A stretch of 30,449 nucleotides of DNA from Myxococcota bacterium (GTDB lineage Bacteria > Myxococcota_A > UBA9042 > PHBI01 > JAWLBL01). The stretch is from assembly GCA_041687695.1 (NCBI GenBank), contig JAWLBL010000047.1, forward strand, positions 1-30,449. The letters are read 5' to 3'. A model generated the notes under the pieces. That model was not told where the DNA came from, did no database searches, and saw only the letters and a list, made by a program, of their open reading frames with translations. Positions within the stretch are counted from its first letter, which is position 1. Each line of letters begins with the position of its first letter. The translations under genes were made by a program, and so were the position numbers. This document shows, one piece after another, positions 1-30,449 of the stretch.

Positions 1-140
1 CGCTCTACTGGGCCACACGAGCACGGCTGACGCCTCGCTTCGCTAGCCGGGCGGCCCCACAAGCCGAGCGCCTCGGTGCAATTCCCTACAGGCTCCTAGT
101 GCATTCACTACAGCCGACCCCACAGCCAAGGAGCGATCCC

Positions 141-677
141 ATGCCCAGGTGGCCCCACGCACCACGACATGACTTCACCGCGCGCGGCGTCTACATGGTG
201 ACGGCGACGACACTGAATCGCGTCCCGTACTTCGACGCACCCGACCTGCGTTCGCGTCTGCAGGACGAGCTCCTGGGGTGTGCCGACCGCTTCGGATGGG
301 GTCTGCAGTCCTGGGGCGTCATGCCCGATCACTACCACTTCATGGCGCGGTCGCCCGAGGAGCCCCAGACCCTGCCGATGATGATCCGCCGCCTGCACTC
401 GGTCACGGCCATCGCCGTCAACAAGAGCGCCGGCGTCTCGAATCGCAAGATCTGGCGGCAGTACTGGGACACCCGAATCCGCGATGAGCGCGACTATTTC
501 GCCCGCATGGCCTATGTGTACCACAACCCGGTCAAGCACGGCCTGACCCTCGACCCCCTGGACTACCCGTGGTGCTCGGCTCGTTGGTTGCGCGAGCACA
601 CCCACCGCGAGTTCTTTCAGGCCCTCTGCGCCTACAAGCCCGAGAAGTTGCGGGTCCCAGAGCCCGGTAGCGCGTGA
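141..677 (+). mobile_element. REP-associated tyrosine transposase (RAYT/TnpA-REP; IS200/IS605-superfamily HUH Y1 nuclease)
   Basis: Motifs YMVTATT, WGVMPDHYH (HUH), IWRQYWDTRIRD, YVYHNPVKHGL (catalytic Tyr) and DYPWCS. ATG at 141 is preceded by an AAGGAG Shine-Dalgarno; the ORF track starts at 99. Confidence 0.88.
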
Positions 678-713
678 GCGCCTTGGCGTCCATCGGGACG
701 GCGCTGCTCTCCA
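677..713 (-). repeat. REP-like hairpin abutting the RAYT stop codon
   Basis: Minus strand reads TGGAG-AGC-AGCGCC-GTCCCGATGGACGCCAA-GGCGCT: a GGAG foot followed by an AGCGCC/GGCGCT stem. Confidence 0.5.
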
Positions 714-865
714 GCCAGCCTCAGCCCCCCTTGCGCGCCCGCGCGCCGGCCGACTACGCTCCCCCGCATTCGCTGCAGACGCACCGAGCGGTCGCCGGTC
801 GGCCGGGGGGCCCGACCAGCGCCCGCGCCCGCCCACACGCCGACGCCCCCGTCCGAGAGGCCCTC

Positions 866-1720
866 ATGCGTTCGCTCATCGTCAAGCTGCTCACCGCCGG
901 CGCCTGCCTCGGGCTCGCCAGCGTCGCCGTCGCCGAGGCCATCGAGCAGGGCAAGCTGCTGCCCGAGCCGGTCAAGGACATCCTGTGGACCAAGGCCTGC
1001 GACCTCACGCCGACCGACTGGCGCGTCAAGTGCAAGGACAACACCGATCCCAAGCTCTGCCAGTTCCGCAACTCCAAGGGCGAGCCCATCCAGCCGCTCG
1101 CCGGCGCCAGCGCCTCCGCCTCCATCCTGGCCCGCTTCTCGCTGCCCTGGACCGCCATCGCCCCGACGCTCGAAGAGGCTGGCCTGCCGCCCCTCGAGGA
1201 CGCCAGCGTGACCGACGAGACCGAGGTCGCCTTCCGCCGCCTCGCCGGCATCCCGGTGCAGACGCAGGACTCGGCCAAGAACTGGGGCGCCCTCGTCACC
1301 GTCAGCCCGGCCGCCGTCGACTGGGCGCTGCGCGAGCTCGTCCCCGCCCCCGACCGCCCCATGTGCGGCCAGACCGCCAAGGCCCTGTACGACGCCGGCT
1401 TCCGCGACTCCGTGCGCGTGACCGCCGACGCCTACACCTTCCTCAAGGGCAAGGGCTTGCTGAAGAACGTCACCACCGCCGCCCTCGACGAGGCCAACAA
1501 CGTCCGCAAGGGCAAGTACTTCCAGGCCTGCCAGTCCTTCGCCAAGGCCCAGAAGCGAAAGAAGGTCGAGCCCTACCTCGCCGACGGCGAGTGCCGCTTC
1601 TGGCTGCGCCGCGCCGCCGCCGGCCAGGCCGACCTCATCGCCGGCGCCATGGGGCTCGTGCTCGAGAAGTACGACCCGACCTTCTTCAAGAAGAACAAGC
1701 GCCACTTCGCCCGCAAGTGA
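866..1720 (+). CDS. Secreted hypothetical protein (Lys-rich, several Cys)
   Basis: ATG 866 follows GAGAGG. N-terminus MRSLIVKLLTAGACLGLASVAVAEA is a typical signal peptide. Strong GC3 codon bias. Confidence 0.75.
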   Translation: MRSLIVKLLTAGACLGLASVAVAEAIEQGKLLPEPVKDILWTKACDLTPTDWRVKCKDNTDPKLCQFRNSKGEPIQPLAGASASASILARFSLPWTAIAPTLEEAGLPPLEDASVTDETEVAFRRLAGIPVQTQDSAKNWGALVTVSPAAVDWALRELVPAPDRPMCGQTAKALYDAGFRDSVRVTADAYTFLKGKGLLKNVTTAALDEANNVRKGKYFQACQSFAKAQKRKKVEPYLADGECRFWLRRAAAGQADLIAGAMGLVLEKYDPTFFKKNKRHFARK

Positions 1721-1744
1721 CCTCGCGACCCCTCGGCGCGGCGC

Positions 1745-2611
1745 TCACTTCACGAAGCGCCGCGCCGAGTCCCGCCGGAACGGGTCCCACAGCGGCGTCT
1801 TCAGCACCCCGTCCGCCCGCTCCGGCAGCACGAACCACACCCCGTCCACCGTCGCCGGCCGCGGCCCCGCGATGACGTGGAAGTCCTGCGCGGGGATGAA
1901 CGACTGCCCGACCAGCGCGACCCGCCGCCCGTCCGGGTGCTCCGCCACGTCCAGCACCACCACGGCGTGCCCCGGGTACCCCGGCCACACGAAGGTGTCG
2001 CCCGCCTCGATGGCCTCGCCCTCGGCCACCGCCCGCGTGTCCCGCGCCAGCGACGATGTCCCGGCGTACATGAACACGTGCTGCAGCCACGCCCGGAACG
2101 TCCCGTGGTCCGGCTTGGGCTTGGCGCTGACCTGGGTCACGATCCGCTCCTTGCCCTTGTAGCGGACCCGCTTGCCGGCCTTCCAGTCGGCCCACGACGT
2201 CACGTCGCCGTTGGTGTAGTGGTACCTCAGCCCGTCGACCTTCCCGCGCGACCACAGGTACTCGGCCCGCAGCCGAATCGCTGCGTCCGCGCACTGCTGC
2301 AGATCCCCGCGCCCCACGTCCATCAGCACCACACCGGCCGACGACGCCTGAAAGACGTGCTCGCCCTTGTAGCTGTAGACCTCCTCGCGGTCGGTCCGCA
2401 CCGGCAGCCCGCGCAGCCACTCGGCGTACGACCCCGCCGTCACCTCGACCCGCCTGAACCCGTCCGGCGGCGCAAACCGCTCGGCCAGCGGCCGACTCGG
2501 CGGCAGCGCCCCCGACCACTCGGCCAGCCAGGCATAGCGCGCCGGCTCGGCCGCCGCCGCGCCCGTCACCAGCGACATCGACATGCACAAGGCCAGCAGC
2601 AGGCGCTCCAT
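1745..2611 (-). CDS. DUF4846-like secreted protein
   Basis: Signal peptide MERLLLALC...AAAA; motifs RFAPPDGFRR, DLQQCADAAIRLRAEYLW, VFMYAGTSSL, GYPGHAVVVLDVA and GQSFIPAQDFHV. GAGGA Shine-Dalgarno before ATG 2611. Confidence 0.85.
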   Translation of the reverse strand: MERLLLALCMSMSLVTGAAAAEPARYAWLAEWSGALPPSRPLAERFAPPDGFRRVEVTAGSYAEWLRGLPVRTDREEVYSYKGEHVFQASSAGVVLMDVGRGDLQQCADAAIRLRAEYLWSRGKVDGLRYHYTNGDVTSWADWKAGKRVRYKGKERIVTQVSAKPKPDHGTFRAWLQHVFMYAGTSSLARDTRAVAEGEAIEAGDTFVWPGYPGHAVVVLDVAEHPDGRRVALVGQSFIPAQDFHVIAGPRPATVDGVWFVLPERADGVLKTPLWDPFRRDSARRFVK

Positions 2612-2712
2612 CGTTTCCTCACGGGCGTGCAGGTGTTCGGGGCCTGCCACGGACGCTCGAGCCGCCCGTGGCATTCCCCGTCACCCGACCCTGTGGCGAG
2701 CCCCGACCAGGG

Positions 2713-3300
2713 TCAAGGCTGCGCGTCGGGCGCCGGCAGCACGTAGCACGGGCTCGGCGGCCCCGTGTAGGTGTCACAGCTGTCCCACGCCTCCATGAAC
2801 TCCATCGCACCCCCGACCCGGACCCCGCCCACCACGCTGCCCTCGGCGTTCTCCAGCGTGAGGTCCAGCGTCAGCGGCGCCGTCAGCGGAAAGTCGTCAC
2901 TCTCCGGCCACGCCAGCACGGCCTCCATGTCGTGGCAATGCACCTGCACCGACCCGCCGACCGGGATGACCAGGTCCTCCGCGACCGGCAACGCCCCCAC
3001 CACAAGGTCGGGGTCGACCGTCACGTCCACGTCCGCCAGCACCAGCTCGTTCGGGGTCTTGTTCTCGACGGTCATGGTCACCGCCACCCGGCGGAACTCC
3101 ATCATCTCGTTGCACCGCGACGTGTAGGCGGCGTCCAGCGTCACTGTCGCCACCGGCGCCACCTCCTGCGGCGTCTCGTCACCCGGGCCCTCCTCTTCCG
3201 GGTCCAGGCCCACGCCCTTCGTCTCGAGCTCGCCCGCGTCACATCCCGCCATCGCCCCCAGGGCCAGCGGCACCATCACCCAACGCATCCAGCGCTTCAT
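2713..3300 (-). CDS. Putative lipoprotein, unknown function
   Basis: MKRWMRWVMVPLALGAMAGC lipobox, GGAGA Shine-Dalgarno, acidic beta-rich mature region. Confidence 0.75.
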   Translation of the reverse strand: MKRWMRWVMVPLALGAMAGCDAGELETKGVGLDPEEEGPGDETPQEVAPVATVTLDAAYTSRCNEMMEFRRVAVTMTVENKTPNELVLADVDVTVDPDLVVGALPVAEDLVIPVGGSVQVHCHDMEAVLAWPESDDFPLTAPLTLDLTLENAEGSVVGGVRVGGAMEFMEAWDSCDTYTGPPSPCYVLPAPDAQP

Positions 3301-3486
3301 GTGTCTTCTCCAGCGATTCGTCTCCGGCGTCCCACCTCGGAACCGCCGCATCGCCCAAGAGCATCAGCAAGCGCCGTGCCAACCTCCTCCGACCCTCAAG
3401 AACTCAGCCCGATCCGCCCCTCACCCCCCATCGCGTGGATTCCGATCCCATCCGGCTACTTGCTTTACAGCTCCGCCCCGGCCCCT

Positions 3487-3660
3487 TCACTCATCGTCGC
3501 GGCCCGTGGCGTTCGCGTCGAACCGATACAGCACGTCGCTCGCGCCGGTGTTGGCGACGAACACCGCGTCGGCGTCCGCGCCGCCGACGGCATCCGGCGT
3601 CGCGTCACCACAAGCCAGCCCTGCCAGGACCAACCCGAACCCCCAATGCTTCACCTTCAC
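3487..3660 (-). CDS. 57-aa small lipoprotein-like ORF, possibly a chimeric remnant (not in the ORF track)
   Basis: GTG 3660 with a GGAGGGG Shine-Dalgarno. Translation MKVKHWGFGLVLAGLACGDATPDAVGGADADAVFVANTGASDVLYRFDANATGRDDE*; lipobox GLAC. Confidence 0.55.
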   Translation of the reverse strand: MKVKHWGFGLVLAGLACGDATPDAVGGADADAVFVANTGASDVLYRFDANATGRDDE

Positions 3661-3709
3661 CGTCCCCTCCCGTTCGCGGCCCCAAGCTCACACCGCGCGT
3701 CCTGCCCCA

Positions 3710-4402
3710 TCACCGGCCGTCTTCGGCCCACTTCCCCAACCAATCGTGACACTCCGGGAGCGTCGGATCCTCGAGGTATTCATACGTGGTAGACGCCACG
3801 CCTCCATAGTACTCGACAGGAACCCTGACATACTGCAGCGAAGCTGCACCAGGCGTGACATCCTCTCGGGCTTGGATGTGATATCCACAGCACGTGCTTG
3901 AATAGTACAGGACGGTCGGTGAGTAGATGTATCCTGCATCGATGGGTCGATCGCAGTGCAGCATGCGGTCGAAGACATTCGTAGCCGCCGTGCACACTGC
4001 GTTCCCGGTCATTGTACCCGACTCGATGAGCCAAAGCCTCTCGCGTTCGAAGTCGATGGGTTCATCCTGTGCGTCGGGTGCATAGGCGATGCAACCGACC
4101 TTGGAGAGGTCTTCCGCTGACTCGACCTTGGATGTTGGGAAAACGTCGTACCAGAGATGATCTGGATGCGTGTTGACCAAGCAATAGGGTCTCGCTTCCT
4201 CGACGATAGTGCACTTGGCCGCTCCGTCGTCCGCGTCTGATCCCGAGTCTGCCTCCGGCACATCTGCGACGTCCGCCGCGTCCGACTCTTTGGCCTCGGC
4301 CACTTCCGTGGCATCGACTGGGATGGTGACGGCCCCTTGTGTCCCGTCGCTGCAGGCGACCAAAGCGCTCAGAAGCAGCACGCTGAGAGTGGAAGCCTTC
4401 AT
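3710..4402 (-). CDS. Cys-rich putative lipoprotein
   Basis: MKASTLSVLLLSALVAC lipobox, acidic linker, Cys-rich domain. The ATG overlaps the upstream stop (ATGA at 4402-4399). GC content is lower than in the flanks. Confidence 0.7.
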   Translation of the reverse strand: MKASTLSVLLLSALVACSDGTQGAVTIPVDATEVAEAKESDAADVADVPEADSGSDADDGAAKCTIVEEARPYCLVNTHPDHLWYDVFPTSKVESAEDLSKVGCIAYAPDAQDEPIDFERERLWLIESGTMTGNAVCTAATNVFDRMLHCDRPIDAGYIYSPTVLYYSSTCCGYHIQAREDVTPGAASLQYVRVPVEYYGGVASTTYEYLEDPTLPECHDWLGKWAEDGR

Positions 4403-5722
4403 TGTGGCGAATACCTGTACAGCACGTCGTGACCACCCAGGTTGGCCACGAAGATGGTGTCGGCGAGACCGTTGCCGTCCAGGTCGGCGCAGACGATGGT
4501 CTCGGTCATGTCCAGCACGCGGTCGAAGCGGAACCCGAGCTGCGTGTGCCGCGAGATGAAGGGCCCCGTTCGACGGGGTCTCATGACTGCGTTCATCATG
4601 TGTCGGCCGTTGTTGATGTCGCCATTGGCATAGAACAGCGTCATGACGCCGGGCGCGTCCTCGAGGACGCAGGCCGCGATGTCCTGTGTCCAATCGTTCG
4701 AGTTCAAGTAGTTGAAATCCGTGGGCGTGCATCCTTGAGTCGGCGCCCCCGGGCCGCACCCGGTGTTCAGTTGGGAAGCCGCGCGCTGTCGTCCACGAAG
4801 CCTCCAGCCCCGGTGTTTCGAAGCAGGATGTTCTTGGCGTTCTGCTGCCGCGCCAGCAGCAAATCGTTCCAGCCGTCCCCGTCGACGTCTGTACAAGTGA
4901 CCTTGTGGACCCGATACACCTCGGGCAGGCCCCACGTCTGCCCATTGACCGCCGTGAAGCCAAGCGTGGCCGGCTGGCCGGCCTGCATGGTGTTGAGCAG
5001 GATGCGGGGACGCTTCACGGACGGGCTGAGTCCCAGGACGCGCCGACCGGCCTCGACCAGATCCAGGTCGCCGTCGTTGTCCAGGTCGCAAGCGGCCACG
5101 GTGTAGGCGTCGAGCTCCACATCGACCGGGATGAGCGTACTCGCCTCGGCGAACCCCCCTTGGCCTCCCAGGAAGAGCCGGGTCGGATGATCACCTCCCG
5201 GCCAAGGGACGCCGCCGGGTGCGTAGTACACCTTGGGTGTCACGACATCCAGCCAGCCGTCGCCGCATCGCGGAGGTCCGATAGCGCCTCGGCCATCTCG
5301 GGGTCCGTCGCGTACCATTCCTTCGTGACCAACGGGATCTCGGCATCGCTCCACACCACGACGCCGACGCTCGAGCCCGTCGGTCGCGACAACGTGGCCG
5401 CGATGACTGGCTCGGTCGCGTTGCCCCAGGCCTGGTAGCGCGCCGCGGCTTCCGCGAAGGCCATCGCGCCCCAATCGACCAGCTGTCCCGCAGCGGTTCT
5501 GGCTTCTTCGTGCGCCTGCGACGCCCCGATGACCTTCTCCCGGGTGACGACCTGGCCCGTGAACGGGAGCTTCACCTTCGAACTCGCGACGGTCCCCGAC
5601 AGACCGCTCGGCTCGTTCGCCGGTGGCTGGGGCGGTTGACCGCGCGCCGCAAGCGTGGGGCCGATCACGAGGACGACCAGTGCCGCCGTCGTCGTGGACA
5701 GGTTCCTCAGAGATGTCGTCAT
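4399..5722 (-). pseudogene. Disrupted secreted FG-GAP/VCBS repeat protein, split over three frames
   Basis: Signal-peptide ORF 5722-5240; FG-GAP motifs GDGWLDVV, DLDNDGDLDLV and DVDGDGWNDLL in a second frame (about 5265-4770); DLDGNGLADTIFVAN in a third frame ending at 4399. Frame breaks at about 5265 and 4770. Confidence 0.7.
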
Positions 5723-5960
5723 GGTGTCGCCTTCACCTTCTCGTCACGACGGCCGAGCTCGGATGGTAGCAGCCGTGCACCCTGCCCCAGCTCCGGCCCA
5801 GCGCGCAACGCCTTTCGCAAGGTGCGGGGCACCATCCGCAGTAACTCATTGATACACAGGCGGATCGCAGGCGCTTGGAGGCTCGGGTCCGAGCCCTGCC
5901 GGGGGCCTCGCGGCGCAGGGCGGACATTCGAGGCTCTGGCGCGGGCGCGGGGTGGTGCGG

Positions 5961-5990
5961 TTGACAGGTGAAATCGGGTCGTGAAACGGT
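5961..5990 (+). promoter_or_regulatory. Possible sigma70-type promoter for the 6043 gene
   Basis: Perfect TTGACA at 5961-5966; weak -10-like AACGGT at an 18-bp spacing. Confidence 0.3.
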
Positions 5991-6042
5991 ACCGGGCATC
6001 CTCAGCGGACAGGAGTCCATCACCCTACAAGGAGGCGATCCC

Positions 6043-6840
6043 ATGTCGCTCGCGTTCGAACCGTCATCCGCCCTGGCCCTGCTCAACAAGCTCGAAGCGA
6101 CGCTGCGGGCGTTGCCGGCCGATTCGCTCGTCCGGCAGCGCGTCACGCGTGAGACGGCGCTTGCGCTCACGGCCAAGGTGCTCGAGCTCGCCGAGGCGCT
6201 GAAGGCCCTGATCGAGGGGACGCTCTTGCCGCACGCGGCCGCCCCGCGGCTGGAAGAGCTGGCGACGCTGGCGAATAGGGCCTTGGCGTTCTACATGGCG
6301 GACCTGCTGATCGAGAGCGGCTGGACTCCCGAGCGCAAGCAGCGGCGCGCCGAGCTAGCGGCGCGGCTGCGCGAGCACGACGTGGCCTTCTTGACCTGGG
6401 CGCGGGCGCTGTTTCTGGGGGATGCGGCGGTGACCGCCGAGATCGACAAGATCGCGTCCGGCACGGGGCACCGCGACGACGCCGACGACGTGCTGCGCCT
6501 GACCGCGCTCTTCGCGCGCCACTGGGAGCGCGTGAAGGACTATCTGCCCTTCGACGCGGCGGCGCGAGAGCAGGCGGCCGCCGAGGCGACGGCGATGCTG
6601 GCCCTGCTCGACAGCGCGGGCGCCGAGACCGACCCCTCGCGGGATCTCGCCCGGCGCGCCTACTCCTACTGGGCCAACGCCTACGACGAGATCGTTGCGC
6701 TGGGGCGCTATCTCCTGCGACGCGAAGCGGACATCAAGGCCAAGCTGCCCGGGCTGGTCGAGCCACGCACGGCGACCACCGCGGCGGCGAGTGTGCCAGA
6801 GGCTCCCGTCGCGCCGGCGCCGGCCGAGTCCGAGGCCTGA
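6043..6840 (+). CDS. Hypothetical all-alpha-helical protein
   Basis: AAGGAGG Shine-Dalgarno before ATG 6043; Ala/Leu/Arg-rich helical sequence; GHRDDADDVLRL segment; Pro/Ala-rich tail. Confidence 0.8.
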   Translation: MSLAFEPSSALALLNKLEATLRALPADSLVRQRVTRETALALTAKVLELAEALKALIEGTLLPHAAAPRLEELATLANRALAFYMADLLIESGWTPERKQRRAELAARLREHDVAFLTWARALFLGDAAVTAEIDKIASGTGHRDDADDVLRLTALFARHWERVKDYLPFDAAAREQAAAEATAMLALLDSAGAETDPSRDLARRAYSYWANAYDEIVALGRYLLRREADIKAKLPGLVEPRTATTAAASVPEAPVAPAPAESEA

Positions 6841-6945
6841 CGACTCGTTCTGTTCACGCGCGGCAAACTGCGCTGCGCCGGGCGCGTTCTGCCGCGTTCC
6901 CTGGACGGCGCATCTGGCGGCCCGAGGGACGGTCGGTCCGGGAGA

Positions 6946-7277
6946 CTCGCGAGTTGGGGAAGGCCGCCGACAGCCTGAACCAACTCGCGAGCTTCGGTGA
7001 GGGCTGTCTACAGCCTCGGTGGAAACTCGCGAGCTTCGGAGAGGGCTGTCGACGGCCTTGGTGGAAACTCGCGAGATTCGCCGAAGGCTATCGACAGCCT
7101 TGGTGGAAACTCGCGAGCTTCGATGAGGCCTGTCGACAGCCTCGTTGGAAGCTCGCGAGCTTCGATGAGGCCTGTCGACAGCCTCGTTGGAAGCTCGCGA
7201 GCTTCGATGAGGCCTGTCGACAGGGCTTCAGGCGACTCACGAGCCTCGGCCAGGGCTGCGGATAGGGTCTGCGCACA
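6946..7277. repeat. 42-bp tandem repeat array (7 in-register units plus 1 degenerate unit)
   Basis: CTCGCGAG starts at 6946, 6984, 7026, 7068, 7110, 7152 and 7194, with CTCACGAG at 7236. Representative unit: CTCGCGAGCTTCGATGAGGCCTGTCGACAGCCTCGTTGGAAG. Confidence 0.95.
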
Positions 7278-7354
7278 GAGGGCGACTCGCCAGTATCGGC
7301 AGGTCCAGGCTCGACCGGCGTGCTCAGACTCCGGCCGACCGGCAGTCAGCGAGT

Positions 7355-7738
7355 CTACGTGTCGGCCAACCTGCTGGCCGCCTTCGACAGCTTGGCGTCG
7401 AAGGTGACGAGGTCGGCTCCGAGGGAGCGCGCGAGGTAGAGGTAGCTGGCGTCGTAGGACGTGAGGTCGAGGTCGAGGGCGAGTTCGAACGCCGCGGCCT
7501 GGTCGACGTCCGCCCATACGAGGTCGAGGGCCAGAGCATCCTCCAAGGCGGCGACGAGCGCGGGCTGCAGGTGGGGGTTCAGTCGCGACTTGCGGAGCGC
7601 GACGCTCGCGAGCTCGTAAGCCAGGAGGGTAGGGGCGTGCAACGTCGCGCCGGCGAGGAGATTCGCCGCCTCCTCGACGCGGGGCTCCGCGAAGGCGATG
7701 GCCGCCAGGACCGACGCATCGACGACCTCATCGGCCAT
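7355..7738 (-). CDS. vapC: PIN-domain toxin (VapC/FitB-like)
   Basis: VVDASV, YELASV, LTSYDASYLYLA and LVTFD carry the PIN acidic residues. The gene overlaps the upstream antitoxin. Confidence 0.9.
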   Translation of the reverse strand: MADEVVDASVLAAIAFAEPRVEEAANLLAGATLHAPTLLAYELASVALRKSRLNPHLQPALVAALEDALALDLVWADVDQAAAFELALDLDLTSYDASYLYLARSLGADLVTFDAKLSKAASRLADT

Positions 7739-7961
7739 CGCGCTCGGCCCTGACGAGCTCGGTGGCCTCGTCCGCGGTAGACAGCCCGCGGCGCTGGTTG
7801 GCCTCGCGGAGATCCGAGAGGGTCAGGCGGCGCGGGGCGACGGCTTGCTCGAGGATGGCGAGCAGCTCGCTTTGCAGCGAGCGGTGGTGGCGTCGAGCGC
7901 GCTCGCGGAGGGCCTGCACGACGTGGTCGGGGACCTTCTCGATGGACAGGTTCACGGGCAT
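7728..7961 (-). CDS. Ribbon-helix-helix antitoxin (Arc/FitA-like)
   Basis: MPVNLSIEKVPDHVVQALRERARRHHRSLQSELLAILEQA is an Arc/FitA RHH signature; C-terminal ELVRAERDGR. Confidence 0.88.
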   Translation of the reverse strand: MPVNLSIEKVPDHVVQALRERARRHHRSLQSELLAILEQAVAPRRLTLSDLREANQRRGLSTADEATELVRAERDGR

Positions 7962-7965
7962 GGCC

Positions 7966-8005
7966 GGGCTCCGAGTGGTTCCCATCTGGAGCCAACCTGG
8001 AGCCG
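7966..8005. promoter_or_regulatory. Putative TA autoregulatory operator array
   Basis: Four GGnnCC boxes (GGCTCC 7967, GGTTCC 7977, GGAGCC 7988, GGAGCC 7999) spaced 10-11 bp apart, just upstream of the antitoxin ATG. Confidence 0.5.
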
Positions 8006-8081
8006 CGCCCCTCGACCGTCAAGGCGCGCGGCGGGTCGGGCGAGGTGGCTGGGAGCTGCACCGCGGCCGCAGGGGGTGGCG

Positions 8082-8111
8082 TTGACGGGGGAGGGCAGGG
8101 TGCCCTAGCGT
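8082..8111 (+). promoter_or_regulatory. Possible sigma70 promoter for the ThDP enzyme gene
   Basis: TTGACG (8082-8087), 18-bp spacer, TAGCGT (8106-8111). Confidence 0.35.
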
Positions 8112-8141
8112 GCCGGCAACGAAGGCTCCGGGAGGGCGGCG

Positions 8142-9857
8142 ATGGCGATGGTTCACGGCGGCCGGTTGGTCGCCAAGGCGCTCAAGCTCGAAGGCGTGGA
8201 CTGCTTGTTCACGCTGTGTGGTGGCCACATCCAGGCGATCTACGACGGGTGCCTCGACGAGGGCATCCGGGTGGTCGACACGCGGCACGAGCAGACCGCG
8301 GCCCACGCGGCCGATGGCTGGGCGCGGATGACCGGGCGGCCGGGGGTGTGCGCGGTGACCGCCGGGCCGGGGGTGACCGACGCCGTGACGGCCGTGGCCA
8401 ACGCCTGGCGGGCCGGGGTGCCGATGGTCTGCATCGGCGGGGCCGGGCCGCGCGTGTTCACCCACATGGGGTCGCTGCAGGACATGGACCACGTCGCGCT
8501 GATGCGGCCCATCACCAAGTGGGCGGCCACGGTCACCGAGACGCGCCGGCTGCCCGAGTTCCTGTCCATCGCCTACCGCAAGGCGATGAGCGGCGTGCCG
8601 GGGCCGGTCTTCCTCGAGATCCCGCTCGACGTGCTGATGGAGATGGTCGACGAGGACAAGGTCCCGCTGCCGTCGCGCTATCGCTCGGACGCGCGGCCCG
8701 GGCCCGATCCGCTCCACCTCGACCGGGCCATCGATCTGCTGCGCTCGGCCGAGCGCCCCATGGCCATCGTCGGCTCGCAGCTGCGCTGGTCGCGGCGCCC
8801 GCAAGAGACCCTGGCGGGCTTTCTGTACGCGACCGGCATCCCCACCTTCGTCAACGGCATGGCGCGCGGCCTGGTCGACCCCGACGGGCCGCATTTCATG
8901 AACCGCTCGCGCAAGTTCGCCCTCAAGGGCGCCGATCTGGTGCTGATCTTCGGCACCCCCTTCGACTTCCGCCTGGGTTACGGGCAGTCCAGCCCCATCA
9001 AGGCCGGCCCGCAGAGCGGCCAGGCCGGGGCGCTGATGCTCAACCTGGCGCGGCCGGTGCTGGGGCGCGAGGTGAAGATCGTCCAGGTCGATCTCGACGG
9101 CGAAGAGCTGGGCCGCAACCGCGTCGAGGGCGTCGACGTGGGGCTGTGCGCCGACACGGGCCTGGTGCTCGAGGCGCTGGCCGAGGCGACCCGCGACGCC
9201 GACCGGGCGCGCTTTGCCCCCTGGCGCGACGCCGTGGCCGCCGAAGAGGCCAAGCAGTGGGCCAAGATGGACCCCGAGCTGACCGCCGAGGGCGACCCGC
9301 CGAACCCGCTGCGGGTGTGCGCCGAGGTCGGCCGCTTGCTGCGCCCGGGCGACATCGTGGTCGGCGACGGCGGCGACTTCGTCGGGACCGCGGCCTACGT
9401 GCTCAAGCCCTACGGCCTGTCGACCTGGATGGACCCGGGGCCGCTGGGGACCCTGGGCGTCGGCCCGGGGTACGCAATGGCGGCGCAGCTGGCCCGGCCC
9501 GATTCGCGGGTCATCATCATGTTCGGCGACGGCTCGTTCGGCCTGCACGCGATGGAGTTCGAGGCCATGGCGCGCCAGGGCCTGCCCGTCATCGGCATCG
9601 TCGGCAACGACGCCGGCTGGACGCAGATCCTGCGCGGCCAGCGGCAGATCTACGGCGACGCGCGCACGGTCGCGACCAAGCTGGACTACACCCGCTACGA
9701 GAAGGTCGTCGAGGCCTGCGGCGGCCACGGCGAGTGGGTCGAGACCACCGCCGACCTGCCCGCGGCGCTCGAGCGCGCCTTCGCCGCGGGCAAGCCGGCC
9801 CTGGTCAACGTCAAGCTGGGCGGCAGCGACTTCCGCTCGGGCGCCCTCAGCGTCTAG
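8142..9857 (+). CDS. Thiamine-diphosphate-dependent enzyme (acetolactate synthase-like / 2-hydroxyacyl-CoA lyase-like)
   Basis: FTLCGGHI, TRHEQTAAHAADGWAR, TAGPG, WMDPGPLGTLGVG and the ThDP motif GDGSFG...GND. Confidence 0.92.
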   Translation: MAMVHGGRLVAKALKLEGVDCLFTLCGGHIQAIYDGCLDEGIRVVDTRHEQTAAHAADGWARMTGRPGVCAVTAGPGVTDAVTAVANAWRAGVPMVCIGGAGPRVFTHMGSLQDMDHVALMRPITKWAATVTETRRLPEFLSIAYRKAMSGVPGPVFLEIPLDVLMEMVDEDKVPLPSRYRSDARPGPDPLHLDRAIDLLRSAERPMAIVGSQLRWSRRPQETLAGFLYATGIPTFVNGMARGLVDPDGPHFMNRSRKFALKGADLVLIFGTPFDFRLGYGQSSPIKAGPQSGQAGALMLNLARPVLGREVKIVQVDLDGEELGRNRVEGVDVGLCADTGLVLEALAEATRDADRARFAPWRDAVAAEEAKQWAKMDPELTAEGDPPNPLRVCAEVGRLLRPGDIVVGDGGDFVGTAAYVLKPYGLSTWMDPGPLGTLGVGPGYAMAAQLARPDSRVIIMFGDGSFGLHAMEFEAMARQGLPVIGIVGNDAGWTQILRGQRQIYGDARTVATKLDYTRYEKVVEACGGHGEWVETTADLPAALERAFAAGKPALVNVKLGGSDFRSGALSV

Positions 9858-9867
9858 GAGAGCGCCC

Positions 9868-10164
9868 ATGAAGCTCAGCCGCGCCCGTTTGACCGACGAC
9901 GAGATTCGCCAGCGTCTGGGCCAGCTCGACGGCTGGCACTTTCAGGGTGGCAAACTCCACAAGGATTACCAGTTCCGCGACTTCGCCCAGGCCTTCGCCT
10001 GGATGACCCGGGTCGCCGAGCAGGCCGAGGCGCTGGACCACCACCCCGAATGGTTCAACGTCTACCGCGACGTGCGCGTGGATCTGGCCACCCACGACGC
10101 CGGCGGCGTGACCGAGTACGACCTCGAGCTGGCCCGCCGGATGGACGCGGCGGTTCAGGGCTGA
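9868..10164 (+). CDS. phhB: Pterin-4-alpha-carbinolamine dehydratase
   Basis: FRDFAQAFAWM...AEALDHHPEWFNVY...LATHDAGGVTEYDLELA. Confidence 0.93.
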   Translation: MKLSRARLTDDEIRQRLGQLDGWHFQGGKLHKDYQFRDFAQAFAWMTRVAEQAEALDHHPEWFNVYRDVRVDLATHDAGGVTEYDLELARRMDAAVQG

Positions 10165-10541
10165 GAGGCGCCGCGAGCGGCGCCGATCCAACGAGCCCTC
10201 GCGAGCGAGGGCACTCCGAGGTGGAGCCGCTTCGGGGAGGAGGCGCCGCGAGCGGGGGCACTCCGCTTCGAGCGGCACCTGGAGTGCCCGCGCTGGCGCG
10301 GGCTCGTCGGTTTGCAAAGCTCGCGGCGCCGACTCCGATGACCACGGGCACCTCGCGGCGTCGTTCGAGGCTATCCTGTGGAGTGCCCGCGCTCGCGCGG
10401 GCTCGCTGGTTTGCAAAGCTCGCGGCGCCGACTCCGATGACCACGGGCACCTCGCGGCGTCGTTCGAGGCTATCCTGTGGAGTGCCCGCGCTCGCGCGGG
10501 CTCGTCGGTTTGCAAAGCTCGCGGCGCCCACTCTGATGACT
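10165..10541. repeat. REP/BIME-like cluster: two inverted REP copies plus about 2.6 tandem 99-bp units
   Basis: GGAGTGCCCGCGCT(C/G)GCGCGGGCTCG at 10281, 10380 and 10479 (+); inverted copies at 10191-10217 and 10240-10264. Lies between convergent genes. Confidence 0.85.
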
Positions 10542-11439
10542 AGGACCCCTCGACGCCGACCTCGAAGGCGGGCGGCTGCGTCCCATCCACGTCGGTGAAC
10601 CCGTACTCGCGCGCCAGGTCCGCGACGCGGAACGCCCGGCCGGACCTGTCCATCACGTTCGGATCGCTGGCCAGGGCGACGACGGCGCGGCCGATGTAGT
10701 GGACCGACTCGGTGCGGGCCAGCTCGGGCTTGTCGCGCCACGAGGTCTCGTCGGCCTTCGAGAAGGCCAGGACCAGCTCGGTACGCATGAAGCCGGGCGA
10801 CAGCGCCACCGAGGCGACGCCATGGGGCCGCAGCTCGTGGGCCATCCCGAAGGCCAGCCGCACCATGGCCGCCTTGGCCAGGTCGTACAGCAGGTTGCCA
10901 CCCAGGTAGCGGTCGCGATCCCAGAAGGTGGTCGTCACGACCAGCCCCCGCCCTTGCTTCATCAGCAGCGGCGCCGCCACCTGCGAGGCCAGCAGGTGGT
11001 TGCGCACCCCGCGGTCGAACATGCCCTCCCACTGCATCAGCGGCTGCTCCCAGAAGGGGCGCTCGAAGGCGGTGGGCTCGAAGGTCTCGTGGGCGCCCCA
11101 GGCGTTGTTGACCAGCAGATCCAGCCGGCCTTGCTCGCGCTCGACCTGCGCGAACAGCGCGCGCACCTGCGCCGCGTCGGTGTGGTCGCAGCGCACCGGG
11201 ACCCCGCGCCCGCCCGCCCGGGTGACCGCCTCGGCCGTGTCCTCGATGGTCCCCGGCATGCCGGCCATCCCGGCGGCGCTCGTGAACCGCTCGTACGTCG
11301 TGGCCGGCGCCTCGCGGGTCGTCCGCCCCGTCACGACCACCGTCGCGCCCGCCGCGCCCAGCTCGACCGCGATGCCCCGGCCCGCCCCGCGGGTCGCCCC
11401 GGTCACCACCGCCACCACGTCCTTCAACTCGCCTCGCAT
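10540..11439 (-). CDS. Short-chain dehydrogenase/reductase (DHRS1-like)
   Basis: VTGATRGAGRGIA, LDLLVNNA, the YxxxK motif YDLAK, and LSPGFMRTE. Confidence 0.92.
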   Translation of the reverse strand: MRGELKDVVAVVTGATRGAGRGIAVELGAAGATVVVTGRTTREAPATTYERFTSAAGMAGMPGTIEDTAEAVTRAGGRGVPVRCDHTDAAQVRALFAQVEREQGRLDLLVNNAWGAHETFEPTAFERPFWEQPLMQWEGMFDRGVRNHLLASQVAAPLLMKQGRGLVVTTTFWDRDRYLGGNLLYDLAKAAMVRLAFGMAHELRPHGVASVALSPGFMRTELVLAFSKADETSWRDKPELARTESVHYIGRAVVALASDPNVMDRSGRAFRVADLAREYGFTDVDGTQPPAFEVGVEGS

Positions 11440-11463
11440 CGGAACCTCCTTGGTCCCGGCAAG

Positions 11464-12294
11464 CTACGCGGCGCGGCCCGCCCCGTCTTGGAAGAACCCG
11501 AACGCCGCCAGCTCGCCCGGCGTCCGGCCCGCCAGCGCCCGGAACTCGTGGGTCAGGTGCGCCTGGTCGTAATAGCCGCACGCCGCGGCCAGGTCGGCCC
11601 AGCCCAGCGGCTCGGCCAGCGCCAGGTCGATGGCCTGCCGAAAGCGCGCCACCCGGCTCAGCGCCTTGGGCGACAGCCCCACCGTCCGCTCGAACAGCTG
11701 CTGCAGCCGCCGCTCGCCCACCCCCACCTCGGCCGCCACCTCGCTCACCCGCGCCTGCCCGCCGCTGGCCAGCACGCGCCCCACCGCCGCCGCCGCCCGC
11801 GGGTCGGGCCGCTCGTCGACGCAGGCCAGCCTCTCGGAGAGCGCCGCGGCCACGATCTCGGCCCGCGCCGCCACCGGCGCCGCCGCCAGCCGCTCCAGCG
11901 TGCGCTCGGCCAGGTCGCCCCACAGCGCCCCCAGCGGCACGTCGCGCCCGTTCACCTCGCCGGCCGGCACCCCCAGCACCGCCGCCACGGCGCCCGGCCG
12001 CAGCTGCACCCCCACGTGCTCGAGCGTGCCCGAAAAGCGCAGCTCCGTCGGCCCCAGCCGCCCGCCGGCGGCTACGGCCAGGCGCCGCTCGCCCAGCTCG
12101 AAGACCAGGTGGACCGCGCCATCGGGCAGCACCCGCTCGACCTCCTCGGCCGCGAAGCGCTCGACCCCGGCCGTCACCCGCTCGACGTAGCGCCCCAGCG
12201 GCCCGGCCGGCCGGACCTCGACCTGGGCGGGCCCGGCCGCCCGCGGGTTGGACCACAGGACGGCGCGCTGCTCGGTGCGGACGTAGATGCGCAT
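11464..12294 (-). CDS. AraC-family transcriptional regulator
   Basis: ERVLPDGAVHLVF N-terminal domain; RRLQQLFERTVGLSPK...RF...WADLAAACGYYDQAHLTHEFRALAGRTP. Start placed at MRIYV (12294). Confidence 0.9.
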   Translation of the reverse strand: MRIYVRTEQRAVLWSNPRAAGPAQVEVRPAGPLGRYVERVTAGVERFAAEEVERVLPDGAVHLVFELGERRLAVAAGGRLGPTELRFSGTLEHVGVQLRPGAVAAVLGVPAGEVNGRDVPLGALWGDLAERTLERLAAAPVAARAEIVAAALSERLACVDERPDPRAAAAVGRVLASGGQARVSEVAAEVGVGERRLQQLFERTVGLSPKALSRVARFRQAIDLALAEPLGWADLAAACGYYDQAHLTHEFRALAGRTPGELAAFGFFQDGAGRAA

Positions 12295-12338
12295 GGCCGC
12301 AGCCTGCCACGGCCGCGGCGGCGGATCGAGGGGCGTCT

Positions 12339-13685
12339 TCAGGCGCTGGCCTTGGCGGCGCCCACCTCGCGGGGGCGGCCGTCGGGGCCGACCAGCTGGA
12401 TCTGCTGGCGCGGGATGACGGGGATGATGCGGCCGTCGTGCTCGGGGCGGGCGGTGGCCTCGGCCAGGGCCAGCGAGAGGGCGGACTTGGCGAGGCGGCG
12501 GCCGCGGGCGGGGACCAGGTAGCGGACGGTCAGGTTGGTCCAGGCGTCGTCGAGCGAGAGGAAGACCACCGGCGCGTGCGGGATGCGCATCTCCAGGCCG
12601 GAGACCTGCAGCAGGCGCTCGTACTCGGCGGCGGGGCCGGCCATGTCCTCGCCCAGGGTCTGGCGGGCGACCTGCTCGACGACGTCGCGGGCGTAACGCA
12701 GCTCGGACTCGTTGGCCACCGGGTAGACCAGCTCGTCCCAGACGAACGGGAAGTCGCGGGTCAGGTTGGTGACGGTGCCGGTCAGGATCTCGCTGTTGGG
12801 GAAGGTGATGAGGCGGCCGGTGGGCTGCTCGGCGTTGACGAAGCCCTGGCGGCCCGGGCCGCCGATCTCCCAGACGGTGGTGGTCAGGAAGTCGATGGCG
12901 TACACGTCGCCGAAGACGTCGCCGACGGCGATGCGGTCGCCGACCCGGTAGTAGCCCTGGAACGAGTTGAGCAGCCAGCCGGTGAACGACTCGATGGGCG
13001 TCTGCAGCGCCCAGGACAGAGCCAGGCCGACCAGGCCGATGGAGCCGACCAGGGCGCGGACGTCGCCGGCCAGGACGCTGAGCGCGATGCCGAAGGCCAG
13101 CAGCCACACGGCGATGCTGGTCATCGCGGTGACGGCGTGGGCCTTCTCCCACCGGCCGAGGGTGCGGCGCAGCACGGGGCGCAGCAGCTTGAGGACCAGC
13201 CAGGCCAGCAGCAGCGCGCCCAGGGCGACGATGGCCTTGGGCAGCAGCGACAGGAAGCCCTCGCGCAGGGTGCGGACGGTGCGCTGCAGCTCGGAGGCCG
13301 AGGCGCGGCCGACCTCGCCGGCGTCGCGGGGGGCCGGGGGCTCGGGCTCGGCGGCCTCGGCCTCGGGCTCGGTCTCCGGCTCGGCCGGGGCCTCGGTGGC
13401 CGGCGCGTCGGGCTCCTGCGCCGCGGTCTCCTCGAGGCCGAACAGGGTCAGCAGCAGGCCGGTCATGGCGACCGCCAGCATCGAGCCGACGCGGAAGCGC
13501 CGCAGGCTCTGCCGGGCGCCCGCGACCGCACGGCCGGGGCGGCGGCGCGTCGCCTGTCGGCGGCGTCCGGGGCGGGGGCGCGGGCGGGCGCGCGAGCTGG
13601 GGGCGCGGACCGGGCGCGCGCGCGTCGCGGCGTCATCGTCGCGGTCGGGGCGCGCGCCGAGCCGCCCGTAGCGGCGTCTGGGCAT
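12339..13685 (-). CDS. mscS: Small-conductance mechanosensitive channel (MscS family); start uncertain (13685 or 13481)
   Basis: Transmembrane helices; GLVGLALSWALQ...YRVGDRI...GDVYAIDFLTT...ITFPNS...NLTRDFPFVWDE. Confidence 0.85.
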   Translation of the reverse strand: MPRRRYGRLGARPDRDDDAATRARPVRAPSSRARPRPRPGRRRQATRRRPGRAVAGARQSLRRFRVGSMLAVAMTGLLLTLFGLEETAAQEPDAPATEAPAEPETEPEAEAAEPEPPAPRDAGEVGRASASELQRTVRTLREGFLSLLPKAIVALGALLLAWLVLKLLRPVLRRTLGRWEKAHAVTAMTSIAVWLLAFGIALSVLAGDVRALVGSIGLVGLALSWALQTPIESFTGWLLNSFQGYYRVGDRIAVGDVFGDVYAIDFLTTTVWEIGGPGRQGFVNAEQPTGRLITFPNSEILTGTVTNLTRDFPFVWDELVYPVANESELRYARDVVEQVARQTLGEDMAGPAAEYERLLQVSGLEMRIPHAPVVFLSLDDAWTNLTVRYLVPARGRRLAKSALSLALAEATARPEHDGRIIPVIPRQQIQLVGPDGRPREVGAAKASA

Positions 13686-13782
13686 GGGAGGGTGGGGGCA
13701 GCGGGGGAGGGAGATCTCTTGGTATCACGCTCCCTGCGCCGCGGCACGCCTCGGACCGCGAAGGGCTCGGGGCGCCGGGGCC

Positions 13783-14298
13783 TCAGCCGCCCGAGGCGAT
13801 GCGCTTGACCGCCTCGAGCGCCTCGCTGACGTGCTTCCGGGCGAAGAGCTGCGAGTCGAACTTGTGCCGGATGAGCCCCTGCGCATCGACCACGTAGGTC
13901 GAGCGGCCCGGCAGCAGGCCCAGGGTGGACTTGACGCCGAAGGCCTTGCGGACGGCGTTGGCCTTGTCGCTCAGCAGCACGAAGGGCAGGCGGTGCTTGT
14001 CGCGGAAGGCGGCGTGGGCGGTCGCGTCGTCGCCCGACAGGCCGACCACCTCGGCGCCGGCGTCCTTGAAGACCTCGTACTCGTCGCGGAAGCTGCAGGC
14101 CTCGGCGGTGCAGCCCGGGGTGTCGTCCTTGGGGTAGAAGTAGATGACGACCGGGCCCTTGCCCAGCAGCTCGTCCGAGGCGACGACCCGGCCGTCGGCG
14201 TCGGGCAGGGCGAAGCGCGGGATGCGGTCGCCGACCTGCAGCGGGCGGTCGGCGGGCGGGGGCAGCTCGAGGCGCGAGGCGTCGGCGGGGCTGGTCAT
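13783..14298 (-). CDS. bcp: Peroxiredoxin, BCP/PrxQ type
   Basis: YFYPKDDTPGCTAEACSFRD, LPFVLLSD and GRSTYVVD. ATGA overlap with the upstream gene. Confidence 0.93.
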   Translation of the reverse strand: MTSPADASRLELPPPADRPLQVGDRIPRFALPDADGRVVASDELLGKGPVVIYFYPKDDTPGCTAEACSFRDEYEVFKDAGAEVVGLSGDDATAHAAFRDKHRLPFVLLSDKANAVRKAFGVKSTLGLLPGRSTYVVDAQGLIRHKFDSQLFARKHVSEALEAVKRIASGG

Positions 14299-15644
14299 GG
14301 CGGGCCTCCAGAGGCGGGCAGGGTGAGGACGCCGGGCCGCGGGGCAGCGTCGGCGTCGCACAGGCCCCGCAGTATCGCCGCCGCGCGCGGCACGTCCAGC
14401 CGCGAGACGCCGGTCAGCGTGACCTGGGTCACGCCGCGATCGGCCAGCCGGCGGGCCAGCGGGGGCGGGAAGGGCGCGGCCGCGGGCTCGTTCCAGACGC
14501 CGTCCGGGCGGCGGGCGACGTGCAGGCGGGCGGTCGACACGTCCAGGTGGACCAGGCCGTCCGGCGGGTCGGCGGGGGCGGTGGTGAAGGCGCCGTCCCA
14601 GCGGTGGACCTGCATCAGCGCGGCCAGGGCGCTGTCGACTCGCCGGCCGTGGCGGTCCGAAGGGGCGCGCGACCAGGCGGGCAGGGCGGCCCAGGGCGTC
14701 GCGGCGGCGGCGTCGAGCAGGATCGGCAGGGCGGGCAGCGGGGCGCCGCGCTCCCAGGCGTCGGCGGCCTGGGCCAGCAGCGGCGTCAGCGGGCTGGGGG
14801 CGCTGGCGGCGTCCAGCAGCTTGCTCCAGGCGGGCACACGCAGGCCGTCCGGGTACAGGGGCGGCTCGCCGCGGGTCAGCCAGTCCTGCCACTCGGCCAG
14901 GGCCAGGGCGCGGGCGGCGACCGGGCCGGCCAGCGCCTCCCAGGCGGCGAAGGGCCGCGGCGAGGACAGCAGAGCCAGCAGCGGCCCTTCGCCGAAGCGG
15001 TCGGCGAGCTCCTGGCCCAGCAGCAAGAAGGGCGCGGCGGCGGGCAGGGCCTCGTCGGGGACCTGGGGCAGCAGGTGCCGCGGGTCGGCGCGCCAGCCCA
15101 GCAGCGCGGCGGCGGCCTCGACGACCATCCAGGGCGCGGGCGGGCCCTGGGTCGCGCCGGCGGGGCCGTGGCACAGCTCGTGGACCAGGGTCGGCGCCAG
15201 CTGCAGATCGATCAGCGCGTCGGGGTCGGCGCCGGCGGCCAGCGCCTGGGCCAGCCGGGTCTGCTCGGTCAGGCCGGCGCCCAGCATCGGGACCCCCGGC
15301 CCGAAGCAGCTGGGCGCGTACAGGGCGGCCAGGGTGGGCCGGGCGGCCAGCAGCGCGGCGGCGTCGGGCGCGCCCAGGTGGTGCTGGGGCGACAAGCCAT
15401 GGGCGCTCAGGGTCGCCGCCAGCGCGTCCAGGGCGGCGCACAGGCGGGGGGCGCGCGCCGGCGTCAGCGGGCGGTGCAGCAGGGCCGCGGCCGGCCAGGC
15501 GTCCGTCTCGAGCTGTTGGCGGCGCAGCGCGGGCTGCTGGCCCCGGTACCAGGCGTCGAGCCGCGCGTGCAGCGCCTCGTCGCCAGTCAGCCGGCGCGCC
15601 TCGCGCAGGGTCGCCTCGACGAGCGGCGGCGCCTCACCCGGCAA
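14295..15644 (-). CDS. Hypothetical HExxH protein (paralog 2)
   Basis: LVHELCH (15182-15168) with a downstream Glu (VVEAAA). Full-length similarity to 17054-18361. Overlaps the 3' end of the radical SAM gene. Confidence 0.75.
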   Translation of the reverse strand: MPGEAPPLVEATLREARRLTGDEALHARLDAWYRGQQPALRRQQLETDAWPAAALLHRPLTPARAPRLCAALDALAATLSAHGLSPQHHLGAPDAAALLAARPTLAALYAPSCFGPGVPMLGAGLTEQTRLAQALAAGADPDALIDLQLAPTLVHELCHGPAGATQGPPAPWMVVEAAAALLGWRADPRHLLPQVPDEALPAAAPFLLLGQELADRFGEGPLLALLSSPRPFAAWEALAGPVAARALALAEWQDWLTRGEPPLYPDGLRVPAWSKLLDAASAPSPLTPLLAQAADAWERGAPLPALPILLDAAAATPWAALPAWSRAPSDRHGRRVDSALAALMQVHRWDGAFTTAPADPPDGLVHLDVSTARLHVARRPDGVWNEPAAAPFPPPLARRLADRGVTQVTLTGVSRLDVPRAAAILRGLCDADAAPRPGVLTLPASGGPP

Positions 15645-17043
15645 CGGCCGCCTCGGCGGGGGCGGGCAGGGGCGTGGGCGCCGAAAACCGTCGGATCGTG
15701 CGCTGGTTGTGCTGCGCCTTGAAGCGCACGCACTCGGCGATCTTGTCGCGCACGGCGTCCGAGTAGCGGAAGTAGTCCAGGGCCAGCGTCGGGTCGACCT
15801 CGCTCTCGCGCAGGGCCGCCTCGGCGCCCAGTTCGAAGGCGTTGGGCTCGTCGACGATGCGCTGGGCGTCCAGCCACCAGCGGGTGAAGCCGTACTCGGC
15901 GTGGTGGCGGTCGTAGATGGCGGTGCCGGGGAAGGGCACCAGCACGCCGCGGGTGTTGAAGTAGTCGGTGGCCTCGGACAGCTCGATCATTAGATCGAGC
16001 GTCCGCTGCAGCTGCTCGACCCCCTCGCCGGGGAAGCCGAACATGAAGTTGACGATGGTGGTCATGCCCTCGGCCTTGGCGGCGGCGACGGCGGCGCGGA
16101 CGTTGTCGGGGCGCTGGCCCTTCTGGATGTCGCGCAGCACCTGCGGGTCGCCGCTCTCGAGGCCGAAGTTGATGGCGACGCAGCCGGCGCGGCGCATGCG
16201 CTGCAGATCGTGCGGCTTGACCATGTTGCCCGGGGTGATGCAGCTCCAGGTCGCGCCGTCCAGCTCGGGCCGGGCCGCGATGGCGTCGCACAGGGCGTTG
16301 AGGCGCGGGCGCAGCGCGGTGAAGGCGTCGTCCCAGAAGGGGAAGTGCCGGACGCCGTGGCGCTCGGCCAGCGCGGCCATCTCGGCGACGACGTTGTCGG
16401 CCGTGCGCCAGCGGTAGGCGCGCCCGGTGACGTAGTTGGCGCAGAAGGTGCAGCGCGCCGGGCAGCCGCGGCTGGTCATCAGGCCGCCCGGGACCACCGC
16501 CTGGCCGTCCGGCGAGTACCAGGCCATGTCGAAGCAGCCGTAGCTCTCGTAGGGGTAGGCCAGCGCGTTCAGGTCGTCCAGCGCGACGTAGGGCCGGCTG
16601 ATCCCGTCGGCCCAGGTCAGCCCCGGCAGGTCGGGGCGCGCGTTCAGCCCGCGGTCCACGAAGCGGGCCAGCGCCACGATGGCCTGCTCGCCCTCGCCGG
16701 CGACCGCAACGTCGAAGCCGTGCGCGACCGGCTCGCGCGGATCCACCGTCACGTGCGGGCCGCCCGCGACCGTCAGCCGCGCCAGGCCCGCCAGCCGCCG
16801 CGCCAGCGCGTAGCCGCGCGCCGCGTTGTAGGTGAACAGGGTCATCCCGACGAGGTCGGGCGCGAACTCGCGCGCCATGCGCTCGGCGTCGTCGTCGGTG
16901 CCGGTCCAGCGCGTCGCCGCCAGATCCAGGCAGCGCACCTCGTGGCCGTCGCGGAGCAGGCTCGCCGCGATGTACTGCTGCCCCAGATAGGGCGCCCCCA
17001 TGCGCTGCGGGAGCCGGGGCAGGATGAGGAGGACGCGCGCCAT
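15634..17043 (-). CDS. Cobalamin (B12)-binding radical SAM protein
   Basis: N-terminal B12-binding domain (DLVGMT, VAGGPHVT, VAGEGE); SRGCPARCTFC CxxxCxxC motif; FWDDAF, FGLESG and FMFGFPGE. Start MARVLL at 17043. Confidence 0.92.
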   Translation of the reverse strand: MARVLLILPRLPQRMGAPYLGQQYIAASLLRDGHEVRCLDLAATRWTGTDDDAERMAREFAPDLVGMTLFTYNAARGYALARRLAGLARLTVAGGPHVTVDPREPVAHGFDVAVAGEGEQAIVALARFVDRGLNARPDLPGLTWADGISRPYVALDDLNALAYPYESYGCFDMAWYSPDGQAVVPGGLMTSRGCPARCTFCANYVTGRAYRWRTADNVVAEMAALAERHGVRHFPFWDDAFTALRPRLNALCDAIAARPELDGATWSCITPGNMVKPHDLQRMRRAGCVAINFGLESGDPQVLRDIQKGQRPDNVRAAVAAAKAEGMTTIVNFMFGFPGEGVEQLQRTLDLMIELSEATDYFNTRGVLVPFPGTAIYDRHHAEYGFTRWWLDAQRIVDEPNAFELGAEAALRESEVDPTLALDYFRYSDAVRDKIAECVRFKAQHNQRTIRRFSAPTPLPAPAEAAVAG

Positions 17044-17053
17044 GTCCGAGACC

Positions 17054-18361
17054 CTAGACGTGCGCCGCGGCGGCCGCAACTCGCAGCCGGAGCCGCGTGA
17101 CCCCACGCTCGCGCAGCCGCGCCGCCAGCGCCGGCGGCAGCAGGTAGCTGGGGTCGGCGGGCTCGGGCGAGTCCGGCTCGGCCGGGCGCCAGATGCGGCA
17201 GGCGAGCGGGTCGACCGTCACCGGCGTCTCGGGCGCCGCCAGCGTCACCCGGTAGGTGCCGCCCACGCGCCGCGGGCGCAGGGCCATCGAGCGTACGGCG
17301 TCGGCGAACATCGCGTGGTCCATCGCTGCCCGGGCCCCGGCCGGGACCTCGGCCCAGGGCCAGGCCTCCAGCGCCTCGAGCCCCAGCCCCGACACGTCGA
17401 CTCCGCCGCCCGCCAGGAAGAACAGCTTCAGCCACGGGTCCGGCCGCGTGTTGCCCGACAGGAAGTGCGGCTCGCGGTGACGCAGGTACAGCGCGCGCCC
17501 CAGCCGCTCCATCGCCTCGCGCAGCCCGGGCGGCAGCACCTCGTCCCAGCGGTCGGCCCCCGCGTGCGCCCGCACCAGCGCCCGCACCCCGACCACCCGC
17601 GCCAGCGCCTGCCCCACCTGCGCGAACCAGGGCGCCCCGAACAGCGCCCCGTCGTCCCCGGCCTCCGGCCAGCACAGCGCCGGCCACGCGTGCACCCCGA
17701 CCCACCCCGCCACGCACTCGTCCGCGTACGGCGGCAGCAGCGCGTCGCGCCCCCGGTCGAAGTGGCTCAGCTCGTGCACCAGCGCCGCCGCCACCCGCCG
17801 GTCGAACACCGCCCACGGGTCCGCCCCCGCCGCCAGCTCGCCCGCGATGGCCTCCAGATCCCCCGGCCACGTGTACAGCATCGGCATCAGCCCGCCGAAG
17901 TAGGTCCGCTCGAAGAGCTCCCCCAGCGTCACCCGCCGCGCCAGCAGCCCCTCCAGCGTCCCCGCCCCCAGCGCCTCGGGCGCCCTCACCCCGCACTGGG
18001 CGTACAGCGCGTACAGCCGCCCCAGCGCCGCCCGCAGCCGCGGCGTCCGCGCCCAGTCGATCGGCGTGTGGAACAGCCACTCGGCCGTCGGCTCGCTCGT
18101 CGCCAGCTGCTCGACCCGCAGCCGCGGCACCCACTCGCCGTAGGTCCCCTCCAGCACCTCCGCCCGCGCCAGCCCCTCCGGCCCGCCCTCGCCGCGCTCG
18201 CGCTCGAGCGCCCACGCCAGCAGCCCGGCGTACGGCCCCGGCAGCGCCAGCCGCGGCGCCGTCGCCCCCGCCCGCAGCCGCCCCGCCGCCCGCAGCCCGT
18301 CCAGCACGTCGTCGGCCACGCGCCGCAGCCGCGCCTCGACCGCCGTCAGATCCCCAGGCAA
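17054..18361 (-). CDS. Hypothetical HExxH protein (paralog 1); start TTG 18361 or GTG 18319
   Basis: LVHELSH (17776-17762) with a downstream Glu (ADECVA). The coding-like region starts at the end of the upstream gene; the 948-aa track ORF is over-extended. Confidence 0.75.
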   Translation of the reverse strand: MPGDLTAVEARLRRVADDVLDGLRAAGRLRAGATAPRLALPGPYAGLLAWALERERGEGGPEGLARAEVLEGTYGEWVPRLRVEQLATSEPTAEWLFHTPIDWARTPRLRAALGRLYALYAQCGVRAPEALGAGTLEGLLARRVTLGELFERTYFGGLMPMLYTWPGDLEAIAGELAAGADPWAVFDRRVAAALVHELSHFDRGRDALLPPYADECVAGWVGVHAWPALCWPEAGDDGALFGAPWFAQVGQALARVVGVRALVRAHAGADRWDEVLPPGLREAMERLGRALYLRHREPHFLSGNTRPDPWLKLFFLAGGGVDVSGLGLEALEAWPWAEVPAGARAAMDHAMFADAVRSMALRPRRVGGTYRVTLAAPETPVTVDPLACRIWRPAEPDSPEPADPSYLLPPALAARLRERGVTRLRLRVAAAAAHV

Positions 18362-20280
18362 ATCAGCAGCTCTTCGCGCAGCGCCGCCTGCAGCTCGTCC
18401 TCGGTGGTCGGCCCCTCGGCCAGCACCTCGGCCACCGTCGGCCACCCCGCCGTCCGCGCCAGCAGCCGCTGCCGGTGCTCGGTCAACGGCAGCACCCGCG
18501 GCCCGTGCCGCCCCGGCCCCACCAGCGCGTGCATGGCGCTGGTCGCCACCGCCGGCTTGCGCTCGCGCAGCGTCGCCCCGTCCGACGCGAACAGCGCCTC
18601 GAGCCAGTCGATGCGGAACGGGAACCCCAGCCCGCTCAGGTACGGGTTGGGCCGCAGCTGGTACTCGTGCCAGCGCGCGCGCTCGGGCAGCGTGCGCGTC
18701 GACAGGCGGTAGTACCAGGCCAGCGGCAGCAGCTCGCGCGCCCGGTCCGGCCCCCAGCCCTGCGCCGCCACGAAGAACCACGCCGCCGCCGTCTGCTGCT
18801 CGACCGTGATCTCGCCGGCCGCGCCCGCCGCCTCGACCGCTTCGTTGTAGTCGGCCGCCAGGTTGGCCTGCCGCGGCCCCCGCAACACCCGCTCGGCCAC
18901 CGGGTCCAGCGCGTCGATCACCAGCCGCAGCGGCGACCCGGCCGCCCGCACCCGCCGCCGATAGGCCCCCACCCGCGCCGCCAGCATGGCCGCGGGCTCT
19001 CGCGCCGGGTCCAGCGTCGGCCGATACCCCACGGCCAGCACCTCGGCCGCCCCCGGGGCGCCCTCGGTCGCCTCCAGCTCGGCCACCGCCACCGCCAGCG
19101 CCTGCTCCAGCACCGCCTCGGGCTCGTCGGCGCCGTCGCGCAGCCGGTCGATGGCCTCGCCCACCGCCCGCAGCCCGGCCTCGAACCCGGTCGTCGCCTG
19201 CTCGCGCAGCGCCGCCGCGTGGCACAGCCGCCACCCGATGTCCTGCAGCACCCGCACCGCCCGCCGCCCGGCGACCGCCTCGTCGGGCTCGGGCTCGGCC
19301 GTCGGCGTCAGCAGGGCGTCCAGCACCCGCGCGCAGCGCGCCGAGAAGGCCACCGGCCCGGTCGCGTAGTCCTCGCCCGGCGCCATGCAGTGCTCGAGCC
19401 AGCGCTGGAAGCTGGGCGAGGTCAGGCGGCGGTGATGATACAGCGCGTAGTCGCAGGACTCGCCGATGGTCAGGTAGTCGGACGAAGGGATCTCGAGGGT
19501 GTTGGTCTCGAGCCCGTGGCGGTAGCAGTGCAGCTCGTAGCGCAGCACCTCGACGGCGTTCTGGGCCACCTCGAGCAGCCGCGGGTCGGCCAGCCGCTCG
19601 GCGCGCGCCTCGGCGCTGTGGGTGCGGCGCGCCAGGCGCTGGCACTCGGGGCAGTTGGGCACGCCGTCGGTGGTCGCGATGGTGTGCTGCGGGCAGTACT
19701 CGCGCCCCAGCTCGCCCAGCCAGTACCAGTGCAGCGCGGCCACCGCCTCGCCCAGGCGCGCCATGTGCATGACGGCCCACTCGCGCAGCCCGGGCCACCA
19801 GGCGAAGCCGATCATCGCGTGGACCAGGCCGTGGCTCCACCAGCGCGGGGCGGCGGTGACCTCGAAGTCGGCGACCGGGGCGTCCTGGCTGAAGGGCCAC
19901 ATCTTCGGGGCGGCCAGGCGGTCGACGTCCAGGCGGATCGCGAAGTGATCCGGGCGCAGATCGTGGTGGATCCAGCCCGGCGCGGGGGGCAGGAAGGCGC
20001 GCTCCAGGCGGTCGAAGGCGAAGAAGCCGCGCTCGCGGGCCCGCAGGGCGGCCTGGTACTCGAAGGGGGTCTCGACCAGGCCGGGGACGCGCAGGCCGTG
20101 GTGGCGCATCAGCGCGTCCTCGCGCTCGGGGGTGCGGCCGGCGTCGATGGCGCGCGCCGCGTCGATCAGATCCTGGGCGCTCAGCGCGTCGGCCAGCGCG
20201 AAGAGCGAGCGCGGCTCGGCGGGGCGGGCGGCGGTGGGCCCGGAGGCGGTGGGATCGAACGGCGGTGCGGTGATGGTCAT
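18346..20280 (-). CDS. Hypothetical 644-aa protein with an HxxxH...E site and a CxxH...CxxC cluster
   Basis: WSHGLVH...LGEAVA and YCPQH...CPEC; strong GC3 bias; first gene of the operon. Confidence 0.8.
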   Translation of the reverse strand: MTITAPPFDPTASGPTAARPAEPRSLFALADALSAQDLIDAARAIDAGRTPEREDALMRHHGLRVPGLVETPFEYQAALRARERGFFAFDRLERAFLPPAPGWIHHDLRPDHFAIRLDVDRLAAPKMWPFSQDAPVADFEVTAAPRWWSHGLVHAMIGFAWWPGLREWAVMHMARLGEAVAALHWYWLGELGREYCPQHTIATTDGVPNCPECQRLARRTHSAEARAERLADPRLLEVAQNAVEVLRYELHCYRHGLETNTLEIPSSDYLTIGESCDYALYHHRRLTSPSFQRWLEHCMAPGEDYATGPVAFSARCARVLDALLTPTAEPEPDEAVAGRRAVRVLQDIGWRLCHAAALREQATTGFEAGLRAVGEAIDRLRDGADEPEAVLEQALAVAVAELEATEGAPGAAEVLAVGYRPTLDPAREPAAMLAARVGAYRRRVRAAGSPLRLVIDALDPVAERVLRGPRQANLAADYNEAVEAAGAAGEITVEQQTAAAWFFVAAQGWGPDRARELLPLAWYYRLSTRTLPERARWHEYQLRPNPYLSGLGFPFRIDWLEALFASDGATLRERKPAVATSAMHALVGPGRHGPRVLPLTEHRQRLLARTAGWPTVAEVLAEGPTTEDELQAALREELLICLGI

Positions 20281-20408
20281 GGGCGCTGCCTGGATGAGGG
20301 TCGCCGCCGTTGATCGTCGGCGCGCGGCGATGCTACGTTGCTTGCCGCGCCGCGTACAGCCGCACGCCGGGCCCGCGCCGGCCCCGCCGAGAGCCCTTGG
20401 AGGATCCC

Positions 20409-21266
20409 ATGCCTGGCTTCGTCGTCCCCATGCCCCCGCTCGCCGACGTCGTCTTTCTGTCGAAGATGAAGAAGCTGCCGGTCGACTGGAAGCAGCCGCA
20501 GGGTGAGGAGGGCAAGCAGTACCCGGACGCCTTCAAACCCGAGGAGCGGGCGGCCGTCCCCGAGCCGATGTGCTACTTCTTCTGCGCCTCGACCAACAAG
20601 TACCACGTCGAGAACGCCAAGAAGATCGGCAAGATGTTCAAGGACTTCGCCCACGAGGCCCTGAACAAGACCAAGGACGCCGTCGACATGTGGCGCCTCG
20701 AGGCCAAGTTCAAGGACCTCAAGGTGATGAGCGTCTCGGCCATCGGCGCGCCCGGCTGCCTCGACGGCCCCAAGCTCAAGGACAAGTACATCGGCTGGGA
20801 GCCGACCGAGAAGAACATGAAGGCCTACGCCAAGGCCGTCAAAGAGGGCGTCAGCAAGTGCTGGGAGGAGTGGCAGTCCAAGGTGACCGTCCCCGGCCTG
20901 CCCTGGTACCCGGCCTTCGCGGCCTTCCCGTCGGCCTCGGCGCCGCCCATGCCCAACATCCCGATGCCGCTCATCACCTGCCCGTCGCCGATGATGAGCA
21001 AGATGACGCCGATGGCGCTCAAGAGCGCGATGGTCGACGCGCTCGACGGCGGGGTGAAGGACAAGGACTCGGACAAGCAGTACGAGGCGCTGTTCGAGGC
21101 GATCGGCACGGCCATCGCGACGGCGTTTCTGGCCTGGCTGCCGATGCAGATGGTCATGAACGTCATGGGCAAGGGGCCGATCCCGTCGTTCGCGCCGCCC
21201 TACGTCCCGGTCGGGCCGGTGGTCGGCGGCGACAACATCGCGGCGCCCGGACACCTCGCGGCCTGA
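20409..21266 (+). CDS. Hypothetical Pro/Met/Lys-rich protein with three internal helix-Trp-strand repeats
   Basis: GGAGG Shine-Dalgarno before ATG 20409; very strong codon bias; C-terminal GKGPIPSFAPPYVPVGPVVGG. Confidence 0.85.
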   Translation: MPGFVVPMPPLADVVFLSKMKKLPVDWKQPQGEEGKQYPDAFKPEERAAVPEPMCYFFCASTNKYHVENAKKIGKMFKDFAHEALNKTKDAVDMWRLEAKFKDLKVMSVSAIGAPGCLDGPKLKDKYIGWEPTEKNMKAYAKAVKEGVSKCWEEWQSKVTVPGLPWYPAFAAFPSASAPPMPNIPMPLITCPSPMMSKMTPMALKSAMVDALDGGVKDKDSDKQYEALFEAIGTAIATAFLAWLPMQMVMNVMGKGPIPSFAPPYVPVGPVVGGDNIAAPGHLAA

Positions 21267-21363
21267 CGGCCCGACACCCGCCCCGTCGCCCGGGGCTGGC
21301 GCTCGGACGCGCAGTTGGGCATAAAGCCCCGCGTCCGTAGGCCCGATCGAGGGAGCGCCGTCC

Positions 21364-22389
21364 ATGTCCGAGATGTCCGAAGAGCAGATCGAAGCGACCT
21401 TGCGCCGCGCGCAGGGCCTGGTGACCGAGGGGACCAAGCTGCTGCAGTCGCGGCAGCCGAACGAGGCCAAGGCCCGCTTCGAGCAGGCCGCCGGGGCGGT
21501 CAGCGGGCTGCCGGCCGAGCACCCGGGCGTGCTGGTCATCCACGCCGCCGTGCACGACGCCCTGGGCGTCCTCGCGGGCAACGCGCGCGCCCTCGAGCCG
21601 GCGCTGCGCCACCACCAGGGCGCCATCGTGGCCCGCGAGAAGCTGCTCGAGGGCGGCAAGACCGACGTCCTGGTCCCGCTGGGCGTCAGCCACCTCAACC
21701 TCGCCAACCTGCTGGCCTCGGGCCAGAAGCTCGAGGAGGCCGAGCAGCACGCCCGCGCCGCCCTGGCGCGCCTGGACGCCGCCGGTCAGGTCGAGGTCGC
21801 CGGCTTCTTCAAGCTGGGCGCCTGCCAGCTGCTGGCGGTCATCCTGGCCGGCTCCAAGCGCCAGGAGGAGGCGCTGCAGGTCTTCGAGCACGGCATCGCC
21901 CAGGGCCAGCAGATGCTCCAGGGCGGCGGCAACCAGCAGGTCGCCGCGGCCATGGCCCAGCTGCTCATCAACGCCTCCATCCTGCACCACCAGCTGGGCC
22001 GCCACGACTTCGCCGTCGACCGCGGCACGGCCGCCGCCGGTCTGTCCAAGCAGCTGGCCGACGTGACCAAGGCCGTCCCGGCGCTCGAGCAGTACGTCGC
22101 CGCCCAGATGAACCTGGTCACCTTCAACGAGGCCGCCGGCCGCTTCGGCGCCGCCGAGGACGCGCTGTTCCGCGTGCTCGAGCTGCTGCCCAGCCAGCCG
22201 CAGGTCCTCGAGCGCGGCCGCGCCTTGTACACCAAGCTGCTGACCCTGACCGACGAGGCCCTCGAGGCCGGCAACCTGCCCCGCGACGAGGTCGAGGAGT
22301 CGCTCGCCGAGCTCGAGAGGATGGCCGCCGCCGCCCCGGCCCAGCCGGACGCGCAGGCGGGCACCAACGGCGACGAGCCCGCCGAGTAG
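21364..22389 (+). CDS. TPR-like alpha-helical repeat protein
   Basis: Paired amphipathic helices (SHLNLANLLASGQKLEEAEQHARAAL; EEALQVFEHGIA); GGGAG Shine-Dalgarno. Confidence 0.75.
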   Translation: MSEMSEEQIEATLRRAQGLVTEGTKLLQSRQPNEAKARFEQAAGAVSGLPAEHPGVLVIHAAVHDALGVLAGNARALEPALRHHQGAIVAREKLLEGGKTDVLVPLGVSHLNLANLLASGQKLEEAEQHARAALARLDAAGQVEVAGFFKLGACQLLAVILAGSKRQEEALQVFEHGIAQGQQMLQGGGNQQVAAAMAQLLINASILHHQLGRHDFAVDRGTAAAGLSKQLADVTKAVPALEQYVAAQMNLVTFNEAAGRFGAAEDALFRVLELLPSQPQVLERGRALYTKLLTLTDEALEAGNLPRDEVEESLAELERMAAAAPAQPDAQAGTNGDEPAE

Positions 22390-22390
22390 G

Positions 22391-23350
22391 TCAGCTGACG
22401 GGCGGGCAGGGCATGCCCATGTCCGCCCGGACCTTCAGGAAGTCCGGCGTCCAGCGCCCCGCTCGGTCGCGCACGACCAGCGGGGCCTCGATCTGCAGCG
22501 GCGCCCCGTCGGCCCCGGCCGCGACCTCGTCGGCGCGCGCCATGCGGTACACTGACAGCAGCGCCTGCCGCCCCTCGCGCGGCACCACGTCGCGCCGGCT
22601 CAGCACGGTCAGCCCCGCCTCACGGGCGGCCAGCTCGACCCGCCGCGTCTGCCCGGCCGACTCGCAGACCGCGAAGCGCCCGCCCGGCGCCAAGAGGCGC
22701 GCCGCCGCCTCGCAGTAGCCCTCGACGCCGCCGCGGGTCTCGAAGCGGCACGGGCCGCACTGCTCGCGCGCGCTGACCGTCCCGTGCCCCAGCGGGATGT
22801 AGGGCGGCGTCCCGGTCACCAGATCGAACACGGCCCCCTCGGGGGTCATGGCCGGGTCGCGCAGGTCCCCGCCGCGCACCTCGCAGCGGTCGGCGGCCCC
22901 GTTGTAGCGCAGCGAGCGCCGCGCCAGCCCGGCCGACAGGGGCTGCGCCTCGACCCCGACGACGCGCGCCTCCGGCCGCCCCCAGGCGACCATCATCAGC
23001 ACCGAACCGATGCCGCAGCCCAGGTCGGCCGCCCGCGCGACCGGCCGCCCGCGCACGCCGTCCAGCGCGTACCAGGCCGTCACCAGGTCGTCCAGCGAGT
23101 AGCGGTGTCCCTCGAGCCGCTGGAAGATGCGCCAGTCGCCGGTCAGGTGGCACAGGTCCTCGCCGGGGCCGGGCCACAGCTCGGGGTCGCTGTCGAAGTC
23201 CTCGGGGGGCCCGGCGGGGCGCGGCCCCGGGGCCACCCAGCCGGGCGGTCGTCGGGCGGGCCGCACGCGGGCGGCGACGTCCTCGGGGATGCGGGCGGAG
23301 GCGGGAGAGGGCCCTGCGTTCGACGTGTTCATCGTGGTCACCGTGTCCAT
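22391..23350 (-). CDS. SAM-dependent methyltransferase, TrmN6/YfiC-like
   Basis: IFQRLEGHRYSLDD; motif I ADLGCGIG; VGVEAQ; motif IV FDLVTGTPPY; RFE; LLAPGGRF. Start uncertain (23350 or 23332). Confidence 0.8.
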   Translation of the reverse strand: MDTVTTMNTSNAGPSPASARIPEDVAARVRPARRPPGWVAPGPRPAGPPEDFDSDPELWPGPGEDLCHLTGDWRIFQRLEGHRYSLDDLVTAWYALDGVRGRPVARAADLGCGIGSVLMMVAWGRPEARVVGVEAQPLSAGLARRSLRYNGAADRCEVRGGDLRDPAMTPEGAVFDLVTGTPPYIPLGHGTVSAREQCGPCRFETRGGVEGYCEAAARLLAPGGRFAVCESAGQTRRVELAAREAGLTVLSRRDVVPREGRQALLSVYRMARADEVAAGADGAPLQIEAPLVVRDRAGRWTPDFLKVRADMGMPCPPVS

Positions 23351-23659
23351 CGCGGGCCGAGGATAGCCGTCCGCCGCGCCAAGGCAAGCCCGAAGGGGGC
23401 CGCTCGAAAATCGAAAGCTGAAGGATTACGATGGGTTGTCCGGCGATGCCGGGGCCATACCATGTCCTTGGTTGGTGGGCGCAAACGACGCCTCAGCCCT
23501 CGAAGGTCTCGACCTCCGAGAGCCCATCGCCGCGCGCACGGACGATGGCGCGTCACAGCCTCGACGAGAGGATCTGCGACGAGAGCCTCGCCCGCGACGC
23601 GACGACGATGAGTGGGCGCCAGCGCCCACCAACCACTCGGTCTCTGGAGGGAGGGGGAC

Positions 23660-23875
23660 ATGGCGGACGACACCCGCGACCCGACGACCCGTGTGTATGG
23701 CTCCGAGCCGCGTGGCGGCGAGGGCCTGACCAGCCAGGGCGGGGGCATGGCCACCCACCCGCACGACCCAGGGGTCTACGAGCCCCGGCGAGGCGGCTCC
23801 CGGCACATGATGCCGGTCATCCTGCTCGCCATCGCGCTCCTGGTGCTGGTCTACCTGCTCTTTGCTCGCATCTGA
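23660..23875 (+). CDS. Small tail-anchored membrane protein (71 aa)
   Basis: GGAGGGAGGGGG Shine-Dalgarno; hydrophilic N-terminus; C-terminal transmembrane helix MMPVILLAIALLVLVYLLF. Confidence 0.7.
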   Translation: MADDTRDPTTRVYGSEPRGGEGLTSQGGGMATHPHDPGVYEPRRGGSRHMMPVILLAIALLVLVYLLFARI

Positions 23876-23884
23876 AGCGTCTCG

Positions 23885-24287
23885 CGCCGGTCGAGATCGG
23901 CGCTCCAGAAGACGACGCGACCGCAAGCGACCCACGATGGGCGCGGGAATCGTCGCGGGCCTGAAAGTCCGCATCCAGACGAGCTCTCGATGACCCAGCG
24001 TAGGCAACGCGCGCAGGGACGCGCCCTGGAGCGCCGTTCTCGGCCGACGCCCGGGCGCCCTTCGTGGACGACCGCTCGACCGGACCCAGCCAGGACCGAT
24101 CGGCCCCTGCCAGGACCGACCGGAGCCCAGCCGAGACCGGCAACGAGCGCCAACCCGAGGCGCCGGTCGAGATCGACGCTCCAGCCTCTGCCCGCGTGGC
24201 ACCGCTCGCATTGGACGGCGTGGACCCAGCAACCCACACCGACTCAGTCCGACGCGCTACCTCGCGTGACACGTTGGAGCGTCGATT
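23885..24287. repeat. Second REP cluster (TGGAG-CGYCG-N8-CGRCG) in alternating orientation
   Basis: Copies at 23885-23907 (-), 24027-24049 (+) and 24161-24183 (-), plus a partial copy at 24275 (+). Confidence 0.8.
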
Positions 24288-24295
24288 CGTTTCGA

Positions 24296-24323
24296 AGGCC
24301 CGTCAGCCGCCGCTGGCGGGCCT
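24296..24323 (-). terminator. GC-rich hairpin downstream of the esterase gene
   Basis: AGGCCCGTCAGC-CGCC-GCTGGCGGGCCT (12-bp stem, one imperfect pair), about 20 bp past the stop at 24343. No clear U-tract. Confidence 0.4.
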
Positions 24324-24342
24324 CCTCCGTTTCGAAGGCCCG

Positions 24343-26595
24343 CTACTCGCTGCTCGCGGCCCGCGTCCGATACAGCCGGTCGACCTCGTGGACCAGCTCG
24401 ACCACGCTGTCCTCGTAGCGCAGATCGCCCCGCGGCTCGCCCCAGCGGTTGGTCACCAGGTTGTAGAACAGGCTCCCCTCGTTGCACTCCTCGACCAGCC
24501 GCCACCCCGGGATGGCGCGCTCCTCGCACTCGCCGTGCTCGCCCTGGCACGCCGGGTCCATGCACAGCCGCGTCCCGTCGGGTCCCTTGCGGCACGCGCA
24601 CTCGCGCAGCCCGGTCTCGGTGTCCACGTCGCAGCACGACCCGTCGGGCATCACCATGATGGCCTTGGGCATCTGGCCGTTCTGCATGAACAGGTTGGTC
24701 GCCAGCGCCGACGGCCCCAGCGAGTCGTGGCTCTGGCCCAGCCCGTGCAGGAAGAAGATCACCGGATAGGTCCGCTCGGCGTTGGCCGGATCGTCGTAGC
24801 CGGGCGGCAGCGCCACCGTGAACGCCCGCCGCGCCTTCAGCCCCTGGCTGTAGAAGCTCACCCGCTTCGCCAGCGGGTTCACCGCCTCCTGGCCGGGCTC
24901 CAGATCCGGCTCACCCAGGCGCCAGGCCGCGAACGACAGGAAGCTCAGCAGCCGCCCGACCGCCTGGAACGCCGACCCGACGTGCTTGCCGTCGTTGTCG
25001 GCGATCTCCTGCGGCGTCGCGTCCGGGTTGCCGTACTCGACGTACACGTGCCGCCCCAGGGCCGCCTGGCTGAAGTCGGCCGAGAAGATCTCCTCCATGA
25101 AGGTCTCGTCCGTCATCGCCGGGAAGACGCTCTCCGCCGCCTCGGTGAACCCCTCGAAGTAGCTCACCTGCTCGCCCCGCGCCCGCAGCGCCCCGACCAC
25201 GTGGCGCGTCGACACCCCCGCGTGCAGCGCGTCGCGGATGCCGGAGTCCAGCCACAGGTCCATGCCGGCCAGCGCCTCGGCACCGAGCCCCTCGACCAGC
25301 AGCCGCGCGTCGTACTCGGCCGCCCGCGTCAGCGCCTCGGTCGCGTCCCACACGCCGTTGCCCTCGCCGCGGTCCGCCTCGCCCACCACCTCGGCCGGCA
25401 GCCCGTCCAGGCCCAGGTCCTCGAAGGGCTCGCCCTCGTCCCAGCGCCCGTTGGCCTCGCCGCCCTCGGGGTTGGCCCACCAGTGGTAGTCGTCCCCGTT
25501 GGGGTCCGCCTCGGTCGCGTCGCTCGCCCCCTCGGGCAGGCACCCGCCCAGCCCGTCCTCGCGCGCGCTCGGGCACCCGTCGGCGCCCACGTCCTCGAAG
25601 CGCTCCCACGCCTTGAACATCAGCGGCTCGGCGAAGTCGCGCCGCCCGTTGCCGTTGATGTCCACGAACAGCGCCACGTCGATGGGGTCCAGGTTGGCCG
25701 CCCCCGGGTCGAAGTCGCCCAGGCTCATCCCCGCCGCCTCCGGGTTGCCGTCGCACACCGGCAGCACCGCGTACTGGCCCTCGGGGTTGTGCTCGGCCCC
25801 GAACGCCGCCGCGCCCTCGACCGCCTTGGGCGCCTGGCAGCGCGCCTTGGGCGCCGTCGCCTCGAACCACGCCCGGTCCACGCCCGCCGGCAGGTACGGC
25901 GTCTCGGCGTGCTCGTCGGTCAGGAAGTTGCCGAAGGCCATCGTCATGTTCTGGAACACCCGCCGGTAGAAGACGCGGTGGGTCGACGTGCCGTCGGTGT
26001 CGAAGTGGAAGTGGTTGAAGTCCTGCGGGATCTCCAGCTCCTCGCGCGGCGCCACCGGCCCGCAGAAGGTCGCTGGGTCGGCCGCCGGGTCGTTCAGCCC
26101 CTCGACGTTGGCCTCGAGCACCTCGAGCGAGCAGAAGCCGCCCAGCTGCATCCGGATCCCGTTGCGCAGCATGTACGGGATCTCGACGTAGCCGCCCAGG
26201 CCGCCCACCACGCCGAACAGCTCCGGGTGCCGCAGCGCGATGTTGACCGCCGCCGCCCCCATCGACACCCCGCCGATGGCCCGCGCCCGCGCCGGCCCGT
26301 AGTCCGGCCCCGTCGCCACGTCCTCGGGCCCCGCGTCCGCGTCCGCGTCCGCGTCCGCGCCCCCGCCGTCCTCGACGTCGGCCGCGCCGTCGTCGCCCTC
26401 GGCCGCGTCCGCCAGCTCGCCGTCGCCTTCCCCGGCGTCCTTGCCGCCGTCGTCCAGCGCGCCCGCGTCGTCCGCCGCGTCCACCGCCGCCGCGCCGCCC
26501 TCGTCGCCGCAGGCCGGCGTCAACCCCATGGACAGGGCCGCGAGGCCCGCGATCCACACGCTCCGAAGCGGGCCGCGAGCCCGTACCTGGTTCAT
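24343..26595 (-). CDS. Lipoprotein alpha/beta-hydrolase (putative esterase family), circularly permuted
   Basis: Lipobox-like LTPAC; acidic linker; nucleophile elbow RAIGGVSMG; LWLDSGIRD; GKHVG; C-terminal FTVALPPGY...YPVIFFLHG...VMPDG...YED...VDRLYRT. Confidence 0.85.
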   Translation of the reverse strand: MNQVRARGPLRSVWIAGLAALSMGLTPACGDEGGAAAVDAADDAGALDDGGKDAGEGDGELADAAEGDDGAADVEDGGGADADADADAGPEDVATGPDYGPARARAIGGVSMGAAAVNIALRHPELFGVVGGLGGYVEIPYMLRNGIRMQLGGFCSLEVLEANVEGLNDPAADPATFCGPVAPREELEIPQDFNHFHFDTDGTSTHRVFYRRVFQNMTMAFGNFLTDEHAETPYLPAGVDRAWFEATAPKARCQAPKAVEGAAAFGAEHNPEGQYAVLPVCDGNPEAAGMSLGDFDPGAANLDPIDVALFVDINGNGRRDFAEPLMFKAWERFEDVGADGCPSAREDGLGGCLPEGASDATEADPNGDDYHWWANPEGGEANGRWDEGEPFEDLGLDGLPAEVVGEADRGEGNGVWDATEALTRAAEYDARLLVEGLGAEALAGMDLWLDSGIRDALHAGVSTRHVVGALRARGEQVSYFEGFTEAAESVFPAMTDETFMEEIFSADFSQAALGRHVYVEYGNPDATPQEIADNDGKHVGSAFQAVGRLLSFLSFAAWRLGEPDLEPGQEAVNPLAKRVSFYSQGLKARRAFTVALPPGYDDPANAERTYPVIFFLHGLGQSHDSLGPSALATNLFMQNGQMPKAIMVMPDGSCCDVDTETGLRECACRKGPDGTRLCMDPACQGEHGECEERAIPGWRLVEECNEGSLFYNLVTNRWGEPRGDLRYEDSVVELVHEVDRLYRTRAASSE

Positions 26596-26614
26596 CCTTG
26601 CTCCGATGGTCGAG

Positions 26615-28138
26615 TCAGGCCGCCCGGGCCGGCCGCAGCCGGTCGGCGAGCCGATGCGCCACGCGCGTCGCCAGCGCCATGATGGTGATCTGCGGGTTCA
26701 CGCCGCACGCCGTCGGGAACACGCTGGCGTCGGCCACGTAGCACCCTGGCAGATCCCACAGCTGCCCGTCGAGATCGATCACCGAGTCCTGCGCCGTCGC
26801 CCCCATGCGCGCCGTCCCCATCAGGTGCGGCGTGAACAGCTCGAGGTCGCGCCGGTCGGTCGTCTGCGCGATGGCCCGGTTCACCTCGTCCATGCTGCGC
26901 GCGAAGTGGTGCCCCACGAACGGCAGCACCACCCGATCGGCCCCCATCCCGAAGTGCAGCTCGCTCAGCAGCCGCACCCCCTTCAGGAACCGCTCGTGGT
27001 CGTGCCGCGTGATCTCGTAGCGCACGTTGGCCATCCCGCCGAAGCCGCGCTTGACCGTCCCCGACGACGAGTCCTCGACCAGCACGCCCGAGATGATCAT
27101 CTGGTTGTAGCGCCGCATCAGCTCCCAGGCCTCGGCGCCCGCCACCGGCAGGTGCGCCCCCACCGCGCCCGGCGGGATCATGTTCTCGGCCAGGATGATG
27201 CCTTCCTTGTGGAAGTGGCGGACCTGCCCGCCCTGGCTGACGCCCCGGTGCCCGTGCACGTCGAAGGGGTACAGCGCCACCAGCTTCACGTTCGGGTGGC
27301 ACAGGAAGTTCTTGCCCAGCTGCCCGCTGGCCCGCCCCAACTTGTGATTGAGCAGCAGGTACGGCGTCTGCACCGCCCCGCAGGCCACGATGACCACCTG
27401 CGCCCGCACGCTGACGCGCCGCCCCGGCCGCCGCGTGTACGGGTCCACCGTGCGCCCGCTGGCGCCCACGCAGCGCCCGCCCTCGATGAGCAGCCGGTCG
27501 ACGCGCACGTCCGTCAGCACCCGCGCCCCGGCCGCCCGCGCCCGCGGCATGTAGCTGACCAGGGTCGACTGCTTGGCGCCGGTCACGCAGCCCAGCACGC
27601 AGTTGTTCGACCCGACGCAGTCGTCCTGGTTGCGCGAGCTGAACTCGTAGGTCCACCCCTGCTTGGCCGCGCCCTGCGCCATGATGCGGTTGTCGTCGCC
27701 GATGGACTCGGGGCGCTGCGGCTTGGCGTGCACCGCGGCCTCGACCCGCTCGAACAGCGCCTCGAGCCCCTTGGGGCCCAGCCCCGGGTCGCCGGTGAGG
27801 CGCGCCCAGGTCTCCAGGATCTCGTCGGACGTGCGGTAGGCCATGCCGCCGTTGATGACGGTGCTGCCGCCGACGCAGCGCCCCTCGACGTAGGGGAACG
27901 GCGGCTTGCCGGCGATCAGCGTCGCCCCCGCGTCGCGGTACAGCCGCGGCACCGACTCGGCCGTGTACGGGTTGAAGCTCGAGGTCGGGATGTAGCTGCC
28001 CTCCTCGAGGAAGGTCACCTCGAAGCCGGCCTCGGCCAGCTCGGTCCCGGCCGCCGCCCCGCCCGCGCCGGTGCCGATGACCAGCACCTGCGTGTCGAAG
28101 GCGCTCTGGCTCTCGTAGTCGCTCCACTCCAGGATCAC
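26615..28138 (-). CDS. GMC-family FAD oxidoreductase (long-chain alcohol oxidase-like)
   Basis: VIGTGAGG, GRCVGGSTVING, CVGSNNCVLGC, HLMGTARMG and DASVFPTACGVNPQITIMALA. GTGA overlap with the upstream gene. Confidence 0.92.
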   Translation of the reverse strand: MILEWSDYESQSAFDTQVLVIGTGAGGAAAGTELAEAGFEVTFLEEGSYIPTSSFNPYTAESVPRLYRDAGATLIAGKPPFPYVEGRCVGGSTVINGGMAYRTSDEILETWARLTGDPGLGPKGLEALFERVEAAVHAKPQRPESIGDDNRIMAQGAAKQGWTYEFSSRNQDDCVGSNNCVLGCVTGAKQSTLVSYMPRARAAGARVLTDVRVDRLLIEGGRCVGASGRTVDPYTRRPGRRVSVRAQVVIVACGAVQTPYLLLNHKLGRASGQLGKNFLCHPNVKLVALYPFDVHGHRGVSQGGQVRHFHKEGIILAENMIPPGAVGAHLPVAGAEAWELMRRYNQMIISGVLVEDSSSGTVKRGFGGMANVRYEITRHDHERFLKGVRLLSELHFGMGADRVVLPFVGHHFARSMDEVNRAIAQTTDRRDLELFTPHLMGTARMGATAQDSVIDLDGQLWDLPGCYVADASVFPTACGVNPQITIMALATRVAHRLADRLRPARAA

Positions 28139-28749
28139 GGCGCCACCTCGCTCGAATACGGCCCAATCAGGTCGCCCTCGCCCGGGATCTCACCCTCGGC
28201 CAGCCGCCGCCGCAGCCGGACGCGCTCGCGCATGAAGGGCTGCGGCACGAACCCCATCGCGTCGTGCACCTCGCGCTGGTCGAAGTAGGCCGACAGCACC
28301 GCCGCCCGCACCACCATCGACAGCTGCCGCAGGGGCAGCAGGCGGCTGTGGCTCATGCCGTTCAGCACGTCCAGCACCCGCTCGGGCGGCAGGCTGCGCA
28401 TCCGCCGCGGCGCCGCCAGCCGCCACACCGGCGCCCAGTCCAGCAGGTGCACCGCCACCGCGAAGCCGCGCCCCATCAGCGGCGGCATGTACGGCAGCAT
28501 CCGGCGCACCGACACCTCGATCCGGTCCTCGAGGTCCGGCAGCTGCGGAGCCGGCTCGGGCGGACACACGGCCCGGATCATCGCCCGCAGCGCCCGCCGC
28601 GTGCCCTCGCCCATGGGCATCGGGTCGGCCAGCACCCACCCGTCGTCCGGGTGCCGATCGAGCGCCTCGCTCGCCTCCCTCGAGTCGGCCTGCAGGCGCC
28701 GCCGCGCCGCCGCCTTTCGCGCGGCCTCATCCCTTCGTGGCTTGTCCAT
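28135..28749 (-). CDS. GMC partner protein (gluconate 2-dehydrogenase subunit 3-like)
   Basis: RRMRSLPPERVLDVL and VLSAYFDQREVHDAMGF patterns; translationally coupled to the GMC gene. Confidence 0.6.
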   Translation of the reverse strand: MDKPRRDEAARKAAARRRLQADSREASEALDRHPDDGWVLADPMPMGEGTRRALRAMIRAVCPPEPAPQLPDLEDRIEVSVRRMLPYMPPLMGRGFAVAVHLLDWAPVWRLAAPRRMRSLPPERVLDVLNGMSHSRLLPLRQLSMVVRAAVLSAYFDQREVHDAMGFVPQPFMRERVRLRRRLAEGEIPGEGDLIGPYSSEVAP

Positions 28750-29485
28750 GGTCCCCTCCCCTGATGAACGGTTCCAGCGTGCGGAACAGGCGGTCGTCGG
28801 TGCGCTGGTAGTAGTCGCGCGTCGCGTCCACCGCGTCCTCGGCGTCGCCCCGGGCCACCGCGTCGACCAGGCGGCGTAGGTAGCGCGGGAAGATCGGCTC
28901 GATGACCCACAGCGAGGCCACCTTGGCGACGAGGCCCCGGTAGACTTCGAGCAGCGTGTTGGCGATCCACCGGATGGTCAGCGAGTGCGCCGCGTCCACC
29001 AGCGCGTCGACCATGGCGATGTCGCCCTCGACCAGGGCCTGCCGGTCCGCGCGCTCGAAGGCCTCGACCTGCGCCGCCACCAGCGCCTCCAGCCGCTCGA
29101 TGTCGGCCTCCTGCGCGTGCTGCGCCGCCATGGCCACCGCCATCTCCAGCACCTGCACCCGCACGACCAGCAGGTCGACCATCACCCGCACCGTCTCGCG
29201 CCCGTCGCCCCCATGGGCCAAAAACGGGCCCAGAATCTCAATGGTCCCGGTCTTGCGGAAGTCCGCCACCGTCACGCCCTGCCCCTGGCGGACGGTGATG
29301 AGCCGCCCCTGCTCGAGCTTGCGCATCGCCTCGCGCAGCGTGTTGCGGTTGGTCCCATAGTCCGCGGCCAGCTCCCGCTCGGACCTCAGCCGCGACCCCG
29401 CCGGCAGCACCCCGCTGACGATCTGCCGCAGCAAGTCCACGTAGATCGCCTCGGCCACGCTGCTCGACGCCTCGCCCTGACCCAC
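28727..29485 (-). CDS. GntR/FadR-family transcriptional regulator
   Basis: wHTH LRSERELAADYGTNRNTLREAMRKLEQGRLITVRQGQG and an FCD-like C-terminus. GTG 29485 with a GGAGG Shine-Dalgarno. Confidence 0.92.
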   Translation of the reverse strand: MGQGEASSSVAEAIYVDLLRQIVSGVLPAGSRLRSERELAADYGTNRNTLREAMRKLEQGRLITVRQGQGVTVADFRKTGTIEILGPFLAHGGDGRETVRVMVDLLVVRVQVLEMAVAMAAQHAQEADIERLEALVAAQVEAFERADRQALVEGDIAMVDALVDAAHSLTIRWIANTLLEVYRGLVAKVASLWVIEPIFPRYLRRLVDAVARGDAEDAVDATRDYYQRTDDRLFRTLEPFIRGGDHGQATKG

Positions 29486-29509
29486 GTCCGGCCTCCGCCA
29501 ACCAACCAA

Positions 29510-29552
29510 CCAACTGGTTCAACCAGTTGGGAACGTAGTGGTTGAACCAGTT
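29510..29552. promoter_or_regulatory. Two FadR-subfamily operator palindromes
   Basis: Perfect 21-bp palindrome CCAACTGGTT-C-AACCAGTTGG (29510-29530) and a second site TGGTTGAACCA (29539-29549). Both match the FadR-type TGGT-N3-ACCA consensus and lie directly upstream of the regulator. Confidence 0.8.
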
Positions 29553-29655
29553 CTCGGTCAAGGCCAGGAGGCGTTGATTTCGGAAGTGCGCGGGATGGGG
29601 AGGGATTACACGCGGCCGGTCGATCGAGCCGAGGTGGCTGGGGGCAAAGGTTCGC

Positions 29656-30449
29656 CGTCGTCCCGGGACGACGCTCAGCCAGGTCGGGGTTCCGGGACGG
29701 AATCAGAGAGGAAGCGGTACCCTTGGGCTGGGTAGCCTCCGCTCCGGTCGGCCTCAAGGGCTTTGTCCCCCTTGGCCCGCCCTGCGGGCGGTCCAATTCC
29801 TCGCGGACGACAAAGCCCTTGACCCCGACCTCCGCTGCGGCTGGGGGGCCAATACCGGCCCGGACGGGGCCGTCCGGGCCGCTTCGCGTCCCGCACGCTC
29901 GGCGGGGGTGGCTGGGCGCTGAGGGCCGAGGTCATGATGGCATCCGGGTCGCCAGTCGAGCCGAGGCGGCTGTGGCAGGGTTCGGCTGAAAATTAAACAT
30001 CCGTGGAGTTTGTCGTCCCGGGACGACGCTCACCGAGGTCGTCGTCCCGGGACGAAAGCTCGTCGTCCCGGGACGGAAGCTCGTCGTCCCGGGACGGAAG
30101 CAGGGGACGAGCGATGCCAGTGGGCTGGGTAGCCTCCGCTCCGGTCGGCCTCAAGGGCTTTGTCCCCCTTGGCCCGCCCTGCGGGCGGTCCAATTCCTCG
30201 CGGACGACAAAGCCCTTGACCCCGACCTCCGCTGCGGCTGGGGGGCTAATACCGGCCCGGACGGGGCCGTCCGGGCCGCTTCGCGTCCCGCACGCTCGGC
30301 GTGGGTGGCTGGACTCTCACGGCAGGGGCCATGCTGACATCCGGCCGGCCGGTCACGCCGTGGTGGCTAGGCACAGGGTTCGGTCGGCAATTAAGCATCC
30401 GTGCAGTTAGTCGTCCCGGGACGACGCTCACCGAGGTCGTCGTCCCGGG
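29656..30449. repeat. About 397-bp direct repeats with a 180-bp structured core and arrays of the palindrome GTCGTCCCGGGACGAC
   Basis: 29724-29903 and 30121-30300 differ at one position. Full or partial palindrome copies at 29657, 30012, 30041, 30062, 30083, 30410 and 30439. The repeat runs off the window end. Confidence 0.9.

Follow-up and report, generated by a model that had tools for sequence, protein, structure and literature searches.

The gene cluster analysed here may well be a protein-tailoring pathway for F, a conserved and probably spike-associated protein of a phage-tail-like injection system (eCIS). Residue Tyr265 of F is predicted to be methylated in it by C, a B12-radical SAM enzyme; we give this reading about even weight. 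F, B, and C are linked to eCIS spike and baseplate genes, the host genome carries an eCIS, C almost never occurs without F, and Tyr265 tracks the presence of C.

Gene Layout of the Locus

The window, by which we mean the whole stretch of DNA that was analysed (30,449 nucleotides), corresponds to positions 1 to 30,449, forward strand, of contig JAWLBL010000047.1 in assembly GCA_041687695.1 of a Myxococcota bacterium, and the host is an uncultured myxobacterium-like microbe. The features discussed below are the following, in window coordinates.

13783-14298, minus strand: E, 171 aa, ATGA overlap with D
14295-15644, minus strand: D, TTG start, 449 aa, overlapping C by 11 bp
15634-17043, minus strand: C, ATG start, 469 aa, 10-bp gap to B
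17054-18361, minus strand: B, TTG start, 435 aa, overlapping A by 16 bp
18346-20280, minus strand: A, ATG start, 644 aa
20281-20408, no strand: A-F intergenic region, 128 bp between divergent starts, presumed shared control region
20409-21266, plus strand: F, 285 aa, divergent from A
21201-21203, plus strand: TAC codon of F Tyr265, the residue predicted to be modified, within the motif FAPPYVP of a Pro-rich C-terminal loop

The first-pass annotation had described five co-directional genes, A to E, that overlap or nearly abut, and this arrangement is confirmed by the coordinates and by GC3, which reaches 0.96-1.0 in most 300-base blocks in frames matching A-E. That earlier reading overlooked the divergent gene F, 128 bp from the start of A. 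A sigma-70-like site was looked for in the intergenic region and none was found, and a promoter and terminator scan of the locus was uninformative.

Gene F and Its Injection-system Context

F is a Pro/Met-rich protein built of three helix-Trp-strand pseudo-repeats, which are weakly self-similar (hhalign E 1e-4 to 7e-4), and it is conserved along its whole length. The family comprises 767 clusters and corresponds to no family in Pfam, NCBIfam, or PHROG, and a fold search with the F model (pLDDT 77) in the pdb, pdb_via_wide, and viral sets returned nothing above background. Over 401 genomes of the phylum, F was found in 86, C in 26 (25 with F; a C orthologue is a match at E<1e-150), A in 13 (13 with F), and B in 9 (7 with F). 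In all 11 A loci of GTDB genomes, among which two pairs are close kin, F lies within one gene of A, and in 8 of them it is directly adjacent. F occurs without C in 61 of the 86 F genomes, and there, even where the tailoring enzymes are absent, it adjoins PAAR, VgrG, or DUF2169. Among 33 scanned F sequences the domain is fused to a Tox-PAAR-like domain in three and to a phage lysozyme in one, and C-terminal extensions such as the lysozyme suit a structural carrier. Judged by gene context and fusions, F is probably a spike-associated component of the eCIS, and likely the substrate of the tailoring enzymes.

F, B, and C recur among eCIS genes (PAAR, VgrG, DUF2169, baseplate), linked to different ones in different gene orders; in loci L012 and L013, which also encode sheath, tube, and baseplate, VgrG and PAAR enclose A, a methyltransferase, F, and C. 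F and a CIS gene each occur in 17 of the 46 metagenome loci with B, and among the 19 loci of at least 8 kb, 13 carry one or the other. By Pfam the host genome encodes Pvc16, two sheaths, tubes, CIS_tube-LysM, gp25, VgrG, PAAR, and DUF2169, and by tblastn also baseplate J. PAAR was present in 33 of 34 F genomes tested. Of five genomes tested for each, gp19 tubes were found in all five and the T6SS protein VipB in none. The genes therefore group with eCIS accessory genes, that is, genes linked to tube, sheath, baseplate, or spike genes with no T6SS core. The first-pass annotation had proposed tailoring of a peptide, protein, or small molecule and had seen no precursor; the context is an eCIS rather than a peptide or small-molecule cluster, and the conserved protein F, encoded on the opposite strand, is the likely substrate.

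F shares its loci with the PAAR and Tox-PAAR-like tips and DUF2169 adaptors of T6SS and eCIS, as these are described in the available text of PMC8651086, whose main text contains neither the word “radical” nor “methyltransferase.” F also resembles them in its three pseudo-repeats and its fusions to a PAAR-like or lysozyme domain; it differs in belonging to no Pfam, NCBIfam, or PHROG family and in its model, which is mostly helical and matched no fold. According to the accessible part of another report, uncultured marine Myxococcota express their eCIS genes at high levels, and a role in predation was proposed for these genes (PMC11937823).

Covariation of Tyr265 with C

Site 265 was picked by scanning alignment columns. 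Tyrosine occupies it in 22 of the 25 F sequences whose genomes have C and in 9 of the 54 whose genomes lack it, and in 40 held-out sequences, in which kin are not independent, in 5 of 7 and 5 of 33, respectively (Fisher p 0.006). The F tree was built with the competing columns and without columns 259-271, so that the test on it favours 265; with this bias, C changes 12 times and Tyr 13 times on the tree, and tree-independent pairs changed the same way in 6.1 cases, in opposite ways in 0.0, and were unchanged in 3.9 (median p 0.03, range 0.016-0.125, uncorrected). Among 451 column-residue states, Tyr265 ranks top on independent pairs, the next scoring 3.8. PAAR was considered as a substrate in the same way and rejected, having no covarying column (over the same 36 genomes its best p is 0.0045 and that of F265 5e-6).

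Of 13 genomes that have C but no strong match to A, B, or the methyltransferase (MT), 11 have Tyr265, which points at C as the partner of this residue. The A-linked MT family tracks Tyr265 more poorly than C does (13/15 vs. 18/64), and another methyltransferase family, M349, was discarded as a tracker, as its matches in 44 of 73 genomes spread over a broad gradient of E-values and do not track the residue cleanly. In B-linked metagenome loci, Tyr is found in 14 of the 16 F sequences that cover the site, five of which came from the discovery set. Among 52 C-negative sequences, position 265 holds Phe in 25, Val in 6, and Leu, Ile, and Trp in 2 each.

Several observations count against this reading of Tyr265. 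C occurs with Phe265 in five cases (G174, G374, G395, L061, L064), and Tyr265 occurs where a full rescan found no C orthologue in seven genomes (G016, G154, G184, G189, G191, G331, G349); Tyr and Phe codons are, moreover, one base apart. G395 and L061 have Phe265 despite rich enzyme cassettes. In many genomes, too, C is not linked to F.

The Radical SAM Enzyme C

C combines a B12-binding domain (PF02310, E 1e-18) with a Radical_SAM domain (PF04055, E 3e-28) bearing CxxxCxxC at 194-201, in which C194, C198, and C201 are invariant in 17 of 17 sequences, and it thus has the features that define the cobalamin-dependent radical SAM superfamily. The named equivalogs ApyD, HpnJ, HpnR, BchE, TsrM, and QCMT were each tried and rejected, as C scores under every NCBIfam cut-off (bits/cut-off: ApyD 120/750, the best; HpnJ 114/578; BchE 96/481; HpnR 57/650; TIGR04014 73/360). 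A housekeeping identity for C (HpnJ, BchE, and others), a concern of the kind raised in the first-pass annotation, was rejected on these cut-offs. The annotation's remark that the architecture matches no named cluster is upheld. The best PDB match of C is AprD4, a small-molecule enzyme. C is likely the core enzyme of the pathway and a member of an unnamed B12-radical SAM subfamily; purely from family knowledge, it is predicted to be a methylase acting on an unactivated carbon.

Two known systems offer partial parallels. ApyD of aminopyruvatide biosynthesis (NF050148), as the available text presents it, is a cobalamin radical SAM enzyme that makes beta-methyl-Tyr on a ribosomal peptide, and its cluster includes an RRE partner and a SAM methyltransferase (PMC10635010), a setting that C-linked loci may share. 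The match of C to ApyD stops at C residue 384, leaving the ApyD-type RRE region unmatched; unlike the ApyD cluster, the present one has no short precursor, P450, or MNIO, and C is proposed to act on a folded eCIS protein. Mmp10 and QCMT (MgmA), in the parts of the sources consulted, C-methylate methyl-coenzyme M reductase (PMC8828468, PMC13469106), and so serve one residue of one protein in a large machine, as is proposed for C; theirs, however, is an archaeal enzyme active site with Arg or Gln as target and no injection system.

Metalloproteins, Peroxiredoxin, and Linked Methyltransferases

Neither Pfam nor NCBIfam has a match for A, B, or D. A kinship between A and B was considered and dropped, neither BLASTP nor profile comparison showing any. 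The N-terminal part of A has an HGxxH...E metal site (H150, H154, E178) and a Cys/His cluster (C196, H199, C210, C213). Gly replaces the catalytic Glu of HExxH in A and most close homologues, a substitution on which its assignment as a gluzincin metallopeptidase was rejected; the Glu is kept in 9 of 9 distant paralogues. The C-terminal part weakly resembles the HvfC/DUF2063/NGO1945_C peptide-recognition domains (Atlas feature scores 0.81-0.86, a lead only). The PF09836 and PF22106 profiles found 1 of 14 A-family members, a paralogue in the same genome that matches PF22106 at E 3e-4, under the cut-off, and the A profile matched no PDB sequence. Of 18 A homologues, 10 carry a fused class I SAM methyltransferase. 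A complex prediction of A with F scored 0.00 and points neither way. A is likely a non-hydrolytic substrate-binding scaffold.

B keeps HExxH-x14-E (H196, E197, H200, E215), all four residues and the motif HELSH being invariant in 22 of 22 sequences, and H299, conserved at 90% or more, could be the His that an alpha-KG-HExxH hydroxylase would use as its third ligand. In the model (pLDDT 94), helices span 182-198 and 211-225, so that B would carry the gluzincin ligands, HExxH plus a Glu on the next helix; we take the conserved acidic residue 15 positions after the second His to be the gluzincin pattern. The fold search with B (pdb, pdb_via_wide) gave no Foldseek match at E<=0.001 and no zincin among its rows (the top VIA match, at Z 5.1, covers a single long helix), and the B profile matched no PDB sequence; blank searches with B or F do not prove a new fold and leave room for zincin and alpha-KG-HExxH folds. 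D is a diverged B paralogue (33% over 301 aa, E 1e-12) with HELCH...E, which upholds the description of two paralogous HExxH proteins around the radical SAM gene. The alpha-KG-dependent HExxH peptide hydroxylases ChlH, BpmH, and PflC, according to the available text of PMC12636437, offer the same arrangement of an HExxH motif beside a radical SAM gene. Unlike these hydroxylases and the gluzincin metallopeptidases, B and D match no family model or structure. The alpha-KG-HExxH identity that had been suggested for them finds no backing: with the family profile (IPR026337) neither matched at E<=1 and none of 22 B members at E<=0.1, nor did any in Pfam, and NCBIfam presumably includes a model of this family.

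The neighbourhood is conserved in part. B and C occur together in 23 of the 46 metagenome loci, 3 of 22 B homologues are fusions with an O-methyltransferase, and the two are found together in 19 of 46 metagenome loci; with the frequent methyltransferase fusions of A and B, this supports the earlier proposal of a dedicated multi-enzyme tailoring system. The five-gene set is not kept as a unit: apart from the window, D-like genes were seen beside B only in L061 and L183, and B has no strong match in 18 of the 26 genomes with C; D is a rare accessory. E is an AhpC-TSA (Pfam), BCP/PrxQ-like peroxiredoxin that had been cast as a protective member, but its type accompanies none of 57 homologous loci (0/46 with B, 0/11 with A); E, though coupled here, is probably a passenger.

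The best PDB match of the B-linked O-methyltransferase is MfnG (7ux6, E 2e-20); this similarity, like those to NCBIfam models, is at family level only. Enzymes of PF00891 mostly act on small molecules. MfnG, in the consulted part of its report, is a tyrosine O-methyltransferase whose substrate is free Tyr, for NRPS (PMC10792529); it is the closest solved structure to the O-methyltransferase fused or adjacent to B in relatives, and the window encodes no such counterpart. The host genome does have an unlinked methyltransferase (G000:C14:170059-170874).

Proposed Pathway and Competing Explanations

By analogy with ApyD on peptide Tyr, C would generate a 5′-deoxyadenosyl radical that abstracts a hydrogen, after which the methyl group of methylcobalamin would pass to a carbon of Tyr265. 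A, whose metal site has lost the catalytic Glu, may use its HvfC-like half to bind and present the F loop. The SAM methyltransferases that accompany A and B, as fusions or as linked genes, might attach a second methyl, for which the phenol oxygen is the most plausible acceptor, and B and D might trim that segment or carry its oxidation further. A, B, D, and the methyltransferases would then be lineage-specific helpers of C. Where C is lost, position 265 relaxes to plain hydrophobic residues, which suggests that the modified Tyr is a tuned hydrophobic tip residue; it may affect target binding, penetration, or protease resistance.

The cassette might serve the eCIS by modifying another part or cargo (VgrG, a small beta-helical spike-like gene product, DUF2169, the tube), or several, with Tyr265 as a docking or recognition residue. 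C lies near a tube gene in G074 and G139 (L201, L202) and adjoins gp25/baseplate genes in L073 and L086, where F is outside the view; the five cases of C with Phe265 also fit. We nevertheless hold it unlikely, because F is the most constant neighbour (11/11 A loci) and PAAR, the one other part compared, has no covarying column. Still less probable is that linkage is historical hitch-hiking, with Tyr265 due to shared ancestry or base drift: the scattering of the genes in many genomes and the modest pair test would suit it, but the variety of eCIS genes and orders, and the many changes of C and Tyr with no opposite pairs, make it very improbable.

Two further explanations borrow from natural-product biosynthesis, and we consider both rather improbable. 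F could be a precursor of the RiPP kind whose leader is large and folded, its Pro-rich end modified by C and methyltransferases and a peptide excised by B or D and loaded into, or released with, the eCIS. The full HExxH...E set of B, the weakly HvfC/RRE-like half of A, the low-confidence segment around F 265 (pLDDT 52-64 in the monomer model), and a PGM1-like ATP-grasp gene and 2OG oxygenases in related loci would agree with this; against it, F is conserved full length, mostly occurs without C beside PAAR/VgrG/DUF2169, and has extensions that fit a structural carrier, B is missing from most C-positive genomes, and neither a short conserved precursor nor a transporter recurs among ORFs of at least 40 aa in the mapped loci. 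Alternatively, the enzymes could make a small molecule, e.g., a methylated tyrosine derivative, that the eCIS delivers or that shares its regulation, F being a mere neighbour. The MfnG-like O-methyltransferase, the AprD4 match, and the carbamoyltransferase, 2OG-Fe(II) oxygenases, PhyH dioxygenase, and ATP-grasp gene of some loci would be at home in such a pathway, which, however, leaves unexplained why one F residue tracks C. The mapped loci share no recurring scaffold synthase or transporter, and their enzyme set varies as F stays constant.

Implications

eCIS particles have been studied and engineered for protein delivery, and their specificity is credited to tail fibres and cargo. In the literature covered, to which most subscription papers and eCIS-catalogue supplements did not belong, no paper was found on radical SAM chemistry, methylation, or other tailoring of this kind in injection systems. 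We put forward, tentatively and with some doubt, that the eCIS spike of Myxococcota bears a hypermodified Tyr, F, as a new three-repeat spike protein family, being C-methylated by C and then O-methylated, oxidised, or trimmed with the help of two new metalloprotein families. An orphan B12-radical SAM subfamily thereby gains a named candidate substrate and residue that are open to direct testing, and B and F are added as confidently and moderately modelled proteins, respectively, without a fold match. Covariation of a residue with an enzyme, moreover, offers a route to the substrates of scattered tailoring enzymes. If the proposal is true, enzymatic editing of a spike-associated protein would be a new layer beyond tail fibres and cargo, in which RiPP-style chemistry acts on a phage-tail-like nanomachine and tunes binding or piercing in a lineage-varying way.

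Gene Content of the Cassette

The first-pass annotation had proposed a five-gene tailoring operon, and its five minus-strand genes (A to E) have the lengths and junctions that it described; its gene set was nevertheless incomplete, missing F, which diverges from A. The window makes up all of contig C47 in a host genome of 7.97 Mb.

Genes in and around the cassette
18346-20280, minus: A, 644 aa, without Pfam or NCBIfam family
17054-18361, minus: B, 435 aa, without Pfam or NCBIfam family
15634-17043, minus: C, 469 aa, cobalamin radical SAM enzyme
14295-15644, minus: D, 449 aa, without Pfam or NCBIfam family
13783-14298, minus: E, 171 aa, BCP-type peroxiredoxin
20409-21266, plus: F, 285 aa, divergent from A
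21364-22389, plus: TPR/DUF6483 gene, after F
22391-23350, minus: class I methyltransferase, converging on the TPR/DUF6483 gene

Among the related loci that were mapped, neither of the last two was noticed. B and D are paralogues by sequence comparison, and sequence and profile comparison revealed no relationship of A to either. Close homologues of A come from Myxococcota or Deltaproteobacteria MAGs. Every one of the 11 GTDB loci that contain an A homologue (L007/L009 and L012/L013 being close pairs) also has a copy of F, 53-70% identical, directly beside A in eight and one gene away in three.

F itself matches no Pfam, NCBIfam or PHROG family, and its model (pLDDT 77) found no match in fold searches. 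It consists of three weakly self-similar helix-Trp-strand repeats with two Pro-rich loops, and its family falls into 767 clusters when grouped at 50% identity. A scan of 33 longer members showed fusions to Tox-PAAR-like (3), phage lysozyme (1) and CARDB (3) domains. Long proteins whose N-termini look like signal sequences (P0111, P0119, P0123 and P0132) contain the F core domain as well, several of them retaining the loop with Tyr265, so the domain may serve more generally in surface binding.

Putative Metal-Site Proteins A and B

Residues H196, E197, H200 and E215 of B are kept in 22/22 homologues, an HExxH-x14-E set of the gluzincin pattern, and the model (pLDDT 94) places these predicted metal-site residues on two neighbouring helices. 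Fold searches and PDB sequence searches gave no match for B, and NCBIfam profile searches gave none to alpha-KG-HExxH, so the alpha-KG/Fe-dependent HExxH hydroxylase initially considered is not supported. An O-methyltransferase is fused to 3 of the 22 B homologues.

The predicted metal-site residues of A are H150, H154 and E178, accompanied by a Cys/His cluster; at the position of the HExxH Glu, A has Gly whereas 9/9 distant paralogues have Glu. Its C-terminal half weakly resembles the peptide-binding partners HvfC/DUF2063/NGO1945_C, and a class I methyltransferase forms the C-terminal part of 10/18 A homologues; in the host genome the orthologue of that domain is encoded separately, on contig C14. 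The distant A paralogues (550-650 aa; L001:10409-12082 on host contig C24, L033, L035-L038, L040-L044) form an unnamed family widespread in Myxococcota. They have an intact HExxH, a Cys/His cluster and a tail resembling NGO1945_C, and their gene surroundings vary and do not include F.

Radical SAM Enzyme C and Its Relatives

By its sequence, C is placed outside every named family. Clade-2 C proteins (L012:14577-15986 and 11 others) end in a short conserved motif, with AGAR as the last four residues, which the clade of the window lacks. Two more B12-radical SAM gene pairs, each in tandem and 31-34% identical to C, are encoded in the host genome with F not nearby (L002:7000-10231 on contig C1 and L003:445-4822 on contig C6), and genome G016 has 22 matches. 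In three genera of a single family, C has a leucyl/phenylalanyl-tRNA-protein transferase gene directly upstream; in two further genomes such a gene is located a few genes away from a B paralogue (L194:6284-7006, identified by a PF03588 match; L198:2405-3136, L202:7374-8087, L185:7678-8562 and L187:5089-5832, identified by eye). This may reflect chance synteny or an N-terminal editing step.

In a sample of 401 genomes of the phylum, F was found in 86, C orthologues (E<1e-150) in 26, strong A in 13 and strong B in 9. F accompanied C in 25/26 genomes, A in 13/13 and B in 7/9, the lone C genome without F being G099, whose contig ends inside A. Of the 26 C genomes, 18 are without B and 14 without both A and B, which makes C the most widely distributed of the enzymes, with A, B and D as additions. 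Absences here mean "not found": the genomes are MAGs, and for each of them the searches scored no more than 2-6 candidates.

Association with Contractile Injection Systems

The cassette is very probably tied to the eCIS (extracellular contractile injection system). Gene order in L012/L013 is sheath, tube, CIS_tube, GPD, VgrG OB-fold, A, methyltransferase, F, C, PAAR, gp25 and baseplate. Among 46 B-containing metagenome loci, many of them short, C was present in 23, F in 17, PAAR in 14 and any CIS gene in 17, and BCP in none, so the peroxiredoxin is probably a passenger; at loci of at least 8 kb, 13/19 have F or a CIS gene. In regions lacking the enzymes, F nevertheless adjoins PAAR, VgrG or DUF2169 (11/20). 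T6SS VipB was found in 0/5 genomes tested, and gp19 tubes in 5/5.

Host loci related to the system
contig C17: eCIS
contig C3: VgrG
contig C24: PAAR-DUF2169-kinase-ATP-grasp

The window cassette appears to have moved out of the PAAR-DUF2169-kinase locus, since the relatives L010 and L014 hold F and A between DUF2169 and the kinase gene. In the host (L156:10056-12064, contig C24), PAAR-DUF2169 is followed by a nucleotide-kinase-like gene and one for a PGM1-like ATP-grasp peptide ligase; in relatives (L010:12933-14887) the two come after F-A-methyltransferase. They may encode additional tailoring enzymes belonging to this module. In many soil loci, a 110-130-aa gene resembling a stand-alone VgrG/gp5 beta-helical needle segment (e.g., L064:4162-4545) lies just upstream of the O-methyltransferase-B fusion, and two of the eCIS loci contain a 1500-1650-aa Ala/Pro-rich low-complexity gene between the tube and tube-initiator genes (L157:9202-14172, L012:1992-6548).

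Residue 265 of F Tracks C

When 44 F sequences from cassette-positive and cassette-negative genomes were compared, a single column stood out, that of residue 265, which lies in the loop FAPP-x-VP; 40 further sequences, fetched after this discovery set, served as held-out. Altogether 79 sequences from 77 of the 86 F genomes were scored, nine weak or partial C-negative matches being left out. Tyr265 is present in 22/25 C-positive vs. 9/54 C-negative sequences (24/27 vs. 7/52 when G011 and G216, with C-like matches of ~1e-135, are counted as positive), and in 5/7 vs. 5/33 of those held out. An F tree of 77 rows, built after removal of columns 259-271 and of two fragments, shows 12 changes of C and 13 of Tyr265; over 10 independent pairs, Tyr265 goes with C in 6.1, against it in 0.0 and is unchanged in 3.9 (median p 0.031, range 0.016-0.125, uncorrected, relaxed definition). 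Tyr265 ranks first among 451 column-residue states, the next reaching 3.8, in a ranking tilted to 265 by competing columns lying inside the tree and 259-271 outside, with p uncorrected. PAAR, in 36 genomes, has no comparable column (best p 0.0045 vs. 5e-6 for F265 in the same set).

Tyr265 is also present in 11/13 genomes with C but without strong A, B or methyltransferase. Counter-cases exist in both directions: Phe265 despite C (G174, G374, G395, L061, L064), and Tyr265 in seven genomes where even full rescans gave no C. Three of these seven (G016, G191, G349) strongly carry the A-linked methyltransferase family.

A Candidate Tailoring Scheme

F and the cassette are linked and nested in their occurrence, and residue 265 covaries with C. 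In the scheme we propose, A would present the F loop, C would methylate Tyr265, a second methyl would come from the linked SAM methyltransferases, and B and D would act by trimming or oxidation. Some loci additionally encode 2OG-Fe(II) oxygenases or a carbamoyltransferase. The chances that Tyr265 is the modified site are about even and, should it be, the chemistry of C is probably methylation. ApyD, described as forming beta-methyl-Tyr on a peptide (PMC10635010), is the best NCBIfam score of C, far below threshold, and Mmp10 and QCMT are reported precedents acting on a protein (PMC8828468, PMC13469106). The closest solved structure to the methyltransferase tied to B in relatives is the tyrosine O-methyltransferase MfnG, which is reported to methylate free Tyr (PMC10792529), in contrast to the protein-borne Tyr265 proposed here.

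The genes first read as a tailoring operon are thus real and conserved, but in another form, as a tailoring cassette linked to the eCIS, for which a candidate substrate (F) and residue (265) can be named. Our literature search, with subscription papers and catalogue supplements outside its scope, found no description pairing injection systems with such tailoring, and the main text of a PAAR survey contains no such enzymes (PMC8651086). While B12-radical SAM enzymes that edit ribosomal products are already known as a kind of chemistry, A, B/D and F represent unnamed families, and the proposed target would be part of a contractile injection machine.
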